Origin: an uncultured Pseudomonadota bacterium
GTDB taxonomy: Bacteria > Oederibacteriota > Muellerivitia > Muellerivitales > Muellerivitaceae
Length of the DNA: 64,000 bases
Direction: 5' to 3'
Assembly (NCBI GenBank): GCA_963843375.1
Contig: CAWJKT010000010.1
Coordinates: forward strand, 128,001 to 192,000
Positions 1 through 64,000 of this stretch are shown here, piece by piece; position 1 is the first letter of the stretch; each line of letters starts with the position of its first letter. The position numbers and the translations under genes were made by a program. The notes beneath the pieces are model-generated. The model saw only the letters and a list, made by a program, of their open reading frames with translations. It ran no database searches and was not told the DNA's origin.

Positions 1-1
1 C

Positions 2-967
2 AAGACCTATAACCCAGCTCCCGGGGATACCGCCCCACCTGGGTGGGGAAGAGCGGCGGGTTATTCGCTGGAGAAAGTAGACCGGGTCTTGGGAATGCTG
101 GGGAATCCCATCGGCATCGCCAGTTACAAGCCTTACCAGTCAACAGGAGAGGATTTCCTCCACAATTACCTGGGCAACATCGGGATTCCCATTGAGCTTC
201 TACCCGAGTATCCCAAGGACGCCGATACAATCCTGTTGACTGAATCCGCAAAATTTGACCCCCGGATTGTTTCCAAGATCAAGTCCAGCCTGAAAGCGGG
301 CAAGAACGTCTTCATTACCTCGGGACTTTTGAAGGCTTTGCAGGGGAAGGGGATCGAGGACATCGCAGAGCTGGAGTGTACCGGGCGAACGGTCTCCATT
401 CATGATTTTATCAACGGTTACGGGGCCGGGAACGGAACCCCTTTAAACGACCCAAGTCACGAAAACCCATCCATTCTATTTCCGGAAATCCGGTTTTTCA
501 CGAACGATACCTGGGGGATCATCCGAGGTGTGGCCACATCCAAGGGATTCCCAGTCCTGCTTATGAACCGGTATTCCAAAGGCATCCTTTATGTGATTAC
601 AATTCCCGAAAACATTTCCGATCTCTACAATCTGCCGCAGGGCGTGGTGACCGCGATTAAAGGCTACCTTCAGGGCGATTTTCCGGTTCGGATCGATTCC
701 CCCGCCCAGGTGGCTCTCTTCGCCTATGACAACAACAGCTTCGTGGTGGAATCTTTCCGATCCGAGCCCTGTGACGTGACGGTGACTTTGCCGGGAGAAA
801 CGGTTAAGTTAAGAGACGTTCAACTTGATGTGCGGGTGGATGCCCAACCCGTCGCGACCCCCGACCTGAATAATTGGTGGGCCCAACAAAACCCCGAACC
901 GCCAAAGAGGAATTTCAAAGTCCAAATAGCACCTCATTCCTACCGGGTTTTCTCCATCGAAAAATAG
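2..967 (+). CDS. 5'-truncated hypothetical protein, possibly the C-terminal part of a glycoside hydrolase-like protein
   Basis: Frame is open from position 2 to TAG at 965-967; no diagnostic motif, so the family guess is weak. Confidence 0.45.
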   Translation, partial: KTYNPAPGDTAPPGWGRAAGYSLEKVDRVLGMLGNPIGIASYKPYQSTGEDFLHNYLGNIGIPIELLPEYPKDADTILLTESAKFDPRIVSKIKSSLKAGKNVFITSGLLKALQGKGIEDIAELECTGRTVSIHDFINGYGAGNGTPLNDPSHENPSILFPEIRFFTNDTWGIIRGVATSKGFPVLLMNRYSKGILYVITIPENISDLYNLPQGVVTAIKGYLQGDFPVRIDSPAQVALFAYDNNSFVVESFRSEPCDVTVTLPGETVKLRDVQLDVRVDAQPVATPDLNNWWAQQNPEPPKRNFKVQIAPHSYRVFSIEK

Positions 968-1016
968 GCCTGTCTTAAGGTACACTAAGACTTTAAATTT
1001 ACCTGAGGATTTATAG

Positions 1017-1241
1017 ATGCCAACACAGCCCGCGTTTGAAGATTCACTCACAAAACTTGAAGCTATTGTCGAAAAAATGGAATCGGGCGACCTCAAGTTG
1101 GAGGACTCATTAAAGCTGTTTGAAGAGGGAATGAAACTCACAAAGGAGTGCAATTCCCGTCTTAATGAAATTGAAAAAAAGGTCAAATTGCTTTTGAAGA
1201 ACGCCTCGGCCAAATCCAAAGACGAAGATTCCAAAAGCTAA
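1017..1241 (+). CDS. xseB: Exodeoxyribonuclease VII small subunit
   Basis: FEDSLTKLEAIVEKMESGDLKLEDSLKLFEEG signature; GAGGA RBS; upstream of ispA. Confidence 0.95.
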   Translation: MPTQPAFEDSLTKLEAIVEKMESGDLKLEDSLKLFEEGMKLTKECNSRLNEIEKKVKLLLKNASAKSKDEDSKS

Positions 1242-1246
1242 CCCGG

Positions 1247-2143
1247 ATGTCTTTTTCCATACAATCCTACCTGGAACAAAAACGCCATGTGGTTGACCAA
1301 GCGCTCCAAAAGGTCTTCCGTGACGGATTCCCTTGCCCTTCGACTCTTTGGAACAGCATGAAGTACAGCGTCTTTGCAGGGGGCAAACGCTTACGTCCTA
1401 TCCTTTGCTTGGCATCGGCGGATGCGGTGGGTCTTGCTCACAAGGACGCCCTTCGGATCGCCTGCGCTTTGGAATTGATTCACACCTATAGCCTCATTCA
1501 TGACGATTTGCCATCATTGGACGACGATGATTACCGGCGCGGACGCAAGACCAACCACAAGGTTTATGGCGAAGCTATGGCCCTTTTGGCCGGAGATGGA
1601 CTCCAAACCCTCGCCTTCGAGTGGATTTCAAATCCCGCCGCCTACAATGCCCGTTACCGCAAAAACATCCCCCAAACCATATTTGAACTGGCGCATTACG
1701 CCGGCTATCCCGGCATGGTTGGCGGTCAGGTGGATGACGTCCTGGCGGAAAAGCAAAAACCTTTGTTGTCCAAAGTGCTTTCCATCCACCGCCGTAAAAC
1801 CGGAGCCCTGCTTCTTTCTAGCGTCAGGCTTCCGGCGCTTTTGGCGGGTGCCCCACGTCCAAAACTTATGGCCTTAACGGATTATGGCTGGTCGGCGGGC
1901 TTGGCTTTCCAGATCGTGGACGACATACTGAACGAAACAGGGAACCGCAAAACATTGGGCAAATCCACCGGGAGCGACCGAATCCGGGGAAAAATGACTT
2001 ATCCCGCGGCAATTGGTTTGGAAAAGTCAAAAAGAGAAGTCGACAATCTTACCCAGAGGGCCGTAAAAGCCTTGAAGCCCTTGGGAGAAAAAGGAATACC
2101 ACTGGAAGAACTTGTGCATTACATGGCTTGGAGGACAAGTTAG
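1247..2143 (+). CDS. ispA: Geranyltranstransferase / farnesyl diphosphate synthase
   Basis: GGKRLRP, LIHDDLPSLDDDDYRRG (FARM), FQIVDD (SARM). Confidence 0.95.
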   Translation: MSFSIQSYLEQKRHVVDQALQKVFRDGFPCPSTLWNSMKYSVFAGGKRLRPILCLASADAVGLAHKDALRIACALELIHTYSLIHDDLPSLDDDDYRRGRKTNHKVYGEAMALLAGDGLQTLAFEWISNPAAYNARYRKNIPQTIFELAHYAGYPGMVGGQVDDVLAEKQKPLLSKVLSIHRRKTGALLLSSVRLPALLAGAPRPKLMALTDYGWSAGLAFQIVDDILNETGNRKTLGKSTGSDRIRGKMTYPAAIGLEKSKREVDNLTQRAVKALKPLGEKGIPLEELVHYMAWRTS

Positions 2144-2145
2144 CC

Positions 2146-2601
2146 ATGAAACCATTGAATGAAAAGGGATCGGTAAAAATATTATATGCAACTACGGTGG
2201 CTTGGGTCATTGCACAGGGCTTTAAGGTTTTGATATATTACGTCCGGCACCGAAAGATCAATTTCCGGTTGTTTGTGGGTACGGGAGGCATGCCAAGTTC
2301 CCATTCAGCTTTAGTCTGTTCCCTTGCCACGGCCATTGGCCTGGAAACCGGATGGGATTCACCGGTTTTCCTGCTGTCAGTTGGGATGGCCCTGATCATC
2401 ATGTCGGATGCGGCAGGCGTACGTCGAGCGGTGGGTCAACAGGCTCAAATCCTCAATGAAATTATGGACGATCTGAATAGTTCCAGGCCCGTTCCCGACA
2501 AAAAGCTTAAGGAACTGTTGGGTCATACACCGGTTCAAGTATTTATGGGCGCCCTCTTGGGTATTATTGTGGTTTTGGTGATGTACCATTGGATGCAATA
2601 G
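2146..2601 (+). CDS. Divergent PAP2 family (DUF212) membrane protein
   Basis: GGMPSSHS, DAAGVRR and LKELLGHTP motifs; usual position after ispA. Confidence 0.9.
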   Translation: MKPLNEKGSVKILYATTVAWVIAQGFKVLIYYVRHRKINFRLFVGTGGMPSSHSALVCSLATAIGLETGWDSPVFLLSVGMALIIMSDAAGVRRAVGQQAQILNEIMDDLNSSRPVPDKKLKELLGHTPVQVFMGALLGIIVVLVMYHWMQ

Positions 2602-2609
2602 GAAACGAA

Positions 2610-4526
2610 ATGTACGAATATTTGGATAAAATAATCTCTCCAGCTCACTTGCGGGCCTTGCCGGTCGAGGCTCTTCCCAAAGTGGCTGAAGAACTGCGTG
2701 ATTTTCTCGTCACTTCTGTCTCCCAAACTGGGGGCCATTTAGGCTCCAGTATGGGCGCGGTGGAGTTGACGCTGGCCATGCATTATGTTTACGACACCCC
2801 CCAGGACCGAATCGTATGGGACGTGGGGCACCAAGCCTATGGCCATAAAGCTATCACGGGTCGCCGGGAAAAGTTCCCCACACTCCGTCAATTTCAGGGA
2901 CTTTGCGGCTTCCCCAAGCGCAACGAAAGCGAATATGACACTTTCGCTGTTGGCCATGCGGGTACGGCCCTCTCAGCCGCCTATGGAATGGCTAGAGCCC
3001 GGGATATCCAGAAAAAAGATTTTCATGTCGTGGCGGTCGTGGGGGATGCGGCCATTTCCAACGGCCTTTCCATGGAAGCTCTGAACAATATCGGTGATCA
3101 CCCTAACATGAACATGACGGTTATCCTGAACGACAACGAAATGTCCATTTCACCCAGTGTGGGGGCGATGACTTCCTACCTCAATAAAATCCTTGCCGGT
3201 AAATCCTATAATGAGGCCAAGACCCATGTGGAGCGGTTCATCGACCGTATTCCCAAGGTCGGCCATCAAATGCTCCAAATGACCCATCACGCCGAGGAAG
3301 CCCTCAAAGGATTCGTGACCCCGGGTACGCTTTTCGAGGAATTGGGCCTTCGCTATTACGGCCCTATCGACGGTCACGACTTGCGGACCCTGGTTGAGAT
3401 CTTTAAGAAAGTTAAGCAATTGAAGGGTCCTATCATGTTGCACGTCGTGACCCGGAAGGGAAAGGGCTACAGTCCGGCGGAGGAAAACCCTGAGAAATTT
3501 CATGGGGTGACGGTGTTCGATAAGGAAACCGGAAAAAGCACCGCGGTTCCAGTTACCGGCGCGGCTCCTGCTTATACGAAAGTATTTGGCGACGCTATGA
3601 TCGAACTTGCTAAAAACAATCCGAAGCTGGTCGGAATTACGGCGGCTATGCCAGAAGGAACCGGATTAAAAAAATTCGGGGAAATTTACACCGACCGTTA
3701 TATCGACGTGGGCATTGCGGAAAGCCACGGCGTTTGCATGGCGGCGGGACTGGCTTGCGAGGGCATCAAGCCGGTAGTGGCCATATACTCCACTTTCCTT
3801 CAAAGGGCTTATGACCAGATCATCCATGACGTCTGCCTGCAAAAACTCCCAGTCGTTTTCGCCCTCGACCGGGGCGGCCTTGTGGGCGAGGATGGGGAGA
3901 CCCACCAAGGCGTTTATGACCTTTCCTATCTTCGTTGCGTGCCCAACATGGTCGTAATGGCTCCTTCGGACGAGAATGAGATGAGAAACATGCTTTACAC
4001 CGCCGTCGAGTACAACGGGCCTATCGCTTTGCGGTATCCCCGGGGGAACGGAGAAGGGGTGAAAATTGAAGAAGGGTTCAAAAAACTTGAGATCGGCAAA
4101 GGAACCCTCCTTGAAGAAGGCAAAGATTACGCGCTCCTTGCGATCGGCCGTATGGTGGGCGTGGCGAAAATCGCCCGTGAAATGTTAAAGAGAGAGGGCC
4201 TGGAAGGAACTGTTGCTAACTTTCGTTTCGTGAAACCCTTGGATGAAAAGCTTCTGGTTTCTATTGCTCAAAAAACAAAGGTCCTCGTCACCTTGGAAGA
4301 GAACTCAGCCATTGGAGGTTTTGGCAGCGCCGTACTGGAAGCCCTCCAAAAAAACGGGATAACGGATTGCGCGGTAAAATGTATCGGCATTCCCGACCGT
4401 TTTATTGAGCATGGAAAACCTCAGTTACAGCGGGAATTGTGCGGCCTCGAACCCCCCCAAGTAGCTGAAATCGTCAAAAAAATGTTGAAGGACCAAACCC
4501 CTTTCATGTTGGGAGTCGTATCCTAA
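2610..4526 (+). CDS. dxs: 1-deoxy-D-xylulose-5-phosphate synthase
   Basis: GGHLGSSMG, WDVGHQAY, GDAA..N TPP motif, DVGIAE, YSTFLQRAYDQ. Confidence 0.97.
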   Translation: MYEYLDKIISPAHLRALPVEALPKVAEELRDFLVTSVSQTGGHLGSSMGAVELTLAMHYVYDTPQDRIVWDVGHQAYGHKAITGRREKFPTLRQFQGLCGFPKRNESEYDTFAVGHAGTALSAAYGMARARDIQKKDFHVVAVVGDAAISNGLSMEALNNIGDHPNMNMTVILNDNEMSISPSVGAMTSYLNKILAGKSYNEAKTHVERFIDRIPKVGHQMLQMTHHAEEALKGFVTPGTLFEELGLRYYGPIDGHDLRTLVEIFKKVKQLKGPIMLHVVTRKGKGYSPAEENPEKFHGVTVFDKETGKSTAVPVTGAAPAYTKVFGDAMIELAKNNPKLVGITAAMPEGTGLKKFGEIYTDRYIDVGIAESHGVCMAAGLACEGIKPVVAIYSTFLQRAYDQIIHDVCLQKLPVVFALDRGGLVGEDGETHQGVYDLSYLRCVPNMVVMAPSDENEMRNMLYTAVEYNGPIALRYPRGNGEGVKIEEGFKKLEIGKGTLLEEGKDYALLAIGRMVGVAKIAREMLKREGLEGTVANFRFVKPLDEKLLVSIAQKTKVLVTLEENSAIGGFGSAVLEALQKNGITDCAVKCIGIPDRFIEHGKPQLQRELCGLEPPQVAEIVKKMLKDQTPFMLGVVS

Positions 4527-5510
4527 ATGCCGTTTCTCAACCGTAGGGTTTGTTTATTTCTTCTTTTAGACGCGGCCATTCTCCTGGCTCTCATGGGAAT
4601 TTTTACCGCCATTAATCACGCCTTTGTTCCGGCGCCCAATACCTTAAGCGAAAAAATATCCATTACACCGACGGTGGCGGCTATCCCCCAAACCATCACC
4701 GCCCGCAAAACCGGCCCCATTGTGGAATCCCAACCCGGTGAGGAATTTGACACCACAAAACTTCGGTCCAAAACAGTCAAAGTCGTAGCCCATGCCATTG
4801 CTATGGGTGAAAACTATTGGACTATTGCCAAAAACAACAGCATTGATATCTACACCCTCATTGGGGCCAATCCGTCCATGCCTTTCAAGGCCAGGATCAA
4901 ACAATCCCTAAATCTTCTTTCACGAAAAGGCATTCTTTATACCGCTCAAAAAGGGGACGATATTTCCAAGATCGCCCAAGCTTTGGGAACGGACGAGAAA
5001 ACCATCAGGTCGGAAAACGGCATCACTTGGTGGAACAACCTGAAAGAAGGCGATGTTCTTTTTATCCCCGCCGTTAAACCGATTTTCATGGTCAAAGATT
5101 GGAAGGATTATTTCAGCAAGCGGGGTATTTTTGGTGACCCCTTAGGAAGATGGGGAAGGATCAACTCCCCTTTCAGTTTCCGTACTGACCCGATCACGGG
5201 TGAAATCCGCCACCATAATGGTGTGGATTTGAAGGCCAAATATGGTGATCCCGTCTATGCCGCGGCTGGGGGAAAGGTGATTTTCACCGGGGTTTCGGGC
5301 GGTTACGGGAACTTGATCATCATCGCAAGTGCAAACTCCTTCCACACCTATTATGGGCATCTTTCCAAAATTTACGCCAAACAGGGCCAAAAAGTGCGGC
5401 GGGGAATCCTCATTGGCCGGGTCGGCGCCACCGGCCGCGTGACCGGCCCCCATCTCCATTTTGAAATCCGCAAGAACGGAAAACCCGTCGATCCTTTGTT
5501 GTATATTTAA
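4527..5510 (+). CDS. LysM-domain M23 family peptidase with N-terminal membrane anchor
   Basis: N-terminal TM helix, two LysM-like segments, HNGVD and GPHLHFE zinc motifs. Confidence 0.88.
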   Translation: MPFLNRRVCLFLLLDAAILLALMGIFTAINHAFVPAPNTLSEKISITPTVAAIPQTITARKTGPIVESQPGEEFDTTKLRSKTVKVVAHAIAMGENYWTIAKNNSIDIYTLIGANPSMPFKARIKQSLNLLSRKGILYTAQKGDDISKIAQALGTDEKTIRSENGITWWNNLKEGDVLFIPAVKPIFMVKDWKDYFSKRGIFGDPLGRWGRINSPFSFRTDPITGEIRHHNGVDLKAKYGDPVYAAAGGKVIFTGVSGGYGNLIIIASANSFHTYYGHLSKIYAKQGQKVRRGILIGRVGATGRVTGPHLHFEIRKNGKPVDPLLYI

Positions 5511-5708
5511 AATCAAATAAGGCTCTTAACCCATAAAACCCCAGGGACACCAGGATAATCGAAAATAAGCTTAACTTTGACTCCTATTGAACCTCTTTGC
5601 TTTTAATCATTCTTATTGCCTTTTATGCCTTCGTGGTTCAAAAGCTTTATCGGATTGGTTTTTTGGAAGGTTGAATTCGCTGGTTTAACCTTGTAATGTA
5701 ATAGGCCA

Positions 5709-8700
5709 ATGGATCCAAGATTTGTCAAAGATACGGGCACAGAGACTTATACCGGCAACGAACTGATTCTCAAAGGCGGTCTGGAAGCGGGGATGAACCT
5801 TTTAACCGGTTATCCCGGTTCCCCCGTGGCGGATGTTTTCGAAGCCGCCGTCAATGCGACCCCCTACCTTAAAGAGCATGGCATTCTCGCCCAAATTGCC
5901 AACAATGAGGCCCTCTCCGCCGCAAGGTTGAACGGGGCTCAAATGGCTGGACTGCGGGCCATTACAGTCATGAAATCCGTAGGGTTCCACGTTGCCGCCG
6001 ACGCCCTAGTGGCGGGAAGCCTGGCAAAGAAAGACCACAAAGGCGCTGGGGTGATCGTCATCGGCGATGACCCCTGGAGCGATACCACCCAGGTGCCGGT
6101 CGATTCCCGGCGTCTCTCCGACCATTTGTTCATCCCCGTTTTGGAACCGGCTACTTTTCAAGAAATTAAGGATTGGATAAAGGTCGCCTTCGAGCTTTCA
6201 GAAGAAGCTGATCTTTTCATCGCCTACCTGCTTATCACCTATACGGCCGAAGGCGGGGGAAGCGTGGATGTCTATCCTAATCAACCTCCCAAAGGCGCTA
6301 CGACCCTGAACAAGGTTACCATCGACAGTTCCAAGTTTGACATCACCCATTCCATAGTCCTGCCACCGCACACCATCCCTCTGGAAAAAGAAGCTCTGGA
6401 AGTGAAGTTCCCCCGGCTCCTCGAATCCGCACGGGCTAAGGGCATCAATAAAATAATTCCGGCCAAAGAAAAGAGTTTTGCCTTTATCACGGCAGGGGCT
6501 TCTTACACCTACCTGGAGCAGGCCCTGTCGGAATTTGGCTTATCGGGTAAGTTTCCGATCCTGAAATTAGGCCTCACATTTCCGGTGGATCCCCAAGCGG
6601 TCGAGGAAATTCTGAAATACTCCGCCACCCTGGTAGTGGTGGAGGAAAAACGCCGTTTTATCGAAAGTCAGGTTCGAAATATCGTCATGGACCTTTACCA
6701 ATCCGGTAAACTCAAGGAAATGCCGACGGTCTGGGGCAAATCTTTTCCCGAAGGACTGGAAGGCTTTACTGAAGGCAAGGGGTTAAGCCCGGCAGTGGTC
6801 ATGACTACCTTGGCACCTCTCTTGAAACATTTCGAGCTTTCCACCCCTAAGGTGAACAAGGAAATCCAATTCATCAAGAGCCTGGACGACCTGGAAGTGA
6901 ACATACCCAAACGCACCCCGTCTTTCTGCCCGGGATGTCCACATCGGGATTCCTCCTCGGTCTTCCTCCAATTGGTGGCGGATTTTAAAGACCCCGTCTA
7001 CATGAAAAAGAACCACAAGCAAGGCCCTCTCGACATTCTTTTCCACGGGGATGCGGGTTGTTACGTTCTTCTTTTCATGCCCCCCAATGGGCCATTAATG
7101 CACAACTATATCGGCATGGGCCTGGGTGGCGGCACGGGCGCTGGCTTGTCGCCTTTTTCGACCAACAAATCGGTTTGTTTTATTGGTGATTCTACTTTCT
7201 TCCACTCCGGGCTTTCGGAAATCTCCGATTCCATCAAGAACAACCAGGATGTGCTTTACGTGGTTTTGGACAACAAGACTACCGCCATGACCGGCCACCA
7301 GCCCCATCCGGGAATGGAGTCCGACCTGATGGGCAATCCCACTTTCGGCCAGGATATCGAAAAGGTTCTGAAAGGACTGACGAAAGGGAACGATCTCACC
7401 ATTGCGCGAGTGAATCCTGAGAAGCGTGATGACTATCGGTTCCTGCTAGAGGATATGATTTTGGAACCAGGTGTGAAATTCGTCATCGCAGACAAGGAAT
7501 GCGGCATTACTTATCACCGCCGCAAGCGTCGGGAAGTCAGCCAATTCAAGGCCAAGCATGGCTACCTGCCCGTCCAAAAACGCGTCAATGTGAACGACCA
7601 TACCTGCGAATATTGCCTGGAATGCACCCGATTGACAGGTTGTCCGGGTCTCGCCATAGAAGACACTCTTTACGGCCCTAAAATGTCCACCGATCTTTCC
7701 TATTGCGTTTCCGATATGGCCTGCACCCGAATCAAAGCTTGTCCGGCCTTCGAGGAACTCACCATCGTCCGTGCCCACAAACTGGAAAATCCTGTTTTGC
7801 CCGATCCGGGCCAAATACCGGAACCTCAGCCTTTTGCATTCGAAGAAGACTGGCGTGGTTATATTGCCGGCGTCGGAGGGATGGGTATCGGTAGTTCCAC
7901 CGCGGTTCTAGTGCGTGCCGCTGAAAAGCACGGCTACCACATAACTTTTTGTGATAAAAAGGGAATTGCCATCCGCAACGGCGGAGTCTATTCCCAAGTA
8001 ACCTTTTCTAAGAAAAAAAAGGTGGTCTCGCCCCTGCAACCCCAGGGCAAATCCAATCTGCTTTTGGGCCTGGATATTCTGGAATCTGCACGGGGCCTAG
8101 ACCCTCGTTTGAATTTCCGCATGGGTTCTAAACAATATACCCATTCGGTGGTGAATACCCACAAGACTCATACGATTTTAACTCTGATGGGAAAAGACGA
8201 TTTCAGCCCGCTGGAACTATCCGAGCTTTTCAAGAAATACACGATGGATTATTTTGGTGCCGATATGAGCGCCATTGCCGAGCATTACCTGGGAAATAAG
8301 GTGTTCGTAAACGTCCTGCTTTTGGGTGTGGCTTTCCAAAGGGGCCTTTTGCCCGTCACTCTCCACGAAATGGTTGATTCCATCAAGGACAACTTCAACC
8401 CCAGCGCCGCCAAGCACAATATCGACGCCTTCCATTTGGGCCGGGATGTGGCAGTCCATCCGGAGAAATACGATGCCGAGGTCCGGCTAAGTTTCCAGGA
8501 AATTGTGATGAAGAAGACTGCGTTTTTGGGCGGAAAACGCGCTGAAGTCTATCTGAATATGACCAAGGAATTCCTGAAACTTTGGGAAGGAGATGAGGAT
8601 ACAAGAGTTCAATTTGCCAACCGTCTTTACGACCTAATCGAGTTTGAAGACCCCGGCTATGCCCGCAAGTACCTGGACAGAATACTGGCAACCCTTCAAA

Positions 8701-9251
8701 AGGACTCGAAAGCTGCAGATTTCTCGGCCACTAAGGCGGTCGTGAAATATTTACATAAGGTCATGGAAATCAAAGACGAGGTCTATGTGGCTCATCTATT
8801 GACCAGCCCGGAGAAGTACGAGAAGGATGCCAAACGCTACAAGGTGGATTTGGCCAACGGTGACAGGATCATTTACAAGCACTTCAACCGCCCTCATTTC
8901 GATATTTGGGGAATGAACATAGAGTTCGATTTCAACAGTCGCGACTGGATGTTAAGGATAATGAAACACATGAAATTCCTACGCCGCCTCATGCCCGCAT
9001 GGCATAAACGCGAAAAGGGTTTTAGGGCCTGGTATGAAGCCCTAGTGGACCGTTTTGAGTACACTAGCCCCGAAATGTACGAGCGTTGGGTAGCTGTTCT
9101 TTCCTTGCCGGAGGAGGTCAGGGGATACCGTTTGGTTCGTTACCCCAAGATGGAACAGGCTATGGAACAAGCCGAGAAGATTCTTTCAGGAACAGCCTTG
9201 GCGCCCGCCTTCAATCCCGCCAACCCGCCGAAACAACTTTCTAAAGTTTAA
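5709..9251 (+). CDS. Indolepyruvate ferredoxin oxidoreductase family, fused alpha/beta subunits
   Basis: GYPGSP, FCPGCPH, IGDSTFFHSG (TPP), CxxCxxC..CP ferredoxin cluster, GVGGMG beta-domain motif. Confidence 0.88.
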   Translation: MDPRFVKDTGTETYTGNELILKGGLEAGMNLLTGYPGSPVADVFEAAVNATPYLKEHGILAQIANNEALSAARLNGAQMAGLRAITVMKSVGFHVAADALVAGSLAKKDHKGAGVIVIGDDPWSDTTQVPVDSRRLSDHLFIPVLEPATFQEIKDWIKVAFELSEEADLFIAYLLITYTAEGGGSVDVYPNQPPKGATTLNKVTIDSSKFDITHSIVLPPHTIPLEKEALEVKFPRLLESARAKGINKIIPAKEKSFAFITAGASYTYLEQALSEFGLSGKFPILKLGLTFPVDPQAVEEILKYSATLVVVEEKRRFIESQVRNIVMDLYQSGKLKEMPTVWGKSFPEGLEGFTEGKGLSPAVVMTTLAPLLKHFELSTPKVNKEIQFIKSLDDLEVNIPKRTPSFCPGCPHRDSSSVFLQLVADFKDPVYMKKNHKQGPLDILFHGDAGCYVLLFMPPNGPLMHNYIGMGLGGGTGAGLSPFSTNKSVCFIGDSTFFHSGLSEISDSIKNNQDVLYVVLDNKTTAMTGHQPHPGMESDLMGNPTFGQDIEKVLKGLTKGNDLTIARVNPEKRDDYRFLLEDMILEPGVKFVIADKECGITYHRRKRREVSQFKAKHGYLPVQKRVNVNDHTCEYCLECTRLTGCPGLAIEDTLYGPKMSTDLSYCVSDMACTRIKACPAFEELTIVRAHKLENPVLPDPGQIPEPQPFAFEEDWRGYIAGVGGMGIGSSTAVLVRAAEKHGYHITFCDKKGIAIRNGGVYSQVTFSKKKKVVSPLQPQGKSNLLLGLDILESARGLDPRLNFRMGSKQYTHSVVNTHKTHTILTLMGKDDFSPLELSELFKKYTMDYFGADMSAIAEHYLGNKVFVNVLLLGVAFQRGLLPVTLHEMVDSIKDNFNPSAAKHNIDAFHLGRDVAVHPEKYDAEVRLSFQEIVMKKTAFLGGKRAEVYLNMTKEFLKLWEGDEDTRVQFANRLYDLIEFEDPGYARKYLDRILATLQKDSKAADFSATKAVVKYLHKVMEIKDEVYVAHLLTSPEKYEKDAKRYKVDLANGDRIIYKHFNRPHFDIWGMNIEFDFNSRDWMLRIMKHMKFLRRLMPAWHKREKGFRAWYEALVDRFEYTSPEMYERWVAVLSLPEEVRGYRLVRYPKMEQAMEQAEKILSGTALAPAFNPANPPKQLSKV

Positions 9252-9405
9252 CAATGTGCTGAACCCCCGTTTTTCCTTCAAAAAAAACAGAGGAATGGAG
9301 ACGTTTCAAATTCCTTTGCGTTTAGAAAATCAGCATCTTGTTAATCAGGGAACTTAATCACCCACAACCAACTTTTTGGAACTTGTTCACTCAGGGATTC
9401 AATTC

Positions 9406-9978
9406 TCAATTAGGACGCGGATTTCTTCGCCAGAACTCAGAACTGGCCTCGGGCATTTTCTTGTAAATGTTGTTCAAATGCGTCTTCAGAGTGGCCTTTG
9501 AAATGGACAATCTCTTGACGATTCTGGAATTGGTAAATCCTTGGATACAAAGATTGGCTATTTCCAATTCCCGCTTGGTTAAATCTTTGTTCCTGAATCT
9601 CTTGAGCCATGCGTCATATTTCTGCTGGAGGGGATACAACATCACCATTCGGTAAGGAACCGCATTGAAAAAAAGAACGTCAAAAAACTGGTTTCCCACC
9701 TTTTGGTTCGAAAAATATTGTATCCCATCCTCGCCGAGGGGCCTCCCCAGGTTTTTTTCGCAGGACACGACACAGGTTTGTGGGCAATCCATTCCGGAAA
9801 AATTCCCGCAAAGTTTCTTGCAGACCAAGTTTTGGAAATAAACCCTGGTCCCCGACCTTAATAGGCAAATACTGGTGCGGTTTTTCTTTAGAGCTTCCTT
9901 AAACCAAACGATCATTTTCCACCCGGAGGGTTGATTGTGGGTTCGTTCCTTTAAACGGACAATGAACTCCTGTCGCAT
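9406..9978 (-). CDS. LuxR-family HTH regulator with Cys-rich N-terminal domain
   Basis: LTKRELEIA..GFTN..I...LSISKATLKTHLNNIYKK. Confidence 0.85.
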   Translation of the reverse strand: MRQEFIVRLKERTHNQPSGWKMIVWFKEALKKNRTSICLLRSGTRVYFQNLVCKKLCGNFSGMDCPQTCVVSCEKNLGRPLGEDGIQYFSNQKVGNQFFDVLFFNAVPYRMVMLYPLQQKYDAWLKRFRNKDLTKRELEIANLCIQGFTNSRIVKRLSISKATLKTHLNNIYKKMPEASSEFWRRNPRPN

Positions 9979-10046
9979 TAAACGTTAAATGATTCTAAAA
10001 CAATATGATTCGCATCAGGTTGGGATAAAACTACCGGGGTGAAGCG

Positions 10047-10709
10047 ATGACCGCCGTAACTAATGGAATGACCGTTTATACCGCCAAACAGGAAATGGCC
10101 AACTGCTTAACGGCTGGAATGGGAGTTGTCTTGGTTGGTGCAGGAACCATCTTTTTGATCGTTTTAGCCTGTCTTGAGGGAAATGCCTGGCATGTCGTAA
10201 GTTTCAGTATTTATGGCGGAACACTAGTCCTGCTTTACTTGACAGCCACCCTTTACCACAGCTTCCGATCGCCTGGGGTTAAAAGGTTTTTTGAAAAACT
10301 GGACCATTCGGCGATATTCCTCCTGATAGCCGGCACTTATACCCCTTTCACCCTGGTAATTTTAAGAGGTGCCTGGGGCTGGTCACTTTTCGGGATAGTT
10401 TGGGGGATAAGCCTTTTGGGAATTGTTTACAAACTCTTATTCACCGGACGTCACCGGGTTTTTTCAACCCTTCTCTATATTGGCCTAGGTTGGATGGCGC
10501 TTTTGGCCTTTAAGCCCCTGATGTCCGCCCTTTCTATCAGAGGAATGATTTTGTTGTTCTTGGGTGGAGTCAGTTACAGTTTCGGGACGGTTTTTTACCA
10601 CCGAAAAAATTTTTATTACAGTCATGCGATTTGGCACCTTTTCGTCTTGACCGGAAGCCTCTTCCATTACTTTGCGATTTTGTATTACGTTTTGCCCACG
10701 AAAGTTTAA
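10047..10709 (+). CDS. Hemolysin III / PAQR family membrane protein
   Basis: LYHS, LDHSAIFLLIAGTYTP and HAIWHLFVL motifs. Confidence 0.92.
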   Translation: MTAVTNGMTVYTAKQEMANCLTAGMGVVLVGAGTIFLIVLACLEGNAWHVVSFSIYGGTLVLLYLTATLYHSFRSPGVKRFFEKLDHSAIFLLIAGTYTPFTLVILRGAWGWSLFGIVWGISLLGIVYKLLFTGRHRVFSTLLYIGLGWMALLAFKPLMSALSIRGMILLFLGGVSYSFGTVFYHRKNFYYSHAIWHLFVLTGSLFHYFAILYYVLPTKV

Positions 10710-10733
10710 CCTCTAAAATATTTTAACTTTTGT

Positions 10734-11390
10734 TTGAAAGACAATTTCTTGATCGCCGTCGCGAACCCTTCTCCCCGCTGTTTGTTCGTTTATCCCCATT
10801 TTACTTCCCAGTCCTTTTGGAATTACCGAGCCACCTGTGAGGTGGTAGGTGCCAAATATCCCACAGCCCCCCTAGGACTTATCACCGTGGCAGCCATGCT
10901 TCCCCCGGAATGGGAAATTAGGCTTAGCGACCTGAATGCGGAGGAACTGGACGTACGGGATGTGGAATGGGCCGACATTGTTTTTCTTGGGGGAATGATT
11001 GCTCAACAGCCTGATCACTTATACCTCATCGATTATTTCAAATCCTTGGGGAAAATAGTTGTCGTGGGAGGCCCGACGCAACATCGAGTCCCCGCCTTTA
11101 CGATAAGGCCGACTATCTTGTGCTTGGGGAAGCCGAGGTGACAATGCCCCTATTCCTAGCTGATTTCGCCAAAGGTAAAGCCGGACATTTTTACGAAACA
11201 GGTGGTTTGAAAGCAATTATGGCTGACGGTCCAATGCCTCGTTTCAAACTGCTGAGGTTCGACAACTATCTCCATGTGGGAATCCAATGGAACCGAGGAT
11301 GCCCCTTCATGTTCAAATTTTGCGACATCATCGAGCTATTCGGACGGATTCCGCGTGGAAAAAGTGTGGATAAGGTGCTGGAGGTTGCAT
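10734..11390 (+). pseudogene. Truncated, frameshifted B12-binding radical SAM gene (HpnP/DUF4070-like)
   Basis: SFW..PLGLITVAAMLP..VVGGP in one frame, then GEAE..RGCPFMFKFCDII in another; the middle Cys of CxxxCxxC is lost and the C-terminal half is absent. Confidence 0.8.
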
Positions 11391-11449
11391 ATATTACGGG
11401 TTGTTGCGATTTTACCGATTCTTTTGTGTGATTGAAGAATGGAGGGGAG

Positions 11450-12706
11450 ATGGAAGAGCAACCTGTAAAGTTGTACTCGTACAGATGGGTAGTGCTCGCG
11501 GTGTTCATGCTCATAAATGTCATGGTTCAAGTGCTGTGGATCTGTTACGCGCCTATCGCAACGCTGGCGGCCACCGCCTACGGAGTGAAGCGTGAAGACA
11601 TCGATCTCCTGGCGAACATGTTCATGCTTATCTACATCGTTGTCGCTTTCCCGGCGGCCTGGGCAATTGATACTTACGGTTTCAAGAAAGCGGTCGGATT
11701 CGGCGCCTCATTGATGGGAGCTTTCGGACTGCTCCGTGCGCTGTTTCCCACGAATTACACTATGGCGGTGGTGGGATCGATTGGTATATCGGTCGGACAA
11801 CCTTTTCTTTTAAATGCGTTCACCAAATTTGCTGCCCTTTGGTTTCCGCAAAAACACAGAGCAACCATAACGGGCGTCATTTTTCTTGCTGTGTTTTTAG
11901 GTATCGGGCTTGGCGAGGTGCTGGGACCAGGATTGGTTTCTGCCTGCGGTTTTGCAGGAATGCAGCTCATCTATGGAATTGTCTCGGCAGTTTCAGCCTT
12001 GTTGTTCCTTGTTCTGGCACAATCTGAGCCGCCAACACCGGCGAGCCCTCCGGGAGAGGAGGTTCGCGCGCTTGTGCTTGACAGCCTGAAGCAAATCCTA
12101 AAAAACAAAGACGTCTATATCCTCTCTCTCGCGCTGTTCCTGGCCAGCGGCATTGTGAACGGTGTGTTTACCCTGATTGACGGACTCGGAAAGGAGCTTT
12201 CGCTCACTGTAGACCAAGGTGTGCTGCTGACGGCTTTGTTGCTCCTCGGTGGAATCGTCGGTAGTATTGCGATTCCCGCGGTTTCGGACGCCTTAGGACG
12301 TCGGAAGCTGGTGCTGCTCATTTCGGTCTTTCTAGCAGTACCGGCCACGCTCGGTTTGGTGCTCGGGAGAGGCTTCGCATTCGAGATCATTTGTTTCTTT
12401 GTAATGGGCTTCGCGGTCACAGGCGTGACGCCGGTGGCCTATCAATACGGCGCTGAAATCACTTTTCCGGCTCCCGAGGGTACGAGCAATGGGATTTTCG
12501 CCCTGGTCGTACAGGCATCCGGTCTTCTGATAGTCCTGATGGACGCATTCCGGGGAACGTTCCATAACTCCTACATCCCATCGTTTGTAGGCCTCGCGCT
12601 GTTGCTGGGGGGAGCAGCCTTCCTCATGCTATCACTCTCCGAGTCCCCGAAGATGGCTCGATCATCGATAGCCGCTGAGTCGGAAGTAATATCAGACGGA
12701 CTGTAG
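11450..12706 (+). CDS. MFS transporter
   Basis: About 12 hydrophobic segments; IDTYGFK and SDALGRRK loop motifs; GGAGGGG RBS. Confidence 0.9.
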   Translation: MEEQPVKLYSYRWVVLAVFMLINVMVQVLWICYAPIATLAATAYGVKREDIDLLANMFMLIYIVVAFPAAWAIDTYGFKKAVGFGASLMGAFGLLRALFPTNYTMAVVGSIGISVGQPFLLNAFTKFAALWFPQKHRATITGVIFLAVFLGIGLGEVLGPGLVSACGFAGMQLIYGIVSAVSALLFLVLAQSEPPTPASPPGEEVRALVLDSLKQILKNKDVYILSLALFLASGIVNGVFTLIDGLGKELSLTVDQGVLLTALLLLGGIVGSIAIPAVSDALGRRKLVLLISVFLAVPATLGLVLGRGFAFEIICFFVMGFAVTGVTPVAYQYGAEITFPAPEGTSNGIFALVVQASGLLIVLMDAFRGTFHNSYIPSFVGLALLLGGAAFLMLSLSESPKMARSSIAAESEVISDGL

Positions 12707-12776
12707 CGAAGCCCCTTGGCTAGTGGATAAACGGCGATCAAAGACCTCTTATGCCTTTATTAATGTGGGGTATTAA

Positions 12777-13151
12777 GTGAATCCAGTCCTCAAAAAACTC
12801 CAATTCAAGGGCCAAAGTCCCGTATTGTTGATAGCGGCTCCTGCGGAGTTTCGAAAGATCGCAAAAGATTTCAAGGTCCCACTTCATACCGACCCAAAAG
12901 GGCAATACGAATTTATTCTTTGTTTTGTCACCTCCTTGGCCGAAGGAGAAAAAATATCTAAACGCCTTAAAAAAGCGGTTGGTAAAAAGACCGTTATGTG
13001 GATTGCATATCCCAAGGGAACCTCGAAAAAGTACCACTCTGATTACAACCGAGATACTGGGAACGCACTGATGGAGAAGCGGGGTTTTACAGGTGTTTCA
13101 TTGGTGGCCTTGGATGCGGATTGGTCCGCAATGCGTTTCAAAATATTTTGA
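12777..13151 (+). CDS. Conserved hypothetical protein (DUF3052-like)
   Basis: WIAYPKG..D.NRD and V..VALDADWSAMRF pattern. Confidence 0.65.
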   Translation: MNPVLKKLQFKGQSPVLLIAAPAEFRKIAKDFKVPLHTDPKGQYEFILCFVTSLAEGEKISKRLKKAVGKKTVMWIAYPKGTSKKYHSDYNRDTGNALMEKRGFTGVSLVALDADWSAMRFKIF

Positions 13152-13255
13152 TGAACCTGCAATTTATTATTCGGCCATCCCGAACAAAAAATCCATCTAG
13201 AAACAAGCATTTTTCTAATGACAGTTTTGATCACAATGAGGCGAGGAGGATTTAA

Positions 13256-13642
13256 ATGAGGATTAAGCTAAACAGCGTATTCGTAGACGACCAAGAAAAG
13301 GCTCTTAAGTTTTATACAGAAGTCTTGGGTTTTGTTAAAAAAGTTGATTTCCCCGTGGGGACATTTAAATGGTTGACGGTTGTCTCTCCTGAAGAACCAG
13401 ACGGAACACAATTATTGCTTTCGCCGAATGCCAACCCTACTTCAAAGACTTATCAAAAATCAATTTTTGAACAAGGAATACCTACCACCTCATTTGCGGT
13501 GGACGATGTTCAAAAAGAATATGAAAAGCTTAAAAAACTCGGAGTAAAGTTTAGGCAACAACCGGTAAAAATGGGACCGGTAACTCAAGCGGTTTTTGAT
13601 GATACCTGTGGAAACCTAATTCAGATTGCAGAGAAGGAATGA
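13256..13642 (+). CDS. VOC (glyoxalase/bleomycin resistance) family protein
   Basis: VFVDDQEKALKFYTEVLGF, FDDTCGNLIQI; GAGGAGG RBS. Confidence 0.92.
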   Translation: MRIKLNSVFVDDQEKALKFYTEVLGFVKKVDFPVGTFKWLTVVSPEEPDGTQLLLSPNANPTSKTYQKSIFEQGIPTTSFAVDDVQKEYEKLKKLGVKFRQQPVKMGPVTQAVFDDTCGNLIQIAEKE

Positions 13643-13648
13643 AAGTCT

Positions 13649-13662
13649 TTCCACAACGGGGA
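13649..13662. repeat. Palindromic repeat copy 1 (left arm only)
   Basis: TTCCACAACGGGGA, 6 bp after the VOC stop. Confidence 0.5.
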
Positions 13663-13672
13663 GGGTAAAAAG

Positions 13673-14455
13673 TTGAAAATAATCGGAAAAGAAATATTGG
13701 TAGTGCTGGGACTTATAGTCGCTATAAGCATTCCAGCGTATTTACTCCGACTTCTCTTTAAGTACTACGCTTTGTTTTCGTCCGTCGACCCCTTTGGGAC
13801 TACTTGGAAAGGAGTGTGGATCCTTCAGGCCTCTACCTTGGTGGGCGTTCTCGTGACCGCCCTCTATACGAGCTGGCTGTTCTCCCTAAAACCCTGGCAA
13901 GGATTTGAATTCATGGGATTCAAAAAGCCTGATGGGAAACAAATCCTAGTTGCTTTATTGGCTTCTTTGCCTACCGCTTTGAACATGTGGTATGCCCTTC
14001 ATTCAAGTCCTGGCGCAGCTTTGATTCAGGGTTGGGGACCCCACCTTCTTTTTTCTTTTCTTGGTAACGGGGTTGTCGAGGAAGGCTTTTTTCGCGGCTT
14101 TTTCTACCATTATTTTCGAATGAACCACTCTTTTGAGGGAGCTGCTTTGGGTTCGAGCCTTCTTTGGAGCTTGGCGCATCTGTCAATGTCCAGTGCCTTC
14201 GGCTCTTTTTGGGTCTCCATGATCTTGGCCCTCGTTTTGGGTTTCCCCTTTGCCTACCTTTTTGAAAAAGGGAAGAATGTCCTTTGGGGCTGTATGCTGG
14301 TCCACATGGTTCTTGATTCATCCCAGTTATTCAAAAATCCAGATGGAACCGGTCTTAATTTAGGAAATCTCCAGGTTGTGAGTCTTTTGCTCACCACAGC
14401 CCTTATTTTTATTCTGCCAAGATGGGTTATGAAATCGGATCGATCAATTCAATGA
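13673..14455 (+). CDS. CPBP (CAAX/Abi) family intramembrane metalloprotease
   Basis: EEGFFRG, WSLAH and VHMVLD motifs; multiple TM segments. Confidence 0.88.
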   Translation: MKIIGKEILVVLGLIVAISIPAYLLRLLFKYYALFSSVDPFGTTWKGVWILQASTLVGVLVTALYTSWLFSLKPWQGFEFMGFKKPDGKQILVALLASLPTALNMWYALHSSPGAALIQGWGPHLLFSFLGNGVVEEGFFRGFFYHYFRMNHSFEGAALGSSLLWSLAHLSMSSAFGSFWVSMILALVLGFPFAYLFEKGKNVLWGCMLVHMVLDSSQLFKNPDGTGLNLGNLQVVSLLLTTALIFILPRWVMKSDRSIQ

Positions 14456-14458
14456 TAG

Positions 14459-14488
14459 ATGTCCACGACGGGGACCCGTCATGGACAT
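14459..14488. repeat. Palindromic repeat copy 2
   Basis: ATGTCCACGACGGG-GA-CCCGTCATGGACAT; 14-bp arms with one mismatch. Confidence 0.9.
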
Positions 14489-14533
14489 GGAAATATTAGT
14501 TAATGAGGACTACGTTTTTCGAAGGGAGGCGTT

Positions 14534-15081
14534 TTGAGAAAAAACAAGGCCTTTTCAAATGATCTCGGGACTTTGCCCGTCACTATTTATGGAGGGGTTC
14601 CAGGCGCATTGTCGTTGTTCGGGTTGGGATTTTGCCTGGCATTTATTGTCGTCTTTTTACAAGTAACTGGGGACATTGTTCCCTTGTGGGCATGGCTGCT
14701 TTTTGGTTCCATGTCTTTTTTTATGTTTTTAATGGGAATGGTGATTCTTGAAAACCGCATCCAGGTTAACGAATCGAGTTTGTCCTTGTCCCGCATGCAC
14801 TGGAACCTATTTTCCCCGCCATACTTGAAAATTCCTTGGGCCGACATCCGGAAAATCGATGCCAGCCAAAAGAACATCAAACCCGGCCGATATGGCCCTA
14901 ACCAAATAACGTTGGTCCAAATTTTTCACAGCAGCTCGGAATAACCAGCGGAGATAAACGTAACCTTATTCAAGTCGAATCCCCAATGGCCAGTTATCGA
15001 AAAACCATCCTAGAGAAAGTGGGTGAAGTTCGGATCACGGAATCGGCCGGAAGGATTTTGGGGCGGGCGAGTCTTCATTAG
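14534..15081 (+). pseudogene. Two-TM membrane protein (bPH-like tail), apparently degraded at the 3' end
   Basis: ORF stops at 14944; protein-like sequence continues past the TAA and, after a shift in the A-run near 15000, runs to TAG at 15079-15081. Confidence 0.45.
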
Positions 15082-15086
15082 AAACT

Positions 15087-15120
15087 TGCCCACGACGGAA
15101 ACCCGTCGTGGACACCTAAA
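15087..15120. repeat. Palindromic repeat copy 3 with CCTAAA extension
   Basis: TGCCCACGACGGAAACCCGTCGTGGACACCTAAA. Confidence 0.88.
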
Positions 15121-15142
15121 TTTAGAATTGTGTACATAATTA

Positions 15143-15170
15143 TTGACATAGTAATAAGAAGCATTATATT
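15143..15170 (+). promoter_or_regulatory. Sigma70-like promoter of the TA operon
   Basis: TTGACA-16 bp-TATATT. Confidence 0.55.
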
Positions 15171-15211
15171 GAAGGGGTCGAAGGTTTTATAGCTTTCAAG
15201 AAGGTGGTCTT

Positions 15212-15490
15212 ATGCGAGTCGCGGGAGTAAGAGAATTTAGGGATCACGCGCCGGAATTTTTGAGCGGCGACGACCTTGTCTTTGTGACCAAACACGGGAA
15301 GGTTGCCAGCCTTTTGGTTCCGATGTCTAAGTCGCAGGAACTTCCCTTGGAATTGCGGAGGGAGCTTTTAACGAACCTGGGTTCTTCCATTTCAAATCAC
15401 CTCAAAAAATCAGGCGTCACTGAGCGGACGGTAACACATGACTTTGAAACATGGAGAAAAAGCCACCGGGCAAATCGCCGCGGACGCTAA
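15212..15490 (+). CDS. Phd/YefM-type antitoxin
   Basis: MRVAGVREFRDH..L...DLVFVTKHGKVASLLVP; overlaps the PIN gene. Confidence 0.8.
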   Translation: MRVAGVREFRDHAPEFLSGDDLVFVTKHGKVASLLVPMSKSQELPLELRRELLTNLGSSISNHLKKSGVTERTVTHDFETWRKSHRANRRGR

Positions 15491-15869
15491 CGTCCTCCTT
15501 TCCGCCGCAACCGGGAGGGCCGCTCTCAAAGTTTTCATCCATTCCAACCTTGAAGTCATATCCACATCCTTGAACATCAAAGAAGTTTGGGAATATCTTC
15601 CCGTAATGGCCGCGAAATATGGAATAGCCCCTGAACTCATGGAAAGCCAATTTCAATTATTAGCTGTCAGGGAATACGAACTCAGGGATTACCAAGGATC
15701 ATTGGCTATAGCTCGAAGAAAAATTGGAAAACGAGACCCGGATGATATTGATTTGCTGGCTTTATCTCTTGATCTGGGAATACCCCTGTGGTCAAACGAT
15801 GGTGATTTTTCGGGAACCGGCGTTGAATGGTATACCACGGCTCAACTTCTTAAAAAGTTAGAGCTTTAA
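15438..15869 (+). CDS. PIN-domain (VapC-like) toxin
   Basis: ADANVL, RDPDD and LWSNDGDF acidic catalytic residues; exact start uncertain. Confidence 0.85.
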   Translation: MTLKHGEKATGQIAADANVLLSAATGRAALKVFIHSNLEVISTSLNIKEVWEYLPVMAAKYGIAPELMESQFQLLAVREYELRDYQGSLAIARRKIGKRDPDDIDLLALSLDLGIPLWSNDGDFSGTGVEWYTTAQLLKKLEL

Positions 15870-15877
15870 TATGCGGC

Positions 15878-15910
15878 TTTAGGTGTCCACAACGGGGACC
15901 CGGAATGACA
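15878..15910. repeat. Palindromic repeat copy 4 with TTTAGG extension; right arm degenerate
   Basis: TTTAGGTGTCCACAACGGGGACCCGGAATGACA. Confidence 0.8.
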
Positions 15911-16046
15911 GGCTACTTGTAAGGTTTTACATCTTCATTAAGGGTCATTTGGGCGACGAAAAGGCTACTGGGGCGGGCACTTGTCGCCAAAATGGATTAA
16001 GCATAAAATGCTTTTAATTGTCAGGAAGAAACCAAAAGGCATTGAG

Positions 16047-16346
16047 ATGAAAACAGCCATCCAAATCGACAAAGAAAAAATAGCTGAAATATGCCGAAGA
16101 CACCATATCCAAAGGCTGTCCCTTTTTGGATCGGTCTTGCGGGATGATTTCAAGCCCGACAGCGACGTGGACGTACTGGTGCAATACCAGCCGGGCCAGG
16201 CCGTTGGTTTCGAGGTTTTTGACATCGAAAAGGAACTATCGGACCTGTTTGGCCATGAAGTGGATTTGGTGACTGAAAAATACCTTAATCCACGCCTTCG
16301 GGAACGCGTGCTCAATTCGGCGGAAGTCCAGTATGCAGAGGGATGA
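16047..16346 (+). CDS. Minimal nucleotidyltransferase (MntA-type antitoxin)
   Basis: LFGSVLRDDFKPDSDVD = GSx10DxD; VDLVT. Confidence 0.9.
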   Translation: MKTAIQIDKEKIAEICRRHHIQRLSLFGSVLRDDFKPDSDVDVLVQYQPGQAVGFEVFDIEKELSDLFGHEVDLVTEKYLNPRLRERVLNSAEVQYAEG

Positions 16347-16671
16347 CCGGGTTTATATCGGTCATATGTTAGATACGGCCAAAAAAGCCATCCTGAAAAT
16401 TCAAGGCCGGAAACAAGAAGAGTGCGAAGCGGACGAGGATTTTTGCATCGTCCTGGCCCATTACGTTCAAACTTTCGGGGAGGCCGCCCGACATGTAAGC
16501 CCCGCCTAACAATCCGCTCACCCCAATATTCCCTGGGAAAAAATCATCGGGACGCGCCATAAAATTGTTCACGATTATTTGAGCGTGGATTATGGGGTCG
16601 TCCTGGGGGTTGTCTTCAGGGAATTTCCACCGTTAATCCCCATCTTGGAAAAATACCTGGCCGAGATTTAA
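16333..16671 (+). pseudogene. HepT-like HEPN (DUF86) toxin with an internal stop
   Basis: Not in the ORF track. My translation: [46 protein letters not shown]..; in-frame TAA at 16507-16509; Rx4H motif. Confidence 0.85.
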
Positions 16672-16706
16672 ATTCGAGTTTTCGGGCTTATTTTGCCGAA
16701 ACAACC

Positions 16707-16734
16707 TGTCCACGACGGGGACCCGCCTTGAACA
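16707..16734. repeat. Palindromic repeat copy 5
   Basis: TGTCCACGACGGGGACCCGCCTTGAACA. Confidence 0.85.
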
Positions 16735-16815
16735 AAGAAAAAGAACTGATTTGGCGGTCTGAAATGTGGAGTCTCTCGATTGCGATTTCTGGAAAAAGGT
16801 CGTAGGATTTAGGTC

Positions 16816-17166
16816 ATGCAAAAACTGATTTTGATAATTCAACGAATGGTCTTGGTGTTTGGGTTCTTGGTGTCCCTGGTGCCCTGTTATGCTTGTCAGC
16901 AAGAATCAACCCCTATGAAGGCTTGTTCTATGTGCCACATGGAGCTTCCGATGAGTTGCTGCCATCACTCCAAGCCGACGGATCCCTTGTGCCAAATTGT
17001 GAACCAGCCGGCAGTTACACTTTCCTCAGTAAATCCGTCGATTGCGGCCACTACGGTGACTGCAAAAAGAATATTTCAACCGCCGTATTTGCCGATATTT
17101 AAGGCGGCTCCGGTTATCCAAATCGTTGAATCTCCTCCACGAAGTTCTCCTGTCCTTAGAATCTGA
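16816..17166 (+). CDS. Small exported Cys/His/Met-rich protein (DUF2946-like leader architecture)
   Basis: Signal-like N-terminus, CSMCH and SCCHH motifs, C-terminal SPPRSSPVLRI. Confidence 0.55.
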   Translation: MQKLILIIQRMVLVFGFLVSLVPCYACQQESTPMKACSMCHMELPMSCCHHSKPTDPLCQIVNQPAVTLSSVNPSIAATTVTAKRIFQPPYLPIFKAAPVIQIVESPPRSSPVLRI

Positions 17167-17247
17167 TCCATTCCTTTTGCGGTTGTGAAAGCGAAAGCCG
17201 GTTGGCTTCCGCTTAATTGCGCTTTTGCGCTCAAAAGGAGTGGGACC

Positions 17248-18621
17248 TTGAAAAGCTTAAATAAGTACTCATCCGATTTTTTACCTGTACTTGGGCGGTT
17301 TTACCGCCCAAGTACACGACTTCTGCTATTGCCAGTCCTGACGGCTGTTTTCTTCATTTCACCCTGTTTTATTTCGGGTCTTTGGGCCGACTCGATGATG
17401 GACAAAATGATGCCTTCCATGAAAGAAGACGGCATCCTTTTGAATCCTACCCCAGACTTAGGTGGGATGGAACTGATGGACGTGGATATGCAGATGGTCA
17501 TGCCCTTCGCCTTGCCCCACATGCCCATGAGCATGCTGATGCTTCACGGCTATGGTTTTGGGGAATGGATCACGGAAGACGGTGCCCGTGGCCGTACGGC
17601 TTTTTCAGGACCCGACATGTTCATGGCCGATCTTGGAACGACCCTGGATGACCATCAATACCTCAACTTGGACTTAATGCTGACCAGCGACCTTTGGGCT
17701 GTGCCTGCCGCAGGAATCCCCGAACTCCTGCAAATCGGCGAGGACCAGGCCAACGGCCAGCCTTTTATCGACGCTCAGCACCCACACAGTTCACCCATCA
17801 TGGGCTTAACTCTCAGCGACACCTTTACCTTGGACGCAAGTGATAAAAGTGCCCTTAAATTATTCGTTGCGCCCCGGGGCGAAAGTACCGACGGGCCAAT
17901 CGCTTTTATGCACCGGATTACAGGCATGGTTAATCCTGACGTGCCTTTGGGACACCATATCGGCCAAGACGTAGGTCACATTACGAGCACCGTTTTGGGC
18001 GAGTCGCTAAAACTGGGTAGCTTCCATATCGAGTCCTCGGTTTTTAACGGTTCGGAACCCAACCCTACTCAGGTGGACCTACCCATCGGCCCGATCAACT
18101 CAGTGGCAGTCCGGGGCATTGAGGAATTTGCACCGAACATCATGCTCATGGCTTCTTACGCCTGGGTGGGTACGCCCGAGCCGGGCATCGCCAATGACCA
18201 GCGCTATTCCGCCTCCCTTTACACGCACACCCTACTTAGCGACACATGGACTTTTCATAACACACTTATCTATGGGGGTATTACCAATATCGACCACGTA
18301 TTCCAGTTGAGTTCTTTTTTGGATGAGTTTTTATTCAGTAACACTGTGGAAGACATATTCGCGCGCGTCGAAGTACTTCAACGCACACCGAATCAATTGG
18401 ATATCCCCGACATTCCTAACGGCAATACGGGCCAATGGGTGAGCGCTTTGACGTTGGGGTACAGCCATCAGCTTGAGGCCTGGGATGGATGGGAATTGAG
18501 GGCGGGATTTTCCGTGACCAACGACCAGCTTCCCGTGGACTATCAGGCATCTTATTCAGGAAACCCCTTTACCTATAAAGTGTTCTTCCAGTTGGGAGGC
18601 ACCCAGTCTTATCAGCTTTAA
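17248..18621 (+). CDS. Exported Met/His-rich protein, probable outer-membrane metal-associated protein
   Basis: TTG start after AAGGAG; MMDKMMPSM and HMPMSMLMLHG; QHPH, FMHR and GHH motifs; beta-rich C-terminus. Confidence 0.6.
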   Translation: MKSLNKYSSDFLPVLGRFYRPSTRLLLLPVLTAVFFISPCFISGLWADSMMDKMMPSMKEDGILLNPTPDLGGMELMDVDMQMVMPFALPHMPMSMLMLHGYGFGEWITEDGARGRTAFSGPDMFMADLGTTLDDHQYLNLDLMLTSDLWAVPAAGIPELLQIGEDQANGQPFIDAQHPHSSPIMGLTLSDTFTLDASDKSALKLFVAPRGESTDGPIAFMHRITGMVNPDVPLGHHIGQDVGHITSTVLGESLKLGSFHIESSVFNGSEPNPTQVDLPIGPINSVAVRGIEEFAPNIMLMASYAWVGTPEPGIANDQRYSASLYTHTLLSDTWTFHNTLIYGGITNIDHVFQLSSFLDEFLFSNTVEDIFARVEVLQRTPNQLDIPDIPNGNTGQWVSALTLGYSHQLEAWDGWELRAGFSVTNDQLPVDYQASYSGNPFTYKVFFQLGGTQSYQL

Positions 18622-18662
18622 GCGAGCAGTGATTTTAAATAAATAAAAAAAGGGAGCGGAAA

Positions 18663-19031
18663 ATGAAAAAGGCAATGATGATTTTGTTGGCGGCGACGTT
18701 GATGGTTTTAGCGAGCGTTAAATTATGGGCTCATGGAGATGATAAAACATCCGATCAAAACTTGACAGGGGAAGTGGTCTGCCTTAACTGCTATTTGGCG
18801 CATGGGGGACAAGGGAATGTCCATGTCAAATGCGCGAAACAATGTTTTGTCAAGGGTTTGCCGGTTGGTTTGAAAGTCGGGGAAAAACTTTATTTGTTGG
18901 TGGGGGAAAAACACGGAACCGCCAATAAGATGATGGCTCCCTATGCCGGGAAACAGGTTACGGTTTCCGGCCATCTTTTTGAGCAAGAGGGAATGAGTAT
19001 GTTCGAGGTTGAAAAAGTTAAAAAAAATTAA
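18663..19031 (+). CDS. Small periplasmic Cys/His protein (putative metal-binding, OB-fold-like)
   Basis: Signal peptide ending LWA-HG; CLNCY..H..HVKCAKQC..GLP. Confidence 0.65.
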   Translation: MKKAMMILLAATLMVLASVKLWAHGDDKTSDQNLTGEVVCLNCYLAHGGQGNVHVKCAKQCFVKGLPVGLKVGEKLYLLVGEKHGTANKMMAPYAGKQVTVSGHLFEQEGMSMFEVEKVKKN

Positions 19032-19099
19032 GGCTATTGCTGAATAATATTTTTGTACCTTAAAGTAAAGTTTAATTTTTTCTGATTATTGGTTATTAT

Positions 19100-19981
19100 T
19101 TGGCCGTGACCCGCTACTTTACCAACAAACAACTATTAAACCCTCCCATCAAACGTGCAGCCTATTCGGATCGCACCGCCTGGATCATGTCACAATGCTC
19201 CGAATTGGCCTATGTAGAAGAACCTGTTTTGTTGAAGAAGAACTTGGCTGAAGGGGATTTCACCCTTCTCAAAACATTCGTCTACCAACCCAAGCGCATG
19301 AACGCCTACCTGGCCCTATCTATCAAGCACAAGTTGTCCGTATTAGCTTTTAAGGGCACTGTACCTTCCGAATGGCCCACGGTTCAGGTTGATTTGGATT
19401 TTCGCTATTACCACACGAAAAATGGGGTTTTTCACCAGGGATTTTATGATGCTTTCAAAGCTATGGAAAAACCCATCAACCGAAACCTAGGGTTAGTGCG
19501 GGGACTGCCCATTTACATTACCGGACATAGTCTTGGAGGCGCATTGGCGACCATGGCGGCCATGAACCTGACCGAAACCGACCGAGTGGCAGCCTGTTAC
19601 ACTTTCGGTGCGCCCCGCATTTGCGACCTGAAAACCATCATCCATTTTTACAAAATACCCATTTATCGGGTGGTCCATGCCGACGATATTGTACCGTCCC
19701 TGCCGCCGCCTTCAATGTTCGGAGGCTATGCCCAGATCGGCGACCTACGCTATATTACCGATAATTTCGAGTTGATCCCCGGTAGCGCGGCGGTTTGGTT
19801 GCGCTTATGGCTTCAAATTAAAAGCTTCCTCCTCTTGCGTTGGAAGAATTCTATTGCGGATCACATGATCGACTTTTATGCAAAGATTCTGCAAAGGATT
19901 GCCGAGGACAGAGAAGAACGTCGACTGCGCCATAAATTCGGGAAATTGGCTTCAAATATATTTGCAGCAACTAAAAAATAG
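19100..19981 (+). CDS. Class 3 lipase family protein
   Basis: FKGT, HQGF, TGHSLGGA, YTFGAP, DIVP. Confidence 0.88.
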   Translation: MAVTRYFTNKQLLNPPIKRAAYSDRTAWIMSQCSELAYVEEPVLLKKNLAEGDFTLLKTFVYQPKRMNAYLALSIKHKLSVLAFKGTVPSEWPTVQVDLDFRYYHTKNGVFHQGFYDAFKAMEKPINRNLGLVRGLPIYITGHSLGGALATMAAMNLTETDRVAACYTFGAPRICDLKTIIHFYKIPIYRVVHADDIVPSLPPPSMFGGYAQIGDLRYITDNFELIPGSAAVWLRLWLQIKSFLLLRWKNSIADHMIDFYAKILQRIAEDREERRLRHKFGKLASNIFAATKK

Positions 19982-20021
19982 ATTCCAACGTTCCAATTAG
20001 ATCGCGAGAAGTTTCTCAAAG

Positions 20022-20056
20022 AAAAAGCCGTGGATTGTTAGATCCCGGCCTTTTTT
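20022..20056. terminator. Bidirectional intrinsic terminator
   Basis: AAAAAGCCG-TGGAT..ATCC-CGGCC-TTTTTT between convergent genes. Confidence 0.65.
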
Positions 20057-20074
20057 GTTTAAAGATTTTTAAAA

Positions 20075-20641
20075 TTATTTTGAAACGGCAGCCTGGATGT
20101 CAGCGTCGAAATCTTCTGGTTCAATTTTCGTAACGATCCTTTTTATGGGATGGCCATCCCGGTCGATCAGGAATTTTGTGAAATTCCATCCGATGTCCAG
20201 TTTTCCATCCGGGTCCGGTTCCGAGGTTTTAAGGAACTTGTAAAGAGGATTGGCATTGTCCCCGTTGACTTCAATCTTATCGAAGAGAGGGAATGTCACG
20301 TTGTATTTGCTGGTGCAAAAGGTCTTAATTTCTGCGTCCGTTCCCGGTTCCTGTTCCTTGAATTGGTTGCAGGGGAATCCCAGGATGGCAAAGCCTTTTC
20401 CCTTATACTTCTCATATAGCTTTTCCAAACCGGTATATTGTGGTGTATGGCCGCATTTGCTGGCAACGTTTACGATAAGCAAAACCTTTCCCTTGTATTT
20501 GGAAAGGGGAACCGTATTACCATCGATATCCTTCATCTTGAACGAATAAACCGTGTCGGATTTCGTTTCGTCGGCCAAAATGGCGGAAACCGATAGGCAG
20601 ACAAGTAACGCTCCAAGAATCATTCCAAAACATTTCTTCAT
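20075..20641 (-). CDS. Glutathione peroxidase (Cys type) with signal peptide
   Basis: VNVASKCG (TGC codon), FPCNQF, WNFTKFL. Confidence 0.92.
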   Translation of the reverse strand: MKKCFGMILGALLVCLSVSAILADETKSDTVYSFKMKDIDGNTVPLSKYKGKVLLIVNVASKCGHTPQYTGLEKLYEKYKGKGFAILGFPCNQFKEQEPGTDAEIKTFCTSKYNVTFPLFDKIEVNGDNANPLYKFLKTSEPDPDGKLDIGWNFTKFLIDRDGHPIKRIVTKIEPEDFDADIQAAVSK

Positions 20642-20923
20642 AATATTGCCCCCTATCCAATGGTTGATTTCATTATTACGCCATGGGTTCATGAAAAAAT
20701 CTAGAGGGGTTGTTGATTTTAGGTGATCCCCTTGAACCGAAATGTAAATGGTTTCACATAATTTTACCTTTAATTGACTTTCAAGTTTCAGGATTATTAA
20801 TACAATGCTTAGAAAAGGTCATTTATTGTCGGTAGAATTTCGATACTTTCGTCAAAACGACACTCGCCTGATTAATGAATCGTCTAAAGCTTACTATCAA
20901 CATTTCACTTAGATCAGGATAAT

Positions 20924-21388
20924 ATGGTCGGCGAATCAACTGAAGACTCAAAACCGGTGAGTATTCTCCTGGTTGAGGACGACCTAGGCGATGTCAAATT
21001 AACGATGGAGGCTTTCAAGGCTTTCCATGTTCCTTTGAAGGTATCACGGGTTCGGGATGGGGAAGAAGCGGTCAACTACTTGCGCAAAAAAGGAGAGTTT
21101 CAGGAAGCGCCCAGGCCCGATCTGATCTTCCTCGATCTGAAAATGCCGAAGAAAAACGGGTTTGAGGTGCTTTCCGATATCAAAAACGACACTAACCTGG
21201 AAGCCATACCTGTGATGATTCTATCTGGTTCCAGATCACCCGAAGATATTCAAGCCGCTTACGAGGCCAAGGCCAATTTTTACATCACGAAACCCGCCAA
21301 AGTTGATGAGTTTTTTGCTGCAATGAACTATGTCGAGGAGTTCTGGCTTAAGAAGCGGGAATTTGCCCCCGAAAAAGATTCGGTTTAA
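20924..21388 (+). CDS. Single-domain response regulator (Rcp1-like)
   Basis: LLVEDD, PDLIFLDLKMP, YITKP, and an FW near the C-terminus. Confidence 0.88.
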   Translation: MVGESTEDSKPVSILLVEDDLGDVKLTMEAFKAFHVPLKVSRVRDGEEAVNYLRKKGEFQEAPRPDLIFLDLKMPKKNGFEVLSDIKNDTNLEAIPVMILSGSRSPEDIQAAYEAKANFYITKPAKVDEFFAAMNYVEEFWLKKREFAPEKDSV

Positions 21389-21399
21389 AAAAGGCCACT

Positions 21400-22587
21400 T
21401 TAAACGGCTTGTCCGGCGGCCCATCCTGAGGCCCATGCCCATTGGAAATTGTATCCACCTAATTGGCCCGTGACATCCACTACCTCACCTATGAAATAGA
21501 GCCCAGGCACTTTTTTGCATTCCATTGTCTTGGATGAGAGTTCGTCCGTATCCACCCCCCCCTTGGTGACCTCGGCTTTCGAATAACCAATCGTCGCCTC
21601 CGGAATGAATGTGTAATCTTGAATTTTCTTGCAAAAATCTTCGAGTTTTTTATCCGTAAGTTTATCGATAACTGTACCCGGGGTAAGTTCCAATTCGCAA
21701 AGCCGCTCTGCCAAACGTTGGGGTAGCCATTCTTTCAAAAGCGTCTTGATCTCGACCTTTGAGCCACCTTTTTTGTGATTCAGAAACCATCGGACCAGCT
21801 TTTCAAGGCTTTGGCTGGGAATAAAGTTGATTTTTAAAGTATTGTCCCTATTCCAATAGAGGGAAGCCTGTAAGGCGGCGGGACCGCTTAAGCCGGTGTG
21901 AGTGAAAAGGATATTTTCCCGGAAAGAGACCTTGCCGCAGGTTATTTGGGCGTCTGTTGAAACCCCTGTCAGATCCCCGAATTTTTTCAAGTCGTTGGCC
22001 TTAAACCGGAAACCATCCAGGGCGGGAAAGGGCAAAACTATTTTTAAACCGAACTGTCGAGCGAGGTCATAACCGAACCCAGTGGCCCCGATTTTGGGGA
22101 TGGAAAGCCCTCCTGTGGCGACGACCAGGGAATCAGAGGTAAATTCCTCCTTATCGCTTTTGACTTCAAATTTGCCGTTTTTCGATACCGAAGCGATCTG
22201 TTGGTTTAAATAAACCTGGACACCCGCCTTGTGGCATTCCTCTTCCAACATTCCCACAATATCCTTGGCCGAACGGTCGCAAAATAGCTGCCCTAGTTTC
22301 TTTTCGTGATAGGGGATTTGGTGGGCTTTCACCATTTCAATGAAATCCTGGGGAATGTAACGGGAGAGGGCCGATTTGGAGAAATGAGGATTCTGGGAGA
22401 CGTAGTTTTCAGGCCCGATGTTCATATTTGTGAAATTACAGCGCCCACCTCCCGATATAAGGATTTTGGCCCCCACCTTTGGGGAATGGTCTAAGAGGAC
22501 CACCTGGCGGCCCCTTTTGCCTGCCTCGATGGCACACATCAGTCCTGCTCCTCCGGCACCGATAATGATGACGTCAAAGTTTTTCAT
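21400..22587 (-). CDS. HI0933/BaiN family flavoprotein
   Basis: GAGGAG, SGGGRCNFTN, ATGGLS, GGYNFQWAWASG. Confidence 0.93.
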   Translation of the reverse strand: MKNFDVIIIGAGGAGLMCAIEAGKRGRQVVLLDHSPKVGAKILISGGGRCNFTNMNIGPENYVSQNPHFSKSALSRYIPQDFIEMVKAHQIPYHEKKLGQLFCDRSAKDIVGMLEEECHKAGVQVYLNQQIASVSKNGKFEVKSDKEEFTSDSLVVATGGLSIPKIGATGFGYDLARQFGLKIVLPFPALDGFRFKANDLKKFGDLTGVSTDAQITCGKVSFRENILFTHTGLSGPAALQASLYWNRDNTLKINFIPSQSLEKLVRWFLNHKKGGSKVEIKTLLKEWLPQRLAERLCELELTPGTVIDKLTDKKLEDFCKKIQDYTFIPEATIGYSKAEVTKGGVDTDELSSKTMECKKVPGLYFIGEVVDVTGQLGGYNFQWAWASGWAAGQAV

Positions 22588-22693
22588 GCCGAAAGTTTAG
22601 CAGGCAATTTAAGTGGAATCGTTAATAATCCTGTACTTAAAGAGGAGGTTTGCCAATTTAGAAAAATGACCTCGAGGATGTTAAAGAAATACT

Positions 22694-23914
22694 TTAACGG
22701 ACTTGGCTTAAAACCTTCAGCAAGACGGTACCATGGGGGGGCACCGAAACGGTATAGCTGTCATTAAAAATCCCGAGGTCTTGGTGGTTCCAAAGATCCC
22801 GAACTGAAGCCGGACCAGGGGGTAGCCCCAGGTCGCTCCATTTAGCTGTAATGGAAGAAGTGCCAGTCGAGCGATTTAGAAGGGCCACAGCTCGGCTATT
22901 GGGGCCTTCCAGTACTTTGGAATAGACATTAGAACCCTGACCATCATCCGCCACACGGACACCCTGCAATCCCCAGGGGTCCTGGTCTACGGCAATGACT
23001 TCCCGGTTCAGTAAAATATCAGCGGTTTGCGGGGACATGGTTCGCAGATCGTTTCCAGCAATAAGAGGCGCGGCCATGATCGCCCATAAGCTGAAATGGG
23101 TGCGGTATTCGGTGTCGGTCATGCCTCCATTTCCGATTTCCAGCATATCCGGGTCGTTCCAAGCACCAGGACGAGCATATGAAGCAACTTGTTCGTTGTT
23201 GTCGAAAGCGCCAATCATGGAACCCCAATCATCATGAATGTCCCCGCCAGTCCGCCATAAATTGCCGGTTTCGGGCATCCAATTAAGGAAGCCCCAGGCG
23301 CAAATGCTGAATACAATAGGCCGACCCGCAGCCGTTAGGGCGTCCCGCATTTTTTTATAATCTCTGGCTTGGTTCGAAAAGAAAGGAGGATTGCAGTTGT
23401 CGTATTTCAGGTAATCCACACCCCAATCGGCAAAATCTTTCGCATCCACGGTTTCATACCCATAAGAGCCCGCTTTGCCTTGGCAGGTCGCATTTCCACG
23501 GTCCGAATAAAGCCCAAGTTTAAGTCCCTTGGAATGGATAAAGTCCGCCAGCCCTTTAATACCCTCGGGGAAAGCGGACGGATCCGCCTTTAAATGACCG
23601 TCTTCACGGTTTGGAAGTTCCCAACAATCGTCAATATTGACATATTGGTACCCTGCGTCTTTCATGCCGTTAGTAACCATGGCGTCCGCGATTTCTCGGA
23701 TAAGCTTGTCGCTGACCACACATTGGAACTTATTCCAGGAATTCCATCCCATGGGAGGGGTAATGGCTAATTCATTTCGGTAAGAAGGACTTGATTGGGA
23801 GTTGGTGGAGCTATTAGTTCCACAACCAAACTCCGACAAGACAATTGTTAGAAAAAGGCATAAACTCAAAAATAGTGTTCGTTTCACGGGCCTTATTGTA
23901 ACCAATCCTTTCAT
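22694..23914 (-). CDS. GH27 alpha-galactosidase, probable lipoprotein
   Basis: TPPMGWNSWN, IDDCW, YLKYDNC, WNDPDML; start trimmed to avoid recN overlap (GTG at 23887 is an alternative). Confidence 0.92.
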   Translation of the reverse strand: MKGLVTIRPVKRTLFLSLCLFLTIVLSEFGCGTNSSTNSQSSPSYRNELAITPPMGWNSWNKFQCVVSDKLIREIADAMVTNGMKDAGYQYVNIDDCWELPNREDGHLKADPSAFPEGIKGLADFIHSKGLKLGLYSDRGNATCQGKAGSYGYETVDAKDFADWGVDYLKYDNCNPPFFSNQARDYKKMRDALTAAGRPIVFSICAWGFLNWMPETGNLWRTGGDIHDDWGSMIGAFDNNEQVASYARPGAWNDPDMLEIGNGGMTDTEYRTHFSLWAIMAAPLIAGNDLRTMSPQTADILLNREVIAVDQDPWGLQGVRVADDGQGSNVYSKVLEGPNSRAVALLNRSTGTSSITAKWSDLGLPPGPASVRDLWNHQDLGIFNDSYTVSVPPHGTVLLKVLSQVR

Positions 23915-23948
23915 TGATAATTTATTTTCTCCAAAATATATTGGGTCC

Positions 23949-25664
23949 ATGCTTCGACAGCTTTCCATTAAGAATTTCGCCATTGTCCAGTCGGTCACCA
24001 TGGAATTCGGCCCGGGTTTTAACGTCCTCACGGGGGAAACCGGCGCGGGAAAATCCTTGATCGTGGACGCACTTTATTTCCTTCTGGGAGACCGGATGAA
24101 TGCGGATATGCTTCGCGCCGGGGAAGATCGGGCTGTTGTGGAAGCTCTTTTTCAACTGCCCTTGAAAAGTTCCACCTTTAAAAAACTATCGGAATGGGGC
24201 ATCGACGCCAGCCATGGGGAATTGCTCATCAAAAGAGAATTCAACCGTTCTTCCGGAAAAACCCGTAGTTTCGTAAATGGGGAAATGGCAACCGCTTCCA
24301 TGGTTTCCGAACTGGGGGATTGGCTGGTGGATATCCATGGCCAGCATGAACACCAAGCGATCTTCAATGTGGGTCGACACCGCCAATTGATCGATTCCTT
24401 CGGGCATCTTGAAAAACCGCTGGAAAAAACAAACAGTGCCTATGAAATTCTTGCGGGTTTGTTGGTTGAACAATCCCGTCTTGGCGGGGATTCCCGGGAA
24501 ATCGCCCGCCGGACTGATCTTCTCCAGTTTCAAGTACAGGAAATCGAGGCCTCGGGCGTGGAATCCCTGAACGAGGAAGAACTCCTAAAAAAATACCAGT
24601 TAATGAAACACGCGGAAAAGATCACGAAATACCTGACCGAAGCCCAAGGATTATTGGACGAGGAAGGCGCTGGCGGCGCTACGGGACTTTTTGGAACCGC
24701 GGTGTCCCGCTTGATGGATTCGGCAAAACTGGATCCGGATTTGGGGAAAATGGTTGAAGTCTCCAAAGCAGCGCAGGAAAGCCTGAACCAAATCTCTTTT
24801 GATATTGCCCAAAAGTTGGAGTCTTATTCTTTTAGCGAGACGGAATTCCAGGAATTATCAGATCGAGTCGATGGACTGAATTCCTTGAAAAAGAAGTACG
24901 GTGATTCGGTGGGGGAAATCGTGAAGTACCTCGGCCAAATCCGAGAGGAACTGAAGAACCTGGAAGACCGGGAAGGACGGTTGGGAGCCCTTGCAAATGA
25001 AATTGAAAAGGCGGCGGAACAATATCGCCTGGCTTCAAGCCAATTAAGCTCGAAGAGGGCGCAATCCGGCACCGAACTGGCGGACCAAGTCCAAATCACA
25101 CTCAAGGAATTAGGCTTGACCCACGCCCAAATGGGGGTCCAGTTGACGCCTTTGGAAGAGTCCAACAGCCCGGTCATCGAAAAAGGAAAGCGGCTTCACC
25201 TTTCCCCGATGGGTTGGGACAAAGTAGAATTTCTTTTTTCGGCTAATCCGGGCGAACCGCTTCGGCCTCTGGCAAAGGTCGCCTCGGGCGGCGAAGCTTC
25301 ACGGGTAATGTTGGCCCTGAAAACGGTTCTTACCGAGAGTGATGAGGTGCCGACGCTTATATTTGACGAGATTGACACGGGTGTTGGCGCCAGAACTGCC
25401 CCCACCGTAGCCAGATTGTTGAATCATTTAGCCGCTTCCAAGCAGGTTTTATGCATCTCCCACCTGGCACCCATCGCTGGATTGGGAGAAAATCACTTCC
25501 AAGTCCTCAAAGAAATCATCGATTCGAAAACCTCGGTAACTGTCAACCGTTTAACGGAAAACGCCCGAATCGATGAATTGGCCAAAATGTTGGGCGGGGA
25601 ACCCATTTCCGAAACTTCCCGTACCCATGCCAAAGAACTCTATGCTAGAATGCGCGTCAAATGA
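23949..25664 (+). CDS. recN: DNA repair protein RecN
   Basis: LTGETGAGKS, IHGQHE, SANPGE, SGGE, IFDEID. Confidence 0.96.
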   Translation: MLRQLSIKNFAIVQSVTMEFGPGFNVLTGETGAGKSLIVDALYFLLGDRMNADMLRAGEDRAVVEALFQLPLKSSTFKKLSEWGIDASHGELLIKREFNRSSGKTRSFVNGEMATASMVSELGDWLVDIHGQHEHQAIFNVGRHRQLIDSFGHLEKPLEKTNSAYEILAGLLVEQSRLGGDSREIARRTDLLQFQVQEIEASGVESLNEEELLKKYQLMKHAEKITKYLTEAQGLLDEEGAGGATGLFGTAVSRLMDSAKLDPDLGKMVEVSKAAQESLNQISFDIAQKLESYSFSETEFQELSDRVDGLNSLKKKYGDSVGEIVKYLGQIREELKNLEDREGRLGALANEIEKAAEQYRLASSQLSSKRAQSGTELADQVQITLKELGLTHAQMGVQLTPLEESNSPVIEKGKRLHLSPMGWDKVEFLFSANPGEPLRPLAKVASGGEASRVMLALKTVLTESDEVPTLIFDEIDTGVGARTAPTVARLLNHLAASKQVLCISHLAPIAGLGENHFQVLKEIIDSKTSVTVNRLTENARIDELAKMLGGEPISETSRTHAKELYARMRVK

Positions 25665-25717
25665 GGGTGCCTGCCTGAGATAGGCCCTTGAACAAATGAA
25701 AATTCGGAGGATTTAAT

Positions 25718-26569
25718 ATGAAGTTTTGGAGCCGATTTGTTGGCACTAGTTTGATTTTCGCCTTGGCCTTGAGCTTTGGAACCGCGAATGCGGCAGCGAA
25801 GAAGAAAAAGAAAATGGAAAAAGAGGTTGTCCACCACGCGAGGGTGGAAAGACCTCATCCCATTGAAGGGGCTGATTTGAACGGCCGTCCGGGTTATTTT
25901 TTCGCGGACACAGCAAATACGCCTAACCAAGGCCAAATCATGGGAGCCGCCCACGTATGGTTCGATTCGGCTTTCAACGGACTCAGCATTCCTTTTGGCG
26001 GAGCTTATGGAATAACCGATCAGATTCAGGTCCATGCCAGCAGTTCTTTTTATGCCGCAGGGGGGCTCAGTGGATTGAATTTCCTGACTTTCGGCGGGAA
26101 GTATGGCTTCAAGCATGTCGCCCCGGGCCTGAATATCGCCGCAGGGTTGGATCTTTCAATAGGGCCATTATATGTTGCGAACGCAAGTGCGTTAGGTTTT
26201 GATCCTTATGGAATCGTCACTTATACCTTCATAGACGGGCTTCAGTTGAACGGCCAATTGGGCGTATTCGTTCCGGGCGGAAGGAGCTATGCGAATCCTC
26301 TCTACGGAATCATACCAAACCAACCACAAAATATTTCTTTAACGCCTCCAGCTTATCTTCAATTTAATGCGGGGGCAGCCTATCCCTTTGATCCAGATTT
26401 GACTGGAATTGCTGAACTTGCGGTTAATGGAGAAGGGAACGCTGCTACTCCTTTAATCGTTGGTCTTCGCACAGGACATGACGTGCAACTTCAAGCCTTC
26501 GGCGGGTTGGACTTAGCCGGACAAGTCGGCGTTTTAATCGGTGGTGGCGTCGCTCTTTTTTCAAAGTAA
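25718..26569 (+). CDS. Hypothetical exported protein, probable outer-membrane beta-barrel
   Basis: Signal peptide, Gly/aromatic alternating strands, GGAGG RBS. Confidence 0.55.
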   Translation: MKFWSRFVGTSLIFALALSFGTANAAAKKKKKMEKEVVHHARVERPHPIEGADLNGRPGYFFADTANTPNQGQIMGAAHVWFDSAFNGLSIPFGGAYGITDQIQVHASSSFYAAGGLSGLNFLTFGGKYGFKHVAPGLNIAAGLDLSIGPLYVANASALGFDPYGIVTYTFIDGLQLNGQLGVFVPGGRSYANPLYGIIPNQPQNISLTPPAYLQFNAGAAYPFDPDLTGIAELAVNGEGNAATPLIVGLRTGHDVQLQAFGGLDLAGQVGVLIGGGVALFSK

Positions 26570-26578
26570 TAGATCCCT

Positions 26579-26620
26579 TAAAAAAGCTGGTTCCTCTTGG
26601 ATTGGGGAGCCAGCTTTTTT
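26579..26620 (+). terminator. Intrinsic terminator
   Basis: AAAAAGCTGGTTCCTC..GGGAGCCAGCTTTTTT. Confidence 0.8.
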
Positions 26621-26634
26621 ATTATCAGGACACC

Positions 26635-27114
26635 ATGAACCCATTAACCTACCGGAGGGCTAGGCCTTCCGATACAAGGTCCATTCTCAATCTGATCAAC
26701 CATTACTCCGCCAAAGGATTGATGTTGCCCCGATCTTTTTCCCAGGTGATTGAAAAGGTAAGGGATTTCACAGTGGCGGTCGAGGAAACCCATTCCCAAC
26801 CCCTCAAAGGGGTCGTCGCCCTTCATGTCGTCGGAGAAGACCTCGCCGAAGTCCGGTCCCTGGCCGTTGAGGAGGCGCTACAAGGACAAGGTATTGGCAG
26901 GAAACTACTCCAACATTGTTTTGACGATGCCAAGGAATTGCGCCTTCAAAGAGTTTTTACCCTCACGTATCAAACCGAGTTTTTCTCAAAATTGGGTTTC
27001 GCCAAGGTCGAAAAATTAACCTTACCTCAAAAAATTTGGGGTGATTGCGTCCATTGCGCCAAGTTTTCCGATTGCGATGAAATAGCCATGTTGCTTAACA
27101 TATCGAAATCATGA
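26635..27114 (+). CDS. GNAT acetyltransferase, short ArgA-like (N-acetylglutamate synthase)
   Basis: MLPRS, LAEVRSLAV, QGQGIG, LPQKIWGDC..C.KF..CDE. Confidence 0.8.
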   Translation: MNPLTYRRARPSDTRSILNLINHYSAKGLMLPRSFSQVIEKVRDFTVAVEETHSQPLKGVVALHVVGEDLAEVRSLAVEEALQGQGIGRKLLQHCFDDAKELRLQRVFTLTYQTEFFSKLGFAKVEKLTLPQKIWGDCVHCAKFSDCDEIAMLLNISKS

Positions 27115-27833
27115 CAGTTACTACTTCCACCCACCCCCAACCAAGTAAAAAATCGACGCGACCTACAGTCTGGAGACAGTTTGCCAGCAAATACGTTGAC
27201 ATATTGATCTGCGGGTTCATTTCCTGGGTGGTTTGTTTTACTTTTGGATGGCATTCCTATTGGTCATCCCTGACCCTGTTTTTATTCTTCGGCGAATGGT
27301 TTTGGTGCCGGGACCGCCTGAATCCTACGGCGGGAGAATATTTTCTGGGGATCCGGTATCTCACCTCTTCCTCCAGCCAAGTGGTGGCCGATATCCAAGT
27401 TATCAACGCCAAATTAAAACTCAACGGTTTCTTGCTGACTGGCGGAGTAGTGGAGCTGACGCTCGCCATCTTCCTGTTTTCTGGATGGACTTTTCTTTCA
27501 CAGGCTCCCGCTTTCGGATTTTATCTCGCCCCCCCGCTCTCGTTGGTTTATTGGGCACTGGCAGGTTTCGCCTTTTTTCTCTGCAGTGGCTATCTCTTGA
27601 GCGGTTCCAAATTGGCCTTCTTTGTCGTTCCGGCCGTGCATCTTTTTTTCCTGGTGGATCTTTTTTTGAGTCACCCTCTCTGGAACAATCTTTTGCAAAC
27701 CGGAGACTCGGTAGTTTCCGGCCTTGTCCATGTCACCCGGACACAACCTTTTCCATTATTGGATTTGTTCATCCTCTGGAGCATCTATATCCTGGGGACG
27801 CTTATTTTTTCCCGCAAACATTTGGCAAATTGA
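27111..27833 (+). CDS. Membrane protein with RDD-like N-terminus
   Basis: WRQFASKYVD and TAGEYFLGIR; several TM segments. Confidence 0.5.
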   Translation: MTVTTSTHPQPSKKSTRPTVWRQFASKYVDILICGFISWVVCFTFGWHSYWSSLTLFLFFGEWFWCRDRLNPTAGEYFLGIRYLTSSSSQVVADIQVINAKLKLNGFLLTGGVVELTLAIFLFSGWTFLSQAPAFGFYLAPPLSLVYWALAGFAFFLCSGYLLSGSKLAFFVVPAVHLFFLVDLFLSHPLWNNLLQTGDSVVSGLVHVTRTQPFPLLDLFILWSIYILGTLIFSRKHLAN

Positions 27834-27916
27834 ATTAAAAGAATATTTCACTCCTGTTTAAAAGATGGGTTTTTCCCTTATAATTCTCGTCTTCGCAACC
27901 TTTTTGAAAGGCCGGT

Positions 27917-30422
27917 ATGGAAGCCTATAATTTCACTGAAATCGAAAAGCGTTGGAAAAAACAATGGGTCGAAAAGGGCATCTTTGCCTGCGATCTCTCA
28001 AAAACCGATAAAAAATACTATACCCTGGTCATGTTTCCTTATCCTTCCGGGGATTTCCTTCACGCCGGCCACGGGCGAAATTACATCATCGGGGACGCAG
28101 TCTACCGTTACTTTAAGGCACAGGGACGTAACGTCTTGAATCCCATGGGCTTCGATGCCTTCGGCCTCCCAGCCGAGAACGCCGCCATTCACAAAGGCAT
28201 TCATCCCGAGGATTGGACTCTTAAAAACATTGAGCGCATGAAGGGCCAGTTTTACGATTGGGGAATGGGTTACGACTGGGACAAGGAAGTGGTTTCCTGT
28301 CTTCCCGATTATTACCGCTGGACCCAATGGATTTTCCTAAAACTTTACGAAAAGGGCCTGGCTTATCGAAAAAAAGCCTATGTCAACTGGTGCCCTTCCT
28401 GCCTGACGGTTTTGGCCAACGAACAGGTGGTGAATGGCCAATGCGAACGTTGTGACTCCATCGTCGAGCAAAAAGACCTGGAACAATGGTTCTTCAAGAT
28501 TACGGCCTATGCTGACCGGCTTTTGAAGGATATCGACCGCCTGGAATCCTGGCCCGATCGGGTCAAAACCATGCAGCGAAACTGGATTGGCAAGAGCGAA
28601 GGCGCCGAGGTCCAATTCAAGGTGGAAGGAAAGAACGAGACCATTACGGTATTCACCACCCGACCTGACACCCTTTTTGGGGCGACCTACATGGTCCTAG
28701 CCCCGGAGCATCCCCTGGTATTGTCTCTTGTGAAGGGAACGGACAAAGAAGCCGAAGTGAAATCCTTCGTGGAAATGGTAAAAAAACAGAGTTCGCAGGA
28801 TAGGGTAGGGGAGAGCGCTGAAAAGCTGGGTTTGGAAACGGGAATCCGGGCGGTCAACCCAGTTAACGGAAAATCGATTCCGGTCTACTTGGCCAATTAT
28901 GTCCTCATGGATTACGGAACGGGAGCCATCATGGCGGTACCGGCTCACGATACCCGGGACTTCGACTTTGCTCAAAAATACGGCATTCACATTGTTCAGG
29001 TGATCGACCCGACGGATGAAGTCAAACACGCCTGGAAAGCCTCCAATCATACCTACGATCCCAAGGGGGAAGCTTATACGGATGACGGTAAACTGGTGAA
29101 TTCAGATTTTCTGAACGGCCTGAATGTTGAAACCGCGAAGAAAAAAATGACCGCTTGGCTGGAAGAAAAAAAGATGGGGAAAGCGGCGGTAACCTATCGC
29201 CTGAGGGACTGGCTCATATCCCGCCAACGCTACTGGGGAGCGCCCATCCCCATGATTAATTGCGAAGCCTGTGGCTGGGTGTCGGTTCCGGAAAAGGATC
29301 TGCCGGTCCTTTTGCCGCGGGCCATTGAATTTAAGCCAACCGGAGAATCACCGTTGAAATCGGTCCCGTCCTTTGTGAATGTCTTCTGCCCCAAATGTGG
29401 GGGGAAAGCCCGTCGAGAAACGGACACCATGGACACCTTTGTGGATTCCAGTTGGTATTTTCTGCGTTACGTATCGGCAAAAAACCAACAAGAAGCCTTC
29501 ACCACCCCAACAGCAAACAAATGGCTTCCCGTGGACCAATATATCGGCGGGGTTGAACACGCTATTCTTCACCTTCTGTATTCACGGTTCATTACGAAAG
29601 TTTTAAAGGACCAGGGATTCATCAATTTTGACGAGCCTTTCAAGCGGCTTTTCACCCAGGGAATGATCACCAAAGGCGGGGTTAAAATGTCCAAGAGCAA
29701 GGGCAACTCCGTCCAACCCGATGAGCTGCATCAAAAAATACGGCTCGGATACTTTCCGGCTCTATACTCTTTTTATCGGCCCACCCGAACGGGACGCCGA
29801 GTGGGACGACCGGGCCGTGGAAGGTCCGTTTCGTTTTTTGAACCGTATTTGGAAATTTTTTCAGGAAGTGATGGAAAGACCGGACTTTGCCCAGAGTGAA
29901 AAACCCGAAGCCACGACCGAAGCCGACAAAGAAATCCGACGCAAAACTCACCAAACCATTCAAAAAGTGACGGTGGACATGACCGAAGGTTTCAAATTCA
30001 ACACCGCAATCAGCGCTATGATGGAAATGATTAATTTGCTTTATGATTACAAAGAACAACCCGGCGCCAAAACCCCTCTTTTGCGAGAGGCTTTGGAGGC
30101 TCTGGTGAAACTTTTAGGGCCTTTTACCCCCCACGTGGCCGATGAAATGTGGAGCCGTCTGGGCGACGGGAAGAATCTCTTACAAGCCGGATGGCCTCAG
30201 TTTGACCCGGCATTGTTAAAATCCGATGTGGTGGAAATTCCCGTGCAAGTTAACGGCAAGGTGAAAACCAGGGTAAATATCGCCGTGGGATTGGCGGAGG
30301 AGACAGTGAGGGACTTCCTATTAAAAGAGGAAAAAGTCTTGAAGTTTGTCCGGCCCGAAACCGTCCAAAAATTGATTTGGGTGAAGGATAAATTGGCTAA
30401 CTTTATTGTGAGAACAAATTGA
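27917..30422 (+). CDS. leuS: Leucine--tRNA ligase (one frameshift near 29729)
   Basis: [27 protein letters not shown]; continues [11 protein letters not shown] in a second frame. Confidence 0.95.
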
Positions 30423-30955
30423 ATACTTATTTCTTAGGTCTGAAATCATTCGGAATTCGGCGATTCGCCTGTTTTTTGCTTTTACTCATTGGCATAACGG
30501 GGTGCCACCCCGCCGCCCTGGTCATTCCTTCTTACATCCAAAACGTGGGCGTTGACCTTTTTGAAAACCGAACCAGTTACTATGGATTGGATACGATCTT
30601 TACCGAGGCCACGATTCGGCAATTTCAAATCGACGGAAGGCTACCGATTGAAACGGCGGATAAGGCCGATATGGCCGTAAAGGTCATCATCCGTCAATAT
30701 ATCCGGGAGCCTCAGCTTTACGCCAATAACACCAATTACGTCCTCGAATACCGTTTGTCCGTTGTCTATGATCTGGCGGCCATCGACCAACGGGAAAAGA
30801 AAACGTTCCTTGAGGACACGGGAAAGGTCCATAGTATTTATTTTTATACTCCCCAATATACGGGAGCGATCCCCGAAACCGAGGACCAGGCGATTACCCA
30901 ACTTGCCAGTGACATGGCTTACACCATTGTCCGCCGTGTTTTAGAAGGAAATTGA
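30419..30955 (+). CDS. lptE: LptE-family LPS assembly lipoprotein
   Basis: Lipobox ITGC; F.NRT pattern; directly after leuS. Confidence 0.75.
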   Translation: MNTYFLGLKSFGIRRFACFLLLLIGITGCHPAALVIPSYIQNVGVDLFENRTSYYGLDTIFTEATIRQFQIDGRLPIETADKADMAVKVIIRQYIREPQLYANNTNYVLEYRLSVVYDLAAIDQREKKTFLEDTGKVHSIYFYTPQYTGAIPETEDQAITQLASDMAYTIVRRVLEGN

Positions 30956-31026
30956 CCGGTGTGTCAAGTCAAACGGAACTTAGAATCTGCAATTTTTAGT
31001 TTGAAACCAAAAGACGAGAGGTTGAC

Positions 31027-31749
31027 ATGAACGGATTGAAAATTAAAAATTTCACATTAATTATTTTGGCTCTCATGTCTTTTACTTTGGCGGGAAGCGC
31101 AGGAGCTGATCTGGAGTGGATCACCGGTGGCGTTCCTAAAAACGCTCCCGACAAGCCCTCTTCCACGGGCGTGAAAGACGCCCCTCCTGAAGCATCCTCC
31201 AGCAGTCCGACGGTTAACCAGGACATCATCGTGAGCCATTTGATCACCTGCACCAAAATCGTGAACCAATATCCAGTCGACAGCGTAAACTATTTTTATT
31301 TAAACAAAAACGATCAAATTTGTTATTTCGCTTATTTTTTAATCAAACCTTCCAGTCGAATCCATACTGCGACGGTGGAATGTTTTTCACCGACGAATCT
31401 TCGTATCGCGAAATTCGACCAGGAATTCCAGGTGGGATTCACCGACCGACTTTTGACGATCCAGGACGAAACCTACCAATGGTTCCTGGTGGACCTTACC
31501 CTGGGGTTGGACCATCTTCACTCCGAGTATGGCCAAACCGGCTTGCCAAGAGATGTGGGACTTTACACGATCCACTTAAGCGTGGACGGCCAATTGGTGG
31601 GAATCACCTTTTTTTATGTGAAACCCGAGGAAACTAAAAACGCCACCCCCGTTGCCACCATACCTCCGGCTCCAAATGCCAGCCTCTTGCCCGTAAGAAC
31701 CCCTTACACCACCCAACCCATTTCACCCATACCTCAGGGTATCCCTTGA
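31027..31749 (+). CDS. Hypothetical exported protein with Pro/Thr-rich ends
   Basis: Signal peptide; GAGG RBS; beta-rich core ending GLYTIHLSVDGQLVG. Confidence 0.6.
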   Translation: MNGLKIKNFTLIILALMSFTLAGSAGADLEWITGGVPKNAPDKPSSTGVKDAPPEASSSSPTVNQDIIVSHLITCTKIVNQYPVDSVNYFYLNKNDQICYFAYFLIKPSSRIHTATVECFSPTNLRIAKFDQEFQVGFTDRLLTIQDETYQWFLVDLTLGLDHLHSEYGQTGLPRDVGLYTIHLSVDGQLVGITFFYVKPEETKNATPVATIPPAPNASLLPVRTPYTTQPISPIPQGIP

Positions 31750-31781
31750 TCCACTTCGTTTCGTGAAAGAGGAAGGGGACC

Positions 31782-32813
31782 ATGTACTTCGACGACTTTT
31801 TAACCCGTCTTAAAAAAAATGATTTGCCCCGGGTTCTTTTGCTTTTTGGTGATTCAGAAGGGGTTTTATCCGAAGGCCTTCAAAACATCCGGGAAAAATT
31901 TCGCGAAATGGCGCCCGATGGAACCTTACAGGTTTTTGACGGACAAGAAATAAACCTTGGGGAAATGTTGATGGCTGCCCAAACATCCTCGCTTTTCGCC
32001 ACATCTCAGTTACTCGTTTTGCAGCATGGCGAAAAACTCCTTGGAGGTCATTCGGAGGCGGCTATAGATCGCCTAAAGGATTACTTTTCCAATCCCAATC
32101 CTTCTTCCATATTGGTTTTCCTGGCGCCCGGGATGCGAAAAACCGCGAAAGCGGTAGCAGCCGTGGAACGGATGGGCTGGGCAGTTCAGTGCTCCGATAT
32201 CCCAGATTGGAAAATGGCGGGCTGGCTAAAACAACAGGCTCAAACCGTTGGGCTCCAACTTCCCGAAGACGCGGCCCAACTCTTGATCCAAAAAGTTGGG
32301 TCCGACATCGCTTATCTCAAAAGCGCCCTGGAGCAACTTTCCATTTACGCCCATCCGCAAAAATCCATTTCGCATCAATTGGTAATGGAGCTTCCTGTTC
32401 CCGGGATAGAATCCGGTATATTTCAATTTTTGGATGCGGTTGGGCTGCGTCAAACCGAAAAAGCTCTCAAAGTGTTGAACCAGTTGGAAGACGGAGTGGA
32501 CGCCGGAACCGTCATCATGCTTTATGGAAGGGTTCGGGAACTGCTTTTAATCGCCCTGGGTCGGTCGAAAGGCTGGGACCAAACGAAGACAGCCGAGAAT
32601 CTGGGTTTGCATCCCTTTCGACTTAAAAGTCTTTGGGATCAAGCCGCCCAATTCTCCGTGGAAGATCTCAAAAACGCCTTAATGGATTTAACACATCTTC
32701 AAGCGGGGGTTGTCACAGGGCGATTGGGCAAAGCAGTGGCCCCGGTTTATCTGGAATGTTGGGTTTTAAAGTGGGGAAAAAACCGGATGGCCCTGAAAGC
32801 GGCCACCCGGTGA
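31782..32813 (+). CDS. holA: DNA polymerase III delta subunit
   Basis: LLLFG, SLFA..LLV, IFQFLDA, LHPF; leuS-lptE-holA-rpsT context. Confidence 0.85.
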   Translation: MYFDDFLTRLKKNDLPRVLLLFGDSEGVLSEGLQNIREKFREMAPDGTLQVFDGQEINLGEMLMAAQTSSLFATSQLLVLQHGEKLLGGHSEAAIDRLKDYFSNPNPSSILVFLAPGMRKTAKAVAAVERMGWAVQCSDIPDWKMAGWLKQQAQTVGLQLPEDAAQLLIQKVGSDIAYLKSALEQLSIYAHPQKSISHQLVMELPVPGIESGIFQFLDAVGLRQTEKALKVLNQLEDGVDAGTVIMLYGRVRELLLIALGRSKGWDQTKTAENLGLHPFRLKSLWDQAAQFSVEDLKNALMDLTHLQAGVVTGRLGKAVAPVYLECWVLKWGKNRMALKAATR

Positions 32814-32815
32814 TT

Positions 32816-33076
32816 TTACTTTTTGAACTTTTTGTGGATAAAAGACGAAAGACGGGAAACTTTGCGGGAAGCGGTGTTTTTCTTAAGAATCCCGTGGGAT
32901 TGGGCCTTATCCAGGACATGCATGGCTTCCTTCAGCTTTTGGGCCGCTTCTTCAGCTGTTTTGGCGGCAAGAACGGCCTTCATGGCAGTGCGGAGTTTGT
33001 TCTTTTCAGCGGAATTACGCGCCGTACGCGTTTTAGTGCGGCGGACGTCTTTGATCGACGACTTAATGATCGGCAT
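32816..33076 (-). CDS. rpsT: 30S ribosomal protein S20
   Basis: IKSSIK..RN..LRTAMK..LDK..GILKKNTASRKVSRL. Confidence 0.96.
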   Translation of the reverse strand: MPIIKSSIKDVRRTKTRTARNSAEKNKLRTAMKAVLAAKTAEEAAQKLKEAMHVLDKAQSHGILKKNTASRKVSRLSSFIHKKFKK

Positions 33077-33121
33077 GGATCCTCCAAAAAATTAATCAGC
33101 GGCTTCCTAAAATGGAGGCAT

Positions 33122-33150
33122 ATCGTAAACGAAGGGGGAGACAGTGTCAA
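33122..33150 (-). promoter_or_regulatory. Sigma70 promoter for rpsT, overlapping the murJ start
   Basis: Minus strand TTGACA-17 bp-TACGAT. Confidence 0.7.
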
Positions 33151-34781
33151 TCACGGTTCCATCACCCCAGTCTGAGCCGAGCCAAAATGACGCGAAGACC
33201 CGTTTGGGCGGGCATTTTCGACTGGTCACAACCGCCACGTCCATCAGCCGTATCGCGGGATATTTGCGAGATACCTTGAACGCGAATCTTTTTGGCGCGG
33301 GTCTGGTTTCCGACGCCTACTTTATGGCGGTACGAATACCCAGCCTGCTTAGGGACCTATTTGCGGAAGGTGCTCTTTCGAACGCTTTCGTTCCCGCCCT
33401 GACGGCCCGGTTAGAGAAGGAAGACCACCAAGACGCTTGGGAATTGATGTCTCAAGTTTTTTCACTTTTATTCCTCGTAACGGGTTTGTTGACGGCCTTG
33501 GGTATTCTTTTGGCCCCTCAAGTGGTGGGAGTAATCGCCCATGGTTATGTGAAAGATGTCGACAAGTTTCAGCTGACCATTCAGTTGACCCGCATCTTAT
33601 TTCCGGTCTTGATGTTTGTTTCTTTTGCCGCTCTTTGGATGGGAGCCCTCAATTCCATGCACCGCTTTGCGACACCGGCGTTCGCTCCCGTGTTCATGAA
33701 CTTGACGCAAATAGCCATGGGAATTGCGCTTTTGAAGTTTTGGAAAAGCAACAACCCGCAAGAGGAAATCCGGAACATACAATTATGGGCCTGTTCCATG
33801 ACCCTTGGGATGTTTTTTCAGTGGATTTCGCAACTTCCAGAGGCTTGGAAGGCTGGAATCAAGGTCGTTTGGTCCTGGCCTCCCCGACATCCCGGAATCG
33901 GGGAAATGATGAACCTCATGGGACCCGCCATCGTCAGCCAGTCAGTCCTGCAAGTCAACTTACTGGTTAACCAGTTCTTTGCCTCCTTCCTCACTACCGG
34001 CTACGTCAGTTATCTTTATTATGGAAACCGGCTTTTCCAACTACCCTTTGGAATTTTGGGAGTTTCCATCGCCACCGTGACCTTTCCGCTTTTGGCCCGC
34101 CAATCCAACACCGGAAAGATGGAAGAATTTTCACAAACCTTAAGCCGGGCGTTATCTGCGGGGTTATTTCTGATGATCCCTTGCACCGTGGGAATTTGGA
34201 TCGTGGCCAAACCGGCATGCCGGCTGGCCTTTGAATATGGCCGCTTCACTCCTGAGGCGACGCAAATGGCCGCCGAGGCAACGGCTCTATATGCTCTTGG
34301 CTTGGTGGGATATACCGGCGTCAAGATACTTTTACCCGCTTACTACGCCCGTCGCAATGCCCGTAAACCCCTTGCTACATCCTTGGCGGCGATAACGGCC
34401 AATGCCGGATTAAACCTTTTGGCATTTTTAACCGTGAATGATTCCCACATCCGTTTTTGGGGATTGGCGCTGGCTTCCGTCCTGGGTTCCTTAATCAACT
34501 TAATTCTTCTTCTATGGGGAATTGAAAAAATCAACATCCATCTGGATTGGAAATTTTTGAGGTTGGAAGCGCTAAAGATCTTATTGGCCTCCACGCTGAT
34601 GGGCCTCGTCACTTGGGTCACACTTCAAGAAATCACAAAAATTCATTTACCCGGTAGCCGGCTTTTTGATTTTCTAATTCCGGTAATGCTTGGGGGAATA
34701 GTATATTTCGGTTTGGCAAAAACGCTGAGACTTAATGGGTTGGAGTGGGTTTTGGGACGGGCCAAGGGCAAGGTCGCGTGA
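33144..34781 (+). CDS. murJ: Lipid II flippase MurJ
   Basis: SRIAGYLRD, LFAEGAL..AFVP, RLFQLPFG, FEYGRF. Confidence 0.93.
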   Translation: MSITVPSPQSEPSQNDAKTRLGGHFRLVTTATSISRIAGYLRDTLNANLFGAGLVSDAYFMAVRIPSLLRDLFAEGALSNAFVPALTARLEKEDHQDAWELMSQVFSLLFLVTGLLTALGILLAPQVVGVIAHGYVKDVDKFQLTIQLTRILFPVLMFVSFAALWMGALNSMHRFATPAFAPVFMNLTQIAMGIALLKFWKSNNPQEEIRNIQLWACSMTLGMFFQWISQLPEAWKAGIKVVWSWPPRHPGIGEMMNLMGPAIVSQSVLQVNLLVNQFFASFLTTGYVSYLYYGNRLFQLPFGILGVSIATVTFPLLARQSNTGKMEEFSQTLSRALSAGLFLMIPCTVGIWIVAKPACRLAFEYGRFTPEATQMAAEATALYALGLVGYTGVKILLPAYYARRNARKPLATSLAAITANAGLNLLAFLTVNDSHIRFWGLALASVLGSLINLILLLWGIEKINIHLDWKFLRLEALKILLASTLMGLVTWVTLQEITKIHLPGSRLFDFLIPVMLGGIVYFGLAKTLRLNGLEWVLGRAKGKVA

Positions 34782-35332
34782 AAAGTCGAAGTTGGTTTTT
34801 GAGTGCAAAGTGGGGATTTTTCCGAACAACCGGTGGATGGTGCGCGGCCGCTTGGACCCGCAAGGGACTTTCGGTTTTGGTATTACCACAAAAAAGCAGG
34901 GCCCAAGCCTTAAAAAGGATTCATGAATATTTGCCCCCGGTTCCCGAAAACTTCTGGATTACCCCGCCTGCGAAGGTTCCTCAAAAATTTCAACGCCAAA
35001 CCCGGGCCGCCTTAAAGGGCAACCCCTTTCGCATGACCGATTTTGACCTTTCTTTCCTCACCTCATTTCAACAAAGGGTTTTGGTCGCTACCTGTCAAAT
35101 TCCATGGGGACAGTTCCGGACTTATGGCTGGGTCGCAAGAAAAGCAGGGTCTCCCCGAGGCTTTCGTGCTGCGGGTCAGGCCTTAAACCGTAACCCCATT
35201 CCCATCTTCATTCCCTGTCATAGAGTTATCGCGGCGGATAATCAAATCGGTGGTTATGGAGGAGGCCTCAAATGGAAGAGAAAACTCTTGAAAAATGAAG
35301 GCGTAACGGTAAATCAAAGCCTCGTATGGTAG
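34778..35332 (+). CDS. ogt: Methylated-DNA--protein-cysteine methyltransferase
   Basis: RAAGQA..RNP and IPCHRV active site; GTG overlaps the murJ stop. Confidence 0.9.
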   Translation: MKSRSWFLSAKWGFFRTTGGWCAAAWTRKGLSVLVLPQKSRAQALKRIHEYLPPVPENFWITPPAKVPQKFQRQTRAALKGNPFRMTDFDLSFLTSFQQRVLVATCQIPWGQFRTYGWVARKAGSPRGFRAAGQALNRNPIPIFIPCHRVIAADNQIGGYGGGLKWKRKLLKNEGVTVNQSLVW

Positions 35333-35389
35333 TTACAGAGCCGAAAAGCTTTGATAAAATACCAACCTACGACTTTTCTAGGGGGCCTG

Positions 35390-37198
35390 ATGCTTCAGGG
35401 GAACATTGATAAATACAAGCTCCTCGAGATCAAGGGAAGCGGCACTTTTGGAACGGTTTGGTTGGCCGAGGATACCTGGATCGGGAAAAAAGTAGCAATT
35501 AAAATCCCCCACAATCAAAAAGAAGAATTCACCACCCTCATTGCGGAACCCAAGCTTTTGGCTTCCCTGGACCACCCCAATATTGTCCAAATCCTAACCG
35601 TGGACAAAGCCGAAAACATCTTTTTCATGGTCATGGAGTATGTTGACGGGAAAAACCTGGCCCAATTGATCCAGGAAACACCTCTCACCTACAAAGAAGC
35701 TGTTGATATTGTCATTCAAATTCTAACAGCTCTCCAATATGCCCATGAGAAAAACGTCATCCATCGCGATCTGAAACCCGGTAACATCCTCCTCACTTCC
35801 GATCGAAAAGCGAAGATTACCGATTTCGGGACCGCCTTCATTCAAGCGGGAAAAACCGGTGCGGGAATCGGCGGAACCCTTTATTACATGGCTAAGGAAC
35901 AAGTCCTGGGCCACCCGGCAAAAGCCTCGGACGTCTATTCGGTGGGAGTCATTCTTTATGAGATGGTGACCGGGAAACTTCCCTTTTATGACGAAGTTCC
36001 GATGGTGGTCCTGAACAAAATATTGAAAGATGACGTACCCGAACCCCACAAAATGAATCCCAGCATACCCAAAGAACTAGAAGCGGTTATCATGAAGGCA
36101 CTGCAAAAAGAGGTCTCGAAACGATATCAATCCGCTTTTGAAATGAAACAAGACTTGGAAAAACTTCCACCTGGAATTCTCACAGCCCCAATCGGAATCG
36201 GAAGCAAAACCCAAGACGTCCTCACTCACACCATTATTCAAGAGGCCGATAAAAAACAAGCCATCAAAGAAGTGGGGGACATCAACACCCTTAGGTATCA
36301 GGGCTACCATTACAAGTTGGTCCGAACAATCGGGACTCGGGGTAAAGAAGAAGGAAATTTTATTTCCCCGGTGGGGGTGGCCGTCGATTCCCAAAAGAGA
36401 ATTTATGTTTGCGACTCCATGAAATGCTGCGTCCAGGTTTTTGATTTTGAGGGAAAAATCCTTTACTCAGTCGGAAAATTCGGGAAAGAAGTGAGTGACC
36501 CTAAAGAGGTTTCCTTTCTCATGCCCGCTTCAGTTGCGGTGGACCAAGGAGGAAATTTAGTCGCCTTGGATGCCAAGACCTGCAACGTCCAGATTATTGG
36601 GAAAATGGGCCAGCTTCTGGCGAAATTCGGGGAACCTGCTTCTCCAACCACGGGAAAAATAGAAATCGGAACGGGGGGCTTTTTCCATCCCCAAGCACTG
36701 GCGTTAGACGATAAGGATAATATTTATGTTTCCGACACGGGAAACCATCGTATCCGGGTTTTTAATCCCGCGGGAAAGGTTTTGAATAAATTCGGTATTC
36801 AGGGGGCCCGTTTGGGCGAATTTAATTGTCCCGCCGGATTGACGTTGGATAACGCTCAAAATTTGCTGGTAGTGGATGAAAAAAACTACCGCGTTCAAAT
36901 TTTCACCACAAAAGGTGTATTTAAAAACAAATTCGGGAAGAGGGGAACGGGCCGGGGAGAGTTTTCCGCTCCTATCGGCGTTGCCACCGATTCCAAACGA
37001 AATATTTTCGTGACAGACCGGGATATGAGGATTCAAGTTTTCGATCCCGAAGGGTATTATTTAACTGAATTTGGGACGCCCCAGGGCAATTACAAAATAG
37101 CGCCCAAGTATTATGGCCTGACCATCGACGCCGAAAACAATCTCTATGTTACGGATATCGCCAATTGTTCCGTTTTAGTTTATGCTTTGAAGAAATGA
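35390..37198 (+). CDS. Hanks-type Ser/Thr kinase fused to an NHL-repeat propeller
   Basis: GSGTFGTV, AIK, HRDLKPGN, DFG; repeated F..P.GVAVD...IYV.D..N.RIQVF. Confidence 0.9.
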   Translation: MLQGNIDKYKLLEIKGSGTFGTVWLAEDTWIGKKVAIKIPHNQKEEFTTLIAEPKLLASLDHPNIVQILTVDKAENIFFMVMEYVDGKNLAQLIQETPLTYKEAVDIVIQILTALQYAHEKNVIHRDLKPGNILLTSDRKAKITDFGTAFIQAGKTGAGIGGTLYYMAKEQVLGHPAKASDVYSVGVILYEMVTGKLPFYDEVPMVVLNKILKDDVPEPHKMNPSIPKELEAVIMKALQKEVSKRYQSAFEMKQDLEKLPPGILTAPIGIGSKTQDVLTHTIIQEADKKQAIKEVGDINTLRYQGYHYKLVRTIGTRGKEEGNFISPVGVAVDSQKRIYVCDSMKCCVQVFDFEGKILYSVGKFGKEVSDPKEVSFLMPASVAVDQGGNLVALDAKTCNVQIIGKMGQLLAKFGEPASPTTGKIEIGTGGFFHPQALALDDKDNIYVSDTGNHRIRVFNPAGKVLNKFGIQGARLGEFNCPAGLTLDNAQNLLVVDEKNYRVQIFTTKGVFKNKFGKRGTGRGEFSAPIGVATDSKRNIFVTDRDMRIQVFDPEGYYLTEFGTPQGNYKIAPKYYGLTIDAENNLYVTDIANCSVLVYALKK

Positions 37199-37205
37199 GA
37201 TTCCG

Positions 37206-38777
37206 ATGACCACATCCACCACTCCCGAGCCAGCCATTCCCGGAAGAATTGTTCTTACGCCGCCAAAATCGGGTGGAAAACCACAAATTATCATTACGGT
37301 TCTGGCCGGTCCCGAACAAGGGCATGTTTTCAAAATCGCTCGGCCTACAACGACGATGGGTCGTTCCAACACCTGTGAGGTGGTCATTACCGACCCTTTG
37401 GTTTCCCGCCAACATTGTCAAATTTTATTGGGAATGGGAGGGATAACCCTTAAAGATTTGGGCAGTACAAACGGCACTTTCCTGAATGGCGTAAAAGTTA
37501 ACGAAAGTCCCTTACGAAACCAGGATGTTATTTCCGTCGGAGGTACGAGGTTACGCTTCGCGGTTGAGGTAACCAAAGATGAGACGGATTCGAAGACGCC
37601 CAAAATCGATGAGTTAGCCCATAAAAAACTTTTAACGCTTTACGAAGTCGGAAATATCGTCAATTCGGTACTAGAACTAAAAACCCTTTTAAACATCATC
37701 ATGGCCATGGCTATCAAGGTCATGCAGGCCAACCGCGGATTCCTGCTTTTAAGGGAAAAAACCGGAGAACTGAAACCTGTAGCCACTCATGCTTTGACGC
37801 CAGCGGAGGCGCAGGCACCTTATAGCCAAACCATCGTGGACACGGTCTTAAAAGAAAGGGTTCCAGTGCTGGTTCTGGACGCCGTTCATGATGTCCGTTT
37901 CGCCAACAGGGACAGCCTCAAGGCTCTGCCGCTTTCTTCGGTCATTTGCGTGCCCATTTGGGAAAGAGAAAATATCGTCGGGGTTATCTACGTCGACAAG
38001 GCGGAAGGAACCACCACCTTCAACGAAGAGGATATGTACTTCCTTTCGGCCTTCGCCAACCAAGCGGCGGTGGCCATAGCCAACGCCAAGCTCTTTGACG
38101 ACGTGAGAAGGGAAGAGCGCCTTCGGACATCACTCCAGCGGTATCTTTCACCCAACATTGTGGACGACATGGTTCAAAATAACGATATTGCCAGTTCCCT
38201 GGGCGGCGCCAAGAAAAAAATTTCCGTCTTATTCTGCGATATTCGGGGATTCACGACCTTGACTGAAAAAGAACCTGTGGAAACGATCGTTAGTCTTTTA
38301 AATGAATATTTCAGTGCGATGTCGGACGTGATTTTTGCTAACCACGGCACCTTGGATAAGTTCATCGGCGATGCCATCATGGCCATTTATGGAGCGCCTT
38401 TGGAATTGGCAGATGGTGCTTATAAATGTGTAAAAACAGCCATTGAAATGAGAGCCAAGTTGGCCCTCTTAAATGAAAAGTGGAAGACCGAAAAGAAACC
38501 TCAAATTCAAGTCGGGTACGGTATCAACACGGGGGAAGCCATCGTGGGCAACATCGGTAGCGAACGACGAATGGAATATACCGCTATCGGCGACATGGTT
38601 AATGTCGCGGCTCGGGTAGAAGGGGAAACAGAGGGAAACCAAATATTTGTAACCGAAGAAACCTTTCAGGAATTGGGAAATCGCGTGCAAGTTAAAAAGC
38701 TTAACGCCGCCAAGCTCAAAGGTAAAACTTCCAAGGTCCAAATTTACGAAGTTACAGCATTAAATCCTGTTCCTTAA
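37206..38777 (+). CDS. FHA-GAF class III adenylate cyclase
   Basis: FHA (GR, SRQH, GSTNGT), GAF (SVICVP, FNEED), cyclase (FCDIRGFT, DKFIGDA, YTAIGDMVNVAAR). Confidence 0.9.
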   Translation: MTTSTTPEPAIPGRIVLTPPKSGGKPQIIITVLAGPEQGHVFKIARPTTTMGRSNTCEVVITDPLVSRQHCQILLGMGGITLKDLGSTNGTFLNGVKVNESPLRNQDVISVGGTRLRFAVEVTKDETDSKTPKIDELAHKKLLTLYEVGNIVNSVLELKTLLNIIMAMAIKVMQANRGFLLLREKTGELKPVATHALTPAEAQAPYSQTIVDTVLKERVPVLVLDAVHDVRFANRDSLKALPLSSVICVPIWERENIVGVIYVDKAEGTTTFNEEDMYFLSAFANQAAVAIANAKLFDDVRREERLRTSLQRYLSPNIVDDMVQNNDIASSLGGAKKKISVLFCDIRGFTTLTEKEPVETIVSLLNEYFSAMSDVIFANHGTLDKFIGDAIMAIYGAPLELADGAYKCVKTAIEMRAKLALLNEKWKTEKKPQIQVGYGINTGEAIVGNIGSERRMEYTAIGDMVNVAARVEGETEGNQIFVTEETFQELGNRVQVKKLNAAKLKGKTSKVQIYEVTALNPVP

Positions 38778-38867
38778 TCTTTTTCATTAATCCTCCTAAG
38801 ACCTTTAAAACAACCGTACTTTTGACTAAATTGAGCTTGCGCTATCCCGATTTGACCACTGGAATCC

Positions 38868-40712
38868 ATGTCCAAAATAAAAACCCTCCCTGAAAAAGTC
38901 ATCAACCAGATCGCTGCGGGCGAAGTGGTGGAAAGGCCTTCTTCCGTCATTAAAGAGCTCATGGAAAACGCCTTGGATGCCAAAGCCACATGGATCGAAG
39001 TGGAAATTAAGGAAGGTGGCCTCAAGCTCCTTAAAGTAACTGACAACGGAGAAGGAATGACCCCGGAAGATGCATTACTATCCATTCAAAAACACGCCAC
39101 CAGTAAAATTTTCTCGGTTGATGACCTTTCGAACCTTAATACATTCGGCTTTCGTGGGGAGGCCCTGGCCAGTATCGCTTCGGTATCTCATTTTGAGTTA
39201 TCCACCCAAACCAAAGACTCGCTTTCAGGTATTTCGGTCAAGATCATGGGTGGAGGTGCTCCCAAGAGCTTCGAAACAAGCCGCCCGGTTGGGACGACCA
39301 TCACGATTGCCAATCTTTTCTTCAATACACCCGCCCGGTTAAAATTCATGAAAAAACAATCCACCGAGGAACACCATATTCACACGGTGGTAACAACTTA
39401 TGCATTAGCCTTTCCGCAGGTCGGCTTTAAATTAACGATTGATGGCAAGGAATCGCTCCAAGTTACTCCCTCTGATTTTCCCGCCCGTCTTTCCAAGATT
39501 TTCGGCAAAGAATTAGCTTCCTCATTTCTCCCGTTGGATTTCCAGGGGTCAGGTCTCAAAATCCATGGAGTAGTCAGCGCGCCCACCGTGACCAAGCCAA
39601 CCCGCGAAAACATGCTTTATTTCGTCAATCAACGTTGGATTTCCAATATCTCCCTGGGCCACGCGCTCATGACGGCTTTTCATTCACTTCTTCCCACCCG
39701 CCGGTTTCCAGTAGCTGTACTTTTCCTGGAAGTGGCGAAAGATCAGGTGGATGTAAATGTCCACCCCACCAAAAAAGAAATAAAATTCGCAAAAGATCGG
39801 GAAATATACGACGCGGTGGTCCGTTGCGTTCGCAACGCTTTACTTTCCGCCCCAGGATCATTGCAACCAAGCGGTTCAAATCCATTACCAAGTCCTTCTT
39901 TTGCCCCAAGCCATTCGAGATATCCTCACAATCCCTCCCAACCCTTTGTTTTGCCCGAAGGCACCCCAGTCTTGTCTTCCGGTCCTCCGGCCGAAACTCT
40001 CCTTGACCGAATTGCCCAAAAAATCCTTCCCGAAGGAGGCAGGCAAAGGGAAGAACATGTATCCTTTGATTCACTCGGCTTTGAAAAAACCACCTTACAA
40101 GCCCGAAGGATCGATTCACATACCCCGCTTTACAATTTCAGCCAGCTCTTTAATACCTTTATTGTTTTCCAATCCGACCAAGAAATGTTTATTGCGGACC
40201 AGCACACCGTACACGAGAGGCTTAATTACGAAAGGTTGATGAAAGCCGTTCGGGAAAGGAAACTGGAAATCCAACCTCTCTTAGTCCCCGTCACGGTTGA
40301 ATTGAGCGCCAAGGAAGCCCAAGTTCTCAAAAACAATCAAGAAATCCTGATGGAACTTGGGATGGAAGTTACGCCTTTCGGCGGAAATACTTTTTTGGTC
40401 CGTAGCGTTCCCGCTGACCTGGCGGGAAAGAACTTGGTGACCATTGTGAAAGATTTGATTGATGACTTGGCTTCCCAGGACGCTTCCGGAATCAAATCAG
40501 CTAACCGCCTAGATCAAGCCAGGGAAAGAACCGCCACCTTCATGTCTTGCCGTAGCGCCGTTATGGCGGGGGATCGCTTGAACGAAGACCAAATGAAAAG
40601 ACTTATCGATCAGATGCGCGAGGCCAACCTCCCATTTACATGCCCTCATGGAAGACCCACGATTCTTTCGATTCCTCTTTCCGACCTTTACCGGCGTTTT
40701 GATAGACACTAG
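38868..40712 (+). CDS. mutL: DNA mismatch repair endonuclease MutL
   Basis: IAAGEVVERP, GFRGEALASI, DVNVHPTK, DQHTVHER, CPHGRP. Confidence 0.97.
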   Translation: MSKIKTLPEKVINQIAAGEVVERPSSVIKELMENALDAKATWIEVEIKEGGLKLLKVTDNGEGMTPEDALLSIQKHATSKIFSVDDLSNLNTFGFRGEALASIASVSHFELSTQTKDSLSGISVKIMGGGAPKSFETSRPVGTTITIANLFFNTPARLKFMKKQSTEEHHIHTVVTTYALAFPQVGFKLTIDGKESLQVTPSDFPARLSKIFGKELASSFLPLDFQGSGLKIHGVVSAPTVTKPTRENMLYFVNQRWISNISLGHALMTAFHSLLPTRRFPVAVLFLEVAKDQVDVNVHPTKKEIKFAKDREIYDAVVRCVRNALLSAPGSLQPSGSNPLPSPSFAPSHSRYPHNPSQPFVLPEGTPVLSSGPPAETLLDRIAQKILPEGGRQREEHVSFDSLGFEKTTLQARRIDSHTPLYNFSQLFNTFIVFQSDQEMFIADQHTVHERLNYERLMKAVRERKLEIQPLLVPVTVELSAKEAQVLKNNQEILMELGMEVTPFGGNTFLVRSVPADLAGKNLVTIVKDLIDDLASQDASGIKSANRLDQARERTATFMSCRSAVMAGDRLNEDQMKRLIDQMREANLPFTCPHGRPTILSIPLSDLYRRFDRH

Positions 40713-40765
40713 GAAATTTTATAACTTAAATGTTATGTTTTAAATTCAAAGGCGACAATCCACCC

Positions 40766-41704
40766 ATGTCCGATAACTCAAACCTTATTACCTTAAAACT
40801 AAAAATGCCTATTCTGGTCGGTCCCACCGGGGTGGGTAAATCCGAGATTGCTTTTCTTTTAGCGAAACGGTTGAAAGCCGAAATCATTTCAGCGGACGCC
40901 TTTCAAGTCTATCGGGGCTTAGAAGTGGGAACAGCCCAACCCTTAAAAGAATGGCAAAAAGAAATCCCTCATCATTTAATCGGAACTAGGGATCCCGGGG
41001 AAAATTGGAACGCCGTGGAGTTTGCCCGGGAGGCAAAAAAAATAATAGATCACCACTTGAACCTGGGAAAGTCTTTAATATTGGTGGGGGGAGCTGGTTT
41101 TTACATTCGAGCCTTGGTGGAAGGGCCTCCCGGCGGAAATTCTCCCCGACCTGAACTCCGGTCCTTTGTCCAAGAAAAAGTAAAGGAATTGGGAAATGAA
41201 AAGGCCCTAGCGTGGCTTCGGGAAAAAGATTCTGCCGCCGGGGAACGTCTTCATGTAAATGATATTCAAAGGATTTGCAGGGCCTTGGAAAAAACCTTTG
41301 AAACAGATGTAACGAAAATGGATTACATACCTATCGGGGCAGAAAATGTTTTGTTTTTTGGTTTTGAAAAGTCCAGGGATAAACTGGATGAACTCCTGCG
41401 GATCCGGAGCGAATCTATGTGGCGGCGCGGTTTACTGAACGAGGCCAAAAAACTCATGGAATCGGGATTGCCTTCGGATCATCCTATTTGGGGAACAATT
41501 GGTTATTCCGAAGCCGTTTTGTTTTTGAAAAACCAGCTTTCAGAATCACAAGCCTTAGAAAATATCTTTAGGAGAACGCGCCGGTATGCCAAAAGACAAT
41601 TGACTTGGTTCAAGCACCAACATAAAGTTCAGTGGTTGAATTTGGATGATTTTTCAGGGCCGTCCGACATCGTTGATATTTTGGAAAAAAAAATAAAAAC
41701 TTAA
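40766..41704 (+). CDS. miaA: tRNA dimethylallyltransferase
   Basis: GPTGVGKS, IISAD..QVY, TRRYAKRQLTWF; after mutL; start uncertain. Confidence 0.93.
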   Translation: MSDNSNLITLKLKMPILVGPTGVGKSEIAFLLAKRLKAEIISADAFQVYRGLEVGTAQPLKEWQKEIPHHLIGTRDPGENWNAVEFAREAKKIIDHHLNLGKSLILVGGAGFYIRALVEGPPGGNSPRPELRSFVQEKVKELGNEKALAWLREKDSAAGERLHVNDIQRICRALEKTFETDVTKMDYIPIGAENVLFFGFEKSRDKLDELLRIRSESMWRRGLLNEAKKLMESGLPSDHPIWGTIGYSEAVLFLKNQLSESQALENIFRRTRRYAKRQLTWFKHQHKVQWLNLDDFSGPSDIVDILEKKIKT

Positions 41705-41717
41705 AAGTGAGCTTAAA

Positions 41718-42161
41718 TTGCAAACCATTCGAATAAGGGTCGCCGGAATCCTTCTCAAAAACGACAAAATACTCCTTGTGCGCCACGAAAAAAACGGAAA
41801 AAGCTATTGGCTTCTTCCCGGCGGAGGAATTGAATTTGGGGAGAGCGCCGAAGAAGCGCTCATCCGTGAATTCCAGGAAGAAGTTGGACTTGCCATCAAG
41901 ATAGGCAAGCTGGTTTTGGTTCACGATTCCATTCCGCCAAACCGACACCGTCAGGTCTTAAATCTTTACTTCACCTCATCCTCGGAAATGTTCGATATCC
42001 ACGTGACACCTGATTCGGTATTGCGGGACGCCGCTTTTTATCCACTCTCCGAGTTCCGCCAAATGATGGTGAATCCCGATGTTAAACAGGAAATTTTGGA
42101 TGGCATTCAATCCGACTGGTCAGGCGGCTGCCGTTATCTCGGGAATCGGTGGAAGGATTAA
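41718..42161 (+). CDS. NUDIX hydrolase
   Basis: GGGIEFGESAEEALIREFQEEVGL Nudix box. Confidence 0.9.
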   Translation: MQTIRIRVAGILLKNDKILLVRHEKNGKSYWLLPGGGIEFGESAEEALIREFQEEVGLAIKIGKLVLVHDSIPPNRHRQVLNLYFTSSSEMFDIHVTPDSVLRDAAFYPLSEFRQMMVNPDVKQEILDGIQSDWSGGCRYLGNRWKD

Positions 42162-42286
42162 GGACTAAAGATTCCTGAGTTTTCTTGGGGGTTTGAACAT
42201 TTCTTTATATACTATCCGGCGGACCAATGAGGGTTTCTTCCGGCAAGTGGCAAAGCCGGTATTTTTCCAGGATAGGGAGGCTCGCC

Positions 42287-43168
42287 GTGAAAAAACACGC
42301 GTCACTGCTTTTATCCGGTTTATTATTGCTGTTTCCAGGTGTTCCCCAAGCCTTAACCGACAGTGAAATTCAAGATCGCAAGGAAATCGCCCAAGTTTGG
42401 GTGGACCGCCATAACGCCAGTCTTACCACGGATGTTCAGCGATTCATTAAGCAAATTAGGGCTAAAAAACACCGCTTCACTATCCCCTCATGGCACAAAC
42501 ACACGGTTCATTTAAGACGGCTGCGTTTGGACATGGCTACCCGCTGGGGAGTTGCTCAAGAAACTAAAAGCCACGATGGCGCTATAGTTCCGCTGATTGC
42601 CCTTTATTTTTCCCAAGCCGGAACCGAAAAGTTTTTAACCGCCGACTATGCGGATGAATTGGACAAACTCCATTCCAGTTCGGATATTTATATTAAAATC
42701 GGCCTTCAATACAAACTTCTCTTTCACGGGGAGGGTTATCCTGGATGCGCCCGTTTGATCACCCTGGGTAAAACATCACCTTACTTTTTTGAAGTTGGCG
42801 TCTTTGGAGGGGGAACCCGTGTTGATAAGACTTTTTATCGCCTGGACACGGACGCTCTCAAAGGCAAAGAGGACCAGCTATTCGACCATCCCGAACTCAT
42901 TGATGTTCAGAAGTACGTCAAAGAAGAGCTAAAGGTTAATAATTGGTTGGAGGGATATACCCTCTATCAGGATTTGAGCAAAGATGGAAACCTCGAAATA
43001 GTTAATAGCACCGATGTCTACTACCCCGATGACTTAAAAACCAGGGTTAAGGATCGTTACAATATGGTCGACAATGATTTCGGCATGGCCTTCAGGCAAA
43101 CAGTTTCAATTTACCAGTGGAACAATACCAAAGCCAAGTTCGAGGACCTGGGCGATTACTATTATTGA
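42287..43168 (+). CDS. Hypothetical exported protein
   Basis: GTG after GGGAGG; signal peptide; DLSKDGNLEI Ca-loop-like motif. Confidence 0.55.
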   Translation: MKKHASLLLSGLLLLFPGVPQALTDSEIQDRKEIAQVWVDRHNASLTTDVQRFIKQIRAKKHRFTIPSWHKHTVHLRRLRLDMATRWGVAQETKSHDGAIVPLIALYFSQAGTEKFLTADYADELDKLHSSSDIYIKIGLQYKLLFHGEGYPGCARLITLGKTSPYFFEVGVFGGGTRVDKTFYRLDTDALKGKEDQLFDHPELIDVQKYVKEELKVNNWLEGYTLYQDLSKDGNLEIVNSTDVYYPDDLKTRVKDRYNMVDNDFGMAFRQTVSIYQWNNTKAKFEDLGDYYY

Positions 43169-43303
43169 CCCGTCGAATAAAAGCTTTCGGTTTTCTGATC
43201 GACATATCCAATAATTCCATTAAAAAGATGTGAAGACTTATTTTGAAATTCTAAAAATATTAATAAGGTCGAATTTCAAACTACCTTATGCCTCCGTGAT
43301 GAA

Positions 43304-44677
43304 ATGGGTTTTGAAATGATTTCTAAAGTCTTTTCCGCTTTTATCTTTCCTTTATGTTTCTTTTGGGTTGCACTTCCTTCCCATGCCTATCAAATTCTTT
43401 TTTATTACAATAGTTCCGATGGAACTGAGGGTGGCCTTTTGGAATGCGTGAATATCCTTCGCGCCGGGGGAAATCACGTCACAACCATTGACGTCAAAAA
43501 CGAAAACCGGGACCCAACCGGGGATAATTGGGGAGCCCCTTACGACCAGGTTTGGGACATGCGATTTATCGATCGTGATACCCATTCCTGTGGAGAAGGA
43601 TTGCCCGGTTCCGCCGATTACTTTGATGACCACTGGCGCAAAAAAGCTATATTCTTCCTGAATCATTGCGGCAAATTATTCATTGCTGCCGAACATTATC
43701 AACTAGGAGACAGGGATGAGGGTCTTTATCGGTTTTTAAAGGAAATTGGCGCTGTTAAAAACACTTATGACTCCTGTCCACCCTCCCCGAGTGGAAATAG
43801 CACAACCGATGGGGCGGCTTTTTATCCGGTCCATCACGGACTGGGTCCAACTTCCTTCTTCGGTGCTTTTGTCGGCGGGATTCCACTTGCCCAATTGACG
43901 GGGGAGAACTTCGTGGATACCGGCGAGGATTGGGAAGGGGATGACCAGGTCGACCGGTCGATTGTCTCAGGATGGAAGGGGGCTCAGTTGGGTGAACTTA
44001 TTCACCCTCCTTCCTGCGGCGACGAAAGGCTGTTCATGGTTTGGGATGCCACTATGTGGACCCTTTGGCAACCCGGGATGGAGCAGCAAAACCAACCGGA
44101 TGGACCCATTTGGGACGAATCCGGTTGGTTTTCCTACAACGCCGACGGAACCGCAAAGGGAAACATCCGTGATTTTGTGAAGGCCAAAATTGTAACCCGC
44201 AAATTTTTTCCTGCCATTGCTAACTGGCTCGGGGAAAGAATAAATTGCCCTTGTGCCGAAACGGGCAATCGACTCCCGGGTTTATCCACCCAACCCACAG
44301 GAACCCCTTCCATGAACATCCCTCTTTCAATTCCACCAGCTCAGAGCCGTTTAGCCGCCGACAATCGAACAGCTACGATCATTCCTCCATCGAATCTCAA
44401 TGCTCCTTCCACCATAATGTTCAATTCTCTTCCAGTTAATATCTATATGCTTTTCCTAGATGGCATCGGAACTTACCAGTTGGAAATAAGGTCAGGGCAG
44501 GATAGGCCGATAAAAATCATTTATGAAAAAACCATTTCAACCCAAAAGGACGATTGGGCCTCTTGGGACGGAACCAATGGGGAAGGAAAAACCATGGGCT
44601 TGGGAACCTATTATGCGATTCTTTCTAAAGACGGCCGGATATTGCGAAAAATCGCCTTAACCTGGGTTAACCCCTAA
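43304..44677 (+). CDS. Exported protein with C-terminal FlgD-Ig-like domain
   Basis: Signal peptide; C-terminal SWDGTNGEGKTMGLGTYY. Confidence 0.6.
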   Translation: MGFEMISKVFSAFIFPLCFFWVALPSHAYQILFYYNSSDGTEGGLLECVNILRAGGNHVTTIDVKNENRDPTGDNWGAPYDQVWDMRFIDRDTHSCGEGLPGSADYFDDHWRKKAIFFLNHCGKLFIAAEHYQLGDRDEGLYRFLKEIGAVKNTYDSCPPSPSGNSTTDGAAFYPVHHGLGPTSFFGAFVGGIPLAQLTGENFVDTGEDWEGDDQVDRSIVSGWKGAQLGELIHPPSCGDERLFMVWDATMWTLWQPGMEQQNQPDGPIWDESGWFSYNADGTAKGNIRDFVKAKIVTRKFFPAIANWLGERINCPCAETGNRLPGLSTQPTGTPSMNIPLSIPPAQSRLAADNRTATIIPPSNLNAPSTIMFNSLPVNIYMLFLDGIGTYQLEIRSGQDRPIKIIYEKTISTQKDDWASWDGTNGEGKTMGLGTYYAILSKDGRILRKIALTWVNP

Positions 44678-44735
44678 AGACATCAAACTTCTTGATATTG
44701 CATCGGTTTTAGCGGTCTGTTACCATAGCTTTTCC

Positions 44736-45716
44736 ATGAAACTCGCCCCAAACCCGGTGATTGAACCACCTAAAAAAAACAAGACTATTCTTTATGTCGT
44801 AATTATTTTTGGTGGTTTTTTCGTTTTCAGCTTTATTTTTTTGGTTATTGCGATCCAACACTTATTCGGTAAAACAGGTGCCGGCTCATTGCTTTCCTCA
44901 AGTAGCGAAATATCCCTCATTGAAATCGAAGGGCCGATTTATCAAAGTGACGATCTTGTACGTCTGATCAAACATTTCCGAAAAAGTTCCCAAAAAGCTT
45001 TAATCCTTCGACTGGACAGTCCAGGTGGGGTGGTGGCGCCTTCCCAAGAAATTTATTCCGAAATTTTAAGCGCTCGTCAGGATAAAAAAATTGTGGTGGC
45101 CAGTATGGCGAGCCTGGCAGCCTCTGGAGCCTATTACATTGCATCAGCTTGCGACAAAATCGTTGCAAATCCTGGAACTTTAACTGGATCCATTGGTGTC
45201 ATTTGGCATGTCCCCGAGGCTTCTGGACTATTCAAAAAAGTGGGCTTGAACTACCAAACCATTAAAAGTGGGAAATTCAAAGATACTGGTTCGATGGATC
45301 GACCCATGACCCCGCAAGAAAAGCAATATGTTCAAGAAACGATTAATGAAGTTTTTGAGCAATTTTTAGACGCCGTAATCCAAGGACGAAGGGAGGCCTT
45401 TCAAAACCATATGGCAAAAGGCTTAGGTAAAAAACCTCAAGATATAACCGACCTTGAAATCAAAAATTATATTCTTCCATATGCGGATGGGCGTGTTTTA
45501 ACAGGAGAAAAGGCGTTTGAGTTGGGCTTTGTTGATCAACTGGGCAATTACGAAGATGCGGTTCGATTGACGGCCGATTTAGCCGGAATAAAGGGCGAGC
45601 CAACCGTTCGTTTTGACAGTCCGGCTCGATTTGAACAATACCTTAAAGGCTTATTGCCCTTTTCCATTTTCTCAAAATGGGACGGGCAAAATTTATTGGA
45701 ATATAGGGCTTTTTAA
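44736..45716 (+). CDS. sppA: Signal peptide peptidase SppA (36K type)
   Basis: LDSPGG, AASGAYY, TGSIGV, KSGKFKD. Confidence 0.92.
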   Translation: MKLAPNPVIEPPKKNKTILYVVIIFGGFFVFSFIFLVIAIQHLFGKTGAGSLLSSSSEISLIEIEGPIYQSDDLVRLIKHFRKSSQKALILRLDSPGGVVAPSQEIYSEILSARQDKKIVVASMASLAASGAYYIASACDKIVANPGTLTGSIGVIWHVPEASGLFKKVGLNYQTIKSGKFKDTGSMDRPMTPQEKQYVQETINEVFEQFLDAVIQGRREAFQNHMAKGLGKKPQDITDLEIKNYILPYADGRVLTGEKAFELGFVDQLGNYEDAVRLTADLAGIKGEPTVRFDSPARFEQYLKGLLPFSIFSKWDGQNLLEYRAF

Positions 45717-45760
45717 CTCGGGTTATTTTTTAATTGATAATCGATCCAAGGGAGGCTTCA

Positions 45761-47653
45761 GTGGCCGAAACAATCAATCCATCACCTAATGCTCCGGTTG
45801 TCCCAGCGGCTCCCGATCCCATTCCAGCAGCACCGGGTTCCCCCGCAAAACCCAAAGTCAAATCCCAGTGGCTAAATAAACTGTTAAAAATGATGACCAC
45901 TACAACTTTTTTAATTCTGGGAATGGCTTTTATTATTCTGAGTTTACTTGTTAAATTTCATCCCGCCGTGATCCCTTCTTTTTTGCAACCCACCCTGGAT
46001 CAAATTTTTAAACACTTAACTTATTTTATTATTGGAATTGGCTTTTTCTTTTTGGCATTGGCCAGAAGCATGGCTTCCCAGGAATACACCTCCGCAAGTA
46101 AAAAAACCAAAAACTATTCCCACTCCTGGAAGATTCCCTTGATTTCAGCCCAGGCTTTTTTCTTTTACGTAGCCTGTTTTTACTCATTTTTGGTTGCCTT
46201 TGGCGGCGCCAAACCCATCACGAACCTCATGAGCCTTGTTTTTCTTTTGTTCCTTTTCTCCCTTTACGTTTTATGGTATCTCGTGGCGCATGCCACGAAC
46301 CGCTTGCCGGCTCTCGCAGGGCTCCGAATGGCCATCGTTGCTCTTATTCTGGCCGGTCTTTCTTGTTCTCTTTGGGTTTTGGCTCAAATGGTATTTCCAA
46401 GCCTGTTAGTTGGATCTCTAGCCTTGATAGCGATCTTAATCAGCGTGCTTATAAAAGTTAAGGGAGTCGAGGAAATTCTCCCTTGGCCCAAAATAACCTG
46501 TTTAGTCATTGCGGTGATTTTATTAGCCCATGTGGGTTGGCATGCCTTGCCTTTCTCAAATCCACAGGCCAACTTGGTTGGATTGATTCCAACCTCTCAA
46601 GGTCACAAAGGCACCATTACCTCGTTGAATTATTTTCAAAACGAAGCAAAACCGGATGATATTAAAATTGCAATTTCGCAAAAAGATTCCGAAGGCTGGA
46701 CACTTCAAGTGGAGGACCTAAACCAGAATCCCGAGATCCCGACACTTCCATCGTTTAAAGTTTCTGCGGGAGAGCAAGATTTTCGTTCGATTTTCGTGCA
46801 ACATGGAAACTTTCTCTTAATAGATGAAGTGAAAAATGGACAACGGGGCATTTGGAAAGTTAACGCCACTACCGGGAGATCAACGCCCTTAAAGATACAA
46901 GGTATCCAACCCATTGAGGACGGGGTGCCTTGGTCCGATAAAAATGGTCAGCTACTTTTTGTCACACAAAACGGCGGAAGGTATCAATTAAAAGTCTGGA
47001 CCCTCGCTACAGGAAAATCGAAACTACTTTTAACCTCCGAAAACCCCATTCATACTCCTTCTTGGGTTAATATCGAAAATCCCCAAAACACCCCATCTTG
47101 GTCCAAACATGACGAAGAAATCGCCTATGCGGATGGGGTCCACGGTTTGTTTTATGTTCTTAATTTGAGGACGAATCAAAAGGAATTATTAAAATCAGAT
47201 TTGGAGAAAATGGAAGGACCCAAATTCTCTCCGACTGGAACCGTACTAAAAGTCATCCCCTCCCCAGACAGTTTCCGGTATCTTTATCTAACCCAAAAAG
47301 AGAATAAGAGTATTATTTCGATTGTTCGCAATGACGGAACAAGGCGGGATAAATTATACGAAACCACCGCATCCATAGGCTCCCTGGCATGGCACCCGGA
47401 TTCACAACAAATCATTTTCGAAGAAAAACGTGAGGGCTTGTGGCAAAGTATGGATCTTGGGTTTTTAGGATCATTTACCAACATTAAACTTTTGGACGCG
47501 AATCTTGGAACAGTCGTGAACCTTATTCCTGCGCAAATCTCAAATCATTCACCCGCGATTTCCCCCGACGGAGCCAAGCTTGCCTTTGTCGCGAGCGAGG
47601 GATTATGGTATCCCTCATTCGGCCATTGTATTTGGGTTGCGCTTCTCCGGTAA
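45761..47653 (+). CDS. Multi-TM protein with C-terminal TolB/PD40-like propeller
   Basis: About 7 TM segments, then PSW, WHPDSQ and ISPDGAKLAF repeats. Confidence 0.65.
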   Translation: MAETINPSPNAPVVPAAPDPIPAAPGSPAKPKVKSQWLNKLLKMMTTTTFLILGMAFIILSLLVKFHPAVIPSFLQPTLDQIFKHLTYFIIGIGFFFLALARSMASQEYTSASKKTKNYSHSWKIPLISAQAFFFYVACFYSFLVAFGGAKPITNLMSLVFLLFLFSLYVLWYLVAHATNRLPALAGLRMAIVALILAGLSCSLWVLAQMVFPSLLVGSLALIAILISVLIKVKGVEEILPWPKITCLVIAVILLAHVGWHALPFSNPQANLVGLIPTSQGHKGTITSLNYFQNEAKPDDIKIAISQKDSEGWTLQVEDLNQNPEIPTLPSFKVSAGEQDFRSIFVQHGNFLLIDEVKNGQRGIWKVNATTGRSTPLKIQGIQPIEDGVPWSDKNGQLLFVTQNGGRYQLKVWTLATGKSKLLLTSENPIHTPSWVNIENPQNTPSWSKHDEEIAYADGVHGLFYVLNLRTNQKELLKSDLEKMEGPKFSPTGTVLKVIPSPDSFRYLYLTQKENKSIISIVRNDGTRRDKLYETTASIGSLAWHPDSQQIIFEEKREGLWQSMDLGFLGSFTNIKLLDANLGTVVNLIPAQISNHSPAISPDGAKLAFVASEGLWYPSFGHCIWVALLR

Positions 47654-47681
47654 TTTACTGTTCGCCCTTTGAAGGGTTTGT

Positions 47682-50600
47682 ATGAAGTTTTTTTCCCAGA
47701 TCCTGCTCATTCGGTTTCTTTTTTCTTTCCTTTTATTTTTATTTGTTGTCGGATCGAAAGCCCAAGACCTGGGTTTCGGGCCCAATAAGGTCCGGTACCA
47801 CGCCGATCATCATTGGAAAATCCTCGAAACCGCGCATTTTCAAGTTTATTATCTACGATAAATGCGAAGTACTTACACAAACTGCGGCGGATGACGCCGA
47901 AAAAGCTTTCTTAAAAACCTGCCAAGCCTTTAATTTTGTTCCCCGAACCAAAATCCCATTATTTGTTTATGCTACGCCTATGGAATTCGAGGAAACCAAT
48001 ATCACGCCCGAAATATTACAAGAAGCCGTAGGTGGTTTTACCGAAGTGTTTAAAAACCGGATCGCCGTTCCTATGGATGGTTCCTATCACGAATTCGAAA
48101 AAGTTATTCATCATGAATTGACCCATGCCTTCCAATACGATTTGATCTATGGGGAAGGATGGAGGTCGGTCAATTTATTCAAAGCCGTTTTCGTTCCCAA
48201 TGGATGATGGAAGGAATGGCGGAGTGGAACGCCCAACATCTTGGATGGTCAAGGCGAAATGGTTTTAAGGGATGCAATCCTAAATGACCAAGTGATGCCC
48301 CTCAATCTGATGGAATCTTTCGATCATTTTGAGCAAGTTTATATTGCTTATAAAGAATCCCAGAGCCTATTGGATTATGTCACCCAGGTTTACGGGGAGG
48401 GAAGAGTAGTCCAAATTTTCAAGCGAATGGCGGCAAACCAGCCTCCGGATACCGCCATTAAAAACGTTTTAGGGATTTCCCTTAACGATCTTTACAACAA
48501 TTGGCATTTTTATATGAAATCGCAAACTTGGTCAAAAATCAGTGGAATGCCGGTGCCGGAACGTTACGGCGAATGCCTGGAAAAAGACGTCTTCAAGTCA
48601 ACTGTCTCTCCTGATGGAAAAGAAATCGCAATCCTCAAAAACGAGGAGTTGGATTTATATGATGTGGCAACGAAAAAAAAGAGGAAAATCTTAAATCGTC
48701 ATTTCGGAATACAAGGGTCTGGCTTGGCTTGGTCTCCGGATGGAAATTTCCTGGCATTTACCGCCAGCCAGGAAGGGGAGTATGGACTTTACAAATTGGA
48801 AATGAAAAATCTTCACCTTTCGGAATGTCCCTTAACCGGGCTTCCAATGGTTTACTCCCCAACCTGGTCACCCGATCAGCGGTATATCATTTTTTCGGGA
48901 TTCGACTATAAAACGGTTGATTTATACCGATACGAATTGGCTACAAAACATGTAGACCGTTTGACAGACAATCAAGCAAGTGAATCTTGGGCTTCTTATT
49001 CCGTGGATCAAAAATCTCTTTATTATTTATCCGAAGAGGATGGAAATACCCAAATAAATAAGTCACTTTGGGAGATAATGGATTACCCCGAGGCCAGCCT
49101 ATTGACGATCGGTAAAGAACTCGGAACGATTTCCTGTTTTCGAGTTACGAAAAAATGCGATCTATTTCACCTCAAATCGGGATAAAGGAATTTTTAACTT
49201 GTATAAAATGAGTCTCGATGGCGACTCCTTAATCCAATTAACCCATACTTTTGCAGACATTTTAAATGTTTCTCCATCCCCGGATGAGTCGGTTTTTTAT
49301 GCAACTCTTTATCAACATTCCAAAGAAAATCTTTATGCCTGTCCAGCGGAAAAGTTGGAAAAAAACGAAAACCCCCCCTTCAATTTAAAATATATCGCTA
49401 ACTCGTTTGAAATCGCGGGTAAAATTCTCCCTGAAACTGCCTCAAAAGACACCGTTAATGATTTTGAGATACCCCTTAACTCCGACCATGATCGGGACGA
49501 ACCAGAAGTCGTCAGGAATAAAAAACCGCCGACCCAACCCCCCGCCGTTGTCACCCATTTGGAAGTATCGGAAGCAACAAACCTCGTCCAACTTCAATGG
49601 CCCGCTCTCAAATGCCGAAACGGATTCGGTTGATAGTTACAAAATTTATCGATCTACTTCAGCTGGCGCAAGATTTGCCTATCTCGCCACAACCTCCAAC
49701 ACAAAACAAGGGCGATATGTGGATTATGACGTTCAAAACAACGGAACTTATTTTTATTACGTAACCGCAGTTAATAAAATGGGGGAGAGCGATCCATCTC
49801 CCATCGCCGAAGTTCACCCCTCCTTTAAAATGACTTCGCACGATTATCAATTAACCCTCTCACCCGACATTCTTCTTTTTTTGGCGGGGTATGACAGTTC
49901 TTTTGGATTTGTCGGAGGAGGAATCGCCCAAATGAGCGATTATTTAGGCGATCAGCAATTGGGCATATCTAGGTGACACCATTCCCGGAGTCCAAACGGG
50001 AATCCAGGCAGATTATGAGTTTTCTCAATGGCGGACAACGGTTGATTTGGATTTTTTTTATTATCAAAATTATTTTAACATTTACGATCTTCAAACCGGC
50101 GACATCGTTAATGAATACCGAAACAACGAAAATGGATTTTCACTGAATTTCAGTTATCCGATCAATACCAGCACCCGGGTTGAATATGGGGTGGGAACAC
50201 AGCGGTTTTTAGGAAGTCCCATTTATCTTCAGTTTTCGGAAGGAATATCTAATTATTCCCTTAACACCGATCAATGGAATGTGGCAAATTACTATCGACT
50301 CTCTTTTGTTCAAGACAAAAGAAAAGGAACCCAATTTTGGCCCAGCAGTGGTTACGCCTTAAATTTCACGCTTTTACACGCCTTGCCTGTTTTGGACTCG
50401 AATGTTTCGTTTGCCAATCTGCTTTTTGAAACACAGACTTTTGCCGACATCAGTTTTTTAAACCATTTAATTTGGGCAAATCGTTTCATCGCCATGACAT
50501 CCCAAGGCCCAAATCCCCAGACTTTCTTCATTGGAGACGACGCCCCCTTCCAGGCTTATTTCACGACCATCCGAGGTTATGGAGCGAGTACGTTTTTCGG

Positions 50601-50911
50601 AAGTAACTTAGGCCTCCTGAACACTGAATTGCGCTATCCCATCGCCACAAACATGAATTTCATACCGCAGCCTCTTTCCTTTTTCTTGATCAAAGACATT
50701 GAATTGGCCGCTTTCATGGATGCGGGTATCGTGTCCAACCAATTACAAGATTTTTCAGATTCCCAAGTTTTAAGCAGTATCGGAACCGGCATCCGTTTTT
50801 ATACTTTTCTTTATCAAAGGGCTTTGGTTATGTTCCGATTTCGATGTTGCCTGGCGATTGGACCAATCTCTTCCGCCCACATTTCATTTTAACTTAGCCC
50901 CAATGTTTTAA
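47682..50911 (+). CDS. Peptidase MA-like + PD40 propeller + FN3 + Omp85/BamA barrel protein, broken by multiple frameshifts
   Basis: FGPNKVRY, HHELTH..WMMEGMAEW, WSPDG repeats, YKIYRS..YYVTAVN, IRGY, ELRYP, GTGIRF, C-terminal Phe; at least 7 frame changes. Confidence 0.75.
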
Positions 50912-51035
50912 GTTAAACCGGGCGTATTTCCCATTTTGCGTTTGGGGAAGATGGTAAAAAGCAGTTGGTGACTCCCAAGGGAGCCGTTATAATGAGGCGC
51001 TTCAAAACGATCTTAATCCTTTAAGGAGCCGGTTT

Positions 51036-51699
51036 TTGAAAAAACTCATTATCTTCTTCACTTTTTTTGATTCTTTTGTTAACCAGCTCAATAATTGCTA
51101 AGCCCGCTCCAGATTATTTCATTTACAAATTATGAATCAACCGATTTGGACTTTTTAAGGTCCCATTACACCGAGATAAACAACGGTCGGCTTATACAAA
51201 TTACCGGTTATTTCTCCTCCTACAAATGGTTGTCTCCTTACGCTTACCAGGAACGCTTAAGTGCAATCGGCGACAATGTTAGGGATTACAATCTTTTGCA
51301 GTTTACGATCGAAGAAAAGGATAACTTCCATTATTCATTCCCGATTCTTTTGATCCACACAAGCGTCGGAGATCTTCACGAATTGGAACAATTGAAAAAA
51401 GGAACAAAAATCGTGGTTTATGGAAAGTTTTATAATTTGAAAAATCAGAATACGCCATTGAAACCGACGTTATTGAAATGGCCAATGTTATGACCCGAGT
51501 TAATATTGAAGGAACACCTTCTTTTGAAAATGGCGGTCACGATACGGAAGTCCTGTTGGATGCGCGAGTTTCGCCAACCGCAACTGTTACGCCTACTGTT
51601 ACACCGACTCCCGCGCCCAGTTTGTGGCAAAAAATTAATAATGTTATCAATCCCAAGGAAACCATTACCCCAACTGGAACGGTAACTCCAGGAACCTGA
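51036..51699 (+). CDS. Hypothetical exported protein with TPT tail, frameshifted
   Basis: AAGGAG RBS, TTG start; fragments 51095-51493 and 51478-51699 appear to join. Confidence 0.45.
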
Positions 51700-51724
51700 T
51701 CCCATCCAAAACACCAGGTTTTAA

Positions 51725-52684
51725 TTGATAAAACGTGTCTTAATCACCAACCGAATTCCATCATCAGCTTTTAAGAATCTTTCGCGACATTACAAGGTCA
51801 CTTGGAATAAACAACAATTAACCGAAGTACAGTTAACCCTAAAAGTAAAACCCTTCCACGCCCTTTTAACCACATTGGCCGATCCCATATCTAATAAAGT
51901 TCTTCAAGCCGCAACCAAATTGAAATGCGTGGCTAATTACGCTGTCGGTTACAACAATATCGATATCGAATCCGCGAAAAAACGTGGCATCTGGGTTACT
52001 AATACACCCGATGTTTTAACCGAAGCCACCGCCGATATCGCCTGGGCATTGCTTCTTTCCTGCGCAAGGCGGATCCCGGAAGGCGAAAGACTTGTTCGAG
52101 CCGGAAAGTTCAAGGGTTGGCAACCCTTGTTTCTTTTGGGGTTGGATTTAAAAGGTAAAACCTTAGGTATATTTGGTTTTGGCCGAATTGGTCAAGCCAT
52201 CGCAAGGCGGGGAAGGGGATGGGATATGCAAATTCTTTACCACCAGCGGCATCGGCTTTCCAAAGCCATCGAACGACGATTAAATGTCAAGTTTGTTTCG
52301 TTTGAGAAGCTTTTAAAGCGTTCCGACTTCTTAAGCGTCAACGCCCCCCTGACTCCCCAAACCCGCCACCGATTCACACTAAAGGAATTTAAAAAAATGA
52401 GGCGGACTGCCATTTTCATCAATTCAGCTCGTGGTCCTATTCATAATGAAAAAGACCTAGCCCAATCCCTTAAAGAGGGAATTATTCATTCGGCCGGGTT
52501 AGATGTCTATGAATTTGAGCCTATGGTCCATTCCAGGCTACTTCGGCTTGATAATTGCACACTTTTACCCCATTTGGGGAGCGGAACGGTTGAAACCCGT
52601 AACCAGATGGCACTTTTGGCAGCCGAAAATATCAATTTGGTTTTATCGGGGCACAAACCCAAGACACCCGTTTTCGCTTTGTAA
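51725..52684 (+). CDS. D-2-hydroxyacid (glyoxylate/glycerate) dehydrogenase
   Basis: AVGYNNID, NTPDVL, GFGRIG, NSARG, LDVYEFEP, PHLGS. Confidence 0.92.
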   Translation: MIKRVLITNRIPSSAFKNLSRHYKVTWNKQQLTEVQLTLKVKPFHALLTTLADPISNKVLQAATKLKCVANYAVGYNNIDIESAKKRGIWVTNTPDVLTEATADIAWALLLSCARRIPEGERLVRAGKFKGWQPLFLLGLDLKGKTLGIFGFGRIGQAIARRGRGWDMQILYHQRHRLSKAIERRLNVKFVSFEKLLKRSDFLSVNAPLTPQTRHRFTLKEFKKMRRTAIFINSARGPIHNEKDLAQSLKEGIIHSAGLDVYEFEPMVHSRLLRLDNCTLLPHLGSGTVETRNQMALLAAENINLVLSGHKPKTPVFAL

Positions 52685-52754
52685 AATAATAAACTTTAAA
52701 TGCTAATGTAAAACTTTAAGATTGACCCGTTAATTAATGATTTAAAAGGCAACT

Positions 52755-53531
52755 ATGGCGGTCCCACATATCAATTCCAGCACACTCGGATCAGGCAAAC
52801 CCGTTGTTCTCTTGCATGCATTTCCCCTTTCCCACCATATCTGGTCAGATCTTAAACCTCCACCAGGTTTTCAGTTGGTTTTGCCCGACTTTCCCGGTTT
52901 TGGTAATTCGCCTTTAACTCCTCCGGGTCTTTCAATGACCGAAATAGCCCAAAGTCTTGAAAATCATTTGATTGCAAAAGGAATTACAGGGCGGATTATT
53001 CTCTCGGGGATTTCAATGGGTGGTTATTGGGCCATGGAATTTATCCGCCAATTCCCGGAACGGGTCGCCAGGGTTTTGCTGATATCAACCCGTCCCGGAT
53101 TGGATAAACCGGAGGCTAAACAAAATCGTCTTAAAATGGCCGAAAGGGTTGAAAAAGAAGGTATTGATTTCTTGTCACCGGCCATGATCCCGGGGCTTTT
53201 GGGGAAAACAACCTTGGTAGATAGACCTGGCGTTGTAGCCCAATTAACTGGTTGGATCCAAAAAACCAATCCGGCCGCAGTCGCCTTGGCTCAAAGAGTC
53301 ATGGCAGAACGCCGGGACCAAACCGACCTCATGCCAAGGTTCAAAACCAAGACCTGGGTAGTGGCAGGGTTGGAAGATGCCTTAATCCCATCCAGTGAAG
53401 CCGAAGCCATGTCTAGTGCCATACCGGCCAGTGAACTTCGGTTGCTTGATGGAGTGGGCCACTTAGTTCCTATCGAGGATCCAGTCCGGTTCCAAAAAAT
53501 CTTCGAGGAATTTCTTTCCGAACACACATGA
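52755..53531 (+). CDS. Alpha/beta hydrolase
   Basis: LLHAFP, DFPGFG, GISMGG, GH. Confidence 0.9.
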   Translation: MAVPHINSSTLGSGKPVVLLHAFPLSHHIWSDLKPPPGFQLVLPDFPGFGNSPLTPPGLSMTEIAQSLENHLIAKGITGRIILSGISMGGYWAMEFIRQFPERVARVLLISTRPGLDKPEAKQNRLKMAERVEKEGIDFLSPAMIPGLLGKTTLVDRPGVVAQLTGWIQKTNPAAVALAQRVMAERRDQTDLMPRFKTKTWVVAGLEDALIPSSEAEAMSSAIPASELRLLDGVGHLVPIEDPVRFQKIFEEFLSEHT

Positions 53532-53579
53532 AGAATCTGGTTTTGTGTAAGTTCTTCTTGCGTTGCCATAATTGTCTAA

Positions 53580-54218
53580 TTAAAGCGCACTGAGTTCTTG
53601 AGTATAAATCCAAGTGACCGGCAAGCTAGCAACGGGAACCACCAACGCAATTACAGAATATTGAGTTACCACGATTTCGGGTGTGGGAGTAACTCCAGGG
53701 AACGATGGGCCCACAATAGGATTATTATAAGTTTCCAATAAACATGAAACAGACATTTCGGTGGAGGTCCAGCATACACTTTGTGGAATGGTTCCAAAAC
53801 CAGGATTACCCGGGATTGGTTCGGAAAAGGTATAGGCCTGTACATTTATCAAAATCATTTGGGTACTAAAATTGACCGGAGGGGTGGGAGCGGAGGTGGC
53901 TCCATAATAGTTTTGCCAGTCTGAAAGGCTGCGAATGACGTAATCAGTCCCCGGGACAGGGTTTCCAATCGCCAAACCCGCTTCGGAATTGGGAATAGGT
54001 GGAGTCACTGGGGTAGGAATAGTAACAAAGCTGAATCCGCACCCAGGTGTAGAAACGAAGGTAACGGTAGCGGTCGCGGTTGGAGTTGATGTAAGGGTTT
54101 GTGTCGGGGTATTTGTCGGGGGTAAACCCGGAACCGGTGCAACTGGGTATTTCCGATCACAAGCCCAAGAAGCCAGGCCCAAAACTATTAAAAATAAACT
54201 GATAAGAAACTTTTTCAT
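53580..54218 (-). CDS. Lipoprotein with Thr/Pro-rich linker
   Basis: Lipobox-like SWAC; PTNTPTQTLTSTPTATAT; W..Y....PPVNF motif reminiscent of PrcB C-terminal domains. Confidence 0.6.
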   Translation of the reverse strand: MKKFLISLFLIVLGLASWACDRKYPVAPVPGLPPTNTPTQTLTSTPTATATVTFVSTPGCGFSFVTIPTPVTPPIPNSEAGLAIGNPVPGTDYVIRSLSDWQNYYGATSAPTPPVNFSTQMILINVQAYTFSEPIPGNPGFGTIPQSVCWTSTEMSVSCLLETYNNPIVGPSFPGVTPTPEIVVTQYSVIALVVPVASLPVTWIYTQELSAL

Positions 54219-54386
54219 GGACACTTTCTAATTCATATTGCTCAAATTATACCACTATTCAAAATCTTCAACTCGATAGTCCTCTAAAGAAAAAAAACTA
54301 AAGATTTTCGTGCTTTAATGGCGGGCTCAAGCTGTTTTTTGCTCGATTAGCAAAGCTATAAATTTTTGCTTGTTTTTTTTGTTTCT

Positions 54387-54414
54387 ATTTCATATAACTA
54401 TAATTATATGAAAT
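54387..54414. other. dif-like tyrosine recombinase site
   Basis: ATTTCATATAA-CTATAA-TTATATGAAAT: perfect 11-bp arms with 6-bp spacer. Confidence 0.8.
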
Positions 54415-55469
54415 ATAAAACAACTAATGAATCGCATAAACCGTCCGAAAACTTAAATGAGCTTGAACCTTACCAGGGTTTTCTTGCTCTGTGCAAATCC
54501 CATCACACCCATTACAACTATCATCAGGATCTACGGGTTTTAAAGCAATTTTTGGATCAAAGCGACATTTCAAATCCAGTAAAAGTTCAGCCTATCGATT
54601 TGACACGTTTCGTAGGCCAATTAACCAAGCCTGGGTTAACACCCACTGGCAAGGACCGGCCAGCCTTTTCAACCCGTTCCATGAAACGCATCTTAGCCTC
54701 GACTCGATCCTTTTATCGGTATTTAGCCACAACGCAACAAATCCTGTCTGATCCAACAGCCGTCTTTCATAACCTGGCAATCCGCAGCCCTCAACGCAAT
54801 CCCCACCCGTTGCCACTAAATGATCGTATGGCCCTAGTAAAAAGTCTTCAAACGGGCGATTTGGAGGGTCAAAAAATCAGCCTGACCGTCCTGCTAGGCT
54901 TCCATTGTGGTCTGCGAGTTTCGGAAATAACACATATTAAAATCCGGGATTTGGATCTAACTCAAGGACTTGTCACCGTCATAGGCAAAGGCGACAAGGA
55001 ACGTATTGTTCCGATGACGGAGGCCTTACGAGAGCTCCTTAAACTTCACTTGAACCAGATGGAAAAAAAGGGGCCTTATCTTTTTCCAAGTCCAAGAAAC
55101 AATCAAAAGCCTATCCATTTGCGATACCTTGAGTTGTGGGTCAAAAAAGCCGCTCAATGGGCTAATCTAGAGCACTCCAATGAGTTGACCGTCCACGTGT
55201 TGCGACACTCCTTTGGCACCCAATTGGCCGAATCGGGCGCAAGTGTCTATGAAATTCGGGACCTAATGGGCCACTCCAGCATCGTGGTCAGTGAAAATTA
55301 TGTAAAGCTTGCCTCAACAAAGGGCCGGCAGGCCCACCGAAAAGCTTTTGAGGAGGGCTACAAGGTCCATTCTTTGAATATGGGAGCATTATTTGGAATC
55401 GAATCGGTCTTGAAACGCTTCCGTGATATCAAGCGTAAGGCTTTACCGGGAAAACCCCAAAAGTACTAA
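54408..55469 (+). CDS. Xer-type tyrosine recombinase
   Basis: GLRVSE, GKGDKER, HVLRHSF, LMGH..Y catalytic set; N-terminal core-binding region. Confidence 0.92.
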   Translation: MKYKTTNESHKPSENLNELEPYQGFLALCKSHHTHYNYHQDLRVLKQFLDQSDISNPVKVQPIDLTRFVGQLTKPGLTPTGKDRPAFSTRSMKRILASTRSFYRYLATTQQILSDPTAVFHNLAIRSPQRNPHPLPLNDRMALVKSLQTGDLEGQKISLTVLLGFHCGLRVSEITHIKIRDLDLTQGLVTVIGKGDKERIVPMTEALRELLKLHLNQMEKKGPYLFPSPRNNQKPIHLRYLELWVKKAAQWANLEHSNELTVHVLRHSFGTQLAESGASVYEIRDLMGHSSIVVSENYVKLASTKGRQAHRKAFEEGYKVHSLNMGALFGIESVLKRFRDIKRKALPGKPQKY

Positions 55470-55906
55470 AAGTCCTTAAAAAGTCTCGAAATCGAAAACT
55501 AAGTCGTCTTTAAGTTTTTATTTATCAAATTAAATCTACTCTTCAATTAGGATCAATAAGGCCAAAACTGAGAATCCAATTTGGAAGAGCTCAAAACTAG
55601 TCGATTTTACATTTAAACTATGTTTATTTGAACGATTATTAACCAGTACCAATCTTTGTACCTTTCGCTCAAGGGTCTAAGTTCAGTCAAAATTCAGTCC
55701 GTTTAGACCTTCGTTAACCAGAATCAATTTTTCGAAATCAAACCTCGAATGGTAAAAAGAAGGCAAAAATAAGGAAAAGGCGTGATTATCCGTCCCGTAA
55801 TTTGCCAACAACCATTTTTAAATTTACCCACCCGTCCTAATTGGGTAAATTTCCTTTAAAATCCAGCCATTGAAAGATAGCTAAAGTTTTACTTTAAGGC
55901 GGCTTT

Positions 55907-57067
55907 ATGCAATTTTCTTACCGAACACCGCATGATCTTTCATTAAATTCCATTTCGAAAACCCTGGAAACCGTGTCGAATGGTTCCATTTTGGATCTTA
56001 CCCTGTCCAATCCCACCCAGTGCGGGTTTAAATACCCTTCCGATTTACTTCAATCCCTCGCTTCCCCATCCGGCCTGAACTACGAACCAACTCCCTTTGG
56101 TCATATTGGGGCAAGGAAGGCAGTTGCGGAATATATGAAATCAAAGAAAGAAGAAGTTTCACCAGATAACATCCTACTTACCTCCAGCAGCAGCGAGTCC
56201 TATTCCTACCTTTTTAAACTTTTAGCCGATCCAGGTGACTCGTTTTTGGTACCTACTCCTGGTTATCCCCTCCTCGAACACCTTATTCGGTTGGAGGGGG
56301 TAAAACTAATTCCCTATACCCTTAAAAAGGAGCTTCATTGGCCGGTCCATCTAGAAGGCATCGAAACCTCAGCAAGGGCTCGAGTCAAGGGATTGGTGGT
56401 CGTAAATCCCCATAATCCCACCGGAACCTTTTTAAGTGCAAATGACCAAAAAGCGCTTGGAAAACTTTGCCAACAAAGGGAATGGTCATACATTTCCGAT
56501 GAAGTTTTTGGGGATTTTGCCTATCCCGGTGAGGCCATAAGTCCGATAGTCCCTCAAGAGTTTCTATCTTTTCGGCTAGGGGGGCTTTCCAAAAGCCTGG
56601 GACTTCCTCAACTCAAGTTGTCCTGGGTCATTTTGGATGGTCCACGGGATCTCTTAATCGAAGCCAGGGAGCGGCTGGAACTTATTGCCGACACTTATCT
56701 TTCGGTCGGAACGCCGGTTCAACTGGCCCTGAATGAGCTTTTACGGTTTGCCCCAAACTTTCAAAAACAGGTCCTGGAAAGGGTTCTTTCCAATCGCTTC
56801 CAACTCATGAAAACCTTTAAATCCTCACCCCACCTAAAAATTTGGCCTTCACAAGGCGGTTGGTACGCTTTATTGGAAGTGTTGAAACCCGGGGCAAAGG
56901 ATGAGGAACTGGTGATTCAATTGCTAAAAAAAGAGAGGGTATTCATTCAACCTGGCGGCTTTTACGATTTTGAAAACGGTTGTTTCTTGGTGGTGAGCCT
57001 TTTAACCCAAACTGAGGTTTTCAAGGAAGGAATTGGGAGAATCTTTAGTTTTTTTGATAAAAGGTAA
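55907..57067 (+). CDS. PLP-dependent aminotransferase, class I/II
   Basis: NPHNPTG, DEVF, GGLSKSLG. Confidence 0.9.
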   Translation: MQFSYRTPHDLSLNSISKTLETVSNGSILDLTLSNPTQCGFKYPSDLLQSLASPSGLNYEPTPFGHIGARKAVAEYMKSKKEEVSPDNILLTSSSSESYSYLFKLLADPGDSFLVPTPGYPLLEHLIRLEGVKLIPYTLKKELHWPVHLEGIETSARARVKGLVVVNPHNPTGTFLSANDQKALGKLCQQREWSYISDEVFGDFAYPGEAISPIVPQEFLSFRLGGLSKSLGLPQLKLSWVILDGPRDLLIEARERLELIADTYLSVGTPVQLALNELLRFAPNFQKQVLERVLSNRFQLMKTFKSSPHLKIWPSQGGWYALLEVLKPGAKDEELVIQLLKKERVFIQPGGFYDFENGCFLVVSLLTQTEVFKEGIGRIFSFFDKR

Positions 57068-57068
57068 A

Positions 57069-57767
57069 TTAAGATTGAAGATTTTTCAGCCGGCGTTGGG
57101 CTTCTTTGCCCCAATTGGAATCGGGATCGTTTTTGGCAACCAAGTTCAATTCTTCCAGAGCTTTGACTTTGTCGTTACTTTTTAGGTATATATCGGAGAG
57201 ATTCAGTCTTAATTCCGACATGATAAAACTATCTGGATGTTCCTTCAGAAAGGTTTCAGCCAAGGTAACTGCCTGGGGTAATTGATTTTGGGCCTCTAAA
57301 CAAAGGATTTTCCCAAAATAAGCCTCATCTCCCAAGGGGTTATCTCTAAGTTGCTGGCTGGCTGAATCAAAACTGCCGTAGGCCTGCTGAACTTGTCCCA
57401 AATCATATTGGCACTTCGCAACGTAATAACGCGCAATTCTGCTGGTCTTCGTTCCCGAATAATCGGTTAGAATTCTTTGGAATGTTTGTAAAGCGTTTTG
57501 GGTTCTTTCAACCACACTTTTAAAGGGCCCTTTTACGGGATCAACTTCGGAATGAAGATAATACTGCCCGAGGCTTAAAACACCCTGGGCATCCTTTTCA
57601 TTTTGGTCCTGGCTGTGAAAATAATACGGAATCCCGATTCCCAGCAGCAAAAGAACAATGACCGCGATGGCAATAATTTCCTGGTGGGCTTTGGCCCAAT
57701 CCAAGCCTTTTTCAGCAGCCGTCTTTTCTTTAGTAAGAGGATTGAATTTGCCCAATAGAGTCGCCAT
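57069..57767 (-). CDS. Membrane-anchored TPR protein (YfgM-like)
   Basis: One N-terminal TM helix followed by TPR-like helices. Confidence 0.7.
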   Translation of the reverse strand: MATLLGKFNPLTKEKTAAEKGLDWAKAHQEIIAIAVIVLLLLGIGIPYYFHSQDQNEKDAQGVLSLGQYYLHSEVDPVKGPFKSVVERTQNALQTFQRILTDYSGTKTSRIARYYVAKCQYDLGQVQQAYGSFDSASQQLRDNPLGDEAYFGKILCLEAQNQLPQAVTLAETFLKEHPDSFIMSELRLNLSDIYLKSNDKVKALEELNLVAKNDPDSNWGKEAQRRLKNLQS

Positions 57768-57839
57768 GGATGCTGCCTTTTGAAGATGAATTTAAACGGG
57801 CCCATTGCCGATTTGCCACGTTGTTCAGCTAAAAGTGAA

Positions 57840-57859
57840 GCCTTCCCCCAAGGGAAGGC
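57840..57859 (-). terminator. Hairpin downstream of tRNA-Arg
   Basis: GCCTTCCC..GGGAAGGC, followed by TTCACTTTT on the minus strand. Confidence 0.55.
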
Positions 57860-57867
57860 CCCATCGT

Positions 57868-57944
57868 TGGTACCCTCGACGCGAATCGAACGCGTGACCT
57901 ACCCTTTAGGAAAGGGTCGCTCTATCCAACTGAGCTACGAGGGC
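57868..57944 (-). tRNA. tRNA-Arg(CCT)
   Basis: GCCCTCG acceptor stem, ACCCT-TTCCTAA-AGGGT anticodon arm, TTCGA T-loop, encoded CCA. Confidence 0.93.
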
Positions 57945-57985
57945 CTGTTCCTTTGAACCCTCTGGGATCTGGAAACCCGGCAAAA

Positions 57986-58498
57986 TCAGTAGTGGATTAT
58001 AGAGTAGATGGGGATGCTTTTCAATTTTTCGTGGCCGTTCAAGAAGGTCAAATGGATTAGAAAACAAGCCTCAACCACCTGTCCGCCGGCCCTCTCTACC
58101 AACCGGATGGTCGCAGCGGCCGTTCCCCCTGTCGCCAGAACGTCATCTAAAATTAAAATACGGTCGCCTTTGGAAATGGAATCTTCATGAATTTCAAGGG
58201 TATCCTTACCGTATTCCAGTTCATAGGTTTCCTGCAAAGTCTTCCATGGAAGCTTTCCAGGCTTTCGGACAGGTATAAAAGAAACTCCCATCTGAGTCGC
58301 CAAAGCCCCGCCAAGAATGAATCCACGGGATTCCATGGCCACGATTCCTTTGATATTTTGATTTTGATACCGGGAAACAAGTTGTTGAATCACTTCTTGA
58401 AATGCTTTTGGATGGATCAACAATGGGGTAATATCCTTAAAAATAATTCCTTTTTTAGGAAAGTCCGGAACATCGCGAATGAATGACTTGAAATCCAT
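57986..58498 (-). CDS. apt: Adenine phosphoribosyltransferase
   Basis: [40 protein letters not shown]. Confidence 0.96.
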
Positions 58499-58585
58499 GG
58501 GGCATCCTTTAAAACGAATGTTTACCAATATGACTTATTATTTTTTTATTAAAGAGAATAAAAACAGGAACGAATGGTAGGAAGT

Positions 58586-59551
58586 TTACACAAATTCGTT
58601 TAAAAGTTCACGATATTCTGTGCCATTGGATTTCATCAGGGACCTGATTTTTTGAAGGGCCTTTTCCTCGATTTGACGGATTCTTTCGCGTGTAACCCCC
58701 AAGACATGGCCGGCTTGCTCCAGGGTTTTAGGCTGATCTTGATCAAACCCAAACCGCATCAAGATGACTTTTTGTTCCTTGTCGTTCAGGTTAAAGATTA
58801 GACGTTTCAATTTCTCGGTCCGCAATTGATCGAAAACGTTTTGGGCTGGACTGGCAATGGACTTATCCTCGATGAAATCTGAAATGGATTTTGAATTAGC
58901 CTCGTCCCCCACCGGCACCTCAAGGGAGATATCGCGCTGGGCCAGGCGCTGAAGTTTGTGGATCTTCTCGAATTTCAATTTGGTGGCTTTAGATATTTCC
59001 ATTAAATTGGGATCGCGGCCCAGTTTGCGGGTCAAATCCCTCGAAATCCTTTGAACCCGGTTAATGTCCTCGGAAACATGAACCGGAACCCGAACGGTCC
59101 TTGATTGATTCGACAGCGCCCGGGTAACCGCCTGGCGGATCCACCAAGTCGCGTAAGTGCTGAACTTAAACCCACGACGCCACGAAAATTTTTCACTGGC
59201 CTTGATAAGTCCCAAATTTCCTTCTTCGATGAGATCCTGAAAAGCGAGACCTTGGTTCATATATTTTTTGGCTACTTGAATGACTAAGCGAAGATTGGCC
59301 GAGATCAACAATTGTTTTGCCTTCATATCACCTTTTTCAATCCGTTTGGCCAAAACCACTTCTTCCGGACCGGTCAACAATTTGACCCGGGAGATTTCCC
59401 TGAAATAAAGTTTCAGGCTATCGGTCGTGACTCGTTCCTGGGCATGGGTTTCAATCGATAATTTCTTTTTCTTTTCAACTATAGGAATCAGGGGTGCAAT
59501 GATATGGCGGGTAGTTTTGGCTTTCAGTTTTAAACGATTTTTGGTTTTCAT
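58586..59551 (-). CDS. Sigma-70 family factor (RpoD/RpoS-like, lacking region 1.1)
   Basis: ANLRLV, DLIEEGNLGL, FSTYATWWIRQ, TRERIRQIE. Confidence 0.9.
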   Translation of the reverse strand: MKTKNRLKLKAKTTRHIIAPLIPIVEKKKKLSIETHAQERVTTDSLKLYFREISRVKLLTGPEEVVLAKRIEKGDMKAKQLLISANLRLVIQVAKKYMNQGLAFQDLIEEGNLGLIKASEKFSWRRGFKFSTYATWWIRQAVTRALSNQSRTVRVPVHVSEDINRVQRISRDLTRKLGRDPNLMEISKATKLKFEKIHKLQRLAQRDISLEVPVGDEANSKSISDFIEDKSIASPAQNVFDQLRTEKLKRLIFNLNDKEQKVILMRFGFDQDQPKTLEQAGHVLGVTRERIRQIEEKALQKIRSLMKSNGTEYRELLNEFV

Positions 59552-59564
59552 CACAGGATCCCGT

Positions 59565-59840
59565 TTATCCTCGAATTTGAAAGCTTGTGAATTCTTCAGG
59601 TTCTTGAAGCCATTGGAAATTCGTGTTTTCCACCCGGCTACCAATTGGACCTGTCTTTAATCTTTGCATAAACTGTTCCAACGCCGATATTGGCCCAACC
59701 GCCATAATTTCCACGTTTCCATCAGGCAAATTTCTCACCCAACCCGTTAAATTCAGCACCTCTGCCGTGTTTTTCGCGAAATATCGGAATCCAACCCCCT
59801 GAACTCGGCCTTTTATTACTCCGGTGAAAGCGTTAAACAT
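59565..59840 (-). CDS. acyP: Acylphosphatase
   Basis: GRVQGVGFR, GWVRNLPDG.VE. Confidence 0.93.
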   Translation of the reverse strand: MFNAFTGVIKGRVQGVGFRYFAKNTAEVLNLTGWVRNLPDGNVEIMAVGPISALEQFMQRLKTGPIGSRVENTNFQWLQEPEEFTSFQIRG

Positions 59841-60035
59841 GGTCCGCGAATCCTTGAAAATTAAAGGTTAATTGTCAGTTTTCTGGATATTTTGGGTTAT
59901 TTTTTGACTTTTTAAAAAGTTGTGGTATAGGCCCGGAGAAAAGTAACCCCGAGGAAGATAAAAGGGGCCTGTTTGAAGTGGGGACATGATAAAGAGAAAC
60001 TTGCCGTTTGAGACTAAACTTCATCTTTCAAAAAA

Positions 60036-60112
60036 TGGTCGGGGCGGCAGGATTTGAACCTGCGACCTTTTGCACCCCATGCAACTGCGCTACCGAGCTG
60101 CGCCACGCCCCG
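60036..60112 (-). tRNA. tRNA-Pro(GGG)
   Basis: CGGGGCG acceptor stem, TTGC-ATGGGGT-GCAA anticodon arm, encoded CCA. Confidence 0.93.
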
Positions 60113-60184
60113 ATGACCGTTAAATTTGAAAGATTTCCCTTGGAAAAACTGGGTTGATCATAAGACCAAGCCAGAATAGTTTTC

Positions 60185-60260
<76 letters not shown>

Positions 60261-60291
60261 TCCAGAAAACCACAGCTCCAAAGGGAGGGAT

Positions 60292-60320
60292 AATATAGGT
60301 TAAATAAAGGCCCTGTTCAA
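60292..60320 (-). promoter_or_regulatory. Sigma70 promoter for the tRNA-Pro pair
   Basis: Minus strand TTGAAC-17 bp-TATATT. Confidence 0.6.
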
Positions 60321-60348
60321 GAAAAGAAGAGGTTTAAACCCTTTCGTT

Positions 60349-60819
60349 TTAGGCCAAATTATATTTTTTTAAAATCTCACGGGTAGAGGTAATGAGTGTT
60401 TTAAGCTCTAAAACTTTATCCGGTGAAGAAAAAAGGGACGAGGGGTGACCCGCAATCCTCTGGACGCTAGAAGAATGCTCTTCCGTGGAAAGTTCTATGG
60501 GTGAGACCGGTTGAATCGTTTCGGCTTGGATTGAACCTGCGCCCGTCGAAGCTTGGGGCGAGTCTAAGCCTTGTTTTTCTTCTAATTCTTCAAGCTTTTT
60601 GACGGCTCCGGCTATGGTGTATTGTTCATCATAAAGAAGCCGCTTGATTGTCAAAGCAATCTGCAAGTCCTTTTGACGATAGACCCTTTGACCCGTCACG
60701 GATTTTTGGGGATTAAGCTTTCGAAATTCAGTCTCCCAATACCTTAAAACATAAGGCTTCACATCTACGATTTGAGCGACTTCACCGATGGTATAAAATA
60801 ACTTATCTTCCTCGGTCAT
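60349..60819 (-). CDS. MerR-family regulator (ihfA-linked type)
   Basis: [25 protein letters not shown]...YTIAGA. Confidence 0.9.
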
Positions 60820-60852
60820 CCATTCCCCCAAAACCATTGAGAATAGTGAAAC

Positions 60853-61125
60853 TCAGTCTTTGAGCCTCTTTTTAAACAGAGGCCCCGGCTTAAAAAACAG
60901 CACCTTTCTCGCCGGCAAAGGTACCCTTTTTCCTGTCTTGGGATTGCGGGCCAATCGAGCGCGTCTTTGACGCCATTCCCACGTCCCCAATCCTACTATA
61001 GAAACTTTTTTCTCCTCCAGCAAGGCAGTCACAATCGAGTTAAAAAAAGACTCCACCGCCAATCCAGCTTGCCTTTCCGTTAGCCCTAGACGGGTAAGAC
61101 TTTTTATTAAATCTTTACGGGTCAA
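60853..61125 (-). CDS. HU/IHF family DNA-binding protein
   Basis: GLGTW..R.R.AR.ARNPKTG..FKPG. Confidence 0.88.
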   Translation of the reverse strand: MTRKDLIKSLTRLGLTERQAGLAVESFFNSIVTALLEEKKVSIVGLGTWEWRQRRARLARNPKTGKRVPLPARKVLFFKPGPLFKKRLKD

Positions 61126-61141
61126 AGAATTTCCTTAAGGG

Positions 61142-62146
61142 TCAACCCAAAGGTTCTTGTTCGGGTTTTGCCGAACGGGACAAAAGGGATTTAGCGGCTT
61201 CTATTGCGGATTTTCCCTGGAAAAGAACCTCGTAAACTTCCTGGGTGATGGGAACTTCCACCTTGAATTGTCTCGCCAGTTCCAAGGCCACATGGGAAGT
61301 TTTCATTCCTTCGGCTACCATGACCATCTCCTTTAAAGCCTGCTCCAAACTGGTTCCCTTTCCCATTTTCTCTCCTAAAAGCCGGTTGCGACTATGGCGA
61401 CTGGTGCAAGTGACAATCAAATCTCCCATTCCCGCTAACCCGGCAAAAGTTTGGGCTTGGGCACCCAAAACCACTCCAAGGCGTGTAATTTCATGGAGCC
61501 CCCGGGTCATGATGGCGGCTTTTGAATTATCTCCTAGGCCCAAGCCATCCGTAATGCCTGCGGCAATGGCGATGATGTTTTTTAACGATCCACCCAATTC
61601 CACACCCGTTACATCGGAGGAGGTATAAACCCGAAAATAATCGGAATGAAAAACCTCCTGAACTATTATAGAAAGATCAGGATTATTTGAAGCGGCCACC
61701 ACGGTTGTTGGCATTTTTCTTGAAACTTCTTCAGCGTGACTTGGCCCTGATAATACAGCAATTGATATATCTTTCCTCAAACTTTGCTTTAGCACCTCGC
61801 TCAGGCGCAAATTGGAATCTTCTTCCAACCCCTTGCTCACGCAAACCACCCAGCCACCTACCGGCCAATGCTGTGAAGCTTTAACTGCAGTGGATCGAAC
61901 CACATGGGAAGGCACCGCCACGACCACTCCTTCCCTTTGCGACAAAGCCTCTTCAATGTCCCCAAGAACTTGGATTTCTTTAGGAAGAAGAATCCCCGGT
62001 AGAAGTTTTTTGTTTTCTCTTTCCCGTTCCAGGAGGCTGGCTTTAACAGGGTCATGATCCCACAAGGTCACCTCGTGCCCCGCGCGTTTAAGATGTAAAC
62101 TTAAAGCAATTCCCCAACTTCCGGCCCCTAAAACACATAATTTCAT
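61142..62146 (-). CDS. gpsA: NAD(P)H-dependent glycerol-3-phosphate dehydrogenase
   Basis: GAGSWG, SGPSHAEEV, LKNIIAI, GDLIVTC.S.HSRN. Confidence 0.96.
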   Translation of the reverse strand: MKLCVLGAGSWGIALSLHLKRAGHEVTLWDHDPVKASLLERERENKKLLPGILLPKEIQVLGDIEEALSQREGVVVAVPSHVVRSTAVKASQHWPVGGWVVCVSKGLEEDSNLRLSEVLKQSLRKDISIAVLSGPSHAEEVSRKMPTTVVAASNNPDLSIIVQEVFHSDYFRVYTSSDVTGVELGGSLKNIIAIAAGITDGLGLGDNSKAAIMTRGLHEITRLGVVLGAQAQTFAGLAGMGDLIVTCTSRHSRNRLLGEKMGKGTSLEQALKEMVMVAEGMKTSHVALELARQFKVEVPITQEVYEVLFQGKSAIEAAKSLLSRSAKPEQEPLG

Positions 62147-62757
62147 GGTTTTTTCACCGATTTATTTTTCCCAATTTTACGTTCCGTGCCATTCATGATT
62201 CTTTTGATATTTTCCCTATGGGTCCACCAGATCATCCCTGCGGCGGCAAGGGATAAGCCTGAATACCAGGTAATTCCCTTGCAATGGTAAAAAGTAAGGG
62301 CCGCCATCGCCGTGACTCCCAAGAGACTCCCAACCGAAATCATCCGGGTTAAAAGTAGGGCCAGAACAAACAAACCGGTTCCCACAGCGCTTTCTATCGG
62401 CAGAAGACTAAAAAACACCCCCACACTCACCCCAATCCCTTTGCCCCCTTTAAATTTGAGAAAAACGGAAAAAACATTTCCCAGGAGAACCCCCAAACCT
62501 CCCAGGACGACCACCGGGTCGTTATCCGGGTTCAACCTTCGCGAAATCCAGACGGCCAAAACGGCTTTGCCAATATCCAAAAGCAACGTTGCTATTCCCC
62601 ACCCAGCCCCCGCCACTCTCCAAACGTTGGTCATTCCAATGTTTCCGCTACCCTCTTTTCTTACGTCAACCCCTTTGACCCATTTCACCAGCAAGAATCC
62701 AAAAGGAATCGAACCCAAAAGGTAGGCGACAAGAATGGCAGCCAAGGCGTTGAACAT
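62143..62757 (-). CDS. plsY: Glycerol-3-phosphate acyltransferase PlsY
   Basis: YLLGSIP, GSGNIGMTN, FKGGKG, HRENI. Confidence 0.95.
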   Translation of the reverse strand: MFNALAAILVAYLLGSIPFGFLLVKWVKGVDVRKEGSGNIGMTNVWRVAGAGWGIATLLLDIGKAVLAVWISRRLNPDNDPVVVLGGLGVLLGNVFSVFLKFKGGKGIGVSVGVFFSLLPIESAVGTGLFVLALLLTRMISVGSLLGVTAMAALTFYHCKGITWYSGLSLAAAGMIWWTHRENIKRIMNGTERKIGKNKSVKKP

Positions 62758-62768
62758 AAATCTCCTGA

Positions 62769-64000
62769 TTACGCTTCTTTATTGGGCTGGGGGGCTCTGT
62801 AGCGATGCTTCGTGGGATTAAAGTTTCGCTTAAAAGTTTTCTTTTTATGTTCATGTGTATCAGCTTTTTCTTTTAGGACAACCTGCATGGGGGTAGATTC
62901 CATCTCAAAAGCCTTTCGAAGTTCCGCTTCCAAATAACGCATGTAAGCCGGCGAGGCGCTGGCAGCCTGGTTGACCATGATCTCAAAGGCAGGGGGATGG
63001 CCAACCCTTTGGTAACCGTAGAGTATTTTAATTTGGTTTCCCTTTCGAAAAGGAGGCGATTGTTGGGAAACTGCTTCTTGAAGAGCAAGATTTACCTTGC
63101 GGGTTGGTATTTTTTTGAGGCTTTCCTCGTAGACGGCATAAGCCGTTGAAAGGACCCGATCCAGATTTTGCCCGGTTTTAGCTGAAATAAACAAAACAGG
63201 GGCAAATTGAATGTGCCTCAGTTCCCTTTTGGTAATCCTCTCCGCACGAGCCTGTTCGGCGGCCAAAGGATGGATATCCCACTTGTTAATCAGAATGACG
63301 ACAGGTCTGAAAGCCTCACCAATGATCCGGCTGATTGTCACATCTTGGTGGGTAATCCCTTTTTCACCATCCAAAAGCAGAAAGGCCACTTGGCAGGTTT
63401 GAAGTTCGTAAAGAGCCTGTTCCACGCTTAAATGCTCAATGCGGCTGTCTTGCTGTTTGGATTGACGTATTCCAGCCGTATCCACCATGACCAATGGTTC
63501 TTCCTGGGTCTCAATAATAACGGGGATGGCATCATGGGTGGTTCCGGGCAAATCGTCGACCAAAAGGCCTTTCTTACCCGATATGGCGTTCACCAGCGAA
63601 GATTTTCCAACGTTAGGCTTGCCCAATATAGCGATTCGAAGGGGCCGAGGTTTTTCGGCTTCGGGCCCCGTTTTTTTGGTCGACATTTTCTCCAGGGCCG
63701 CCGTCAAGGAGTCCAGAAAGTCATCCAAACCAATACCATGCATAGCTGAAACCGGAAAGCTTTGTTCAAAGCCAAGTCTCACGAAATCGGCGGCGGTTTC
63801 GGACTGTTTTTCGTGTTGGTCGGCCTTATTGACCACCAACCAGGTGGGAATCCCGTATTTTCGAATGGATCGGGCAATCAATTGATCGGCCGGAGTGATT
63901 CCTTCCAACCCATCCGCCACCATAACCAATGCTGATACTGTTTTTATTTTGGCTTCCAACATGGCCCCGACTTTCATCGCGATCGTTTCCTTTTCGCCCG
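62769..64000 (-). CDS. der: Ribosome biogenesis GTPase Der (5' end outside the window)
   Basis: NKAD, SAMHG, GKPNVGKSS, DTAG, NKWD, KH-like tail; der-plsY-gpsA order. Confidence 0.93.
   Translation of the reverse strand, partial: GEKETIAMKVGAMLEAKIKTVSALVMVADGLEGITPADQLIARSIRKYGIPTWLVVNKADQHEKQSETAADFVRLGFEQSFPVSAMHGIGLDDFLDSLTAALEKMSTKKTGPEAEKPRPLRIAILGKPNVGKSSLVNAISGKKGLLVDDLPGTTHDAIPVIIETQEEPLVMVDTAGIRQSKQQDSRIEHLSVEQALYELQTCQVAFLLLDGEKGITHQDVTISRIIGEAFRPVVILINKWDIHPLAAEQARAERITKRELRHIQFAPVLFISAKTGQNLDRVLSTAYAVYEESLKKIPTRKVNLALQEAVSQQSPPFRKGNQIKILYGYQRVGHPPAFEIMVNQAASASPAYMRYLEAELRKAFEMESTPMQVVLKEKADTHEHKKKTFKRNFNPTKHRYRAPQPNKEA

Follow-up and report, generated by a model that had tools for sequence, protein, structure and literature searches.

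An Xer-type recombinase gene standing alone, with a dif-like palindrome lying across its own start codon, raises the question of whether one enzyme acting at one symmetric site could provide chromosome dimer resolution for its host, as a sequence-only reading of the locus had proposed, or whether the palindrome is an operator, or the attachment site of a mobile element. The locus is in a 64,000-nt stretch of DNA (the window) from a 4.05-Mb, 80% complete assembly (G000); this and the other genomes compared are all MAG-type assemblies. As judged from comparative sequence analysis, it is very probably a single-enzyme chromosome dimer resolution module belonging to one order of uncultured soil bacteria. 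The proposal is strongly supported by the conservation of the site, the lack of canonical XerC/XerD in 25 of 25 genomes of the order, and a switch in strand polarity at the site in six of six genomes, together with the symmetry of the arms and their covariation with the protein. The features discussed are collected in Table 1.

Table 1. Features of the recombinase locus, in window coordinates.
Feature	Position	Strand	Remarks
Predicted -35 hexamer	54370..54375	+	Weak (3/6), 17 nt before -10; shared by 3/4 loci with the same arm type
dif-like recombination site and predicted operator	54387..54414	.	11-6-11, arms perfectly symmetric
Predicted -10 hexamer	54393..54398	+	Inner part of left arm and first base of spacer; ATA invariant in 44/44 sites
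Single Xer-type tyrosine recombinase, 353 aa	54408..55469	+	Orthologue in 31/32 genomes of the order
Codons 237-240 (H-L-R-Y), opening predicted outer-arm recognition helix 238-251	55116..55127	+	Model helix; alignment to XerD Q221 segment; mutual information
Polar flanking motif M2, ~37 bp, phased A/T tracts	55602..55638	+	Pattern search across genomes

The recombination site

The sequence at 54387-54414 is ATTTCATATAA-CTATAA-TTATATGAAAT, with perfect 11-bp arms (12 bp if 54386 and 54415 are counted) around a 6-bp spacer. The ATG at 54408 falls within the right arm, with the site covering the first 7 coding bases, so the perfectly symmetric 11-6-11 geometry over a start codon is as first described. 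A palindrome of this kind is not remarkable by itself, since G000 contains 37 perfect 11-6-11 inverted repeats, many of them terminator-like. Among 162 strand-matches to the dif-like core in the assembly, only the one at 54387-54414 has no arm mismatches, the runners-up having five. Short-read contigs from two other runs agree with the site without a single difference (X2, 53852-55176; X3, 54011-54641), and a diverged relative from a third study is identical from 54387 on, with its first mismatch at 54423. A GC-rich family of 28-bp 11-6-11 palindromes is also found in at least seven places on G000 contigs C4, C6, and C9.

Sixty-one recombinase loci were collected, of which nine have no upstream DNA and two are distant (33 and 39% identity) and have no site. 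A symmetric site lies upstream of the gene in all of the 50 that remain, as would be expected if site and orthologue are kept together; 44 are distinct once duplicates are removed. In 38 of these 44 sites, 10-11 of the 11 arm positions pair. For the outer six bases the mean is 5.4 paired, vs. 3.1 (maximum 3.9) after shuffling arms between loci. Inner arm positions 8-10/19-21 are invariant; the outer ones fall into five or more arm types and still remain paired, with positions 5, 6, 23, and 24 doing so in 40 of 44. One locus has arms of two different types. The spacer is identical in 23 of 44 sites after orienting, and kept but reversed in 12, including the window's own, which should be tolerable for a site recombining only with its sister copy. 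The site is wholly non-coding in 40 of the 44 loci; the ATG otherwise comes 0-15 nt after it, two of these starts being uncertain. In 27 of 32 genomes there is a single core site, adjoining the recombinase gene, and no duplicated dif such as integrated elements leave was found near the gene in these 27. It is thus a single-copy, low-GC palindrome of ~28 bp with a 6-bp spacer, like other Xer/dif sites. Matches to the site in phage sequences, one within an RNA-phage maturation gene and 13 in AT-rich contigs, were judged to be chance rather than dif mimicry.

The recombinase

The 353-aa protein has Phage_int_SAM_1 (core-binding) and Phage_integrase (catalytic) domains. Its catalytic residues, R170, K194/K197, H263, R266, H289, and Y298, already read as an intact R-K-H-R-H-Y set, are invariant across alignments of 28 and of 32 homologues. 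The predicted structure (pLDDT 84.9) is that of a two-domain tyrosine recombinase, with best fold matches to XerA, XerD, an integron integrase, and XerH. Scores are under every NCBIfam Xer cut-off (bits/cut-off: XerC 153/335, XerD 142/330, XerA 134/220, XerS 78/267); by profile, it scores 129 bits against XerD vs. 52 against the sequence of the XerH structure. Residues 74-89, within the N-terminal domain, are an insertion specific to the family, for which the model gives a small hairpin; that of the presumed XerL, at the same point, is longer.

In a quick tree, the recombinase and its relatives at 39-45% identity branch apart from canonical XerC/D (SH-aLRT 100, long branches); rows L001 and L011 of this tree are the same gene entered twice. 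These relatives (P0104-P0116) are a diverged sister group found on short contigs, and the one locus inspected (L251) has no site; they are possibly mobile relatives or a donor pool.

Distribution, and the fate of XerC and XerD

Of the 32 genomes of the order, 31, including all 18 of high quality, have an orthologue with 55-79% identity, and the sole miss is 63% complete; the best matches outside the order have 27-35% identity. Of five close matches carrying the orthologue, two are from records named as candidate division FCPU426. The neighbours are of housekeeping type and conserved, with an aminotransferase downstream in 51 of 60 loci and a hydrolase upstream in 45 of 60. The XerD model finds nothing above its cut-off in the 25 genomes of the order searched (best score 265 bits), vs. 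45 of 54 other genomes of the phylum, most of which also have a second XerD-model match at 295-331 bits; XerC in the phylum is read from these second matches rather than from its own model. The count of xerC/xerD homologues that the sequence-only reading had called for therefore yields no canonical pair in the order: there are neither two paralogues above cut-off nor asymmetric outer arms, and the recombinase is a vertically held core gene with no other resident Xer pair. The FtsK gamma domain is found in 29 of 32 genomes, SMC is also present, and G-rich octamers are strand-biased.

G000 has 14 tyrosine recombinase matches. Apart from the recombinase itself, these comprise, on inspection by eye, fragments, a trio element, and six phage-type integrases related to one another, with no canonical XerC/D among them. 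The six integrases are 370 aa long (one each on C6 and C9, two each on C8 and C11) and mostly follow a small excisionase-like ORF. The trio element consists of three consecutive tyrosine recombinase genes (C8:95.5-98.3 kb; L001, L010, L011), with a dif-like palindrome of 10-bp arms at its left end (C8:94927); there is a similar trio in G013 (C19).

Another reading is that the palindrome is merely the operator of a recombinase with some other job, dimers being resolved by different enzymes or not at all. The site does overlap the promoter (see below), and tandem XerC/D-like pairs scoring 194-265 bits occur in 7 of 24 genomes of the family. These pairs are however patchy, and multi-copy in some genomes; the four inspected adjoin a 705-785-aa ORF (with a weak CHC2 zinc-finger match in one of the four) and RHS-repeat genes (Pfam match, two tested), and appear from these surroundings to be mobile elements. 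An operator also has no need of a conserved 6-bp spacer or of a position at the terminus, and this reading is improbable. Many proteins of 600-870 aa consist of two fused recombinase units (P0120, P0123, P0126, P0129, P0132, and others), and are probably fused tandem pairs of the RHS-linked elements (L357-L360).

In the sample of 61 genomes from the phylum, only one GyrA/ParC-family gene per genome was found, and no separate topoisomerase IV subunit. That the Xer switch followed from a loss of topoisomerase IV was considered and rejected, a single gene being the rule throughout the sample.

Position at the replichore junction

Over 1.2 Mb, G003 has a single clean GC-skew peak, at 860.7 kb, 30 kb from its site at 831.0 kb; strand-biased octamers whose training sequence lay more than 60 kb off change polarity at 832.2 kb. 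In other genomes, the distance between the site and the switch of the G003-trained octamers is 2.2 kb (G000), 3.7 kb (G001), 1.0 kb (G013), 4.0 kb (G012), and 2.9 kb (G025). Octamers trained on other G000 contigs switch 0.3-7.7 kb from it in all six, so that with two training sets the polarity flip falls within 0.3-7.7 kb of the site in six of six genomes. On the window's own contig, the switch is at 180.2-184.1 kb and the site at 182.4 kb; the first 50 kb of this contig are foreign (70% GC) and were excluded. In four genomes the plain GC-skew maximum lies 19-30 kb from the site; G001 and G012 give no clear maximum. Both plain skew and the KOPS octamer are less sharp than the trained octamers. 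Oligomer switches are described as better terminus markers than GC skew (PMC5993296), and dif of L. pneumophila is placed 35-43 kb from the skew peak (PMC9765430). No dnaA match was found in G000, and the junction was placed by octamer switch and skew rather than by distance from an origin. A canonical xerC/xerD/dif at a skew switch elsewhere, which would have pointed to a mobile-element remnant here, was not found; the octamer switch is at the site itself in the six genomes.

Some features of the assembly should be kept in mind. Contigs C1, C4, C10, and C11 of G000 have ~70%-GC stretches fused to 48%-GC DNA, gyrA is in three pieces, and successive ORFs at 47743-51493 of the window look frameshifted.

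It is highly improbable that the recombinase belongs to a mobile element, as an integrase with its att site or a resolvase with its res site, or is a remnant of such an element: mobile elements do typically have gene and site together, as stated for xerS (PMC1914069), the slot upstream of the site accepts genes (an HNH-like ORF in G013, G020, and G021; a lipoprotein-like ORF in the window), and the module is bracketed by inverted copies of the M2 motif resembling element ends, but the recombinase is single-copy and in one syntenic place in 31 of 32 genomes, no duplicated site adjoins the gene, the site is at the polarity switch, the listed best matches among 19 plasmid and 42 phage records have at most 33% identity (plus one weak viral-contig match), and no joints of excised or reinserted forms were seen in four runs. 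An ancient mobile origin of the recombinase is likely; a present mobile role is not.

The upstream slot has a varied content. In three genera (L017, L018, L020, L226), a Cys/His-rich HNH-like ORF of 116-124 aa, with no Pfam match, lies between the hydrolase gene and the site; it could be a free-standing homing nuclease moving dif-xer alleles. In the window, the slot holds a Thr/Pro-rich lipoprotein-like ORF (53580-54224, reverse strand), also with no Pfam match; it is absent from the other loci, and has one weak paralogue on G000 C1. Downstream, genes for a sigma-70 factor, a MerR-type protein, and an HU/IHF-family protein are found 3-7 kb from the module, and two tRNA genes at 60039-60260 (reverse strand).

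Covariation of arms and recombinase

Mutual information (38 rows) ranks alignment columns 239, 237, and 240 as the three that tell most about arm type. The segment 237-240, which opens the model helix, aligns near the XerD Q221 segment, with a two-residue gap uncertainty and an inferred numbering offset. XerD Q221 is described as contacting dif position 24 (PMC2731167), and the equivalent helix of XerH as acting on the outer arm (PMC5241119). Among 39 rows, R239 goes with CA arms in 4 of 4 cases, D239 with GG in 16 of 17, N237 with AG in 7 of 7, and H237 with H or N239 with TC in 11 of 13; five rows were dropped from the corresponding tree (one truncated, four near-copies). N-terminal columns 36, 63, and 66 likewise track arm type, and five genera include differing types.

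The number of independent events is small. Just two or three residue-arm pairs are on well-supported branches of these quick trees, too few for a sign test to reach 0.05. In AU tests, a single origin was not rejected for arm types A, C, and D (p = 0.48, 0.28, and 0.18), but was for B (p = 0.024), so repeated independent origin of the arm types is not shown by these tests. On alignment evidence, the covariation is good evidence for this protein reading this site, and not proof of repeated switching.

Predicted promoter within the site and predicted self-repression

A TTG-initial hexamer is found 16-18 nt before the TATAA of the left arm in 32 of 44 loci, compared with 0-8 at shifted positions; from this spacing, the left arm is taken to contain the -10 box of the gene. 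The window's -35 is weak, and a generic promoter scan made no call there. With the -10 box so placed, the mRNA would be leaderless or nearly so at this locus, as the transcription start is predicted. The conserved promoter feature is the putative -10 box in the left arm, rather than the rare ATG overlap (4 of 44).

This changes the grounds for an earlier suggestion, that occupancy of the site could repress the gene: overlap with the start codon is too rare to be the basis, but the -10 box in the left arm supports it. The companion suggestion, that recombination at the site would swap the upstream region, does not hold between sister copies, where it has no effect, and would matter only for a foreign element integrating there. 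Such an element would part the gene from its -35, which may offer protection against integration at dif of the kind proposed for xerS (PMC1914069).

Proposed mechanism

In the dimer resolution module as we envisage it, one Xer-type recombinase would bind both arms of the symmetric 28-bp dif at the replichore junction. By analogy with the tyrosine recombinase family, four monomers would join two sister dif copies, and a single crossover across the 6-bp spacer would convert the chromosome dimer to monomers; FtsK, which is found in the order, probably delivers and activates the recombinase. Recombinase bound at the site would repress its own gene, since the site contains the gene's predicted -10 box. 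FtsK activation, self-repression, and protection against integration are put forward with less confidence than tetramer synapsis and crossover. With equal arms and the same protein on each, bases 5-6/23-24 would be free to drift jointly with residues 237/239, giving rise to at least five specificity types.

A flanking polar motif

M2 lies 112-167 nt past the recombinase stop codon in most loci. An inverted copy is usually found 107-260 nt upstream of the site, or ~460-490 nt where a gene is inserted; this copy is missing in G000, where a second copy in the same orientation is instead found 24 kb further on, outside the window (C10:207327). All 31 family genomes have the motif, in one to three copies (61 in total), vs. 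none for a reversed-pattern control. It was not found in the single genome of a second family, which retains the recombinase, and the one weak match in each of 3 of 54 other phylum genomes equals the control. Its information content is ~50 bits, and its A/T tracts are phased at 10.5 bp (74 copies, kin included). Of 52 copies on the same contig as the gene, 50 point away from the site, including 7 of 8 beyond 10 kb; nine more are on other contigs. The search pattern was built from gene-adjacent copies, so only the distal copies and the controls are independent of it.

Several simpler identities were rejected. No consensus RNA structure on either strand and no Rfam match was found, which argues against an RNA or terminator; a sigma-70 promoter was suggested by a 9-of-12 reverse-strand call in the window (one found, 3.6 expected) that is lost in most copies, and distal copies show no consistent orientation relative to genes. 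One pattern gave 18 phage matches, all scoring 22 or less vs. 35-57 for genomic copies, and those inspected are coding DNA of other phages; a stricter exact-match pattern gave none in phages. Half a copy is found upstream of the C6 integrase in G000 (C6:225581, score 19). As M2 lacks the dif core, the recombinase itself is unlikely to be its ligand. Among the 22 largest clusters of neighbouring genes, no conserved DNA-binding gene adjoins the module.

The reading we favour, tentatively, is that M2 copies are sites for a DNA-wrapping or terminus-organising protein, with an accessory role in Xer synapsis, FtsK arrival, or SMC unloading. Their fixed distance after the stop codon in most loci, the phased tracts, and the presence of SMC and FtsK are in keeping with this, as is the single GyrA/ParC-family gene per genome (in 60 other phylum genomes), by which unlinking may lean on Xer; against it, G003 and G025 have no copy nearer than 1.5 kb to the gene, and distal copies are up to 500 kb away. 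It is less likely that M2 copies are polar, Ter-like fork-trap sites bound by some other terminator protein, although their small number, their two opposed and mostly outward orientations about the terminus, their high information content without RNA structure, and the differing neighbours of distal copies would all suit such a role. Tus and RTP were not found in any of five genomes, while positive controls were detected. To be set against a fork trap are the one-sided arrangement in G000, G021, and G018, the two inward copies, the absence of M2 from the second-family genome despite its recombinase, the G013 flanks only 1.7 kb apart with a GC-skew peak 21 kb off, and the lack of a candidate protein among neighbouring genes.

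Implications

A search in which most subscription papers were out of scope found nothing on a recombinase of FCPU426 or on such a system. XerS, XerH, and XerL provide precedents for a single-recombinase Xer, a gene-linked dif, and perfect symmetry taken one by one; in the literature, supplements aside, none was found for canonical geometry and symmetry combined with operator function, arm types, and polar flanks. One could go further and see a whole terminus machine here: an independently recruited, self-repressing single Xer, with a dif specificity switched several times together with two helix residues, bracketed by polar sites of a third fork trap (neither Tus nor RTP) or terminus organiser. 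As a whole this is rather doubtful; within it, the arm types would be a natural recognition code, perhaps with dif-hijacking elements as the driver.

The dimer resolution module would be an independent case of one enzyme taking the place of XerC/D, the phylogenetic boundary being clear and lying within a single phylum. Where one protein reads a symmetric site, the asymmetry by which XerCD, XerS, and XerH order strand exchange is gone, allowing a direct test of where order and FtsK control originate, and a -10 box inside the site makes xerS-type autoregulation testable. At least five natural arm/residue pairs at ~70% protein identity offer a specificity code ready for use, and may yield small recombinases that are orthogonal to one another. 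M2 may be a new terminus signal, the known fork traps belonging to two protein families only.

Comparison with known systems

In having few, long, polar sites opposed about the terminus, M2 resembles Tus/Ter and RTP/Ter as described in PMC10331603; neither protein family was found here.

XerS/difSL of streptococci and lactococci is similar in its single recombinase, a site directly upstream of the gene, the replacement of XerC/D, and a position at the skew switch (PMC1914069), and autoregulation was speculated for xerS in the same 2007 account. The recombinase is not an XerS by score (78 bits, cut-off 267), and difSL is given as 31 bp with unequal arms (PMC5357621), whereas this site is 28 bp, 11-6-11, and symmetric. 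XerH/difH of Helicobacter and Campylobacter also pairs one recombinase with a site near its gene, and H. pylori is described as having no topoisomerase IV (PMC3325230), the genomes here likewise having only one GyrA/ParC-family gene. The arms of difH are unequal owing to an inserted base by which cleavage is ordered (PMC5241119), unlike the equal arms here, and the match to the XerH structure sequence is only 52 bits.

The sequence-only reading had implied that single-enzyme systems use symmetric sites; this is true of XerL only, difSL and difH being described as imperfect (PMC5357621, PMC9765430). The dif/XerL system of Legionella and Coxiella has one recombinase and perfectly symmetric arms, of 10 and 12 bp (PMC9765430). 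According to the same source, xerL is more than 400 kb from dif or plasmid-borne, and the arms of its sites are unlike those of other Xer sites; the only annotated integrase of the Coxiella plasmid, presumed to be XerL, matches the recombinase at just 25% identity (44 bits), which does not indicate orthology.

The sites of XerC/XerD and archaeal XerA share the 28-bp 11-6-11 layout, conserved inner arms, and variable positions 5-6/23-24 of the site described here. Pairing at these four positions, seen in 40 of the 44 sites, is rare in proteobacterial dif as described in PMC2731167. The XerA model is under its cut-off (134 vs. 220 bits), and XerA hosts lack the FtsK found in this order, but the best sequence and fold matches of the recombinase are to XerD and XerA.
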